A stretch of DNA of 64,000 nt from Mustelus asterias (lineage: Eukaryota): contig NC_135807.1 of assembly GCF_964213995.1 (NCBI RefSeq), positions 96,844,001 to 96,908,000 on the forward strand. The letters run 5' to 3'. The position numbers were made by a program, and so were the translations under genes. Under the pieces are notes generated by a model. The model made no database searches. It was not told where the DNA came from and was given only the letters and a program-made list of their open reading frames with translations. This document shows positions 1 through 64,000 of this stretch, in pieces; the stretch's first letter is position 1, and each line of letters opens with the position of its first letter.

Positions 1-680
1 TAGAAGTAGGAGCACCCAGAGAAGAATCCTCACAGCCATGTGTCCTTTCCCCACCTCCCTTTTCAAGACACTCATGCTAGAAATGAACTCCTCCATTCTC
101 TCAGACAGTGTACTGCCCTGGAAATGCTGACAATTTCCCCTGGCTACTCCACAAGTTCCCTATTAATGCTTGATCCGTGAGTTTAGTATCTATGCCCAAC
201 TGAGCAGAGCTTGGAGTGTATTGTGTCCTCCAAAAGGGACTCTCCATTGCTTGTCCCTGTCTCCAGCACCTATTCCTACTTACATGTGATTTGCTCTTTA
301 CCATGTGACATTCTACCTATCACTAATGCACACCTACTTGAGGTGTGTGTGTGTATCTGTGTTGATATCCCCACCTAGGTTGTGAGTGTGCATCTTCCAT
401 TCATTCTCCTGCTCTCAGAAAGCTTTACAATCAAGCTTTCAAGCAGCCAGTCAGACCCCTCCCAGGGCCTTTTAAACAGAGAGCCTTCATTCTGAGTGTA
501 GGTAGGTTATCATCACTCCTGCATTTTGGTCGGCCAGAAAACCTGGAGGCAACATATTAGTGCCGAGTCTGATTTAAACAGCAACAAAGCCTACTACTTC
601 AGTAACGGGTTGCTGACTTGCTACCCACCTCCCTGTGCATGTGGATCTGTTCTATTAACATGCTGTTGATTATCTCCATG

Positions 681-1834
681 CAAAGACTGCTACAGAAGAT
701 AAAGGTGGAAAGTATTACGGGTAACATATTAGCATGGATACAGGGTTGGTTAACGAACAGAAAGCAAAGAGCGGGGGTAAATGGATGTTTTGCTGATTGG
801 CAATCAGTGACTAGTGGTGTGCCTCAGGGATCAGTATTGGAACCGCAATTGTTTACGATTTACATAGATGATTTGGAGTTGGGGACCAAGTGTAGTGTGT
901 CAAAATTCACAGATGACATTAAGATGGGTGGAAGAGCAAAGTGTGCAGAGGACGCTGAAAGTCTGCAAAGGGATATAGATAGTCTAAGTGAGTGGGCGAG
1001 GGTCTGGCAGATGGAGTACAATGTTGGGAAATGTGAGGTCATCCATTTTGGTAGGAATAACAGCAAAATGGACTATTATTTAAATGGTAAAAAATTGCAG
1101 CATGCTGCTGTGCAGAGGGACCTGGGTGTCCTTGTGCAAGAATCACAAGGAGGTGGTTTGCAGGTGCAGCAGGTAATTAAGAAGGCAAATAGAATTTTGT
1201 CCTTCACTGCTAGAGGGATGGAGTTTAAAAACAGCGAGGTTATGTTGCAGCTGTATAAGGTGCTGGTGAGGCCACACCTGGAGTACTGTGTACAGTTTTG
1301 GTCTCCTTACTTGAGAAAGGATATACTGGCACTAGAGGAGGTGCAGAGGAGATTCACTAGGTTGATTCCGGAGTTGAGAGGGTTGGCTTATGAGGAGAGA
1401 CTGAGTAGACTGGGGCTACACTCACTGGAATTCAGAAGAATGAGGGGAGATCTTATAGAAACATATAAGATTATGAAGGGAATAGATAAGATAGAAGCAG
1501 GGAAGTTGTTTCCACTGGCAGGTGAAACTAAAACTAGGGGGCATAGCCTCAATATAAGGGGAAACAGATTTAGGACTGAGTTGTGGAGGAACTTCTTCAC
1601 ACAAAGGGTTGTGAATCTGTGGAATTCCCTGCCCAGTGAAGCAGTTGAGGCTACCTCATTGAATGTTTTTAAGGCAAGGATAGATAAATTTTTGAACAGT
1701 AAAGGAATTAAGGGTTATGGTGAGCGGGCGGGTAAGTGGAGCTGAGTCCACGAAAAGATCAGCCATGATCTAATTGAATGGTGGAGCAGGCTCGAGGGGC
1801 CAGATGGCCTACTCCTGCTCCTAGTTCTTATGTT
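681..1834 (+). mobile_element. CR1 LINE, 5'-truncated, young (open RT C-terminal frame)
   Basis: SGVPQGSVL, YIDD, FTDD, RPHLEYCVQFW, RGDLIETYKI, FFTQRVVNLWNSLP; typical 3' UTR ending TTCTTATGTT. Confidence 0.95.
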
Positions 1835-2051
1835 ACGTTACTCCTTGTCCGAGTTTGAACCATATTTTTTGTATCAATGTGGAGGAAATTCTGCATAAAA
1901 GGATTTTCATAATCCAACTACAGCTTGAACTTTTTTTCTAGGAGATTCCATTAAGTACTATAAACAGCGATCAAGAGAAACTGCTATTATTACTAGTAAG
2001 AAGTCTCACAACACCAGGTTAAAGTCCAACAGGTTTATTTGGTAGCAAATA

Positions 2052-2088
2052 CCATTAGCTTTCGGAGCACTGCTCCTTCATCAGATGG
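2052..2088 (-). ncRNA. Minimal type I hammerhead ribozyme motif (PLE family A), sense to SDHA pre-mRNA
   Basis: Minus strand CCAT CTGATGA A GGAGC agt GCTCC GAAA GC TA ATGG. Confidence 0.7.
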
Positions 2089-2493
2089 AGTGGAAATGTG
2101 CTCTCAAACAGTGCACAGAGACACAACATCAAGTTGCAGAATACTGATTAGCGGAACTTGGCTATCAGTTTCTGCTCAGCGACTCTGCGCTGTCGTGTGT
2201 CGTGAAGGCCGTGTCGTGATAGCCAAGTTCCGCACACATGAGGACGGCCTAAACCGGGATGTTGGATTTATGTCACATTATCAGTAACCCCCACAGCTTG
2301 CCTCCTGGGCTTGCAGAATCTCACTAGCTGTTCTGTCTGGAGACAATACACATTTCTTTAACCTGTGTTTAATGTTCCCTCCACCCACATTGTCTGTACC
2401 TTTAAGACCTGGCTGGCTGTAGGATTCGCATTCTAATCAGTATTCTGCAACTTGATTTTGTCTGTTTGCACTGTTTGAGAGCAGATTTCCACT

Positions 2494-2530
2494 CCATCTG
2501 ACGAAGGAGCAGTGCTCCGAAAGCTTATGG
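2494..2530 (+). ncRNA. Minimal type I hammerhead ribozyme motif (PLE family A)
   Basis: CCAT CTGACGA A GGAGC agt GCTCC GAAA GC TT ATGG: intact core, stems I and II. Confidence 0.7.
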
Positions 2531-3615
2531 TATTTGCTACCAAATAAACCTGTTGGACTTTAACCTGGTGTTGTGAGACTTCTTACCGTGTTCACCCCAG
2601 TCCAACGCCGGCATCTCCACATCATTATTACTAGTAACAGGTTTAAATTCCAAAGCAATCTAAATGAGGTAACTATCTGTAAAATCTAAATTATGCAGCC
2701 TAATATTTGTCCTGTTCTTACACACCCCAGTTGGCGCACACAAGAAAGCAAATGTTGGTAACTATGTGGAAGGGCAATACTGCTGATAGTTAATGACTGC
2801 GCTGGTTATCTTACTGCACAGTAAACTGCTTTCACTTTTTTCCCCGACTGTAGCTCCCAGTCAAGCCTAAGTCCCTTTCTACTTATGTGCCATCAATCAT
2901 ATCCTGAACAGATCCACAAGGAAAAGGCAGGAATGAAAGGTGCAAAGGAGATCAATAGTTAGAAATTAAAGTTTAAAAGTTTATTTATTAGTGCCACAAG
3001 TGGGCTTACATTAACACTGCAATGAAGTTACTTTGAAAATCCCCTCGTCGCCAGAGTCTGGCACCTGCAGGGGTACACGGAGGAAGAACCCAGCACGCCC
3101 AATGCATCTAATCCAACTTGCCAACCCACTCATCAGAACAGTCCCAGCAAAGCTGTTTTTCTTCACATTTCAACCTACACAAGCTTCCCACACAATGTTT
3201 CCTGATTTGTATTGCAGGTTATGATGCAAAAGAATTACTTGCACCACATTTTCTCCAAGACTCCTTTTTAACCCTCAGAGTCATAGCATTTTGTGATAAT
3301 AGTTTTGCACGCATTATTTAGTGTTGGCTATTGTACACAGGTTTAAATGTAGATTTTAAATTCTTTTTCTAAAAAGCATCAGTAAGATTGGCTGATAACA
3401 TGAACCACATGAGGCTCAATTACCTCCCTGTTGTTTGGTCAGGAAAAATGCTGGACCTCTGAGCATAGATTTCCACTCACAGAGTTGCTGGTTAAATGTT
3501 GGTCCTTAAAAATATACATTTCAAAAGATTTGTGAAACGAGTGAGGTGTCAGATGAACAGCCATGAGTTGCTCTGGCACTGCTTGTTTGGATTTGAAATA
3601 AAAGACAAGACTTAC

Positions 3616-3787
3616 CAGGCTTGCAAGTTTCTGCTATGGTTAGAGCACAGGCACGACCAAACACCACCAAGTCAAGGAGAGAATTTGCTCCAAGTCGATT
3701 AGCTCCATGAACTGAAGCACTGGCAGATTCACCACAGGCATAGAGGCCAGGTACCACAACATCCTTACCGTTTGTCTGGTTTATCAC
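3616..3787 (-). CDS. SDHA: SDHA exon 10 (later exons not seen; gene presumably continues left of the window)
   Basis: 172 nt, [20 protein letters not shown]...[21 protein letters not shown]; CAG / GTAAGT; phases of exons 1-10 join in frame (1423 nt). Confidence 0.98.
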
Positions 3788-3967
3788 CTGCAAGAGGCAA
3801 AATTCATGTTTAAACATTGTGTGCTACATTTTCATACTCTGACTCATAATACTGGTGACTAGCGAGCCCACCAGCAGCAAATGAGGGAGACAAACAGTCT
3901 CTGATTGAACAGGTAGTGAATACCGCTGGCTGTGAATGTGCTGATGGTTGTCTGATCCAGAGAAGCA

Positions 3968-4560
3968 AAGGTGCAGCAGGGCCGGTGACTGGGGGAGCGA
4001 AGGTGCAGCAGGACCAGTGACTGGGGGAGCGAAGGTGCAGCAGGACCAGTGACTGGGGGAGCGAAGGTGCAGCAGGACCAGTGACTGGGGGAGCGAAGGT
4101 GCAGCAGGGCCGGAGACTGGGGGAGCGAAGGTGCAGCAGGACCAGTGACTGGGGGAGCGAAGGTGCAGCAGGACCAGTGACTGGGGGAGCGAAGGTGCAG
4201 CAGGACCAGTGACTGGGGGAGCGAAGGTGCAGCAGGGCCGGTGACTGGGGGAGCGAAGGTGCAGCAGGGCCGGTGACTGGGGGAGCGAAGGTGCAGCAGG
4301 ACCAGTGACTGGGGGAGCGAAGGTGCAGCAGGACCAGTGACTGGGGGAGCGAAGGTGCAGCAGGGCCGGTGACTGGGGGAGCGAAGGTGCAGCAGGGCCG
4401 GTGACTGGGGGAGCGAAGGTGCAGCAGGGCCGGTGACTGGGGGAGCGAAGGTGCAGCAGGACCAGTGACTGGGGGAGCGAAGGTGCAGCAGGGCCGGAGA
4501 CTGGGGGAGCGAAGGTGCAGCAGGGCCGGTGACTGGGGGAGCGAAGGTGCAGCAGGGCCA
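3968..4560. repeat. 32-bp minisatellite, about 18 copies, SDHA intron 9
   Basis: Unit GAAGGTGCAGCAGG(A/G)CC(A/G)G(T/A)GACTGGGGGAGC. Confidence 0.97.
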
Positions 4561-4809
4561 GAGACTGTGCAGTGAAAGTCAGCAGGGCTGGCGGCTGGGG
4601 AAAAAAAAGATAAGGTGGGGCTTAGGTCCACGGAAGGGAAGATGTGGCAGAACTGGGGAAAGGGGGAGTGAGAGTGTGGCAGGACTGGAGCCCAAAGAGG
4701 CAAATGTGTGGCAGGGCCCGAGCCCGGGGATGTGTAGGTGTGGTGGGCCTGGGGAAGGGGCATGACTCGTGAGAGGCAGACCCCAAGGTGGGACCTGGAT
4801 GATGGAGGT

Positions 4810-4911
4810 GCAGAGGTGGGTGTGTGAGAGAGATGGAAAGTGTGAATGTGAGGGAATGTTTGTGAGTGTGAGAAAGAGAGTCAGGGTGTGTGTTGGGGGA
4901 GGGAGAGATGT

Positions 4912-4942
<31 letters not shown>

Positions 4943-5005
4943 GTGTGATGGAGTCTGCTGGGGAAGAGGGTGTGCATGTGCTGGAGAGAGAGTGTGTGCG
5001 TGTGT
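4810..5005. repeat. (GT)/(GA)-rich low-complexity tract with (GA)n microsatellite
   Basis: TGTGTGTGT followed by GAGAGAGA run near 4913-4943. Confidence 0.85.
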
Positions 5006-5311
5006 TCATGTCCATGTCAGTCAGCCTTACCCCCACACATCCTCACCCACACGTACAGTGAGCAAGTTAACAACAAGACTGGGAGTGACACACAGACATT
5101 CAACTTTTTTTGGAAATTCTTGTGCATTTCTGAAATTAGGTCATCGAGGAAAAAAATGGAAATGTGGCCCCCTTGCAAAGGGTTGCACAAGCCTGGTCTC
5201 GATTGAGTGCTCGGGTTTCGAGAGGGAGGCTTGAACCCACAATCTTCTGATTCAGAGGCAAAAGTGTCCCCACTAATCCAAGGCTGACGCCTATAGAATT
5301 TGCAGAAATTA

Positions 5312-5569
<258 letters not shown>

Positions 5570-5678
5570 CTAGAGAAAGTACAATCCCTATACATATGCC
5601 ATCCATGCTTCTAACAATCAAATGTCCATGTAGCAGAATTAACAACCATCATCTATCGTCTGACATTCAGACAGACAT

Positions 5679-6855
5679 TGCAGCGGGATCTTGATCAACT
5701 GTGCCAGTGGGCTGACGAATGGCAGATGGGAGTTTAATTTAGACAAATGCGAGGTGATGCATTTTGGTAGATCGAACGAGGGCAGGACTTACTCAGTTAA
5801 CGGTAAGGCGTTGGGGGGAGTTATAGAACAAAGAGATCTAGGGGTACGGGTTCATAGCTCCTTGGCGGCACGGTAGCACAGTGGTTAGCACTGCTGCTTC
5901 ACAGCTCCAGGGTGCCGGGTTCGATTCCCGGCTCGGGTCACTGTCTGTGTGGAGTTTGCACATTCTCCTCGTGTCTGCGTGGGTTTCCTCCGGGTGCTCC
6001 GGTTTCCTCCCACAGTCCAAAGATGTGCAGGTTAGGTTGATTGGCCATGCTAAAATTGCCCCTTAGTGTCCTGGGATGCGTAGGTTAGAGGGATTAGTGG
6101 GTAAATATGTGGGGGTAGGGCCTGGGTGGGATTGTGGTCGGTGCAGACTCAATGGGCCGAATGGCCTCCTTCTGCACTGTAGGGTTTCTATGTTTCTATG
6201 AAAGTGGAGTCACAGGTGGACAGAGTGGTGAAGGCGGCATTCAGCATGTTTGGTTTCATTGATCAGAACAGTGAATACAGGAATTGGGATGTCTTGTTGA
6301 AATTGTTCAAGACATTGGTAAGGCCACACTTGGAATATTGTGCACAGTTCTGGGTCATCCTATTATAGAAACGATATTATTAAACTAGAAAGAGTGCAGA
6401 AAAGATTTACTAGGATGCTACCGGGACTTCATGGTTGGAGTTACAAGGAGAGGCTGGAGTAGATTGGGACTTTTTTCTCTGGAGCGTAGAAGGCTGAGGG
6501 GTGATCTTATAGAGGTCTATAAAATAATGAGGGGCACAGATCAGCTAGATAGTCAATATCTTTTCCCAAAGGTAGGGGAGTCTAAAACTAGAGGGCAGAA
6601 GTTGAAGGTGAGAGAGGAGAGATACAAAAGGGTCCAGAGGGGCAATTTTTTCACAGAGGGTCTGGAACAAGCTGCCAGACGTAGTAGTAGAGGCAGGTAC
6701 AATTTTGTCTTTTAAAAAACGTTAGTTACACGGGTAAGATGGCTATAGAGGGATATGGGCCAAATGTGGGTAATTGGGACTAGCTTAATGGTTAAAAAGA
6801 GGGGCGGCATGGACATGTTGGGTCGAAGGGCCTGTTTCCATGCTGTAAAGCTCTG
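5679..6855 (+). mobile_element. CR1 LINE 3' part interrupted by a SINE
   Basis: EFNLDKCEVMHFGR ... LRGDLIEVYKIM; same subfamily as 29769-32426. Confidence 0.9.
5864..6200 (+). mobile_element. Full-length tRNA-derived V-SINE (HE1-like)
   Basis: A box GGTAGCACAGTGG, B box GGTTCGATTCC, V domain TGTGTGGAGTTTGCAC...GGTTTCCTCCCACA, CR1-like tail TTTCTATG; splits CR1 at CTTG|AAAG. Confidence 0.9.
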
Positions 6856-7130
6856 ACATTAATTCTCTGCGCACTGGCGCTGCACGAAAGCAGTGGATAC
6901 TACTGCATGGAGATGCTCACGTGTGCGCGCATGTACTCCGCGACTTCTAAAACAACGTGGGTACATCTGTTTTTTTTCTCTTTTGTTGTGGCTATGGGCG
7001 GTAATAATTTCAGAATGGCTTATGTGTCTGCCTGCCAGTGGGCAACTTTCTGAATGTTTTGGGTCGTAACAGGCATATAAAAGTGTTTATTAAATATCTT
7101 TTAGTTTGTTAAACATTCACCCGAGATATT

Positions 7131-7251
7131 GATGATGAAGGAGCAGCGTTCCAAAAGCTCGTGATTCCAAATAAACCTGTTGGACTTTAACCTGGTGTTG
7201 TGAGACTTCTTACTGTGCCCACCCCAGTCCAACACCGGCATCTCCATATCA
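7131..7251 (+). mobile_element. PLE family A pseudo-LTR, single arm, degenerate hammerhead
   Basis: ATGATGAAGGAGCAGCGTTCCAAAAGCTC...AAATAAACCTGTTGGACTTTAACC...CCCCAGTCCAACACCGGCATCTCC. Confidence 0.8.
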
Positions 7252-8235
7252 TCTCTTTTTTAGGGCAAAGTAGAAGAGCTGGAAACCAGACTGATTACAG
7301 ACATTGTCTTTAGTTAGTCCTCAGCTATGCGAAATAAATACGGCAGAGGGTGAAAGATATGAGTTTCAAGTTGTTACAGATATGTTTCAGCTCTAGCCGC
7401 AGTTGTTTGAGAAAGCAGTTTTGGAAAATACCCAAGGACAGGTTCTCTTCATTGCGCCTGGGGAATGATCAATCCCCAGGTTGATGAGCTCTCGTCCCCA
7501 CTACCCTCCCCTGGTAATTATTTAAGTCTTCCTTATTAAATATGTCTGGACCTAAACTACTATACATTGGCATTAGGCAGAAGGGGGGTCTGTGTCCTCA
7601 GATTCCTGCCATTATTTTCTTCACTGCCTTATTTTGCTTTATAATGCCCGTGAAGTCCTTGGGATGTTTCATTACAATAAATGCGCTATATAAATGCAAG
7701 CTGATGTTGTTGCCTGTTAAATACCCAAGCAGAAGGCTGCCTAGAGAAATCTGGCACTGGGGCTTGTGCAGGGAGGGTACCCGGTGTAAATAAATGATCC
7801 AAGACAGAATAACCTTAGACGCTCTATGTACATCAAGTAAATTGTGCCTGATATATCCTACAATTGATAATTGGCAGAAGTCGTAGATCTTTTGTGATTT
7901 ACTCAATTTCGTGATGCCTCTATTATCTGAATTAAGGTGACGTTTGTGCTCCAATACATTACAGGACATTCAGGCTGCAAATAATTGGAAACAGATTTCT
8001 CAAAAATAACTTCACACACAAACTTGATACAATGATAATGGAGCTGTTGATTAAAGAATCTCAACTAATTAGATTACAACAGACCCAGACAGGAGGCGAG
8101 GAAAACTGCAGGGGCAGGGCGCTTTGGGAATCATAGGTCCAAACCCATTCATTCCTTTCAAACATGCTATACTCCATGTATGGTATATCTCAAAATAATC
8201 ATGTACATATCCTCAATATTATTTTTCTGAAAGAA

Positions 8236-9586
8236 CATTAATTGGGATAGTCATAGTATAAAAGGGTTCAGAGGGAGCGTGGATTTCTTGAAATGTATTC
8301 AGGGGAACTTTTTATGTCAATATATTAAAGGCCAACAAAGGTTGGATATAATTATGGGGAACAAAGCCAGACAGATGTTTGAGGTGGCAGTGAGGGAGCA
8401 TTTTAGTGACAGCAATCACAACACAGTACAATTTAACATGGAAACAGAAATTACTGGAAAATCTCAGCAGGTCTGACAGCATCTGTGGAAAGAGAGTAGA
8501 GCCAACGTTTCAAGTCTGGGTGACCCTTCGTCAGAGCTGTACACTTTAAGTTTGTTATGAAAAAGCCAAAAGATGGTCTGCAAAAAACGATTTTGGATTG
8601 GGGAAGGGAGATTCTATTAAAATAAGGCAGCATCTGGCCAAAGTAAACCGGGAGCAGTGGGAGTGTTTGAAAAGGAAATGGGGAGAGTACAGGCTCAGCA
8701 TGTTCCCTTTGGGGTGAAACGTAGGAATAACAAGTCCAGAGAACCGGGATGTCTAGGAATATTCAGGACTGAATAAGAAAAGAGAGGCTTTTAGCAGGTA
8801 CAAAGGGAGCAAATAGTAGAGACTTTAGTGGAGAATAGAAAGTGCAGGAGGGAACCTGCGGAAGCAATTAGGAGAGCAAAGGGGGACATGAAAAATCACT
8901 GCTCGGTAGAATTAAAGAGAATCTCAAGATATTCTATAAATATGTTAAGGGGAAGAGGATAACCAGGGAAAGAGTAGGGCCCATTAGGGACCAAAGGAAA
9001 AATTTGTACAGGAGCCGGAGGATATTGGTAGGGTTAAAATAGTATCCTGTCTTCGCTCGAGGGGAAGAGAGGTCAGGGACAGAATTCAGGGAGAGGGACT
9101 GTGAGGTCCTTGAACAGTTTGACAAAGATTGAGGAGGTATTGGAGGTTTTGGCAGGCTAAAAGTAGATAAATCCCCAGGTCCAGATGAGTTGCATCACAG
9201 GCTGCTGTGGAAGGCAAGGGAGGAATTTACAGGAGCTCTAACCCAAATTTTTAATTCCTCTCTGGTCACAGGGGAGGTGCCAAAGGACTGGAGGACAGCT
9301 AATCCGGTTCCACTTTTCAAGCAGGGTGGTAGAGATAAACCAAGGAATTGCAGACCAGTGAGTCCCACATCTGTGCTACGGAAACTATTGGAAAACATTC
9401 TGAAGGAGAAAATTAATCACCACTTTGAGAGGCAAGGTTTGATCAGGGATAGTGAGCATGGCTTTGTCAGATGGAAGCCATGCTTAACGAATTTGATTGA
9501 ATTTTTCAAGGTGGTGATCAGGTGTCTAGATGAGGGTAGTGCAGCTGATGTTTTGATTTTAGCAAAGCACAAGGTCCCACATGGGT
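8236..9586 (+). mobile_element. Degraded CR1 ORF2 (endonuclease end to RT start)
   Basis: EHFSDSNHN, GEVPKDWRTANPVPLFK, NCRPVSPTS, HGFVRWKPCLTNLIEFF. Confidence 0.9.
8442..8538 (-). mobile_element. PLE family B pseudo-LTR with hammerhead core, inserted in CR1
   Basis: Minus strand AGCT CTGACGA A GGGTC accca GACTT GAAA CG TT GGCT; flanks GTACAATTTAA / GTACACTTTAA. Confidence 0.75.
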
Positions 9587-9660
9587 AGGGCAGAGGGAGG
9601 GCGGGACAGACGGAAGGTGGGGCGAGGGACAAAGGCACACAAACCCATAGGTAAATCTTA

Positions 9661-9855
<195 letters not shown>

Positions 9856-9953
9856 TCAGGCATTTCCTGATCTAAAAGCAGGATTCAGGGTACAAGTCAA
9901 ACAAACAATCCAATGTGATTGATCATTCTACAATTATCCAACACAGATGTAAC

Positions 9954-10054
9954 AGCTCTGAAGAAGAGTCATATGGATTCAAAACAGTCACTTTATATTT
10001 CTCTTCACAGATGCTGTCAGACCTGCTGGGCTTTTCCAGCATTTCTGTTTTTGT
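9954..10054 (+). mobile_element. PLE family B pseudo-LTR, degenerate hammerhead
   Basis: AGCTCTGAAGAAGAGTCATATGGATTCAAAAC...CACAGATGCTGTCAGACCTGCTG. Confidence 0.7.
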
Positions 10055-10142
10055 TACAGACAAGAGCAGTTGTCACAAATTATTTTAAAGCATTGTAAAC
10101 TCACCTTGTACTATAAACTCAATGCTTTAAGTTTTTTAAAGA

Positions 10143-10440
10143 GTCAGCCTCGACTCAGTGGCAGTACCCCACATCTGAGTTAGAGGATTGTGTATTCAAG
10201 CCCCACTCCAAAGACATGGAGCTGACACGCCAGTGCACTACTGCATATGAACCTAACCCTAGTGCATTCTTGGGTACGAAGCCATCTGCCCTCGCTGGTG
10301 GACGCAATGAAATCCCACAGCATGGTTCAAAGAAAAGGAGGCCAGTGTCTTGGCTAATATTTGTCCATCAATCGAAATCTAAAACAGATAATCTTATCAA
10401 TAATTTCATTTGCTTAGGGTAGCATGACGTGTATAACATG
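10143..10440 (+). mobile_element. Old tRNA-head SINE (DeuSINE/SacSINE1-like); related pieces at 5215-5290, 19330-19650, 41002-42680, 55125-55480
   Basis: GTCAGCCTCGACTCAGTGG...CTGAGTTAGAGGATTGTGTATTCAAGCCCCACTCCA head; GCTAATATTTGTCCATCAATC body. Confidence 0.6.
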
Positions 10441-11341
10441 CTCCTGAAAACCTACTGGTGAGAAATTGGGATTTTCTGTGCTGATTTCTGGGCATTGTGA
10501 ATGCTCCCAGAGCTCCACACCACATGGGCACATCTCGTAGGACTATTCAGGCTACAACATCATTTCGGTGAAGCCATTAGAGCAAGCGAGCTTTGAATGC
10601 CTACTAGACGTATGCAGAGCAAGGACATCATAACATCAATCAGCACTCTAGTACTGTCAATGTGGAGCTCAACCAATATCCACTACACAGCTGAACATGC
10701 ATTCAACAGCAGCAACACCAAAGGGATCATCAACTACTTACAGCAATGCTTTCCAAACTTTTTCCGATTGTGACTCCATTTTAAAGACTTTGATGGGGCC
10801 TCGGACCCAAGAATGTATTAGATTTTTGGGGTCAGACAGAGAGAGAGGAGATGTCCCCTTTTCCTCTTGCTCTGCCACTTTTCGTTCAGCTCGCATCCAA
10901 CCCTTGTTACAGGCTTGCTGTCTCCTTGTCCCCCTGGAGGTTTTCTCTTTTTTATATTCATGTCAAGAATGCATTAGGGTTAGGGCCATGTGTAGAACTT
11001 CAATGCCGATTCCCAGGACTGTCCCAATAGCATCTTCATTTGACATTCGTCATTGCTTCCTCAGATTCACAAGCCCAAATCATCTGTGACCCCAATGTAC
11101 CCCTGACTTATAGGTTAGTTGCTGGTTTATTTCCAAGTGGCAAAACCATTGCTCTCACACAGAAAAACTTTGTTTGAGCACCCATTCTGTAAATGAAGTC
11201 CCCTGGCATCATTGAGCTTGCAAAGCCATTCTAGTCATATCCTTTTTAGTTGCTGCCACAAAATCACTTAAGGCCTTCATTAAAAAAAAAGAAATAAAAT
11301 CAAACGAAAACACTGGGTATGTGTGGAAGTAATCCATGTAC

Positions 11342-11466
11342 CTGTGGGGTGAAACTGGACAAACTCCAAGTCCTGATTGGGTAATCCAGCTCGAGAAACC
11401 ATGGCACTCCCATCTCCAGTACTTGTATGTGCTGAAGTGCAACTGAAGTAAGTTCTTCCATATCCA
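11342..11466 (-). CDS. SDHA: SDHA exon 7
   Basis: 125 nt, [19 protein letters not shown]...[10 protein letters not shown]; CAG / GTACAT. Confidence 0.97.
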
Positions 11467-12332
11467 CTGCCAAACACAACAAATATTTACCCAACAGCTT
11501 AACTTCACATAAAAGCTATTTGCCTATATTTCTTATCCACAATCTTATATGACATCTTGTGATCAAATTGTACTTTTTAAAGGACAATTTATCGCTCCAT
11601 TAAATTTCAGTTTTAATTCAGTTCTTGGTGGACAGGGGAATGATTTCTGATGTTGTTTATAAGGATGTCCAATAGATATTTGATAAAGTCCCTTAAAAGA
11701 GACTTAATTTAAGGGATTATGGAAAAACATGAAATTATGTTCCAGATCAGCCATGATCTCACTGACTGGCAGCAGATTTGAAATGCTTCAACCAATAACT
11801 GGGTGAACACATACAAACTGCAGGATGAGCAACACCCCCATTGTATTTTCCACATTTGTTCAGGGCAAATACCAGGGTCTAGTGTTGCAGGTTGACAGAG
11901 CGGACCTATGGACCTGGAGAGGGACAGACTTGTGCAAGTGCTCTTTGAACTCAGGGGTGCACATTATAAATTCCATCCCTCTCCAAAAAATAAGGCTGTT
12001 CCCACTAAAGCACTTCACAAAATTTAAAACAGATGGCAGTACATTACCACTAAATAAGGGCTGGTTAAGCATACATTTTACCACATACCAAGCTAGATAA
12101 CATAGACGTTGGAGGTGACGACAGCCCAGGCTCGACCAAATCCCGGCTGAGGCAGGGATCGGATCAAACACAATTAACACAAGACACGGTCAATGAGGTT
12201 TCCTGGACATTTCTGAATCACCTAGAGGAGTTGGAGAGGTTTTCCACATTCCTTGTTTTACACTTCTCCTAGGAGATTATGTCACCTTGCTTTGATGCAT
12301 TAGGCATCAAAACTCTATAGAACAGGCGACAT

Positions 12333-13085
12333 CAGCGGTGAGTAACCTGTGGCCCGGGGGCCATGCGCAGTCCGTCTGGATTCTGATTGTGGCCCATGAG
12401 ACATTTTATTGACCGGTGGCCGCACGCAGGGTTGCCACATTCCACTGATTTCCATCCGCGTTGTTTTATTCCTACTGGTATAAGTGAAGTGATACACACA
12501 TAAAAGAAGGATAAGTGAAGTGAGGTGCATACTGATTACACACATTGACTGTGAGAGCCACGCGCTCTCCCTGTGTTTAAAATGTAAAAAGTTTTTTTTT
12601 AAAGTTTATTTATCAGTCACAAGTAAGGCTTATATTAACACTGCAATTAAGTTACTGTGAAATTCCCCTAGTCACCACACTCTGGCACCTGTTCGGGTCA
12701 ATGCACCTAACTAGCACGTCTTTCAGACTGTGGGAATAAACCAGAGCACCTGGAGGAACCCACACAGACACGGGGAGAACGTGCAAACTCCACTCAGACA
12801 GTGACCCAAGCTGGGAATCAAACCCAGGTCCTTGGCGCTGTGAGGCAGCAGTGCTAACCACTGTGCCACCCATTTCTTTTGTTTTTATCATTTGAAGCTG
12901 ATGATGGTTCTATTAATAAACAAATTAAGCATTTTCTATAACTCATTATGAAATATTCAGCAGGTATTAAATCTTATATATGGGGTCACGGTTAGTGAAC
13001 AAGTTTGATTTTAATCTTTTGGTCCACTAAAATGAAGGAGGGCCACTCATGCAGCCCACTCATTAGCCTAGATTGCCTATCACTG
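12333..13085. mobile_element. hAT-like (Charlie-type) non-autonomous DNA transposon
   Basis: Imperfect TIRs CAGCGGTGAGTAACCTG / AGATTGCCTATCACTG, subterminal GGCCC motifs, 8-bp flanks GGCGACAT / GGCTAGAT. Confidence 0.6.
12598..12870 (-). mobile_element. V-SINE variant with different tail (tail fragments also at 2968-3080 and 49110-49192), nested in the hAT element
   Basis: Minus strand GGTGGCACAGTGGTTAGCACTGCTGCCTCACAG...GTGGAGTTTGCAC...AATAAACTTT. Confidence 0.8.
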
Positions 13086-14035
13086 GGCTAGATTGACCAG
13101 CTGGTCTTTTTCATCCAATATTTGTGTGTGTTTGTTCATGTCCCTGTCACATTTGATTTTTGCACCACCAAAACTTAGCACCTGGATTCAAACTTAGAGC
13201 TTTATGTTGCTTCTGAATCAACACAGTGTATCAAGTGCTCATCAGGATGCAACAGTGACAAAGCTGTGTGGGGTAGTTGATGAGTTCGGATGGAATAAAG
13301 TACTAAGCAGAGAAAAAAAATTTCCCGTAACATTTTCCTCATTGTGGTTTCATGCTAAAATTTGGAAAACAAAAATCAATATAATTCTAAATTTAATTAT
13401 GCCCTTAAGGAAACCACTGTAACATTGTAGGATTACTTCAGTATCAGAACTGTATATATGCATTTTATAATTATATATAAAATATAAATGTTAGAATGGT
13501 ATGCTTTCAATTTTAAGTTGCATTGTTCTACGATGAGCATCTTCCCAGCTGCAATAGTTTTTCTTGAATAATTTTAGTCTATCATACTTGAACTATCTTT
13601 AATTGGTGATGATACTGTTGCGCTTTTTGGTTCCTGAAGCATTGGTTTCGTGGCTCCCTAATTTGGGGAATGAGTGGCAGGCAATACACAAGATAACTTA
13701 ATTTTATGTAGCACCTTGCAATGTGCATAGCATGTCCCAAATGCTTCACAGCTAATAAGTACTTGTTAAGCATTGCTACTATCACATAGGAAAGTGTAAA
13801 AGCTAAATGTGTACTGCAAAGTTCCACAAGCAGGAAACAAAGAAGCCATTTTGTTTCAATCCTGTGGACCAATGGGCTCTTGCTGACTAGAACATTGGAA
13901 GTACTCAATGTGGGGTGAGAACTTCGACATTCATTTTAATAGGCTTTGCTTTAACCTCTCCTCTGTAGACTGGATTCCCACAATTTAGGAGTACTAGCTG
14001 TACACTTGCAAAGCAAATGCAGATACCCATTCTTA

Positions 14036-14254
<219 letters not shown>

Positions 14255-14286
14255 TCAGAAATGTGGACAAGTTAAAATTGTGCATC

Positions 14287-14544
14287 AAAAACAGAAAATG
14301 CTGGAAAATCTCAACAGGTCTGATAACATCTATGGAGAGAGAACAGAGCTAACATTTCGAGTCAGGATAACCTTTCACCAGGGGTGTTACATTAGGCATT
14401 AACCAAAGCTCCGATGAAGGGTCATCCAAATTCAAAACGTTAGCTCTGTTCTCTCTCCAAAGATGCTGTCAGACCTGCTGAGATTTTCCAGCATTTTTTG
14501 TTTTCGTTTCAGATTCCAGCATCCGCAGTATTTTGTTTTTATCC
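14287..14544 (+). mobile_element. PLE family B inverted pseudo-LTR pair with 3' tail
   Basis: About 95-bp inverted arms, each with a decayed hammerhead; TSD TAAAATTGTG at 14273 and 14545. Confidence 0.8.
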
Positions 14545-15298
14545 TAAAATTGTGTGTGGCTGCCAATTACTGCATGGCAATTGGGTTTCAAGATTTTAAG
14601 GATATGGTACATTTGCACTGAAATTTGGGGTGGTTTACAAGGCTAACATAGGTTGCAGGCTCCAGTGTGATTTGTGAACTGGTTTCAAATGGCTTCAGTA
14701 TTTAATCTTCTTAAAATTTCTCCTTTTTAACTATTTTTTAAAGAGACACAATTTCTTATAAAGTCGAACTGTAACACTGGATAACAATTTTCACATACTA
14801 TAAGCAAATGTTTAACCCTTTAATTGGTGTAAGTGTTTATGTGGAGTTAAACATAATTTAAGCAAAACAGCTGATCTCCACTGAACAACTACGGCAGAGA
14901 TTTCAATTATACGGCCAATTATACAGATTCAGGTTGTTGTGCGTCCTGAAACAAGAGACTAATCTTTCTGGAGCTGCTTCCAACAGCCTAGGAGATTGTG
15001 CAGAGTGTGTCAGGATATTACATTAAGATGCATCTCATGGAGAATTGGGGGAGGACATTAACATTGATCCGTGAGAAAGATGAGGGCCAGGATATTATCT
15101 TGGTTCCTGAGTGGAGTTCAGGGCTTTAAGATCGGGACTGCAGCGAGGAGGGAGTTCAGACATTAAAATTGATCTCATAATTCAAATTAAATATGTGACA
15201 TATTTTGTTAAATGAATTAATTCGATATGGCTACCATTAACCATAATCAACATGTTTTAAAATCTTGTCTGTTATAATTCAGGTCAGAAACTCCAAAG

Positions 15299-16124
15299 TG
15301 TTGTATGAAGTCTGCCTGGATCACAGGTTTTGCATTTTGAATTTGGTTAGGGTGAGCATGAGATGTTTTACTTCAGGTATGATTCAAATAACCCACGAAG
15401 GAGCTTTATCAAACAAAGTCTATTTAAGTATACAGTTAACGTGTATAGAAAGAAAATTAGCAGCAACCTTTACCAATTAAACAAAAAAAAAGAACAATGA
15501 TATTGTATAAACCTTAACAGCTAAATACCATTCCAACAAAACAAATCCCATAAACAAAACCTTTGCCACGGGTTTAATACATAGAATATGAATGCTCACA
15601 TGATGCTGGAACTTAGACCTTTGGTTGAATGCTGCAGTTCTCTTGAGGCATACACAGACAAGCCTCGAGTCAGAATAGCTTCCCAAAACACCAGGGAGAC
15701 ACTCTGGTCAAGTCAACCACCAACAGCAAATTTCCTACTCCAGGAAGGCAAGGAGCCTTGCTTCCAGCTAACAGCAGAATTTTCAAAACCGGGAAGAGAG
15801 AGAGAGAAACACTGCTTTCCATCTTTATGTCCACCCGCTTCTAAACTAAAACTGAAAAATGAATCCTTAAGGTCTTTTCCTGGGGAGGAACCACCTGACT
15901 TTCAATTTCAATCAATACTCCCCCTCATAATGCAAGGTCATAAAAGATCCTGGAGGAAAAATAAACAAACCCCCATTTAAGCCATTGAAGAAGCAATGAA
16001 AGGACTTCCTAAAAGCAGACGGTCTGGCAACAATGAGAAAAAGAAAACTGAAAAGGTCTGCTTACAGCTGCAGAGAATGTGATTTTTAAAAAAAATTTCT
16101 TAAAGGTACACTAAAGTCACGTCA
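15299..16124 (-). mobile_element. Probable solo LTR (Gypsy-like)
   Basis: TG...CA ends, distinct composition, interrupts the end of a pogo transposase; no clear TSD. Confidence 0.45.
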
Positions 16125-17420
16125 AATTTGTTGTCTTTGGCCTCTCACTCAAAGCGTTCATCAAATTCATTGCGAGTCACTTTGGCTATGACATCATCAT
16201 AAGGATCCCATTCTGGATCAGATTTGGCGCTTTTGGTTTCAACCGTCCCTCTACAAATCACCTTCCAATCCATCTACCGAACTGGATATTCCACATTTTT
16301 TGAATGATCTGATGATGTTTTGTATATTAACAGCATTCCATGATTTGACAATGAAACCTCACAAAGCATCAATCAAGTATATTTCCACTCCTTTTGAAGG
16401 GATTTTTCCCTCCGCCATCCATCCACATATTCCACTCAACACAAACATGATCCTTGATTGGCTTGTTGAGTCACGCATATAAAGGATGAAAGAGGGAAAT
16501 TAGATCCTCTGGTAATAACTGCAATTTGGGTGATATTGCTTCACAGAAAGCTCTTGATATCATCGGATATATGGAATCTGAATAGCCGCATTCTTTTTTG
16601 GCCCAAGACGCCCATTCCACACATTATCAATTCATAACCTCACTTCGCCCTCACCCCTGAATATGCACAAAGAGTCCGGTAGGAAACTTAATTTTTGGCA
16701 TGGTTATCTTGAAGATTAACATAGACTTTAATTTCATTCAATTGACCATGCAAACTAGTATCATCATGAATCTCATCTTCTCATCTCATTCCTTGTGGTT
16801 TTCAAACAGTTTTCAAACCTTTCTGTTCCACAGTTTGGTCACCAACATATTGAAATTCAAGGGCATTTAACCATGTCACCATAATTTAGCATCATAGGTG
16901 TTTGTGTTTTTGCTGCTATCTGATGAAGAATTGCTGGAAATTGGTAATTTTGGCATTGAGATCTTTTGGGCCTTTTGGTAACCTCCGAGCCATCTTGGTC
17001 TTCTGCACAACACTAAACATTTTCATTCCATAAAGCAGCTACTTCATCTGACTGTTGGTGTGAAATCATTGCTGGATTCAGGGTTTGATTCGACTCACTT
17101 AAGTGTGTTCATATGCATTGCATTTCCGGTGATGATGTAACTAGTCTGACAATATCAGGGACCCATTCCAATTCTTGCTTCCCAAGATGAGGCCAGTGAC
17201 TGGTTCTGTTCTCAGGGCACATTTGGTCTGCGGCATCTTTTTCAGGGAAGATTCCTCCTTCTATTCCTGTACAAGTTTTTCATGAACTCTGACTCTGCAC
17301 AGTTATTTGAGTCATCAAATGACATGACCTTTAGCTTAAAACCAGCTTTGTACTTCATTCTTTCTGCCAGAGGACCCATTTCTGTTCATCATTCACTAAC
17401 CACAGTCTGCTGTGTGGACA
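16125..17420 (-). pseudogene. Fossil pogo/Tigger-family (POGK-like) transposase
   Basis: Frameshifted translation: RMKYKAGFKLKV (BrkDBD-like), HWPHL, TMPKIKFPTGLFVHIQ, IDNVWNGR, TQIAVITRG, LNKPIKDHVCVEWNMWMDGG (DDE_1-like). Confidence 0.75.
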
Positions 17421-17629
17421 TGTCTTAATTTTAATTACATCATCAGCAGCACTTGTATCTTCAGCTGCCAAGGCCCTAAAGCTCTGGAATTCCCCCAATA
17501 AACCTTTCTGCTTCATTCCTCCTTTAAGATGCACCTCAAGATTTACTCCATTGACTGACCTGCCCTAATATCTCATTATGTGCTTTGGTGTGAAATTTTG
17601 TTTGTTAAAATTAATGTGAAGTACCTTGG

Positions 17630-17806
17630 AGCAGGTTTGGTTGATTGGCTATGCTAAAAAATTGCCCCTTAGTGTCCCGAGATGTGTAGATTAGCGGGTA
17701 AATGTGTAGGGATATGAGGGTAGGGCCTGGGTGGGATTGTGGTCGGTGCAGTCTCGATGGGCCGAATGGCCTGTTCCTGCACTGTAGGGTTTCTATGACT
17801 TCTATG
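17630..17806 (+). mobile_element. HE1-like SINE 3' half (further partial copies at 19878-20075, 28366-28680, 42680-42790)
   Basis: GGTTGATTGGCTATGCTAAAAATTGCCCCTTAG...GCACTGTAGGGTTTCTATG matches 6030-6200. Confidence 0.85.
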
Positions 17807-17944
17807 ATTAATTGAAGACAATACAGAAATACAAGTTGTTATTGAGAAGGCAAAGTAAAAATTTATATTTACAGGTTCAGAACTTAATCCCACTTTTCTG
17901 ATGAATGATCAATGCCCAAAAATGTTAACTATCCCTCTGCTCTA

Positions 17945-18142
<198 letters not shown>

Positions 18143-18586
18143 CTAGTGTGGAGACAAAAGGAAACACAAAACTTGTCAACAGTTCAATATCGCAGAAAAA
18201 GATTTCGACTCCACGAGCCCAATCTTCTAAGCTAGATAATAGCGAGTCGCTTTCCCCAGTGTTTTCTGCTGCCAACGTGTGGTTTCCATGAATGGGGATA
18301 ACGCTGACAGGAAATGCACTGATAAAGTTTTTTGAATAAATAATAGCAAAAATAGACAAGAAAATCATTCTATCTAATGAAACTTGCAAGAATTGCTACC
18401 GCATAAATATAGCATCTTTATACCGCCAAGTCAATCAACCAATTAGTGTAGTAATATACTTAAATTCATGTTGTGGACTCACACCCCTCAAAATTTGGTT
18501 GAGGAGGCTCAAATTTAATTCATTGAGGACTTTAACTGCTGTCAGAGGGAGAATAAAGGCTTTCCAATATTTTGGGTACAAACTTA

Positions 18587-18889
<303 letters not shown>

Positions 18890-21257
18890 TTAGGAAGAAA
18901 TCAAACTCTTCCCCACCATTAGTATCAGCATACAAATCATCAAACACTCTCAAGTCAAGCTCAGCACAAGTTAGATGAACAGTGTAGAAACATTCTTTTG
19001 ACTTTGTCCCATTGTTGGTTCTTAATCTTAACCTCAGCAATGAACTTCCGACTCATCAGAATCAATTTTCGATAAGAACAATCATGATTAACAATAGTGT
19101 AAAAATATTTGGATAATTACAGTCTATTGTTGGGCTGCCATTTGCTATTATTAAAAAACAAAGAAGCACTGTTAAAACAGGTAAACTCATTTCATAAATA
19201 ATCTTAAAAGAAAGGTAACACACATCCGTCAGTCTCCCCTGCATTAAAAAATGTCAAACACATTTCAACACCTTTTAAGTAAACATTCTCCTATCTCTTT
19301 CATTCAAATTCAACAGAACAACTGGATAAGAAATAAAGTATTTATGTAACATCTTTCATGACTAAGGACCAATTGTCTCAAAGTGCTTTATGGCCAGGAA
19401 TTACTTTTAAAGGGTAATCACTGTTGTAATGTAGGAAATACAGCTGCCATTCTGTACTCAGCAAGCTCCTACAAACAGCAATGTGACGATGACCAGACAA
19501 TCTTGTTTTCCATGGTGTTAATCGAGAGATAAATATTGGTTAGATTACTGGGGATAGCTCCTCTGCTTTCTTTGAAATAGTGTTATGGGAGCTTTAATGT
19601 CAACCTAAGGAGGCAGACTGGGCCTTGGTATAATGTTTCATCCAAAAGATGAAGACAGAAAGGGAGAAAAAACAAGAGAGAGAAAGTGAGCCATTGAGGA
19701 GATGCAAGTGTGAGGAAAAGAGAGGACACGAGAGAGCAAAGAAAGACTTGCATTTAGATAGCACCCTTCACAACTACAGGAAGTTCATATTTTTTACATA
19801 AAAGTACTTATGGTGTTTATTCAATGCTGCAATGTATGAAACACAGCAGCCAATTAGAAGATCTTTAACCCAGGACGTTGGCACAATGGTTAGCACTGTG
19901 GCTTCATAGTCCAAAGATGTGCAGATTAGGTTGATTGGCCATGCTAAATTGCCCTTTAGTGGCAGGGGGACTAGCGGGGTAAATACATGGGGTTATGGAG
20001 AGAGGGGCTGGGTGGGATTGTGCCGGTGCAGACTCGATGGGCTGAATGGCCTCCGTCTGCACTGCAGGCATTCTAACCCACAAAACTTTCAACACAGTGA
20101 AGTGAGTGTTATCAGTAAGGCTGACATCTTGCTGGTACTAAACTAGTAACTAAATCCTTTCCATTTTTAAAGATTTTCAATATTTCATTTACAGGAGGTT
20201 AAAATAGTCACGAACTTTGTCACTAAGCATTAAATCTATACAACGCACAAATGTTGTGTGCTAGATTTAGAATCATCTTCTATTCCATGTGTCCTTGATG
20301 CTGTTCTATGCTCAAGAAACTCAACAGTTTAAGCAATACTGATTGCATGTATTTCAGTTACTGCAAGAGCTGAAGGTTATAGTTTTGCAGTGTAAGATAC
20401 ACTTCCTCAGCTATTACTGTAGTCTTTACACAGTTCTAATCTACAAGATGCACAACATACACCCCATAATTGGCAGCTCCACATTCCACCCCCCAAACAG
20501 CATCCTTCATTCTGCAATCCATGGAGTTCTGTATTCTACCCTGTGCAGAATATACTCTCTACTCTTCTGCGGTAAAATTTACAGCTTTACATCCCAACTC
20601 ATGCTCACTTAGTCTGTGTTCAACCTTATGCACAGGTTGCAAAATCCGCAACACTGCAGTTTTCATACACCTTGAATGGACCTATTATCTGAAGTTGTTC
20701 AATACAGTGCCATTTGTGGCTCAGAGGCAGCAACTTTTGCCTGAGATTAGATCTTGTGTGTTTACGTCTGACCCCAAAAACTCTATCTCAAAATTCTGTG
20801 TCGTACTGAAAGAGTGTTCTGTTGGCAAATGTGCCATTTCCTGATGGAACTTAGGCCCAATCTGGCTGTGCGGATTTAAAAAGATCTGGCTTTTAATCCT
20901 ATTGCTGCACGTGGGATCTTGCTGTGCACCACATGGCACCTAGCCACAACCACACCTTTCATGCCTGCCACAATCAGGTCCCCAGCCAAATCCTTGAGCA
21001 CTGACGTAAGTCACATAGGCTAGTATTGGCCCTTGCCACAGCGGTGTGCCTGAACACCAGCTGAGCCACTTGTTGCCCAGCCACATTCCCTAACACCTGC
21101 CCCAACTGGATCCCCTAGCACTGACTCCAGTCACATCCCCACCCATCACCCCAACAATTCCCATTCTGAATGGTCCTCATGATCTTCACTCACAATGGCC
21201 GTGGGAACAGTCCAGTCAGTACACTGCTCACATTTAAACATGAATCAGGAAACATCA

Positions 21258-21545
<288 letters not shown>

Positions 21546-21569
21546 TCACTGGTGTGCAAAACAATTTAT

Positions 21570-22790
21570 ATTTATATAGTAAATTTAACACAATGAAAGG
21601 TCCAAAGCAATTCGCAGAAGCATTGTAAAACTGTGGCACTGAACCAAATTAGAAGATATTAGGTTACATGACCAAAAGCTCAGTCAAAGAGGTAGGCTTT
21701 GGAGTGTCTGAAAGGAGGAAAGTGAGTTGGAGAGGCAGAGTGGTGCAGGGTCAGTGTTCCAGAGTTTGGAGCTGAGACACTGAAGGTACAACCACTGATC
21801 GTGCATTTCTCAATTATAATCACATCACTCAGGGGCAGAATTAGTGGAGCACAGATAACCCAGAAGGTTGGGGGCTGGAGGAGATTGAAGATGGGGAGAG
21901 GTAAAACCATGAAAGAATTTGAAACGAAGTTTGACATCTTTGAAATCAAGACATTGCTTGACAGGGAGCCAAAGGAGGCCAGCGAGCACCGTGGTGATAA
22001 AGGAAGGAGAAGGGGAACTTGCTGAGAGTTAAGACACGGGCAGTTAAGGTTTGGATGACCCCAGGTTTAAAGGGTAGAATGTCACAGACCAAGGTGGTCT
22101 TAATATTGGCATCAAGGTCATACAAGGTTGGAAATTCAATCAGCATGAGCGGTAACACCAAGTTTGCAAACAGACTGGCTTAATCTCAGACTGCAGACAG
22201 GGAGAGGGGCGAAGTCGGGAGTTAGTAAATGCAGTTTGGACGAGGAACCGAACACAATGGCTTCAGTCTTGCTAATATTTAATTGGAGGAAATTTCTGCT
22301 CATCCAGTAATGGATGTCAGATAAGCAGTCTGATAATTTAGCAACAGAGGAGGAATAGGGGGCAGGATGTAGATGAAAGCTGGTAGGGGACCAATGCTCG
22401 AGGGACATCAAAGGTAATGGTGCGATGGTTGGAAGAGCAGGCATTGTAAGTGATCCTCTGGCTACGATTAGATAGATAAGACTGGAACCATGTGTGAACT
22501 GTCCCACCCAGCTGGATGACAGGAGGGAGGAGTTGGAGGAGGATAGTTGGTCAGCCGTTTAAAAAGTTGCAGACGGGTCGAAAAGGATGCTAAAGGAAAG
22601 TTTACCTTTGTTAGTCACATAAAATGTCATTTGTAACTTTGATAAGAGCCAATTTGATACTGTGGCAAGGCAGAAATTTGATCGGGGGGAGATTCAAACA
22701 GAGTTCCGGGAAAGGATTTGGGAAGTGACAACATGTTCAAGGATTTTGGCAAGGAAAGGTAGGCTGAAGATGGAATGGTAGTTTTCAACT
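21570..22790 (-). mobile_element. Degraded L2-clade LINE
   Basis: LSDCLSDIHYWMSRNFLQLNISKTEAIVFG typical of the L2 RT C-terminal region. Confidence 0.7.
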
Positions 22791-22884
22791 GTAAAATTAG
22801 GAACTGGAGGCATACTAGAGGCTACCTATTCTCTTTTCCCTTTATGCTATAGCACTGTGGATGTATTTGAGGAAGGTTGTTCTT

Positions 22885-23378
22885 GGTATAGAGAGAGTGC
22901 AATGAAGGTTTACCAAGCTGATTCCTGGGATGGCAGGTCTGTCATATGAGGAGAGACTAAGTCAGTTAGGGTTGTATTCATTGGAGTTTAGAAGAGCGAG
23001 AGGGGATCTCCAAGACCTATAACATTCTAACAAGATTAAACAGGGTGGATTCAGAAAGAATGTTCCCAATGGTGGGGAAGTCTAAAACTTGGGGTCATAG
23101 TTTAAGGTAAGGGGTAAACCTTTCAGAACTGAGGTGAGGTGAAATTTCTTCACTCAGAAGGGGGTGAACATGTGGAATACACCCCCACAGAAAGTAGTGT
23201 GGCCAAAACATGTGATTTCAAGAAGAAATTAGACATAGCTCTTGGGGCTATAGGGATCAAGGGATATGGGGGGGAGCGGATATCAGGACATTGAATTTGA
23301 TGATCAGCCATGATCAAAATGAATGGCGGGGCAGGCCCAAAGGGCCGAATGGCCTACTCCCGCTTCTATTTTCTATGC
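22885..23378 (+). mobile_element. CR1 LINE 3' end
   Basis: GAGAGTGCAATGAAGGTTTACC...GATCAGCCATGATC...TTTTCTATG. Confidence 0.85.
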
Positions 23379-24239
23379 TCTTGAGTCACTGGAAGGAAAA
23401 CATGGAGTTGATCACTCACCTTTAAGATAAACCAGCAACAAATCCATTTAAAATTAGATAAATGGATATATTTCTTGTGAAGCATAATGTACAAGTGTCA
23501 GCTCAATATTATCATCAATATTAGAAATAAAAGTTAAATACTTGTTTTGTAAGATAATGGGGCAGATATTTGTGGTGATAAGGTTGAATGGGTGACATTG
23601 AACTGACATCCATTTTACTTCCCCCCCCCCCCCCCACCCTCCATGGTTGGGTTTACCAATTCACATGAAAGGTACCTTTAAGAAGACGCAGCTCCTCACA
23701 CTTCCCAGATCTGGGGACACTCTCTGAAAAGGCCCAATAACTGACCTTTCACATTGCTGCTCTGATTAGTGGCTGTGACTACTCCCAAAATCCAGCCTAT
23801 GGTTTGGTTTCCCTGCCATGACCCAGATGGTTGCAGTGGGGTCTATGGAGCAGAATCCCATCATCCCTCATCCACACCTCTGACTTTGGTCTTAATTCAG
23901 TCACGATGACACCCAATGGACAGGTTTTTGGCTCTGGAGAATCCAAAGATCTCCAGTGTCATGGTGGGACTATGTTTTTTTTCTCTCTGTAAGCAAGTCG
24001 CATTTTCCAACACACACAGACTGAAACCATTAAACTGAAATGAGGTCTTACTAAAAAACAGCCGGCTTTAAAAGTGCATGGGTCTCAAAATCCAGAAAAC
24101 ATCAACAAGATTCATTTGGACACTTGTTAGAATTTTCTGTCTCAGTGCTGGGCATTGGTGATCATGTGAAGAATCTCAGAACTCTAACCAATAGCTACAG
24201 TAAGAGGCTGACGTTTGAGTTTTATGGATCTTTACTCAC

Positions 24240-24329
24240 TGCAGTTGAAACTTTGGCTGCATCTTTGTTACGTTTCCCATTGACGGCAAAGTGGAATCTG
24301 TGAGCTGCAGTTTGAAACACTGCAGGAAC
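24240..24329 (-). CDS. SDHA: SDHA exon 2 (VPAVFQTAAHRFHFAVNGKRNKDAAKVSTA)
   Basis: 90 nt; pyrimidine tract + CAG acceptor, GTGAGT donor; resembles vertebrate SDHA exon 2 (FHFxVxG...AKVS). Confidence 0.9.
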
Positions 24330-25282
24330 CTGTGTTTAAACAAAAAAACAATTCAATCGATTAGAAATAATAGATCAATCCTCCTGGCACAAATGGAGAC
24401 ACATTTCAAACTGTCAGAACAAGTGATCTCAGAAATTTTCCCAAAACAAGTGGAAGGGAAAAGATGTGCACTCATGCAGTGTCCAATCAACAGAAATCTC
24501 TTAAAGTGCTTTCATTAGAATCAATCACTTCAAGATGCAGTAACATTCGTGGAGGGGAAGAAAGCGGCCATTTTGGATCCAGCAAACCAAATGCTTAATG
24601 CTTCAGTTCTGTTTTTTATTGATTTAGGAAACAATGCTGAGCAGAACGTCAGGAAAACGCCTGGCTCTTCTTCCAAAAGTGGCGACAAAACTTTTAATGG
24701 CCATCTGAACTAACAGAAATGGGAGAGTCTTCAGCTAAGCCAAATGCATTGCCTCTGACAAATCATTCGTTCAGAAATAGGAGGTATCACACTTGGAGGA
24801 AATGCGAGACAGGCTAAGATGGATTCGGAGTGAATGTGCAAAAGGCACCGGATGCAATTGATAACGTTGGTGACCTTCAGGTACAAGTAGTCACATGGGA
24901 TTATGATATAATGACAATAGAGACCGGAGTCAAACAAGGGGAGGAATAGGCAGCAAATATCCACGGCTACATAGTAAACAAGAAAACTAGAATAGGGAAA
25001 TAGGAGGGGGGCATGGCAGCATTGATCAAAGATATTGTTACATTATTAGAAAGGAATTAAGTGGCTGTAGGGTTAAGGGCAGAATCGATTTGGCCCCAGG
25101 GATCATTGCTGGCTCTGACATATATTAATGACCTGGACTTGGACATAATTTCAAAATTTGAAGACGCCTTGAAAGTTAAGAAACGTAGTAAATGGTGAGG
25201 ATAGGAGGGGGGGCCCAGCAGTGACAGCCGGTGAAATTTGTTATAGTAGGATTGAAATAATCCTAGCATTAAAAGAGGACAA

Positions 25283-25660
25283 GCCCCTGTCTACATCGAT
25301 GGTAGTCATGATATGGAGATGCTGGCGTTGGACTGGGGTAAACACAGTAAGAAGTTTAGCAACACCAGGTTAAAGTCCAACAGGTTTATTTGGTAGCAAA
25401 AGCCACACAAGCTTTCGGAGCTCCGAAAGCTTGTGTGGCTTTTGCTACCAAATAAACCTGTTGGACTTTAACCTGGTGTTGTTAAACTTCTTACCCTGTC
25501 TACATCAACAGGGATGAAGTGGAAATGGTCGAGAGCTTCAAGTGTCCAGATTACCAACAACCTGTCCTGGTCCCTCCACGCCGACGCTATAGTTAAGAAA
25601 GCCCACAATGCCTCTACTTTCTCAGGAGGCTAGGGAAATTTGGCATGTCAGCTACGACTG
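25283..25660 (+). mobile_element. Rex1/Babar LINE fragment interrupted by a PLE palindrome
   Basis: PVYINRDEVEMVESFK..VQITNNLSWSLHADAIVKKAH..LYFLRRLGKFGMS. Confidence 0.7.
25307..25494 (-). mobile_element. PLE family A palindromic insertion
   Basis: 148-bp spacerless palindrome 25347-25494 plus single-copy tail; direct repeat CCCTGTCTACATC at 25285 and 25494. Confidence 0.85.
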
Positions 25661-26982
25661 TCCCATTGGTAAGACGCAGCATGGGTTCATGAAGGGCAGG
25701 TCATGTTTGACTAACTTGGTGGAATTCTTTGAGAACATTACATGTGCAGTGGACAATGGGGAACCTGTGGATGTGGCGGATCTGGATTTCCAGAAGGCAT
25801 TTGACAAGGTGCCACACCAAAGACCGCTACATAAGATAAAGGTGCACAGTGTTATGGGTAATGTATTAGCATGGATAGAGGATTGGTTAACTAACAGAAA
25901 GCAAAGAGTGGGGATAAATGGGTGTTTTTCTGGTTGGCGATCAGTGATTAGTGGTGTGCCTCAGAGATCAGTGTTGGGACCACACTTGTTTACGATTTAC
26001 ATAGATGATTTGGAGTTGGGGTCCAAGTGTAGTGTGTCAAAATTCGCAAATGACACTAAGATGGGTGGAAGAGCAAAGTGTGCAGAGGACGCTGAAAGTC
26101 TGCAAAGGGATATAGATAATCTAAGTGAGTGGGCGAGGGACTGGCAGATGGAGTACAATGTTGGTAAATGTGAGGTCATCCATTTTGGTAGGAATAACAG
26201 CAAAATGGACTATTATTTAAATGGTAAAAAATTGCAGCATGCTACTGTGCAGAGGGACCTGGGTGTCCTTGTGCAGGAATCTCAAGGAATTGGTTTGCAG
26301 GTGCAGCAGGTAATCAAGAAGGCAAATGGAATTTTGTCCTTCATTGCTCAAGGGATGGAGTTTAAAAACAGCGAGATTATGTTGCAGTTGTATAAGGTGC
26401 TGGTGAGGCCACACCTGGAGTAGTGTGTACAGTTTTGGTCTCCTTACTTGAGAAAGGATATACTGGCACTGGAGGGGGTGCAGAGGAGATTCACTAGGTT
26501 GATTCCGGAGTTGAGAGGGTTGGCGTACGAGAAGAGACTGAGTAGATCGGGGCTATACTCATTGAAATTCAGAAGAATGAGGGGAGATCTTATAGAAACA
26601 TATAAGATTATGAAGGGAATAGATAAGATAGAAGCAGGGAAGTTGTTTCCACTGGCGGGTGAAACTAGAACTAGGGGGCATGGCCTCAAAATAAGGGGGA
26701 GCAGATTTAGGACTGAGTTGAGGAGGAACTTCTTCACACAAAGGGTTGTGAATCTGTGGAATTCCCTGCCCAGTGAAGCAGTTGAGGCTACCTCATTGAA
26801 TGTTTTTAAGGCAAGGATAGGTAAATTTTTGAACAGTAAAGGAATTACGGGTTATGGTGAGCGGGTGGGTAAGTGGAGCTGGGTCGACAAAAAAAATCAG
26901 CCATGATCTTATTGAATGGCGGAACAGACTCAAGGGGCCAGATGGCCTACTCCTGCTCCTAGTTCTTATGTTTGTTCTTATG
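25661..26982 (+). mobile_element. CR1 LINE, 5'-truncated, near-identical to 681-1834; premature TAG at 26421-26423
   Basis: QHGFMKGRSCLTNL, DFQKAFDKVPH, YIDD; same 3' UTR. Confidence 0.95.
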
Positions 26983-28484
26983 ATTCTCATCAACTCTCAG
27001 ATGCACCATGGAAATTATTCTTTCTGGTTGAATCACAGCTTGGTATCATGGTCACCATTATTGACGCTAGCTTTATATTCCAGATTTGTTAATTATTCCA
27101 GATTAATTGAATTTGAACCTATGTCCCCAGAGCATGAAGCTGGGCCTTTGGATTACTAGTGCAGTGACACAATGACTACACCACCATCTCTGCTTGACAG
27201 CATGACTTCTGCTAAATTTACCGACTGTAATACTGACATACTACAGTTTGCCTTAACATGTGATCCTCCTCCTTCTAAATCTCACCCTGGCAAATTCATT
27301 CACAAAGTTCAGAGCTCACACAGCCCCTATAACTTTCCATTTCTACTATCACAAACAGTGACTCATCTGCTCCATAGTACTACTTTTTGAACTAGTTATT
27401 CACTGTTTATTTTGTATAAATATTGGAGAGGTCCCATTAGCTGAATAACTCACAACACAATGTTTAACTTGGCTTAATCAGATTGGGCCTGTACACAATA
27501 ACCATGATCTACAATCACTACTTAAATGCTAGTTGGTACCTTCTTGAATAATTATAGCCCCATAGGCATTACAATAACTAAGCCTTTTATAAGTTACACT
27601 AACTAGTTCAATGTGCTAAATTGACCAGTAGGGTTACACTGACCTGTATAACCACACACCCTCAAAATAAAGAATTTGCATTTTGATAATGCCTTGTAGG
27701 CCCTCAGAAGTCCGAGAGTGTTATACAGCCAATGAAGGAAAGTCTGAGGTAACGTAGAGAAAATGTGGCAGCAAATTTACACATAGCAAGACCCCAAATA
27801 GTCATGAGATAAAGATCATCCAGGATACCATTTTTGAACATTGGCATCAAATATTTAATATCCAGGAAGTGGGTGGAAGCAGTGAAGAACAAAAGGTACC
27901 CGAATTTAGCATCGCATGTGAAAGATATCAACTCCAACAGTGCAGTACTCCCTCAATACTGCTTTAAAGTATCCATTTACATTGAGCACTTCCATCCCAT
28001 CATTTTTTGAACCAGGTTGAGAGCGCCAGCCAGAACTGCAATTCCAGAGTAATCGGCACTAACTGATGGACTCTTAGGTCAGTGGAAGACTGGTGATAAT
28101 TCACTGCATCATGAGCCTTCTTACCATGCACAACACCAGGGCCATTGTGTGATTTCAAGAAGAAATTAGATAAAGCTCTTGGCGGTGAAGGGATCAAGGG
28201 ATGGGGGCGGAGGGTGAAGGGATCAAGGGATTGGGGGATGGTGGTGGGGGTGATGGAGAAGGAAGACGAGGTCTGGATATTGAATATGATCAGCCATGAT
28301 CAAAATGAATGGCAGAGCAAACTTGAAGGGCTGAATGGCCTACTCCTGCTTCTATTTTCTGTTTCTATGGAGTTTGCATGTTCTCACCGTGTCTGTGTTG
28401 GGGGGTGGGGGGCTGGGTGAGATGCTGTTGCGATGCTGTTTCGAGAATTGGCGCAGACTCGATGGGTCGAATGGCCTCCTCCTG

Positions 28485-28654
28485 AACAGTAAGAAGTTTA
28501 ACAACACCAGGTTAAAGTCCAACAGGCTTATTTGATAGCAAAAGCCACACTTTTGCTAGTGGCTTTTGCTACCAAATAAACCTGTTGGACTTTAACCTGG
28601 TGTTGTTGAACATCTTACTGTGTTTATCCCAGTCCAACGCCGGCATCTCCACAT
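28485..28654 (+). mobile_element. PLE family A hairpin insertion inside an HE1-like SINE
   Basis: About 62-bp inverted arms with about 10-nt spacer plus tail; TSD CTCCTCCTG at 28476 and 28655. Confidence 0.85.
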
Positions 28655-28878
28655 CTCCTCCTGCACTGCAGGGTTTCTAACAATTTGACCAATATAATCA
28701 CCATTTATATAACTCTTGTTTACTTCCTGTAGTTACATAACCAGAATAACCTTGAAGCCCTACAGTGACCTCCAAGCATCACAGTAAGTGATTAGAAGCT
28801 GGAATAAAGGCTGGACTCCAGTGCTGACCATCCCCAGGTAGCCCTGGCTGATTACACTGAGCGCCCTGACCCACTGAC

Positions 28879-28929
28879 CTGGCTCAGCCGCCCCCTCTTC
28901 ACACTCGCCACCAGGCAACGCGCCGCCAT
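28879..28929 (-). CDS. SDHA: Succinate dehydrogenase flavoprotein subunit, coding exon 1 (mitochondrial presequence MAARCLVASVKRGRLSQ)
   Basis: ATG in CAAGATGGCGGCG context within a CpG-containing patch; Arg-rich, acid-free presequence; CAG|GTCAGT phase-0 donor compatible with exon 2. Confidence 0.85.
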
Positions 28930-29330
28930 CTTGCAACAGCCGGCGCAGGCGAACTGCCAGCAGACCGGCTCATTCCACACCCCGGGAGGGGAGTTGGACC
29001 AGTCCACTGCTGGACGGGGGGGCCGGATCAATCCATCGCCAGACAGGGGGGTCGGATCATCCAATTTCTGAAGGGGGAATATTCCCATCCGGGCCATTGC
29101 AGGTAAAGTGGGAAATAAGTAAACACTGGAGCTCCAAATCGATCAGGTAAAACTGTGAAAAGCACCGTCTACTATTCAATCTCTGCAGCGTGTTAGCCCT
29201 CCGACTCACATCGCTGCTCACGGCCGCGGGTCAGTAACTAACTGCGCCACCGAAATAAGAAATGGAGAGAGTGAGGTCCACCCTGGCGGGGAGAGATTCT
29301 GCGCTGCAATACTGCAGAGGGCCATGAGAA
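28900..29330. promoter_or_regulatory. Bidirectional SDHA/CCDC127 promoter with probable non-coding CCDC127 exon 1
   Basis: Local CpG/GC enrichment; YY1 motif AAGATGGCGGC over the SDHA ATG; NRF1-like GCGCAGGCG near 28943; plus-strand donors CAG|GTAAAG (29102) and CAG|GTAAAA (29146). Confidence 0.65.
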
Positions 29331-29363
29331 AGGGAAAAGCAAAACACCCGGACATTCAGCACG

Positions 29364-29768
29364 GTCACTGGGAGGGTACAGGGGGCAGAGGGAGAGTCAC
29401 TGGGAGGGTACAGGGGGAGACACTGTGAGGGCACAGGGAGAGTCACTGGGAGGGTACAGGGGGAGACACTGGGGGCACAGGGAGAGTCACTGGGAGGGTA
29501 CAGGGGGAGACACTGTGAGGGCACAGGGAGAGTCACTGGGAGGGTACAGGGGGAGTCACTGGGAGGGTACAGGGGGAGACACTGTGAGGGTACAGGGGGA
29601 GACACTGTGAGGGTACAGGGGGAGACACTGTGGGTACAGGGGGAGACACTGAGGGTACAGGGGGAGACACTGTGGGGGCACAGGGGGAGACACTGTGGGG
29701 GCACGGGGAGAGTCACTGGGAGGGTACGGGGGAGACACTGTGGGGGCACAGGGAGAGTCACTGGGAGT
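29364..29768. repeat. G-rich tandem repeat (21-24-bp units)
   Basis: GGGAGAGTCACTGGGAGGGTACA / GGGGGAGACACTGTGAGGGCACA alternating units. Confidence 0.95.
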
Positions 29769-32426
29769 CATAGAGGTTTACAGCATGGAAACAGGCCTTT
29801 CGGCCCAACTTGTCCATGCTGCCCTTTTTTTAAAACCCCGAAGCTAATCCCGATTGCCTGCGTTTGGCCCATATCCCTCTGTACCCATCTTACCCATGTA
29901 ACTGTCTAAATGCTTTTTAAAAGACAAAATTGTACCCGCCTCTACTACTACCACCCTCAGCTTGGTTCAGACACTCACCACCCTCTGTGTGAAGAAATTG
30001 CCCCTCTGGACACTTTTGTAACTCTCACCTTGAACCCATGCCCTCTAGTTTTAGACTCCCCTACTTTTGGGAAAAGATATTGACTATCTAGCTGATCTAT
30101 GCCCCTCATTATTTTATAGACAACTATAAGATCACCCCCTCAGCCTTCTACGCTCCAGAGAAAAAAAGTCCCAGTCTTTCCAGCCTCTCCTTATAACGCC
30201 AACCATCAAGCATCCTAGTAAATCTTTTATGCACTCTTTCTAGTTTAATAATATCCTTTCTATAATAGGGTGACCAGAACTGTGCACAGTATTCCAAGTG
30301 TGGCCGTACCAACGTCTTGTACAACTTCAACTCCAACTCCTGTATTCAATGTTCTGACCAATGAAACCAAGAATGCTGAAATGCCTTCTTCACCACTCTG
30401 TCCACCTGTGACTCCACTTTCAAGGAGCTCTGAACATATACCCCTAGATCTCTTTGTTCTGTAACTCTCCCCAACGCCCTACCATTAACTGAGTAAGTCC
30501 CGCCCTGGTTCAGTCTACCAAAATGCATCACCTCGCATTTATCTGAATTAAACTCCATCTGCCATTCGCCAGCCCACTGCCCAATTGATCAAGATCCCGT
30601 TGCAATTGGAGATAACGTTCTTCACTGTCCACTATGCCACCATTCTTGGTGTCATCTGCAAACTTACTAACCATGCCTCCTATATTCTCATCCAAATCAT
30701 TAATATAAATGACAAATAACAGTGGACCCAGCACTGATCCCTGAGGCACACCGCTAGTCACTGACCTCCAGTTTGAAAAATAATCGTCTACAACCACCCT
30801 CTGGCTTCTGCCAAGAAGCCAATTTTGTATCCATTTAGATACCTCATCCTGGATCCCGTGAGATTTAACCTTATGCAACAACCTACCATGCGGTACCTTG
30901 TCAAAGTCCATGTAGACAAAATCAACTGCACTGCCCTCATCTACCTTCTTGGTTACCCCTTCAAAAAACTCAATCAAATTTGTGAGACATGATTTTCCAC
31001 TCAAAGCCATGCTGACTGTCCCTAATCAGTCCTTGCGTCTCTAAATGCCTGTAGATCCTGTCTCTCAAAATACCTTCCAACAATTTACCCACCACAGATG
31101 TGAGGCTCACTGGCTTGTAGTTCCCAGGCTTTTCCCTGCAGCCCTTTTTAAAGAAAGGCACAACATTTGCCACCCTCCAATCTTCAGGCACCTCACCCGT
31201 GACTATTGATGATTCAAATATCTCTGCGAGGGGATCTGCAATTTCCTCCCTAGTCTCCCACATGTCCTGGGATACACTTCATCAGGTCCCGGGGATTTAT
31301 CTACCTTGATGCGCTTCTTTCTCTGTAATATGGATACTCCTCAAGACATCACTATTTATTTTCCCAAGTTCCCTAACAGCCATGCTTTTCTCAACAGTAA
31401 ATACTGATGAGAAATATTCATTTAGGATCTCACCCATCTCTTGTGGGTCCGCACATAGATGACCTTGTGGATTCTTAAGAGGCCCTACTCTCTCCCTTGT
31501 ATGTATTTGTAGAAGTTCTTTGGATTCTCCTTGGCCTTATCTGCCAAAGCAATCTCGTGTCCCCTTTTTGCCCTCCTGATTTCTCTCTTAACTCTACTCC
31601 TACACCCGCTATACTCTTCAAGGGATTCACTTGATCCCAGCTGCCTATGCATGTCATGTGCCTCCTTCTTCTTCTTGACCAGGGCCTCAATATCCCAAGT
31701 CATCCAGGGTTCCCTACTTCTGCCAGCCTTGCCCTTCACTCTTAAGAGGAATGTGCTTACCCTGAACTCTGGTTAACACACTTTTGAAAGCGTGCCACTT
31801 ACCAGACGTCCCTTTGCCTTCCCACAGACTCCCCCAATTAACTTTTGAAAGTTCCTGCCTGATACTATCAAAATTGGCCATGCCCCAATTTAGAATTTTA
31901 ACTTCTGGGCCAGACCTATCATTCTCCATAGCTATCTTAAAACTAATAGAATTATGGTCACTGGTCCCAAAGTGATCCCTCACTAACATTTCTGTCACTT
32001 GCCCTTCTTTATTTCCCAAGAGGAGGTCAAGTTTTGCCCCCTCTCTAGTCGGGCCATCCACATACTGAATGAGAAATTCCTCCTGAATACACTCAACAAA
32101 TTTCTCTCCATCCAACCCTCTAATACTATGGCTGTCCCAGTCAATGTTGGGAAAGATAAAATCCCCTACTATTACCACCTTATTTTTCTTGGCGCTATGT
32201 GTAATCTCCTTACATATTTGTTCCTCAATTCCCACCGACTATTTGGGAGCCTAAAGTACAACCCTATCAAAGTGATTTCCCCCTTCTTATTTATCAGTTC
32301 TAACCATATAGACTCAGTGGCCGAACTCTCGGATATATACCCTCTCAGTACTGCCGTGATGTTTTCCCTAATCAAAAGTGAAACTCCCCCTCCTCTCTTA
32401 CCTCCTGTTCTATCTTTCCAATAGCA
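29769..32426 (-). mobile_element. CR1 LINE, about 2.65 kb, most of ORF2, frameshifted
   Basis: GGGVSLLIRENI, VVIVGDF, SDHNSI (APE endonuclease); NYKPVSLTS, SGVPQGSVLGP, FADD (RT). Confidence 0.95.
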
Positions 32427-33505
32427 ACACAGGGGGACTTGGGAGTGTACAGGGGGAGACACTGTGGGAGCAGAGGGGGAGGCACTGCAGGGGGCAGAGG
32501 GTGGGGAACCACAGCAGGGGGCAGAGGGGGGAGGCACCACGGGGGGCAGAGGGGGGAAGCACCGCGGGGGGCAGAGGGGGGAGGCACCGCGGGGGGCAGA
32601 GGGGGGAGGCACCGCGGGGGGCAGAGGGGGGAGGCACCACGGGGGGCAGAGGGGGGAGGCACCGCGGGAGGCAGAGGGGGGAGGCACCACGGGGGGCAGA
32701 GGGGGGAGGCACCGCGGGGGGCAGAGGGGGGAGGCACCGCGGGGGGCAGAGGGGGGAGGCACCACGGGGGGCAGAGGGGGGAGGCACCGCGGGGGGCAGA
32801 GGAGGGAGGCACCGCGGGGGGCAGAGGGGGGAGGCACCGCGGGAGGCAGAGGGGGGAGGCACCGCGGGGGGCAGAGGGGGGAGGCACCGCGGGGGGCAGA
32901 GGGGGGAGGCACCGCGGGGGGCAGAGGGGGGAGGCACCGCAGGAGGCAGAGGGGGGAGGCACCGCGGAGCCAGAGGGGGGAGGCACCGCGGGGGGCAGAG
33001 GGGGGAGGCACCGCGGGGGGCAGAGGGGGGAGGCACCGCGGGGGGCAGAGGGGGGAGGCACCGCGGGGGGCAGAGGGGGGAGGCACCGCGGGGGGCAGAG
33101 GGGGGAGGCACCGCGGGGGGCAGAGGGGGGAGGCACCGCGGGGGGCAGAGGGGGGAGGCACCGCGGGGGGCAGAGGGGGGAGGCACCGCGGGGGGCAGAG
33201 GGGGGAGGCACCGCGGGGGGCAGAGGGGGGAGGCACCGCGGGGGGCAGAGGGGGGAGGCACCGCGGGGGGCAGAGGGGGGAGGCACCGCGGGGGGAGGCA
33301 CCGCGGGGGGCAGAGGGGGGAGGCACCGCGGGGGGCAGAGGGGGGAGGCACCGCGGGGGGCAGAGGGGGGAGGCACCACGGGGGGCAGGGGGGGGAGGCA
33401 CCGTGGGGGGCAGAGGGGGGAGGCACCGCGGGGGGCAGAGGGGGGAGGCACCGCGGGGGGCAGGGGGCGGAGGCACCGTGGGGGGCAGAGGGGGGAGGCA
33501 CTGTG
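32427..33505. repeat. 25-bp G/CpG-rich minisatellite, about 40 copies, G-quadruplex-prone
   Basis: Unit GGGGGGCAGAGGGGGGAGGCACCGC. Confidence 0.97.
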
Positions 33506-33744
33506 TGGGTAAAAATGGTGGTGGTCAACAGAGAGGGGGACACAGGTGGGGGTATGGAGAGAAAGACCCTGGGAAGGGATTTAAAGAGAGAGAAACACTG
33601 TGGGACAGGAGTATAGAGAGAGACGCTGGGGTGGGGTTACAGAGAGACTCTGCGGAGCGGGGATTACAGAGAAGTGCAGTAGGGAGGCTATACAGAGACA
33701 CTAAGTGAGGAGGAAAGGTATAGAGAGACACTCTGGGTAGACAA

Positions 33745-35225
33745 AATTGGAGTTCATGGGATTGGGGGTAATATACTGATATGGGTTGAGAATTGGCTAA
33801 CAGATAGAAAACAGCAAGTAGGGCGAAATGGGTCATCCTCAGGATGGCAGGCTGTGACCAATAAAAGGCAAGGATCAGTGCTTGAGCCCCAGCTGTTCGC
33901 AGTCTATATAAACGATTTGGATGTGGGGACCAAATATCGTTCTAAATTTGCTGATGACATTAAACTAGATGTGAACTTAAGTTGTGGGGATTCAAGGAGG
34001 CTTTAAAGGGACTTGGACAGGTTGAGTGAGTAATCAAGAAAATGGTGGATGGAATATAATGTTAATAAGTGTAAAGTTATCCACTTTGTTAGGATAACAG
34101 AAAGGTAGAGTATTTCTTAAATGATTCACCAGGCGAATTCTTGGAATGGGAGGATTGTCGTGTGAGGAGAGGTTAAGTCAACTCAGCCTGTATTCTGTAG
34201 AGTTCAGATGAATGAGAAGGAATCTCACTGAAATCTTTAAACTTCTGACGGGGCTGGACAGACTGGACGTAGGGACAATGTTTCCTCTGATTGAGGTGTT
34301 TAGAACAAGAAGTCATGGTCTCAGGATATGGTATAAGCCATTTAGAACTGAGATGAAGAGAATGTGTTTAATGAGGTTAGTGAACCAGTGGAATTATCTA
34401 CCACAGAATGCTATGGATTAAGTCACTGAATGTATTTAAGAAAGAGATAGATTTCTAGACACTAAAGATGTCAATGGGGTGGGGATATGGCGCTGAGATA
34501 GAGAATTAGCCATGATCATGTTGAATGGTGAAGCAGACTAGATGGATTGTATGGCCTACTCCTGTTATTTTCTATGTGAGAGGTTGGGAGTGTTGATGTC
34601 CAAAGGGACTTGGGTGCTTTGTCCATGAGTCAATGAAAGCTAGCATGCAGGTGTAGCAAGCCATGAAGAAGGCAAATGGTTTGTTGGTCTTGATCGCAAG
34701 GGGATTTGAGAACAGGAGCAAAAATATGTTGCTGCCATTGTATAGAGCCTTGGTGTGCAGTTTTGCCATTGAGGGATTCACCAGACAAATCCCTGGGATG
34801 GCAAGATTGTCGTACAAGGAGATATTGAGGAAACTAAGCATGTATTATCTAGGGTTTCAAAAAATGAGAAGTGATCGCAATGAAACTTAGAAAGTTCTTA
34901 CAGGGTGTGACAGTTGATGTAGGGTGTTTCTCCCAGCTGGTGAGTCTAGAACCAGGGGACACAGTCTCAGAATAAGGGGCAGGTCATTTAAGACTGAAAT
35001 GAGGAGGAATTTCTTCACTCAGAGGGTGATGAACCTTTGGAATTCTCTAACCCAGAGGGCTGTAGAAGCTTGGCCATTGAGCATGCTCAAGCCAAAAATC
35101 AATAGACTAAGGGATATAGGGATAGTGAGGAAAATGGTGCAAGAGATAGATGATCAGCCATGATCTGTTTGTATAGCTTAGCATGTCAGATAGGCCAAAT
35201 AGCCTACTCCTGCTTCTATGTTCTT
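33745..35225 (+). mobile_element. Two degraded CR1 3' fragments in tandem
   Basis: TTTGCTGATGAC, MRRNLTEIFK, RGHSLRIRGRSFKTEMRRNFFTQRV; 3' tails near 34575 and 35225. Confidence 0.8.
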
Positions 35226-35614
35226 AGGAGGGGACAAATATGGGGAAAGGGTATTAGAACTACTGGGGAGAAATCCAATAAAATACTTAAATGTTAAATT
35301 ATGATCTAACCTTTGTTTAGTTGTTCACGGGATGTGGGTGACACTGGCAAGGCCACATATGTTGTCCACCCCTAAATGCTTAATTGCCTTTGAGAATGTG
35401 GTGGTGAGTCACCTTGAACTGCTGCAGTCCATGTGGTGTAGTTGTACCCAGAGTACTATTAGAGAAAACGTTCCAGGATTTTGATCCAGCAAGAGTGAAG
35501 GAACAGTGATATGGTTCTAAGTCCAGATGGAAGCTTGGATGGAAACTTGCAGCTAGTGGTGTTCATGCACCTCCTGCCCTATAATTTCTAGGTGGTAGGG
35601 TTGTGGATTTGTCA

Positions 35615-36992
35615 CTATCCTATCTCCTTCCACTACCTCCCTCGGCAGCAAGTTCCAGGCACCCACCACCCTCTGTGTAAAAAAACTTGCTTTGTACATC
35701 TCCTTTAAACCTTGCCCCTCGCATCTTAAACCTGTGCCTCCGAGTAATTGACTCTTCCACCTGGGGAAAAAGCTTCTGACTATCCACTCTGTCCATGCCC
35801 CTCATAATCTTGTAGACTTCTATCAGGTCGCCCCTCAACTTCCATCATTCCAGTGAGGACAAACCAAGTTTCTCCAACCTCTCCTCATAGCTAATGCCCT
35901 CCATACCAGGCAACATCCTGATAAATCTTTCCAAAGCCTCCACATCCTTCTGGCAGTGTGGCACCAGAATTGAACACTATATTCCAAGTGTGGCCTAACT
36001 AAGGTTCTCAAACACTGCAATATGATTTGCCAATTTTTAAACTTGGTGCCCCAGCCGATGAAGGCAAGCATGCCGTATGCCTTCTTGACTACCTTCGCCA
36101 CCTGCGTTACCACTTTCAGTGACCTGTGAACCTGTACAACCAGATCCCTCTGCCTATCAATACTCTTAAGGGTTCTGCCACTTACTGTATATTTCCTATC
36201 TCTGTTCGACCTTCCAAAATGCATTACCTCACATTTGTCCGGATTAAACTCCATCTGCCATCTCTCTGCCCAAGTCTCCAACTGATCTATATCCTGCTGT
36301 ATCCTCTGATGGTCCTCATCGCTATCGGCAAATCCACCAACCTTTGTGTCGTCCGCAAACTTACTAATCAAACCAGTTACATTTTCCTCCAAATCATTTA
36401 TATATATATATTACAAACAGCAAATGTCCCAGCACTGATTCCTGAGGAATGCCACTTGTCACAGCCCTCCATTCAGAAACGCACCCTTCCACTGCTATCC
36501 TCTGTCTTCTATGACCGAGCCAGTTTTGTACCCACCTTGCCAGCTCACCTCTGATCCCATGCGACTTCACCTTCTGCACCAGTCTGCCATGAAGGACCCT
36601 GTCAGAGGCCTTACTGATGTCCGTGTCGACAACATCCACTGCCCTACCCTCATCAATCATCTTCGTCACTTCCTCGAAAAACTCAATCAAGTTATTGAGA
36701 TACAACCTCCCCATCACAAAACCATGTTGTCTCTCGCTAATACGTCCACTTATTTCCAAGTGGGAGTAAATCCTCTGTAATAATTTCCCTACCACTGATG
36801 TAAGGCTCACCGGCCTGTAATTACCTGCATTATTCTTGCTACCCTTCTTAAACAAAGGAACAACATTGGCTGTTCTCCAATCCTCTGGGACCTCCCCTGT
36901 AGCCAGTGAGGATACAAAGATTTCTCTCAAGGCCCCAGCAATTTCCTCCCTTGCCTCTCTCAGTATTCTGGGGTATACCCCATCAGGCCCTG
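35615..36992 (-). mobile_element. CR1 LINE RT region
   Basis: NYRPVSLTSVVGKL, SKFADDTK, MRGDLIEVYKIMRG. Confidence 0.92.
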
Positions 36993-36994
36993 GG

Positions 36995-37750
36995 AAAAGG
37001 GCTGACTAGCAGACACAATCTCTGAGTCTGCGCTATCAGAATTTTGTACATTTTAATGAGATTGCCTCTCATTCTTCTAAACTCCAGAGAAAATAGACCT
37101 GGTTTGCTCAGCCTCTCATCATGGGACGGCACCCTCATGCCAGGATCAATTTTAGTGAACCTTTGCTGTATTGCCTCCAATGCAAGGAAATCTTGTATTG
37201 GGTGTGGAGGCTGAGACTGCACACAGTGCTGCAGATGTGGCGTCCCCAAAACCGTGTACAACCATAGCAAGACTTCTTTATTCCTGTGCTCCAATCCCCT
37301 TGCGATAGAGGCCAGCATGCCCTTTGCTAATTTCTTGCTGTGTTAACTTTTTATGAGCTTTGTACGAGCAGAAAAAGCTTGTTTGAACATCAACACTAAT
37401 AAGTTTCTCACCTTTTAAAAAAATATCTAGCTCTACTTTCAACTAAAGTGAATGATTTCACACTTCCTTACATTATAATCCATCTTGTTGCCCACTTACT
37501 TAACCTGTCTAAATTCTCTTTGCAGCCTCTGTGTGTCCTCCCCACAGCTTACCTTCACATCTGGTTTGGTTTCATCAGCAAAGTTAAATACGTTACTCTC
37601 TCTGCCTTCATCTAAGTCATCAATATAGATTGTAAAGTAGCTGAAGCCCCAGCTCTGACCTTTATAGTACTCTGCTATTCACTACTTGCCAACTTGAAAC
37701 AGTTTCATTTATGCCCACTCTCTGCTTAGCTGTTAACCAATCCTCTATCC
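36995..37750 (-). mobile_element. Older CR1 fragment
   Basis: ARGLEHRNKEV, LFSLEFRRMRGNLIKMYKIL. Confidence 0.8.
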
Positions 37751-38039
37751 ATGCTATTACTACCAACTGCATGCACACTCAACTTGCCCAATGCAACCAG
37801 TAAAGAGCCGGTGGGAGCAGGTCTGGGGAAGGGTCATGAAAAAGTTCTGGCCTCGAGTTAGTGTTTTTACTCTGATTTGTTTTTCTACTTGCTCCATATG
37901 TTTAATTTCTATTTCCAGTCAAAACATGTCAAGCATCAGTGTGCACTGAAAGGGAATTTGCACTGTGTGGGAGCATGGGCATGGATCAAAAGGAGATTCA
38001 GTAGGTTGAACATGGGCATGGGCATAATAGGAGGTTTCA

Positions 38040-38660
38040 GTAATAAGAAATGAAATTCCTGGAAATATGCTGCATGTCAGGCCACACTTGTACAGAGAGT
38101 TAACATTTCAAGTCAATTACCTTCCACCAGGGCTGGAAAATATTAGAGGTGTACAACGTTTAAGGAAGCATTGATTTAGGGGAAAGAATAAAAAAGAGCT
38201 GTGGTGTAGTAAAGGACAACACGTGACGATGGTGGAAGGCGAAAGGAGGCAATAATGAGACCAAAAAAATGGGTCAGGAGGAGGTGTAGGTAGTTACTGC
38301 AGAATACCAGAGGAGAAGTCTGATAAATCTGACCAAGGAGATGCCTCTAATAGCCTGGGAATGTGACGGAAGAAAGGCAGGTGAACCTCATGTTGTACAA
38401 ACCACCTCTTTGTTGACTGTACCAATAGGTGGTCCCCACTCCAAGCACCAGCCCACACCTACACTCGAGTGGCTCTGGTGCAGTCATCTTCCATTAATGG
38501 CATTTGCTGTCCAAGTGGCTGAGAATTAAAGTTATTACATTCAACATTAAGACTGAATAACTATTGTGCTGAGGAGAAAGATGAAGTGCTAGTGTTGAGC
38601 TTCATTGGAACAGAATAAAGATAAGTGTGAAAGTGAGATGGAGAATTGAACTGACAAGTG
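38040..38660 (-). mobile_element. Highly decayed PLE family B-like 3' region
   Basis: Degenerate pLTR at 38045-38135; GIY-YIG tail remnant (CSNEAQ...FIF...LNVECNN) near 38530-38615. Confidence 0.5.
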
Positions 38661-39132
38661 GTAAACCACAAACCTCGAGCAATGCTTTGGGATTCCAGGT
38701 TTGAGTCTCACCACGAAAGATGGCTACATTTGGATTTGAATTCTGAAATAAACATCGGCGATTGCACTTCCAACACATTTAACTGGTTTGGAACATCCTG
38801 GGATCATGAAAAGTGTTGCATAAATACCAATATCTAATATACACGTGAAAGTCGAAGTTTTGAAATGAACCTTTTTAGAAAGTTAAGATTTCAAGTCAAT
38901 TAATGCTTTTGAGGGGTTTACTTTCAACTAAAACATACCTGCCTGACACACCCAACCTGGCTCTCACCAGCCACTTATTAATCTGCTGCTGAGTTAGTGG
39001 GAGAGAAAGGTTGGGAAGAGGGACTGCCACGTGAGAGGGGTTGGGAAGAGAGGCTGGTGAGTTTGTGGAGGTGGGGAGGCAGGGGCCTTACTACAGCCTC
39101 TGTCAGTAGGGAATATAGCGAGGCTGAAACCT

Positions 39133-39228
39133 CCTGACGAAGGGTCACCCAGCCTCGAAACGTTGGCTCTATTCTCTCTTCACAGATGCTGTCAGACCTG
39201 CTGAGATTTTCCAGCATTTTGTTTTTGC
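39133..39228 (+). mobile_element. PLE family B pseudo-LTR beginning at the hammerhead core
   Basis: CTGACGA A GGGTCACCCAGCCTC GAAA CGTT GGCTCT...CACAGATGCTGTCAGACC. Confidence 0.75.
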
Positions 39229-39394
39229 TGTATAAGGTGCAACCCATGCAAGTACATAAAAGAACATTTTTACTAAGTACTTTAAAACTCAGCTTTTCAT
39301 ATTTATACAGCGTCTTATATGTTGATCTGTAAGAAGTGAACTTGGCTGGTCTCTGGGATCATGTTAATTTTCAAGTGTTAAAATGACATCACAT

Positions 39395-40242
39395 TGACAG
39401 GCTGGTCAGATGGGCAGAACAGTTGCAAATAGAATTTAACCCTAAAAAGTGTGAAGTGATGCATTTTGGGAGGACTAACACAGCAAGGAATACACAGTGA
39501 ATGGTTGGATGCTAGGAAGTATAGAGGACCTGAGGGACCTTGGGATGCATGTCCAAAGATCCCTGAAGGCAGCTGACAGGTAAATAAAGTGGTTAAGAAG
39601 GCATATGGGATACTTGCCTTTATTAGCCAAGGCATAGAGTATAAGTGCAGGGAGGTTATGATGAAGCTGTATAAACACTCGTTAGGCCACAGGTTGGAGT
39701 ACTATGTGCAGTTCTGATCGCCACACTATAGGAAGGATGAGATTGCACTAGGAGATTGCAGAGGAGATTCACTAGGATCGTGTCTGGGGGGCTGGAACGT
39801 TTCAGCTATGAAGAGAGGCTGGATAGGCTGGGGCTATTTTCCTTAGAGCAGAGAAGGTTGAGTGGGGAACTCATCAGGATGTATAAAATTGAGGGATATA
39901 GATAGGGTAGATGGGAAGAAACTTTCCCCTTAGTAGAGGGGCCAATAACCAGGGGGCATAGATTTTAGGTAAGGGACAGGTGATTTAGAGAGGAATTAAG
40001 GAAAATCTTTTCTACCCAGAGGGTGGTAGGAATCTGGAACTTGCTGCCTGAAAGGGTGGTAGGGATAGGAACCCTCACAACATTTAAGAAGCATTTAGAT
40101 GAGCACTTGAAACACCATAGCAGACAAGGCTATGGACCAAGTGCTGGAAAATGGGATTTGAATAGACAGGTATTTGATGGCTGCCACAGACACGATGGGC
40201 TGAAGGGCCTCTTTATGTGCTGTAAAACTCTATGACTATATG
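39395..40242 (+). mobile_element. Degraded CR1 3' part
   Basis: AAGTGTGAAGTGATGCATTTTGG, GGCCACAGGTTGGAGTACT; tail CTCTATGACTATATG. Confidence 0.85.
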
Positions 40243-40435
40243 GAAAATAGTTTGAGAAGCACTGATTATAGAGTATTTCTTTCTATATCTGTATGCTGCA
40301 ATTTTGAATATAATGTATTCAATGTTGGTAAAAATGGCAGTCACTCAGTCCTTCTGAATAATTCTTCATCTGGTACAACAAATCATAACTTGATATAAAA
40401 GGGGTTGAGTATGTTGCTGACTGTGTAATGCACTC

Positions 40436-40528
40436 AAAAACAGAAAATGCTGGAAAATCTCAGCAGGTCTGACAGCAACTGTGGGGAGAGTAGAGCCGAT
40501 GTTTCGAGTCCAGATTACCCTTCATCAG
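40436..40528 (-). mobile_element. PLE family B pseudo-LTR with hammerhead core
   Basis: Minus strand CTGATGA A GGGTAATCTGGACTC GAAA CATC GGCT; TSD AATGCACTC / AACGCACTC. Confidence 0.75.
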
Positions 40529-41122
40529 AACGCACTCCTCGGCTTCCATACCCATTCTTAGATATTTAAGGTTTTGCCAATATAAATTACTTCGTCAAAA
40601 GATCAGAATGTTCTTGAAATGAGGCCAGGATGTAGATGCAGTGTTTAGTTTGAACAGTTTGGTGAGAGGCATCCAGCAGTCAGTTATGCTACAAGAGCTT
40701 GTAAATCCAAGGTCATTTCCACACATCATTAACTTTCAATGATGAGGGTAATTGCTGGCTTTTGAAACATTTAACACAGTTCAGATATCTTGGGTCATGT
40801 TTTCCTGTAATATCGGTGTGACCTAATAGCACATTCTGAATTGTTTTAGCTTAGCCACTATTACTTAATATAGAGAAACTATTTGCAATGCACGTAACGA
40901 CTTAATCTTCTCCAGTTAGCATAGCACTGTATGATGCAGTGACGTGGAATATAGCAAATGCAATTACACTACAGCAGCTGTGTTGTTCAGTTGTGTTCAG
41001 TGTCAGTCTTGGCTCAGTTGGAGCACTTTCACCTCTGAGTCAGGAGTTCCAGTTCCAAGTTCTATTCCAAAATTGGAACAAAAAAAAATTAGTTGACACT
41101 CCAGGACATTACTGTTGGAGTG

Positions 41123-42350
41123 AAAACAGAAAATGCTGGAAAAGCTCAGCCGGTCTAACAGCAACTGTGGAGAGAGAAACAGAGTTAACGTTTTGAGGCC
41201 ATATGACTCTTCAGAGCTAAAGAGAGGGAGAAATGTGATGGATTTTATACTGTATAATAGGGGATGGAGCAGATGGAGTAAAATGAAAGATCAGTGATGT
41301 GTGAACTAGGAGAGATTGTACAAAGATGTTTAGGACTATAAAAGGTACATGTGTGTGTAGCTGTGTGTATAAGTGTTTTGCAAAGCGGTCATCCAGCCTG
41401 CATTTAGTCTCCCCAAGGTGGAGGGGACCCTGTTGGGGACTAACTTGAAGGAGGTGTAAGCTGTTTCATCTGAAAAGTCTTTTTGAGGCCTTGGGCAGAG
41501 AGGAGGTAAAGAGATGATTGCATAAGAAGCTGCCGTGGGAAGGAGATGAGGGGTTGGGGTGATGGAGGTGTGGACCAGGGTGCTAATTTTAGACTGTAAA
41601 CTTTCTCCTCCATCTTGACCCTTTATTTAGATCCAAAAACGTTTTGTTCCCTCCCCGTCGCACAGGGCCATTAGTCATTTTTTCTTAAATTTTGCTTTCA
41701 TTGAAAACTGACCTTTGTTCTTCTCTTAACATATTCTGCTATCTTACCTTTATGCTACTGTCAGCACCTTTTATAGTCTTTAACACGGCCATTAACACTT
41801 CCTTAGTTTTGTGTCCAAAGCATCTTTATGCAATCTCTCCTCACACATATCACTGACCTATTTTGTTCTATCTGCTCCACCCCTCCCCTTAATCAGTATA
41901 AATTCTATCACATTTCTCCCTCTCTTTAGCTCTGAAGAATAGTCATTGGAAGAATCAATAACTAGGAGGCACAGGTTTAAGGGTGCGAGGGGCAAGGTTT
42001 AAAGGAGATGTAAGAGGCAGATTTTTTACACAGAGGGTGGTTGGTGCCTGGAACTCGTTGCCGGAAGTGGATACGATAGTGACTTTTAAGGGGTGTCTTG
42101 ATAAATACATGAATAGGATGGGAATAGAGAGATATGGTCCCCGGAGGGGTAGGGCGTTTCCGTTAAGTCGGGCAGCACGGTCGGTGCAGGCTTGGAGGGC
42201 CGAAGGGCCTGTTCCTGTGCTGTAATTTTCTTTGTCCTTTGGTCTCAAAACGTTAACCCTTTATTTCTCCACAAATGCTGCCAGACCTGTTGCATTTTTC
42301 CAGCATTTTCTTTATTTCAGATTTCCAGCATTCACAGTATTATGCTTTTA
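41123..42350 (+). mobile_element. PLE family B with inverted pLTRs and inverted GIY-YIG remnant, nested in a SINE, containing a CR1 3' end (41947-42240)
   Basis: Minus-strand LHLGETKCRLDDRFAKH near 41375-41430; imperfect 15-bp TSD ATTACTG...GAGTG. Confidence 0.75.
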
Positions 42351-45300
42351 AATTACTGACAGAGTGCTGCATTGTCAGAGGTGCTGTCTTTTGGATGAGA
42401 CAGTAAACCAAGTCTGCTCTGTCAGGTAGCTGTAAAAGATCTGTGGCAGATTTTGAAGACAGGAAGGGAAGTAATTACTGGTGTCTTGGGCAATATTTAT
42501 CCCTCAATCAACATCAATATTTATCCCTCAATCAACATCTCAAGAATAGGTGATCTGGTCAGTATCATGCTATTTGTTACAGCTTGTTCTGTACAAATTG
42601 TCCTCCCATGTTTCCTATGTTGCATTACACATTGATTACACTTCAAAAATGCTGCAGTGACTGCAAAGTGCTTTGTGACATAGAATCATAGAATCTCTAC
42701 AGTGCAGAAGGAGGCCATTCGGCTCATCGAGTCTGCACTGACTTTCCAACAGAGCATCCCATTCAGGCCCTATCCCCGTAACCCCTAGATCATGGTGATG
42801 TTTATCTTTCAATATTTCCAGCTCATGTGCCTGCCCTGTTCCCATGAATTTTTATCACCCTTTCCTCCAACCACTTATCTAAGCCTTTCTTCATACTTGT
42901 ATTTCTTGATATCTGGCAGAATCCTGGTGAGTCTGTACTGAACCTTTTTGTGACCCTAATGTGCCACAGAATTCATGCTGAACTGCGACAGGGGTCTTTC
43001 CTAACGGATGTAGCCATATCTACTTTTATATTCTAGAGACCTCTGTGCTTGAATGTCTTGTGTTTCAAACAGTTTTGTTCCCAGGGAAAAATTAAGATAA
43101 CAACAGCAGTTTATTTAGCACTACTAGCCTAATAAAACATCCCAAATTGATTAACAGGAGCATTATAAAGCAGAAATATGATTACTGAGCCATATAAGCA
43201 GACATTGGGCAAGATGATCAAAAGCTTAGTAAAGTATGTAGGTTTTAAGAAATGTTTTAAAGGAGGAAAGTGAGGTAGAGATGCAGTGAGTATCCAATAG
43301 CTGTGAACACAGGATATAAATTTGTCTTTTTTTCAATAAATAACAACCAAATCTCGTTAATTGGGATTCAAGATAAATTGCATTATAATTAAATAAAGCG
43401 GAAGTAGAGTTAGGCTTGTGATCTCAGTCCTATACCTGCACAGCATATTCATGCTTTAACTTTTTAGCACGTTTGTTGGTAAAATAGTAAGTCGAAAAGC
43501 TGACTGCACATGTTTAATGAACACAAGTGCTTTACTTCCTCAGCTACTGAATGATGGCAGATGTTTTGTTAAATAAATATGCAGAAGCAAACTTTTGCAT
43601 GCGAAAGTAAGGTAATTTCTGCTAAAATGGTGTCACCAGAGCCACACCTGTCACTAGCCAGTGGTTTCTTTTGGACAGCATTGATCTATGACTATATTAA
43701 AGCAAGACACTGACATGCATTATGGAGATCCTCTGCTTTTTACATGAGTTCAGACAGGGATGAATCTGTCTGCAGTGTCATGGAAATGGAAAAGAAAGTT
43801 TGGATTAAGGAATAGAAAAAGAGACAAAGGAATAGTAAGGTTTTGAAGAAGATTTTACATTTTAAAAATCTGTATCAATGCATGGATGAGACTGAACACT
43901 TAAAATTTTTCCCATTTTGGGCCAGAGAGGGTGATTGACATTGCATTAATAATTAGCATGATAATAAAAAGGTATGTGTGCTCCTAATTGCCAGACTTCA
44001 CTATTAATGTGCAATTAATATGCTAATCCAACAAGCTCTTAAAAATAATGAGGCCAAGGGCAGCAAGTTTTTTTGTGCAAATTAAACAGTGAAGTGATCT
44101 AAATTGATTAGCAACTTCTAGAGATTCACAATTCACAGCTTGCCTCAGTCTCCTGAATTTGCTATGATTTTAACATTTAATAACAATGTGCATTAACATA
44201 TTTATTTTTCAGGAAGAATTCAGCCTGACATTGCTAAAGTTTATGCACCAAATGTTTTTCTAGTATAATGGTATTTCAGTTGTGCAGAAAATGATGTTCT
44301 AGCATAATCCCTTTTGGTAGTGATTTAATGTGCAATCACTCAAGTAAGCCATGTTAATTCAGTTTTCATCATTTGCTCGTTCCAATTTGCTTATGCCTAA
44401 TCTTAAATCAGAGTACACGAGAAAGAAAGGAATTTATATTTACATAGTGCCCTTCACAAACCTCAGGAGCCCCAAAACTCATTACAGCGACTGGAATACT
44501 TTTGAAGTCTAATTTTGCTTTTGCCTGTATGGATGCTTTGGACTTTGATGAAATAAAATGATTTGCTGGCAACACAAACATAGAGGTGAACTATAAAATT
44601 ACCTCGGGAAGTTAGTAAATGGGCAGCTATGTGGGAAATGCAGTCGAGTTTCATTAAGTGAGAGACAATATATTTTGGGAGAATAAGAAAGAGCTAGGGC
44701 TAGATACTTGATTGATAACCACCAAAGTGTGAGAGTAGGTAGATAAAATGCTATTGACTTTTTAGTGGCTTTTGGTTTTATATAAAGCGCCATAGAGAGG
44801 CAAAATAAAGTTTCCTTTATTACTGCTATATCAAACACACAGATGAAATATAGCACAAATTACCTACAGTATAATTTTTGTTTTGATAAGATGACATTCA
44901 TCTTGACAGAAGGAGTGACAATAATGCACAAACAAAAGAATCCATCAGCTTGAAGATGTAATGTATTGACCAGGTTCAATTGTCTTTGCTTTTGTCAGCA
45001 TGCTAGAATTGGGGAGTTACAATTCTGTATTTGAGAAAACCCTATTACATTTTGCACCATATATGTGATTAGAGAATCTAAAGATTGTTGGTCACAAGTT
45101 TTTTTTATGATTCTAAACGTCATCCAACGGTGCTGCACATAAAGATAATTTAATAGAAGTCACTGCAACTTAATACCAGAACTGTGGTGTTATATCTATC
45201 AGATGTGCACAAACAGGCTAGGTCTCTTTTCTCATAAAAAGAAAAAGACTGAGGAGTGACCTACCAGAAGTCTCTAACATTATGAAAGATTTTGATGAAA

Positions 45301-45663
45301 TAGCCACACAGTGAGTGGCTACCCAATGTGCGGGATCAGCAAATTTGAGATTATTGATACGAGATAGTCACCAAGAAATAAAATGCAGAGTTCAGAAGAA
45401 ACTTAGTAGCACAAGGGGGTAGTTGAAGTGGATAGCATAGATGTGTTTAAGGGGAAGATAGTCAAGAAGGAGACAGGAATAGAGGGATATTCTGATATAA
45501 TTGTGACAATGGATGGGAACATCCCTGAATGGGGCATAAATGACAGCATAGAACTGGTTGGCTCAGATAGCTTCTTTCTTTGTGCTGTATTCAATATAAT
45601 GCTATGTATTTTACTTTGTGTTCCCTATCACCTGAATCCAGATAGCTAGTCGACTGCGACTTC

Positions 45664-45781
45664 ATGAATAATCTCAATGAACCAGTGTGGAATATTTGCC
45701 CTGGTCGCCGGGATGGTGGAGGTGATGGAAGCAAATGGAATTATGCTTTGCTCGTGCCTATGTTGGGACTGGCAGCCTTCC
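45664..45781 (+). CDS. CCDC127: Coiled-coil domain-containing protein 127, first coding exon
   Basis: MNNLNEPVWNICPGRRDGGGDGSKWNYALLVPMLGLAAF matches the conserved CCDC127 N-terminus; C|GTAAGT donor; upstream CAG acceptor near 45641. Confidence 0.95.
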
Positions 45782-46119
45782 GTAAGTGTTGTGAATTGAG
45801 ATTTATGATGCCATGTTCTGGCTGTACCATTTTCCCCCTTAACATTGTAAAACAGTGCTTTGGGAGTAAAAACAGACCTGGGAACAGAAGTGGGCCATTC
45901 AAACTTCTGATTTTTTTTTCAGTGAATAACCGCTCCCCACCCCCCCAAATCTCCCCCACCGATTTCCTTATGCTAATAATATTGCTGTTGTATGATAAGA
46001 TATACATGCTTCATAGTTATTTGTTGATGTCTGTTATCTATAGTTCAAAGTTTTTCTCCTACACGTTTTAGAAAAAAGAGCAAATTGGAATAAAAGTAGT
46101 CTTAATTTTGTTTCTCAAG

Positions 46120-46799
46120 GTTGGATCTGGTCCAGGGAATCGCAGAAAGAGATTGAGCAAGTAAGAGCAGCATGTAAGAGCACAATAGACACTATGGAAA
46201 AAGATCTCAAGTTGAAGTATGAAGACACGATTATTCAGAATCGACGCTTACTTGCACATTGTGAGTTAGAGCAGGAGAAGCTCAAAAATAAAGTCCAGAG
46301 TTATCGTGAAGCCCTCTCATCACAGAGCCGGCAGTTGGTTGAAGAACGCAGACAGCTAGAGCAAGAACGCTTAAATTTAGAACAGAAGAAACATTCCCTG
46401 CAATATTCTGGTGTAGCAGGTGCTTTGTATCAGGATATGGTGGTGAGGGAAGGAGTGTGGGAAAGCCAAGCTAGATCACTAATAAAAGAATTTGAAAAAT
46501 CCCTGGTCAACAGGCAAAGCCTGTTCTGCAGCTACTTTAGACCACGGCAAGAAAGACTGGAATTAGAAAGGAAGATGCTTAGCCAAGCTGCTACAGACCC
46601 AGTAGCTAGAGAGTTGGATATTGAAGTTGGCTTGAACAATATATTTAAACATGAAACACACTGTGCGACTGTGCATAACATGGACAAAAGACAAAATGGC
46701 AGGTTAATGTGGATATATCTTGCATACTGGGAGCTTCAAGCTGAGCTACAGAAATTCAAGAAAGTAGAAGCAGCCTTAATGGGGAAACAAGTCAACTAA
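46120..46799 (+). CDS. CCDC127: CCDC127 terminal coding exon (coiled coil)
   Basis: TTTCTCAAG acceptor then (R)WIWSRESQKEI...DKRQNGRLMWIYLAYWELQAELQKFKKVE...*; total CDS 798 nt = 265 aa; adjacency to SDHA matches vertebrate synteny. Confidence 0.95.
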
Positions 46800-47584
46800 A
46801 ATGGTGATGATTTTTCTGTAAATAGGTAGTCATTGTACTAGAAATTGTTGGAAGATAATGATGAATTAGCTTTATTATCAGTTCACAAATTATCCTGCAA
46901 TTTGAAGTGGAGAGCTACATCATGAGTTCAATTCTGCACAAATTGTGGACGATTTAATATTAGCCATGCAAAAGATTTTAAAAATTGAGATCGCATTGTG
47001 AGCCCCTCCATTACATCATGACATTTCTGAATTTGTGCTGTAATTGCAAATTATTCTCATTGCTGCCATTTGGAGCTGGTATTTAATGCAGTAAGGATGC
47101 TGTTAATGATCAGATTCATGGTCCTAACTGTGACACTCCAACCCTGCAGGCTCTAAATGGGAACAATTGACACTGCCATCCCTCACTCCAGCACGTGTTG
47201 TTCCTAGAAGTTTTTAAAACTGCTTTAATTGAAAAATGCAAATTAGATTGATTTCTTTCACACAATCGTTTTTATGTGAGGATGAGTAATTTGAGACATT
47301 TAGCGTTCTTGGGAGTTAAAAAACGGCATTGGTCATGTCATTGCCAAAGCTCTTCACCACTGAGTATTTGTGCATGTTTGCCTGGATCTGCATTGGCCTT
47401 ATTCATAGAGACTGAAAGCTATCATGAGACAACTCCATATCAATGAGAATAAAGCAATTCTGCGACTACCAGAATAGTTGAAAGCAAATGAGATGAACTC
47501 GGGCATTTCTTTTTTTTAGCAATTCCTATGTTCTTTGAAAGTAGCTTCATGATCATAATCATGATGGGCTGCTTTTTTTGTTGA

Positions 47585-47742
47585 TAAATGCAAAATAATG
47601 CGGATGCTGGAATCTGAAACAAAAACAGAAAATGCTAAAAAATCTCAGCAGATCTGACAGCATCTGTGGAGAGAGAATAGAGCCAAGGTTTCGAGTCTAG
47701 ATGACCCTTTGTCAGAGTTCTGATGCATTTTCTGTTTTTGTT
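47585..47742 (-). mobile_element. PLE family B pLTR + tail downstream of CCDC127 stop (possibly 3' UTR); hammerhead core mutated
   Basis: Minus strand CTGACAAAGGGTCATCTAGACTCGAAACC; flanking GCTGCTTTTT repeats. Confidence 0.7.
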
Positions 47743-50689
47743 GCTGCTTTTTCTGTAGTTCATTGGTCAAGAATGTTATACCCTTCCATTTCCTCATTTA
47801 CTTCTCCAGGAACAATAAAGCAATTCCCAAACACAATTAGACTACAATGTCCTCTCTGATTATTTCTTTTAGTTCGTGTACTTTTCCTTTGTGTACCTTT
47901 TTCTTTCTCCCTTAATCCACTCTCTTTATTTCTCTTTTGGTACCTAAATTGACTCAAATTGAACCTGTTTCTTTACCTGTCGTATGTTGTGTTTCTTCTC
48001 TATTCTTTTCAATGGTTAAGATGATAGTTCACTGGATCCAATATTCACAAACTGCTAGGTTTGACTTTGAAGTGGCTCCGCCATTACCATTTACATTTCC
48101 AGCAATTTGTATTGCAAATATAGTATCATCTATGTATAGGGTGAGAAATTAAGTCAAATTCTTGGCAGTCACCTCATGATGCGCCCGCCATTCTAGCAAT
48201 TTCTGGGTCAGCGTGTCCCGTTATAGACCTAGTTGGATATTGTTGCACCATTCACTACCAAAGGAAACATTCAGCCAATATAAGTAAAATCCACTGGTCC
48301 TTCAATCAACTATCATAAGAACATAAATAGGAGCAGGAATTGGCCATTCGGCCTCTCAAGCCTATTGTGTCATTCAATAAAACCATGATTGATCTGAACA
48401 TGGTCTTAGCTCCACTTTCTTGCCACTTGCCCATAATCCTTGACTCTTTTGTAGATCAATAACCTGTCTAACTCAGGCTTGAATATGTCCAATAATCTAG
48501 CATCCACATAATGAAGTCATCTCCATGGATAATGGAAGCTGACAGATAATCTGTAAGTCTCCTTTCACCAGGTGTTCGAAGTCAACTTTGTGAATTTTCC
48601 ATTCCATTTTGAATTGAAAGCTTTTTTTTTGGTCACCCCAAAAATCTTGGGAGGAATAATAAGTGATAATAATGAGTCCTGATAACTGAGATGGTAAGCA
48701 CAGTATAAAAATCTTCATCTCTTTTGGTTTCAGATTCCAGCATCTGCAGTAATTTGCTTTTATAAAAATCTTCACTTTCTGCTTGGGATTGTTTGTGTCA
48801 CCTACATCAGTAACATTTACTTCATGTTTTGAATGGTCTCTTCCATAGAAAGGTGGGTCAATTGTTCAAATACAGTAATAAGAAGAAGAGCAGGCATACT
48901 GCACATCAACAGATGTGTGTCCAATATACTAAAAACTTTTATGGTTGATCTGTTGTTCAGATTATACCTTGTTACCTACTGCTTCACATCAGAGACACAG
49001 GGAGGGTTGAAGTACGCATACATTGCACAACTCCAATTGTGGCATTGTTCAGCGATTCAGTAGGTGGTCCATGAATGTTTTATTTAAATGATTACCACTT
49101 ACAGGACGACTGTGCTGATCATGGGGAATTTCACAGTAACTTCATTGCAGTGTTAATGTAAGCCTTATATGTAACTAATAAATAAACTTTAAATAAAGCA
49201 TTGAGAATCATGGTGAAGGGATGTGTGTAGATTTGTGGGATTTTGGATCATGTCTAAGGGGTTTGAAATCAATTGGTTTTGGATTGTGTATAAGAGGTTG
49301 AACTCATGAGATTGGAATATGGGGAAAGAATTTAAACCACCTGGTTTTGAATTATGTATAAAAATCTGTTGGATTTGTTGCATTATTTTTAAGGGATTTT
49401 CAATGAGAATATGCTGTGCTTGTTCAAATATTTCATTGTTTGAGTGTATGTCTTTTTTTTAAGCTCTTGTGAAATTTCAATGCAGTAAAGGTGTAAATTA
49501 TATCTGGACTGATGAAAATACATCCTGTAAAATAAAAATAATCATTATGCTCACTGCCTTGGTCCTATTTGTTGAATAAACAACACTTTAGTATTCGTAT
49601 TCCACTGTTTGTTAATGTTTCCAATTTTCTTCCTGTTTTCACTGGAAATGAGAGGGTTTAGATGTGATTTCTATTTTTAGGATTCATTAGGGACTGAATA
49701 ATGTGAACCATAGCAAGCTATTTCACCTTCTCCAGCACCATAAAACGAGTGGACATGGCATGTATTTGAAGGGCAATTGAGATGCAAGAAGAGGAGGGAT
49801 AGATTTTGAATAATTTGAGGCAAAAGATGGAAAGTATAGTAGCTTTAGAGGAACATATGACTTTGAATCAATGATTCCCAAAATCCGTGACCATTGAGGT
49901 TTTCCTCGTGTCCTGTCTGGGTCTGTTGTGGGTTAATTGATAAGAGATGATTGCTGCAATTACAATGTACTGACACGTATTCCAGTGAGTGCCAGTAGAT
50001 AATCTTTAGGAGCTCTGACATTTTTTTTCTCTCTGCTCCTTCAGCCTGGACAACTGAAGCCTATTATAGTCATAGAATGTTGCAGCGTAGAAAGTTAGTC
50101 AGTCCATGATGCCTGTTCTGTCTGAATTAATGCTGTTCCAGCTACGATCACAGACTGAGATTCAAGCACTGGGTTGGCCGTCTAATGTGTGTGGCTTAAT
50201 GCAACATTGGATCTTGCCTTGTGTAGTTGGCTCAAGGGAAGCTAATGACACAGGTTAGGGAGAAGTTAGGGTTTAGGAGAAAATTAAACTTTGAAGCAAA
50301 GAGCATTAAGTACTGGTATGTTCCAGAGTTGATTGCCATTGTATTGGAAAGAATTTTGGGGAAGAATACATGTGTGGGAAATGCCGACTGATGCTTCACA
50401 CTGACGCCTCTGATGCTGACCCCAGGTTGAGCAATAATATTATAAATACTGAAGCTGTAAATGTGACCCACACATTGGAAGAGGAAGTTGTTCTTTGTGT
50501 GCTTTTTTTAAGTAAGATATGACTTCATGTATGCTATTGAGTTATTTTACAGTATTGTCACGCCCTGATTAACATCATATCAAATATCACTCAGAAACCC
50601 ATGGCACTGAAGGAGACCATTCAGCCCAGTATGTCTGTGCCAGCCAAATTCCACTTTCCAACTCCTGGTCTGCAGCTTTGTAGGTTACA

Positions 50690-51362
50690 GTATTGCAAGT
50701 GCTTATCAGAGTTTATTTTAAACCTGATGAGGATTCCTGCATCTACTTCCCTTTCAGGCAGTGCGTTTGAGACTCCCACCACCCTGGGTAAAAAAAAACT
50801 CCCGCTAATAGACCTTCCTATCCACTAACTAGACTGCTTATGATGTTCAACACCTCAATTAAATCTTCCATCTGCTTTCTCTGTTCCAAAGGAAACAACC
50901 CCATCGTAGCCAATCTTTCCTCATCGCCAAAGATTTCTAGCAACATCCTTGTAAATCTCCGCTGCACCATTTCTACTGTGATTACATCCTTCCTGTAATG
51001 TAACCAGATCTCTATGCAGTACTCTAGCTGTGGAAAAATAATTTTTTGTACAGTTCTAGCATAGCTTTCGTGCTCTTCCATTTTATGTCCAGGTTAGTAA
51101 AGTATCTTTAATCCACCTACTTGCTTGTATCTTCAGAGATGTGTCAACACGTACTCCAAGGTTCCTATCCTCCTCTACGCTTCTCAGTACCCTACCATTT
51201 ATTACCATTTTCCCTCCAAAAATGCATTACCTAATGGTTCTTTGGATTGAATTCCATTTGCCACTTTTCTGTCCAGTTGACCAGTCCATTGATGTCTTCC
51301 TGCAGTCAACAGCTTTCTTCCTCAATGTCAATCAAATAGTCAATTTTTGTATCATCAGCAAA
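50690..51362 (-). mobile_element. Degraded CR1 3' part
   Basis: PQLEYCIEIW, VQRRFTRML, EDLIEVLNII. Confidence 0.8.
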
Positions 51363-52697
51363 GCCCTAACTCATGTCCTCCTGCAATCTGTATTGTATGT
51401 TGCAGAGATGTTTCAAAGTGATGCAGAAGATGAATTTCCACGTGCAGCAGATCAGGAAATTAGGATTATTAAACTGATAGGAGTAGTTTCAACCTAATTT
51501 ATCCAGCAGAACACAGAGGATTAGTTTGGAAACCATCTGTTTTGTATCATCCAATTTCTTTACCCCCACCTTTGGTGGCTATGCCTTCAGCTGTATAAGC
51601 CATGGAGTTTTCTCCCCAAATTTCTTCTCTCTTATATTAAGATACTACTTAAAACCTACCTCTTCAACCAAATATTTTGTTACCTGTCTTAATGTCTCCT
51701 TTTTTGGTTCGGATACATTTTTTTGACAAGACGCTGTTGAAACGTTTTGTCCTGCACTCATCAAGACAGATGCAAGAATGCCACTTTCAAAGGGAGCAAC
51801 AATTTATACTGCATGAGAAAAGGGTTGGCAAGTCGACCATGGTTGAGGTGTTGCACTTGGGACTATACCAGGGTACTGTCACTTTTTAATGTCTGGACAA
51901 TTTTTGTTTTGCCTGTAGAGGACAGGTCTGTGTATGACTATATGTACCTTCTAACAAGTATAAATGAGCGATATTGGGAACACGATAATATTAAATCGAT
52001 AGTGTGATTCTTAGCATACTCGGGATTGTTTAGCAAGTGCTGTCCAATCACAAAATGGGATCTAACGTTAGACATGTTGTGAATTTTGCAAGCTTAAGCT
52101 GATTGAGTGCAAGTCAGCACTTTATTGTGAACAGCCAAATGGATATAAGGACATCACATCAACACTGAAATTCATATACTACTAACTGGATGCTGCCGTC
52201 AAGCCAAAAAGATGTTCTGCCTACCACACAATTGGTTCATGAATTTCAGTGGTAGTGTGATGCCAGGTATGTCTTCTCAAGTGTCCCAGTGACATGTGGA
52301 TCATGTCAAGTAGCACATCCCTTCAGCTGTTTGCAATACGCAAAGTCCTGACTATTCAACCAACCTGTTCCAGCAAGGCTCAGAACATAATGACTAAATG
52401 GGTTTCTGCAATTGGCTAGCATTTAAAATTTATCACCAGTGATGCAACAGCACAAAAAACAGCCCTTTTAAAATTCCCAGCCCCCCCATTCAACAAGAGT
52501 AAAACAGGAATAAACATAAATGCAAACGGGGCTGGGATGAAGGGTCTGTGCAGGTCAGGTTGCTTTCTAGTGTTTTCTAGGGCTTTCATTTGGATACCCA
52601 TTCTATGGACCAATGTTCTATGTTGACTATTTATTAAACAACAGGAACCAAGGGAATAGTGTTCCACTGTGTACAATAACAAAACACGAGGTGCGTA

Positions 52698-53503
52698 TGT
52701 TCTGGAGGGGAGGAACAGATTACTATGTTAAGAATTTGGAAAGTTAATGAGCTGTTGAACTTGATATAAAAACTAAAGAACAAATAACAAGATTAGCAGG
52801 CGTCTAGTGAAATTGAGGAGTGAATTGCCATATTAGAAACATTGTTTACCAGAGATCATAACTTCTAAAGGCAAGGAATTTGTGAGATGACAGATGAATC
52901 CGCAGGGTGGAATATCAAAGAGACTGAAAAGTATAATTGCTAGCACCCTCATTGGGAAAGCAAACAGTCAGTCAGGCTAGCTCCTATCTAATCTTCAGAG
53001 AAGCCGGTTCCACCTCTGATCAGAGCCATGCAGGCCTGTTCCATCTCGCATGGCAGATTGCAGATATTCTCAGACGCAGTTTTGTGCCTTTGCTGAATCA
53101 GGAAAATATGTTTTCCCAGATTTGGTCATCTAAGCTGTATTGTGTGATAACCTCGAGCTTGATTTGACTTCCAGAGTTACTAAATTGAATGTTTGGGAAA
53201 AAGGGTCTGGTGAGTTCAGGGAACGTGGGTATGTTTTGAGAACAAGATCATTTCAAATAAAATGGTGTGTTTAGACAATATACTTAAATGTTGTAGTGTA
53301 TATTAGTCTTTCTTCTTGTGTGTGTGTTTTTATTTTCTGTTACTTTAATGAATACTCTTTATTAAATGTTTACACAATGACTGGACTGGTTCCTCCCTGG
53401 GTTGTACATTGTTCCTCACACTATTCCAAACAAATATGCACTATTAGGAATCAATGTTTCAGGTTATCCTTCAGGGTTTTGAGACACTCTCACAGGTAAC
53501 AAC
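52698..53503 (+). mobile_element. Possible solo LTR
   Basis: TGTT...AACA ends, internal AATAAA (53255), U5-like end; no TSD confirmed. Confidence 0.4.
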
Positions 53504-54614
53504 AATGGGGTTCATAACATGTAATCATCTCCATTCTCACAGTACTGGGTATTGAAAACTCAGGGAGAGCCACAGTGTTGTCCATGGTGACCCACAACCA
53601 ACTGTACAATTGTAGGAGTACCTGTACCAGAATAACTGCAATAGCTCAAGAAGGGCTAAAGACAACTAGGCGTGGGCTTTGTTGTTGACGTATAATCATA
53701 CCTCTGAGAATGAAGCATTTCCTCTTGCGCTGCTAGTCCAAACAAAATAGAATTAAGCTACACAGATGCAATTAGCTGTAAAGGAGCTCCAGCAAACCAA
53801 GTCATGTCAACTCCTAAGGAGCAGTAAAATAGATTCCTCCGTGCAATTCTCCACCTTCTGATTGGCTGTTATCCATTGCACTATCGTGGAAGAAATGGAG
53901 CTAGGGTCAGGTGTTCTGGTCACAGGGAGTTTAATTATCTTTCTACCCAGTGCTGCACCTAATCTGGAAGGATGTGAATCTGGGACTGGGTAAATTGTGG
54001 GTCCAGTACTAAAGGTCCATAATTGTGGATCCAAAACCTTATCAACATAACATTACAAACAAGCCAATAAAAATGTTTTTGCAATCAGCACCAGTTTAGG
54101 CCTTCATACTGCTGAGCATTGTTCTGATATAGGAAGTAAATGTATTTTCTGTTGAAGTGTTGCATGGAGAGTACAAGTAAAATGAGGATTGAACACTATT
54201 CATCCTGGTATTTTTGAGAACATCATGATTTGAAGAACTGAGACTGGGTTCCAATGAGATAGTGAAGGATTTACTTGAGGATTAACCCAGGACTCTTCAT
54301 GGGAGGATCCATTCAAACAGTACTAGCTTTAGGATTCATTTCAACTTTGTTTCGCCAGGTGGCAGTGTTAGAGATACATTTTATTCTCAAAGTGAAAGAG
54401 ACCCACGGATTCAAGATGTTATTTTGATGAATCTTGTTGCATGTGGTATATTTGCTGGTTTAAAAGGAAAGTGGCACTTAATATATTAGTGTTGAATTGA
54501 ATATATGTTTAAAACAGAAGTTTTACAATTTGAACAAATGCCTCCTTGTGATTTGTTATTGATGTATATTTTGGAGAAGGCATTAACTTGATTCAGTGGC
54601 ACTATTTTGCAGAT

Positions 54615-55110
54615 GTCCTGTGCAGTCTTGGTCTGCTTATTTAAGGAGCGATATATTTGTATTGGAGGAAGTTCAGAGGTTTACAAGGATGATTCCTGCG
54701 CTGAAGCTGTTATCTTATAAGAAAAAGTATGGACTTATAATCATTGGAGTTTAGCAGAATGAGAGGTGATCTTATTGAAATATGAGATTCTGAGGGAACT
54801 TGCCAGGGCAGATGTTGAAAAGATGTTTTCCACTCATGAGGGCATCTAGACTTAGGAGGAATAGGTTCAAAACTAGGGGTCTCCCAATTAAGATGGACAT
54901 GAGGAGGAATCTCTTCTCTCTGAGGATTGTGAATCTTTGGAATTTGTGACCCCCAGAGAACTGAAGGCAGGGTTATTCAAGGTCGAGAAAGATTCTTGAA
55001 CTGTAGGGGAGTAAAAAGATATGGGTAACAGATAGGAAAATGGCGTGATCATGGTTTAATTGAATGGTGGAATAGACTCAAGAGGCTGCATGACATCCCC
55101 CAGCATTTCT
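54615..55110 (+). mobile_element. Degraded CR1 3' end
   Basis: GAATGAGAGGTGATCTTATTGAAA, ATGAGGAGGAATCTCTTCTCT. Confidence 0.75.
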
Positions 55111-56816
55111 GTTCTTGTCTTCTAAATGCTAGGGAATTCTCCCTGGTTCCTGACAAATACTCACCCTTCAATCAACATCACTAACATAAGGGGTGGGATT
55201 TTACGGCCTTACTCATCCCGAAACCGTAAAATCCCACCCAAGGTCAATGGACCTTTCCATGGTCAACCCCTCACCCACTCTGATACCCATGTTGGTGAAC
55301 CAGTAAAATTACGGCCATGTTGTCTGATCATTATCTGATTGCTGTACATAGGACCTTGCTGTGCGTAAACTGCTGTTTCTTACATTCCAATGGTGATTAA
55401 ACTTTAAGTACTTCAGTGATTGTAAAGTGCTGTAGGTCATCTGGAGGTCATGAAAGATGCTGTAGACATGCAAGTTCTTCTTATTCTGTTATTGTAAAAG
55501 CCATTTTATTGTAAGTAAAGAGTCCAGCCACCGTCCAACTATAACACATTTATTTGGGTTACTTATGTTTCCTCATAATGACAATTGAGAAGCTAAAGTA
55601 TTGTTGATCTCTTTAGCTCTGCAGTGTTCTGCTGCTCTGAGATTGACACAGACAGTGACCATGTTTGTCACTAACAAGATTGTAAGCAAGAATAACACAA
55701 GTGATTGAATAAGAACCAAATGTGCAAGTCTTGGAGAATTGGAGCGCCTGAGTTCAAAGAACATCTGGATTTATTTACAAGGGGTCTGTTAGTTCATTAT
55801 TTTTTGTTCTTGAACTAGATTTAACATTGTGGTACAATTCACTGTTTTGCTGAACAATGGCAAGAAACATCTAGAGATAATGTATTACAGTGTCTGACTT
55901 GCTTCTTAGCATCAGCCTCACAGTGTCAACCAGCATGTTACACCATAAACTTAATATTGGAGTGAAGTGGTTTCAGTTCTGCACTAACAATAATCTTGGG
56001 CATTGAGGACGGACCAACTCCGAAACAAAGTGGAGTGACATTTTTTTTTGCAGGAAATTTGGCTTGGATTCTCATCTGGAATACTGCATTCAGTCTGGGA
56101 ACTTTAGTATAAAGGGTTACCAGATGGGATATGCAAATGTATGACAGGTAATGATGTACAACTGATACCGATCAGTCATGTGTTAAGAGGTTGGAATCAC
56201 ACCTAGAAGCTATGGGCCTACTGTCTAACCTGTTTAGATGTAGCACTAATAGACAAGTGTTAAACAGATACCAGAGTACACCTTCAGTTTGTCTAAGTTC
56301 CAAGTCCAATGCCAAGAGTTGAAGATAGAAATACCAATCTTAGAACATGGTGACAGCAGTGGCGAAACCTATGTAAAACAAACATAAGTATTATCAAAGA
56401 AACCACAGAGTGAAGAAACCTTTGAAAGCTCGAGGAATTTCGGCAGATGAAGGAGGGACACAGGAGAGAGGTAACGGTGTCCGTACCTAAGGAACAGTCC
56501 CTGCTGTTTGGCTGCCCCGAAAGCCCATAGAGAGGCCAATAGTGGGAGATATGGAAACGCCATTTTCTCCAATACCGAGCAGTGTCTTCACAAAATAGAA
56601 CCAAAGCTTCAAGTTATTTCATTTCTTTATGCAGTGGGTCCAGTCACAGATAACATTCTCTTAAAGCAGAGTGTGCAGGAGTCCACCATGGATTTTGATA
56701 CCATGAGTAAAACCTTTGATACTTTTTTAAATCCACCATGGAATCCTGTTATCAAGCCTGGGTTTCTGTGCAAGATACAACCCCAAGTCTGAGCAGAAAA
56801 TTGAGCTGTAATTTAG

Positions 56817-57586
56817 AGAACATAGAACATAGAAAGCCACAGCACAAACAGGCCCTTCGGCCCACAGGTTGCGCCGATCACATCCCCACCTCTAGGCCTA
56901 TCTATAGCCCTCAATCCCATTAAATCCCATGTACTCATCCAGAAGTCTCTTAAAAGACCCCAACGAGTTTGCCTCCACCACCACCGACGTCAGCCGATTC
57001 CACTCACCCACCACCCTCTGAGTGAAAAACTTACCCCTGACATCTCCTCTGTACCTACCCCCCAGCACCTTAAACCTGTGTCCTCTCGTAGCAACCATTT
57101 CAGCCCTTGGAAATAGCCTCTGAGAGTCTACCCTATCCAGACCTCTCAACATCTTGTAAACCTCTATCAGGTCACCTCTCATCCTTCGTCTCTCCAGGGA
57201 GAAGAGACCAAGCTCCCTCAACCTATCCTCATAAGGCATGCCCCCCAATCCAGGCAACATCCTTGTAAATCTCCTCTGCACCCTTTCAATGGCTTCAACA
57301 TCTTTCCTGTAATGAGGTGACCAGAACTGCGTGCAGTACTCCAAGTGGGGTCTAACCAGGGTCCTATAAAGCTGCAGCATTATCTCCCGACTCCTAAACT
57401 CAATCCCTCGATTAATGAAGGCCAGTACGCCGTACGCCTTCTTGACCGCATCCTCCACCTGCGAGGCCGATTTAAGAGTCCTATGGACCCGGACCCCAAG
57501 GTCCTTCTGATCCTCTACACTGCTAAGAATGGTACCCTTCATATTATATTGCTGCTTCATCCCATTGGATCTGCCAAAATGGATAA
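56817..57586 (-). mobile_element. Young CR1 3' part with open frame
   Basis: IIHFGRSN...RPHLEYCTQFW...FFTQRVVGEWN; (TTCTATG)n tail; possible TAATTT TSD. Confidence 0.92.
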
Positions 57587-58994
57587 TTTGTGGCAACTCC
57601 GCAGTTTTACATAGCTCTATAAATTTGGTAGGCCCACGGGCAGTGGCCCCACCAATACAAAAGCCTGCCAAACACAATGAAAGGGCTGAAAACTCCACAC
57701 CTGGCAGCCATTTGAAGATGCTAGCATTGTGGTGTGAAAATTCAGCCAAGAGAGGGGTGCAGAAGGCTTCCACTGTGGCAACACTGGACATTTCAAGCAT
57801 TTTTGCAAATCCAGCAATTTTAATCAAAGTTGGAGATTAGCAATTATTTATGAAACACATTCTTCCCAAGTCCCGAAACAAATAAAACTACAAGTGCCCA
57901 GGGGAAGTAGATAGTCTTAATCCAGGCTACTACTCAGTTAAATGCGAACTGAAAGAATAGTCTAGGTGAGTAACCCCAGAACAAATACTTTAGCACTGTG
58001 TTTAAATAGTTAAAAATAATAATGAAACAAATAACATTCTTCAAGCCTCATCCCTCACCCCAAACACTCCTTATGCTCCATCCATGCCAACCTTTGCCAA
58101 CTCAAACCTCTATGTCAACTTAGTGCCAATTCTTGCCAACCAATGTCCCCCCACCCATCACGTTTTGGCCTTATACCCTCCATGTCAATGCACCCAGCAT
58201 CCTTAGATAGTTCCTGACAGTTGGACAACTCTTTGATAGCTTGACAATTCCAATGATTTTGTGGTTAAAAAGGGCATAACCATGTTCCCTGTTAACATTC
58301 CCAAAATACATCTATCTCTCCCAGAGCATGCTCTACCTCTCCCAAAAGGTGCCTTACCTTCCCCAAAGGTATCCCAGGATTCTATGCAAAGGGGTACCTT
58401 ACCTCTCCAAAGGGTGCCCTAATTATCCAAACACATCCACCAACTTCAGATTTGTTCCATTCTTCACATTCCAGATTCCACACTCCCATTCTTCCAAAAG
58501 CCCACCTCAGTGGAAGCAGCTGGTGATTGAATGGCCAGTTGCCTCCATGGATCATGCATGCATAAAACTCCAGACCTGCCCAGGTGAAGATGGCAAATGC
58601 TGGGTTCAGGAGTGGGATTTAGAATTTTCAACCATTTCTGGGCTTTTCACCACAGAGCCTCTTCAGCATTCTGAAAATTCAGGTCATAGTTTCATGTTGT
58701 TGCTAAAAACTAGGGGATACCATACTTGGGGGAGGTGGAGTCGAGAGGATTAACAGGTGAGATATGCTAATGCATGGCGTGGATAATAATGTACTACTAA
58801 CACCAGTCAGTCATGTGTTAGACTCGAGAGAGAAGTTGGAATCATGCCTAGAGGCTATGTGACTACTCTAACCTGCATAACTAAAAAACAAGTGTTAAGC
58901 AGGTACCAGAGAGTGGGTCTACAGTCTAAATACCAAGTCCCATGCTGAGAGTTGAGACAGCAGGACCAATCTCAGAACAGGAACCACATTTCAG

Positions 58995-59365
58995 GAACAA
59001 AGAACAAAAGAGAACAAAGAAGAGTACAGTACAGGAACAGACCCTTTGGCCCTCCAAACTTCGCTGATCACGTTGTCCTATCTAGACCAACCGCCTGTAT
59101 CCCTCTATTCCCCGTCTATTCATGTCTATTCAGATAAGTCATAAATGTTGCTAAAGTGTCTGTCACAACCACCTCACTTGGCAGTGCATTTCAGGCCACC
59201 ACCACACTCTGTATAAAAAACTTCCCCTTGCACATCTCCACTGAACCTTTCCCCCCTTACCTTGAACATGTGCCCCCTTGTAATTGTCATTTGTGCCCTG
59301 GGAAAAAGCGTCCAACTGTTCATTCAATCTATACCCCTCATAATTTTATAAACTTCTGTCAGGTC
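58995..59365 (-). mobile_element. CR1 3' end
   Basis: (GAACAAA)n tail, TACAGGAACAGACCCTTTGGCCC, TAATTTTATAAACTTCTGTCAGGTC. Confidence 0.8.
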
Positions 59366-60482
59366 AGAAGAATATATTAGCCTTGTCAATGCAGTAGAAG
59401 GATTAAATTATGAGGATTGTGTATTGATTTTAGTGTAGCAATCATTTTCAGGTTAATTTAAGTTATATTTATTATAATAAGCTAACAAGGTAAAAATGCC
59501 ATTTTATGCTAAGATAAGCTTTAATATTGTTAACCTTTTACAACAAACTAACCCAAAACAGTATTACAAAGCAGTCACAAACCAGCAACTGGATGGTTTC
59601 ATTAGAAGGATCTTTGGTATTTGAAGGATAAGTAATTAATAATCAGCAGTTAATTAGAAGTCACTTATGTTACTTCAGTATTTCTCATTAGTTTTACTTA
59701 TGAGAACATTCCAGTGCTATAACAGCTGGGAAAGAAATGGTATAAAGCCTTGGACTCCCTCCCTATTAGGAATACATACTATCCTTGGTTGTTGTGTCTG
59801 TCTTAATGTTTGGGGCCCGAGTAAAAACAATAAGATAAGAGACATAGCTTAAATAAAGACATTGTCCCAAGTTTAGAACAATGTGCCTAATTAGCTAGAA
59901 CCATTAGGAAGAACTGGTTTAGATCCTTGGGAATAGTTGAATAACTTATCAGGGCGAAGATAATTTCCAATAAACCTCAAGGCAGCTGAGTAATTAACTC
60001 CAGGACCGGTTTGGCAACAAATTGCCTGCCGGGAAATTGTAGTGCTTCCCGGAGGCAGTGACTGTTTCTCTGCAGCTTCAAGAAGTTTCACGTTGTCCAT
60101 TTCTCTTGGATTGATCACCCATTTAAAAGAGTGGAGTTGGTAGAATTTCATCAATAAGTGTACCTTACCTTTGTTCTGCCTCTGTTAGATAGTTGATAGG
60201 TTTCTAAAACTTGCTTATAATCAATAAAACTTGATATTATTCATTCATTTTATGTCTGAGTCTTTGCCTGTTGGTTATATCTCTGTCGAATTCAAAAAGT
60301 TTAAAAGGGCAATTTGGGTTCCAGTATTAAGCCTTACACAGCCAACTTGGAACAGACTAAAACATCTAAACAACTCCTTTTAAACTTCCAATAGGACACG
60401 TTGCATATTCTAGGCATGTATTCCTTTAAGTATAGAACATTAATCGCTGATCTAGTTAAGGTTAAAGATGGTTAAAGCATTT

Positions 60483-61147
60483 CACAGTAGATCAGATGAT
60501 GAAATGTTGTTCGTCCAGTTTACGCCGGGCTTCACTGGAACATTGCAGCAGGCCCTGAATGGAAATATAGGCATGAGAGCAAGATGGTGAGTTGAAATGG
60601 CAAGCAACAGGAAGGTTGGGGCCACATTTGCAGACTGAGTGAAGTGTTGCGGTAACCTTATCTTCCAATTAGGTACTTTACAGTTGTCTGGATTTAACAT
60701 TGAGTTCAACAACTTCAGATTACGAACTCTGTCCTGCACCTTGACCTTTTTAACCCAATTATTTTATCCCAATGCTTCCCTCCCCCCGTCAGATGGCCAT
60801 CAGTCACTTTTTCTTAAGTTTATCTTTCGCTGACCACTGACCCTTATTCTCCCGTTAATACATTCTGCTATGTTACCTCTATCACTATTAGCACCTTCTC
60901 TAGTCTTTAACACTGCCACTAACAACCCCTCTGTCTTGTGCCTGTGACATCTTTGTCAAATCTCTCCTGGCTCCAACCTACCCGTGACCTTCGATTTTGT
61001 CCCGCCCTCAACCAGTATAAAATCTATCACATTTCTCCCTCTCTTTAGCTCTAACACAGAGTCAAGTGGACTCAAAGTGTTGACTCTGTTTCTCTCTCCA
61101 CAGATGCTGCCAGACCTGCTGAGCTTTTCCAGCATTTTCTGTTTTTA
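60483..61147 (+). mobile_element. PLE family B 3' end with inverted 5' segment
   Basis: Minus strand VACHFNSPSCSHAYISIQGLLQCSSEARRKLDEQHFI; plus strand LIFQLGTLQLSGFNIEFNNFR then pLTR. Confidence 0.8.
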
Positions 61148-61179
61148 TGACGTTCTTTATGCTGTCACAGAAACAGAAA

Positions 61180-64000
61180 TAATTGGTGTGCCTCCTCCCA
61201 TCATTGCTTCATTCACCGTATACAATGGAATGTGTGTATTGTGTGAAACATTATCATTTCACCAACTGTCTCTTCTCCATTTCCTTCACTACAAAACCGC
61301 ATCTCATCTCAGAAAATTACACACACGTGTGGAGAGAATCCACAGAACAGACAGAGAACTGTTCAAACTACATCACTTTCAATCCCAAACCAAGCGCACA
61401 CCAATCTCAGACACAGAGCTTCAGTTTGCGGGTGGCACCTGTGTTTGCACTCACTCAGAAATTGAGATCCAGGTCATCGTTGACTCCTTCTCCAAAGCTC
61501 ATGAAAAAATTGGCCTTTCACTAAATCCTCTTCCAACAAGCTCCCACAGCAAAACATCTCCCCTTGTCAATCACAAGTAACGACGAGATCCTGGAAAATA
61601 GAGAACAAAGAATAAAGAAAAGTACAGCACAGGAACAGGCCCTTCTGCCCTCCAAGCCTGCGGAGATCACGATGGCCGGCCTAAACTAAAACCGTATGCA
61701 CTTACAGAGCCTGTATTCTTCCATTCCCATCCTACTCATGTATTCGTCTAGTTACCCCTTAAATGTCGCTATCGTACCTGCTCCCACCACCTGCCCGGGC
61801 AGTGCGTTCCAGACATTCACCACCCTCTGTGTAAAAAAACTTGCTTCACACATCTCCTTTAAACATTCCCCCACGCACCTTAAACTTATGTCCCCTAGTA
61901 CTTGACTTTTCTATCCTAGGAAGAGCATCTGACTATCCACTCGGTCCATGCCACTCATAATCTTGTAGATTTCTTTCAGGTCACCCCTCAACCTCCGTCA
62001 TTCCAGTGAGAACAAACTAAGTTTCTCCAACCTCTCCTCATAGCTAATATCCTCCAGACCAGGCAACATCCTGGTAAACCTTTTCTGTACCCTCTCCAAA
62101 GCATCCACATCCTTCTGGTAGCATAGCAACCAGAATTGTACACAATATTCTAAATGAGGCCTAACTAAGGTTCTGTACAGCTGCAGCATGACCTGCCAAT
62201 TTTTATACTCAATGCCCCGACTGATGAAGGCCTGCATGCTGTATACTTTCTTGAGTACCCTATCCACCTTCGTTGCCAATTTCAGTGATCGGTGGACATG
62301 TGCGCCCAGATCTCTGTGCCTGTCAATACTCCTAAGGGTTCTACCATTTACTGTATAATTCCTACATGCATTAGACCTTCCAAAATGCATTATCTCACAC
62401 TTGTCCACATTAAACTCCATCTGCCATTTCTCCGCCCAAGTCTCCAATCGATCTATATCTTACTGTATCTTCTGACAATCCACTTCACTATCCACAATTC
62501 CACCAATTTTTGTGTCATCTGCGAGCTTACTAATCAGACCAGCTACATTTTCCTCCAAATCATTTATATATACTATGAACAACAAAGGTCCCAGACTGAT
62601 CCTGTGGAACACCGCTAGTCACAGCCTTCCATTCAGAAAAACACCCCTCTACTGCTACCCTCTGTCTTCTATGGCCAAGCCAGTTCTATTTCCTTCTTGC
62701 CAGCTCTCCTCTGATCCCGTGTGACTTCACCTTTCAAATCAGTTTACCATGAGGTACCTTGTCAAAGACTTTACTGAAGTCCATGAATATACCATCCAAT
62801 ATATTCCCTCATCTTCCATCTTCGTCAGTTCCTCGAAAAACTCAATCAAGTTAGTGAGGCACAACCTCCTCTTCACAAAACCATGCTGTCTATCACTAAA
62901 AAGTCCATTTGTTTCCAAATGTGAGTAGGTCCTGTTCCTAAGAATCTTTTCCAATAATTTCCCTACCACTGACGTAAGGCTCACCGGCCTATAGTTTCCT
63001 GGATTATCCCTGCTGTCCTTCTTAAACGATGGAACAACATTGGCTATCCTCCAGTCCTCTGGAACTTCACATGTTGCCAATGAGGATATAGAGATTTCTG
63101 TCAAGACCCCAGCAGTTTCCATCCTTGCCTCCCTCAGTATTCTGGGGTAGATCCCATCAAGTCCTAGGGACTTACCTACTTTAATGCTTTTTAAGACACC
63201 CAATACCTCCTCCTTTTTGATATCGACATGACCCAGAATATCTACACACCCTCCCCTATGCTCCTCATCCATCAAGTCCCTCTCTTTGGTGAATACTGAG
63301 GCAAAATATTCATTTCATACCTCACCCATTTCCTCTAGTTTCATGCATAGATTCCCTCCACTACCCTTGAGTGTACCGACCCTTTCCCTGGCTACTCTCT
63401 TGCTCTTTACATACGTCTACAATGCCTTAGAATTTTCCTTAATCCTCTTTGCCAAGAACCTTTCATGATGTGGATGATTTTTCTTATCTTGGGAGCCTCC
63501 TCTTAGTGGAGATAGACATTGACCAGCACATTCATCATGATCTCCAATGTGTCAGCTCAGACCTCACCCCACTGAGGAGAAAAGTATTTGAGGATCAGGA
63601 TCTCAAATCCAAGAAGAAGATCATGGTTCTCTGGGCAGCGGTAATCACCATGCTCCTATATGCTTCAGAGACTTGGACAACCTACAGCAGACACTGTAAA
63701 GCATTGAAGATTTGCCACCAACTGTACCTTGGCAAGATTGTTCAAATCCACTGGTAATAAAGATGGTCCAACACCGGCATCATCTCCCAAAGCAACATAC
63801 CCAGCATTGAGACACTATTCACTCAAATTCAGCTCCGCTGGACAGGGCATGTTGTTCATGTGCCTGACACCAGACTCCCAAAGCAACAGCTTCACTCAGA
63901 ACTCAGTCACAGGGCAGGAGACTGGGTGATGGAAACACATTTGGAGATGTCCTCAAAACATCCCTGAAGAGATTAAACATACCCACTGATTCGTGGGAGA
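61180..64000 (+). mobile_element. Degraded RTE-clade LINE split by CR1
   Basis: ELQFAG..HSEIEIQVIVDSFSKAHEKIGLSLN; EILEN|VDDFSYLGS joins across the CR1; LLYASETWT, HQLYLGKIVQIHW. Confidence 0.8.
61599..63466 (-). mobile_element. CR1 LINE nested in RTE
   Basis: KSLGLDGIYPRILRE, NYRPVSLTS, RPHLEYCVQFW; tail GAACAAAGAATAAAGAA. Confidence 0.93.

Follow-up and report, generated by a model that had tools for sequence, protein, structure and literature searches.

A young Penelope-like insertion with mirror-image minimal hammerhead motifs in SDHA intron 10 of Mustelus asterias, likely silent in the host transcript

Location of the insertion in the SDHA gene

The window analysed here is a stretch of 64,000 nucleotides from Mustelus asterias. 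Around it, the profile TIGR01816 gave eleven matches on the minus strand of the contig (C7), with two further weak matches on other contigs. In the span covered, exons 3-13, the exons bounded by AG/GT, which were chosen among up to six candidates each, measure 162, 144, 165, 149, 125, 169, 196, 172, 119, 112 and 131 nt. We take these to be the lengths of human SDHA exons 3-13, and the match places the insertion in intron 10 by human numbering, as a preliminary description of this DNA had proposed. The intron is 7,372 nt long, and the insertion lies about 1 kb into it, counted from the 5' splice site. The same description was also correct in stating that the minus-strand hammerhead copy has the sense of SDHA. 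The features of the insertion and its surroundings are the following.

1986..1999, plus strand: left copy of the target-site duplication, 14 bp; its final 4 nt are shared with the end of the inverted arm, and the organism B contig with the empty site has it only once
1996..2151, minus strand: inverted, tail-less pLTR arm, family positions 217-370; its subfamily haplotype differs from that of the plus arm
2052-2088, minus strand: minimal hammerhead, SDHA-sense, triplet CUA; predicted to be buried in the arm-arm duplex
2151..2211, minus strand: inverted 61-nt piece of the endonuclease coding end (GLHDTRQRRVAEQKLIAKFR)
2212..2216, no strand: 5-nt junction filler repeating 2198-2202; loose contig ends at 2211 and 2217
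2217..2287, plus strand: final 22 codons of the RT/GIY-YIG ORF together with its stop, where the plus arm has its 5' truncation point
2288..2586, plus strand: plus-arm pLTR; in the SDHA pre-mRNA the insertion begins with the antisense of this segment
2494-2530, plus strand: minimal hammerhead with triplet CUU, which is the form seen most often in the sampled copies; antisense to SDHA
2587..2623, plus strand: one-sided "tail", about 37-39 nt, missing from the minus arm
2624..2637, plus strand: right copy of the target-site duplication
3616..3787, minus strand: SDHA exon 10, 172 nt, by the human numbering assumed above; exon upstream of the insertion

Several other repeats surround the insertion. 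A LINE-like 3' end at 606-1834, presumably of the CR1 type, lies 150 bp to its left and has a 379-aa open frame (606-1745) and a short repeated tail. Very high-copy short repeats are found at 2976-3053, where the summed depth is millions-fold, and at 5867-5939; the latter has a tRNA-like head (a weak Rfam mascRNA match) and is probably a SINE. SDHA intron 9 contains a tandem array of a 31-nt G-rich unit at 3961-4570. Older and shorter fold-backs of the same Penelope family (86-92%) are located at 7133-7252, 25302-25499 and 28483-28655, with hammerheads that are truncated or damaged. Hammerhead-like motifs of other families, with ACGU or ACAU after GAA and a longer stem II, occur at 8498-8540 (-), 39134-39164 (+) and 40492-40534 (-). 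The first of these has the sense of SDHA, is situated in intron 8 and is non-complementary to AGCU.

Architecture of the Penelope-like insertion

Both hammerheads belong to one 5'-truncated Penelope-like element (PLE) insertion of the Neptune/Nematis type, which extends over about 1996-2623. The enclosing inverted repeat of ~155 bp reported earlier was confirmed: its arms, 1996-2151 and 2433-2586 (156 and 154 nt), are 94.9% identical. Read outward from the centre, both arms start in the final codons of the GIY-YIG domain. The piece at 2151-2211 adjoins the minus arm with 200 nt skipped between them and a microhomology of 1 nt; this segment is common to both subfamilies of the element described below and is not assignable to either.

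Two longer copies of the family (L073 and L064) contain ORF pieces of 593 and 538 aa, which comprise a reverse transcriptase plus, at the C terminus, a GIY-YIG domain; the intron-10 copy keeps only the end of this ORF. In the longer-copy ORF P0001, a CX4CxxC linker is present, together with two cysteines between GIY and YIG. A CX2-5CxxC linker and two cysteines internal to the GIY-YIG domain are described as defining the Neptune/Nematis-type EN+ PLEs (PMC8557442). A full-length intact ORF of the family was found in none of 13 regions.

The architecture of the intron-10 insertion is the rule in its family. Among 110 loci, collected with our own queries, some of which included the tail, and with 17 duplicate or overlapping loci removed first, 72 are inverted pairs, and of these 67 carry the tail on one arm, four on neither and one on both. 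A flank duplication of 11-15 nt accompanies 51 of the 72 pairs, compared with 2 of 426 control pairings at 11 nt or more. One-sided tails of this kind have been described (PMC8557442, PMC3846280, PMC11167929). Identical insertion junctions recur on contig C1 (L103 and L104; G000:C1 39359634, 39392806 and 39425982), and their regular or long distances suggest segmental duplication.

Three other explanations for the inverted structure were rejected. The ORF remnants, the one-sided tail and the variable arm lengths rule out a MITE. Non-LTR retrozymes are built from tandem, non-coding units of 150-400 nt with a hammerhead; the present insertion is inverted, not tandem, and holds ORF remnants, which rules out this class as well. 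An assembly artefact is ruled out by contigs that cross both insertion junctions.

The hammerhead motifs

Inspection of the sequence bore out, letter for letter and in both arms, every motif element listed in the preliminary description. Both motifs contain the core CUGAnGA and GAAA with an NUH cleavage triplet, a 5-bp stem II (GGAGC/GCUCC) with a 3-nt loop, one extra A between positions 9 and 10.1, a G10.1-C11.1 pair, and a stem I formed by CCAU/AUGG, while a palindromic AGCU occupies 15.2-16.2 and stem III is missing. The predicted cut falls between 2056 and 2055 in the minus motif and after 2526 in the plus motif. The motif sits in the pLTR, about 210 nt past the ORF stop. All conserved core letters, the extra A, the G10.1-C11.1 pair and the palindrome are those of the published minimal hammerhead ribozyme (min-HHR; definition in PMC4209133), and with this core and the pLTR location the assignment to the minimal type I hammerheads of Penelope pseudo-LTRs was correct.

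A check by Rfam, suggested at the same time, did not recover the motifs: the four matches at E up to 10 in 1-6000 include no hammerhead, likely because stem III is missing. As a monomer, the motif is predicted to fold no better than shuffled sequences (z -1.0). Given the weak monomer fold and the lack of an Rfam hammerhead match, the case for a hammerhead rests on the conserved core and on the comparison across copies. In the segment 2472-2552 (+), flanking pairs can lengthen stem I across an internal loop (z -2.55), and a single change in the minus arm disrupts one of these extending pairs.

Copy number and conservation across the family

The motif pattern is no chance occurrence, as its exact form has 28,853 matches genome-wide and the reversed control has none. 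Three stem I variant patterns have 14,416, 1,833 and 1,775 matches (control 0 for each), and the four exact patterns together give 46,877 matches in the genome, about one per 78 kb. The innermost pair of stem I is U-A in 28,853 and C-G in 14,416 of these, with 3,608 mixed forms. One of the two paired forms is thus present in 43,269 of 46,877 matches (odds ratio 128), and the mixed C.A form is depleted, with 1,833 observed against 10,637 expected under independence; the covariation may go back to a single past event, or to a small number of them, that amplification has multiplied, so that these counts are non-independent. Many of the C.A cases among the listed matches resemble CpG decay of the C-G subfamily.

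The preliminary description had named covariation of the stems across genomic copies as a check on the fold. This was found for the innermost pair of stem I, which alternates between U-A and C-G between subfamilies, and not for stem II. In a by-eye count of 100 listed copies, stem II was intact in 83, contained a G.U pair in 7 and was broken in 10, with no compensatory change among the 100. At its second pair only 10 double changes occur genome-wide, explicable as two transitions, and a further comparison, uninformative with only six near-identical rows, likewise showed no stem II covariation. Among 99 copies, a small sample biased to query-like copies, a variant shared by at least three copies is seen at 0 of 11 sites in the core and at 24 of 117 in the flanks; the positions free to vary are N7, loop II and position 17. 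Since the covariation of stem I lies between subfamilies, it speaks for a fold kept by the lineage of the element and not by SDHA. A fair reading of these comparisons is that the hammerhead fold is kept by the source lineages of the element, which is silent on the dead copy in intron 10.

Starts of family copies were counted relative to the cut site with three patterns. There are 670 at the cut, and 259 and 1,923 at the control positions -5 and +5, which admit other subfamilies and fold-back hot spots; with these crude controls, the counts show no distinct peak. The 28 cut-site matches inspected include three point variants of untruncated copies and five fold-backs.

Age of the insertion

The insertion had been called a relic, which implies age. 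This term does not fit: another copy matches the plus arm at 99.5% identity, and a close relative has the site empty. Of the plus-arm copies scored, counting the one in the window itself, at least the top 40 reach 99-100% identity. In organism B (run X3), one contig of 544 nt with a depth of 5.4 passes from 1985 to 2624 with nothing in between, and it retains a single copy of the duplicated target. The flanks in organism B are about 2% diverged from the window (28 letters in about 1,340, two contigs). Contigs of organism A (run X1, possibly the source sample) span both junctions with 0 differences, while runs X7 and X8 leave the left flank uncovered and are hence uninformative on the site. The insertion is young and absent from a close relative, the empty site being given by one contig from one run of one other organism.

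Subfamilies of the arms and origin of the insertion

The two intron-10 arms differ by a 2-nt indel and several substitutions, which correspond to subfamily haplotypes, and the haplotype of the minus arm recurs in eight copies at seven other loci. For each arm there is an unlinked copy with fewer differences from it (2 and 0) than the partner arm shows (6). In the family, arms of the same insertion are closer to each other than arms of different insertions in 37 of 37 pairs, with 1.3 versus 5.4 diagnostic differences per 100 nt. The two intron-10 arms have a value of 3.3 and are thus near the cross-insertion value of 4.5, in a comparison that is biased as both arms served as queries. These differences hint at an origin of the two arms from two RNA templates, the most economical explanation; the same pair might instead have come from a tandem source of mixed type or from gene conversion at a later time.

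We lean towards a mechanism in which priming by a PLE takes place on both strands of the cut and may draw on two RNA molecules. The GIY-YIG nuclease of the element would make a staggered cut in an AT-rich site, followed by reverse transcription from both cut ends, at one end from the tailed start site and at the other from the tail-less one. Both cDNAs would halt early and would be joined head to head via microhomology repair. For the intron-10 arms, two different source RNAs would likely have been used. In the tandem transcripts of the element itself, two motifs could pair via AGCU to form stem III, which would allow slow cutting, probably aided by protein.

Predicted folding in the SDHA pre-mRNA

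For the SDHA-sense hammerhead, the preliminary description considered self-cleavage of the SDHA pre-mRNA upon dimerisation and, alternatively, sequestration by the inverted repeat. Self-cleavage by the intron-10 copy is unsupported. The antisense arm is transcribed about 400 nt before the SDHA-sense hammerhead, and stems I and II have a predicted probability of 0.000, in the whole insertion as well as in all five nascent prefixes tested. The fold predicted for the whole insertion (-374.9 kcal/mol, z -21) has the arms paired end to end. Imposing both stems while the core stays open is predicted to cost 62.6 kcal/mol, and 55.4 kcal/mol if the chain ends right after stem I, compared with only 5.6 kcal/mol when the antisense arm is left out. 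The AGCU helix that a partner could offer is predicted to be worth -2.5 to -4.5 kcal/mol. Moreover, the two intron-10 motifs are on opposite strands, so that neither can be the dimer partner of the other in one transcript.

Sequestration is the likely alternative, with the hammerhead buried in the predicted arm-arm duplex. This is argued by the cost of opening the duplex together with the low published activity of such motifs and the slow cleavage in introns. Single min-HHRs are reported to show no cleavage and dimers little (PMC4209133), and the PLE hammerhead of the anole is described as requiring the element protein, with no RNA-seq ends at its site (PMC11167929). Where a hammerhead within an intron cleaves slowly, splicing is reported to go unblocked (PMC2995048, citing Dye 2006 and Fong 2009). 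Pol II would make the antisense arm first, the emerging hammerhead would pair with it, and the arm-arm hairpin would leave with the spliced-out intron 10.

On these models, the locus very probably contains one 5'-truncated PLE insertion with mirror-image min-HHR ends, whose SDHA-sense copy is predicted to be locked in the 155-bp hairpin and is likely a passive passenger. The locking is an equilibrium prediction, and the duplex could be weakened through ADAR editing or by the action of helicases or hnRNPs. Nothing singles out the SDHA locus, with one such motif per ~78 kb of genome and the insertion absent in the relative. A host-exapted intronic ribozyme was considered separately and rejected, on the grounds of the empty orthologous site in organism B (one contig, one species) and of the predicted stem probabilities of 0.000 in the host transcript.

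A second SDHA-sense copy and alternative readings

A second hammerhead of the same family with the sense of SDHA is located in intron 11, 9 kb downstream (L062:3009-3049, triplet CUU), in the following insertion.

L062:2934-3120 (G000:C7 about 96836934-96837120): intron-11 insertion, inside an apparent LINE fragment and flanked by a short duplication

As the inverted arm extends no further than family positions 338-408, the core is predicted to be free. The hammerhead is predicted to lie in a loop closed by a 43-bp stem, with probabilities of 0.65 for stem I and 0.77 for stem II. By these predictions the intron-11 copy is the better candidate for activity than the intron-10 copy; in the scanned exon 3-13 span, no free partner for it was found. 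The Poisson probability of at least two sense copies in the span is about 0.02, which is ordinary across thousands of genes and applies to a locus for which one copy was the reason for choosing it.

With this second copy in view, the hammerhead might be silent and the hairpin nevertheless active, in that it is ADAR-edited, diced, or pairs with the intron-11 copy over exon 11 and thereby shifts splicing or back-splicing. Duplexes such as those of inverted Alus undergo editing. The predicted 155-bp, 95% duplex is very stable, the next intron contains sequence of the same family in both orientations, and inverted Alus offer an analogy (PMC12093144). However, each insertion can pair locally first, the distance of the hairpin to the 5' splice site is 1 kb, and its origin is recent and limited to a lineage. 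The hairpin is likely to be edited to some extent, a consequence for SDHA is not likely, and we regard an active hairpin as improbable.

A live intron-10 hammerhead that dimerises with the intron-11 copy or another transcript, cuts the SDHA pre-mRNA and so tunes its output or removes exon 11 is highly improbable. A complete core and an identical AGCU are present in both SDHA-sense copies, the one in intron 11 is predicted to be free (0.65/0.77), and cutting in dimeric form is reported for PLE hammerheads (PMC4209133; review PMC6765202), but the opening cost of 62.6 kcal/mol stands against about -2.5 to -4.5 kcal/mol from the AGCU helix. The antisense arm is also made first, the insertion is missing in the relative, and reported rates are low, with eight of nine Xenopus retrozyme dimers uncut in vitro (10.64898/2026.07.22.740005).

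It is barely credible that the resemblance to a hammerhead is fortuitous, or a degraded remnant irrelevant to the element too: the monomer z of -1.0, the lack of an Rfam hammerhead match and of stem II covariation, an in vitro insertion unimpaired in HHR mutants (PMC11167929) and the success of some PLE clades without HHRs (PMC8557442) would fit, but the published min-HHR has the same core, extra A, G10.1-C11.1 pair and palindrome, the innermost pair of stem I swaps from U-A to C-G with mixed forms depleted, and variation falls at N7, loop II and position 17.

Comparison with known systems and significance

We thus favour a young insertion of a known type whose SDHA-sense hammerhead is predicted to be locked in the hairpin. 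The motifs resemble the PLE min-HHRs described in PMC4209133, which are of type I, have no stem III and share the extra nucleotide before stem II, the G10.1-C11.1 pair, the palindromic 15.2-16.2, a 4-bp stem I and thousands of dispersed truncated copies. Pairs on opposite strands at 100-700 bp are found in Schistosoma (PMC4209133) and here, although stem II has 5 bp here and 7-8 bp in Schistosoma. The 46,877 matches to four exact patterns exceed the 4,000 of coelacanth and 9,000 of Xenopus given in the same paper, with counting methods that differ. In the sections of PMC4209133 covered, no shark is named among the hosts of PLE min-HHRs, and no report of a shark Penelope ribozyme was found in the literature searched, in which one preprint, taken with its supplements excluded, includes one chondrichthyan genome.

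With the EN+ Neptune/Nematis PLEs, as described in PMC8557442 and PMC3846280, the family shares the order of RT, CX2-5CxxC linker and GIY-YIG domain with two internal cysteines, as well as head-to-head arms, a tail of 30-40 bp at one end and a target duplication. The latter measures 14 bp here (11-15 in the family) and 8-10 bp in Adineta (PMC8557442, PMC3846280). Unlike the elements described in these two papers, the intron-10 insertion has arms with different subfamily haplotypes. Two-strand cutting and extension in vitro, at AT-rich targets, has been described for PAc (Poseidon of Anolis; Frangieh et al. 2024, PMC11167929), and its two RT start sites, which bound the tail, fit the one-tailed, two-armed insertions observed here. 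PAc belongs to another clade, however, and both strands shared start sites in vitro, whereas 67 of 72 pairs are asymmetric here; its HHR also overlaps the ORF start, unlike in the present family.

A ribozyme motif on the sense strand of a protein-gene intron is likewise found in the amniote ultraconserved hammerheads and CPEB3. These are single-copy, active as monomers and conserved across species, whereas the intron-10 copy is one of tens of thousands, is without stem III and is absent in a close relative. Layout and motif are of an already published kind, to which the intron-10 pair adds a member that is ordinary at its locus and likely silent in SDHA, and for SDHA the insertion would be of little consequence.

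It is conceivable, but quite improbable, that the pre-mRNAs of this genome carry many thousands of compatible AGCU half-ribozymes, of which free copies like that in intron 11 would dimerise with the help of the element protein and cut nascent host RNA, with the inverted arms acting as a safety catch. If true, free sense copies should be depleted from introns by selection. Whether min-HHRs cut in vivo is posed as an open question in PMC4209133, PMC8557442 and PMC11167929, and the tens of thousands of young copies provide a data set for testing this. The intron-10 insertion, with its verified target duplication and arms of two subfamilies, would be a clean case for two-strand priming with two RNAs.
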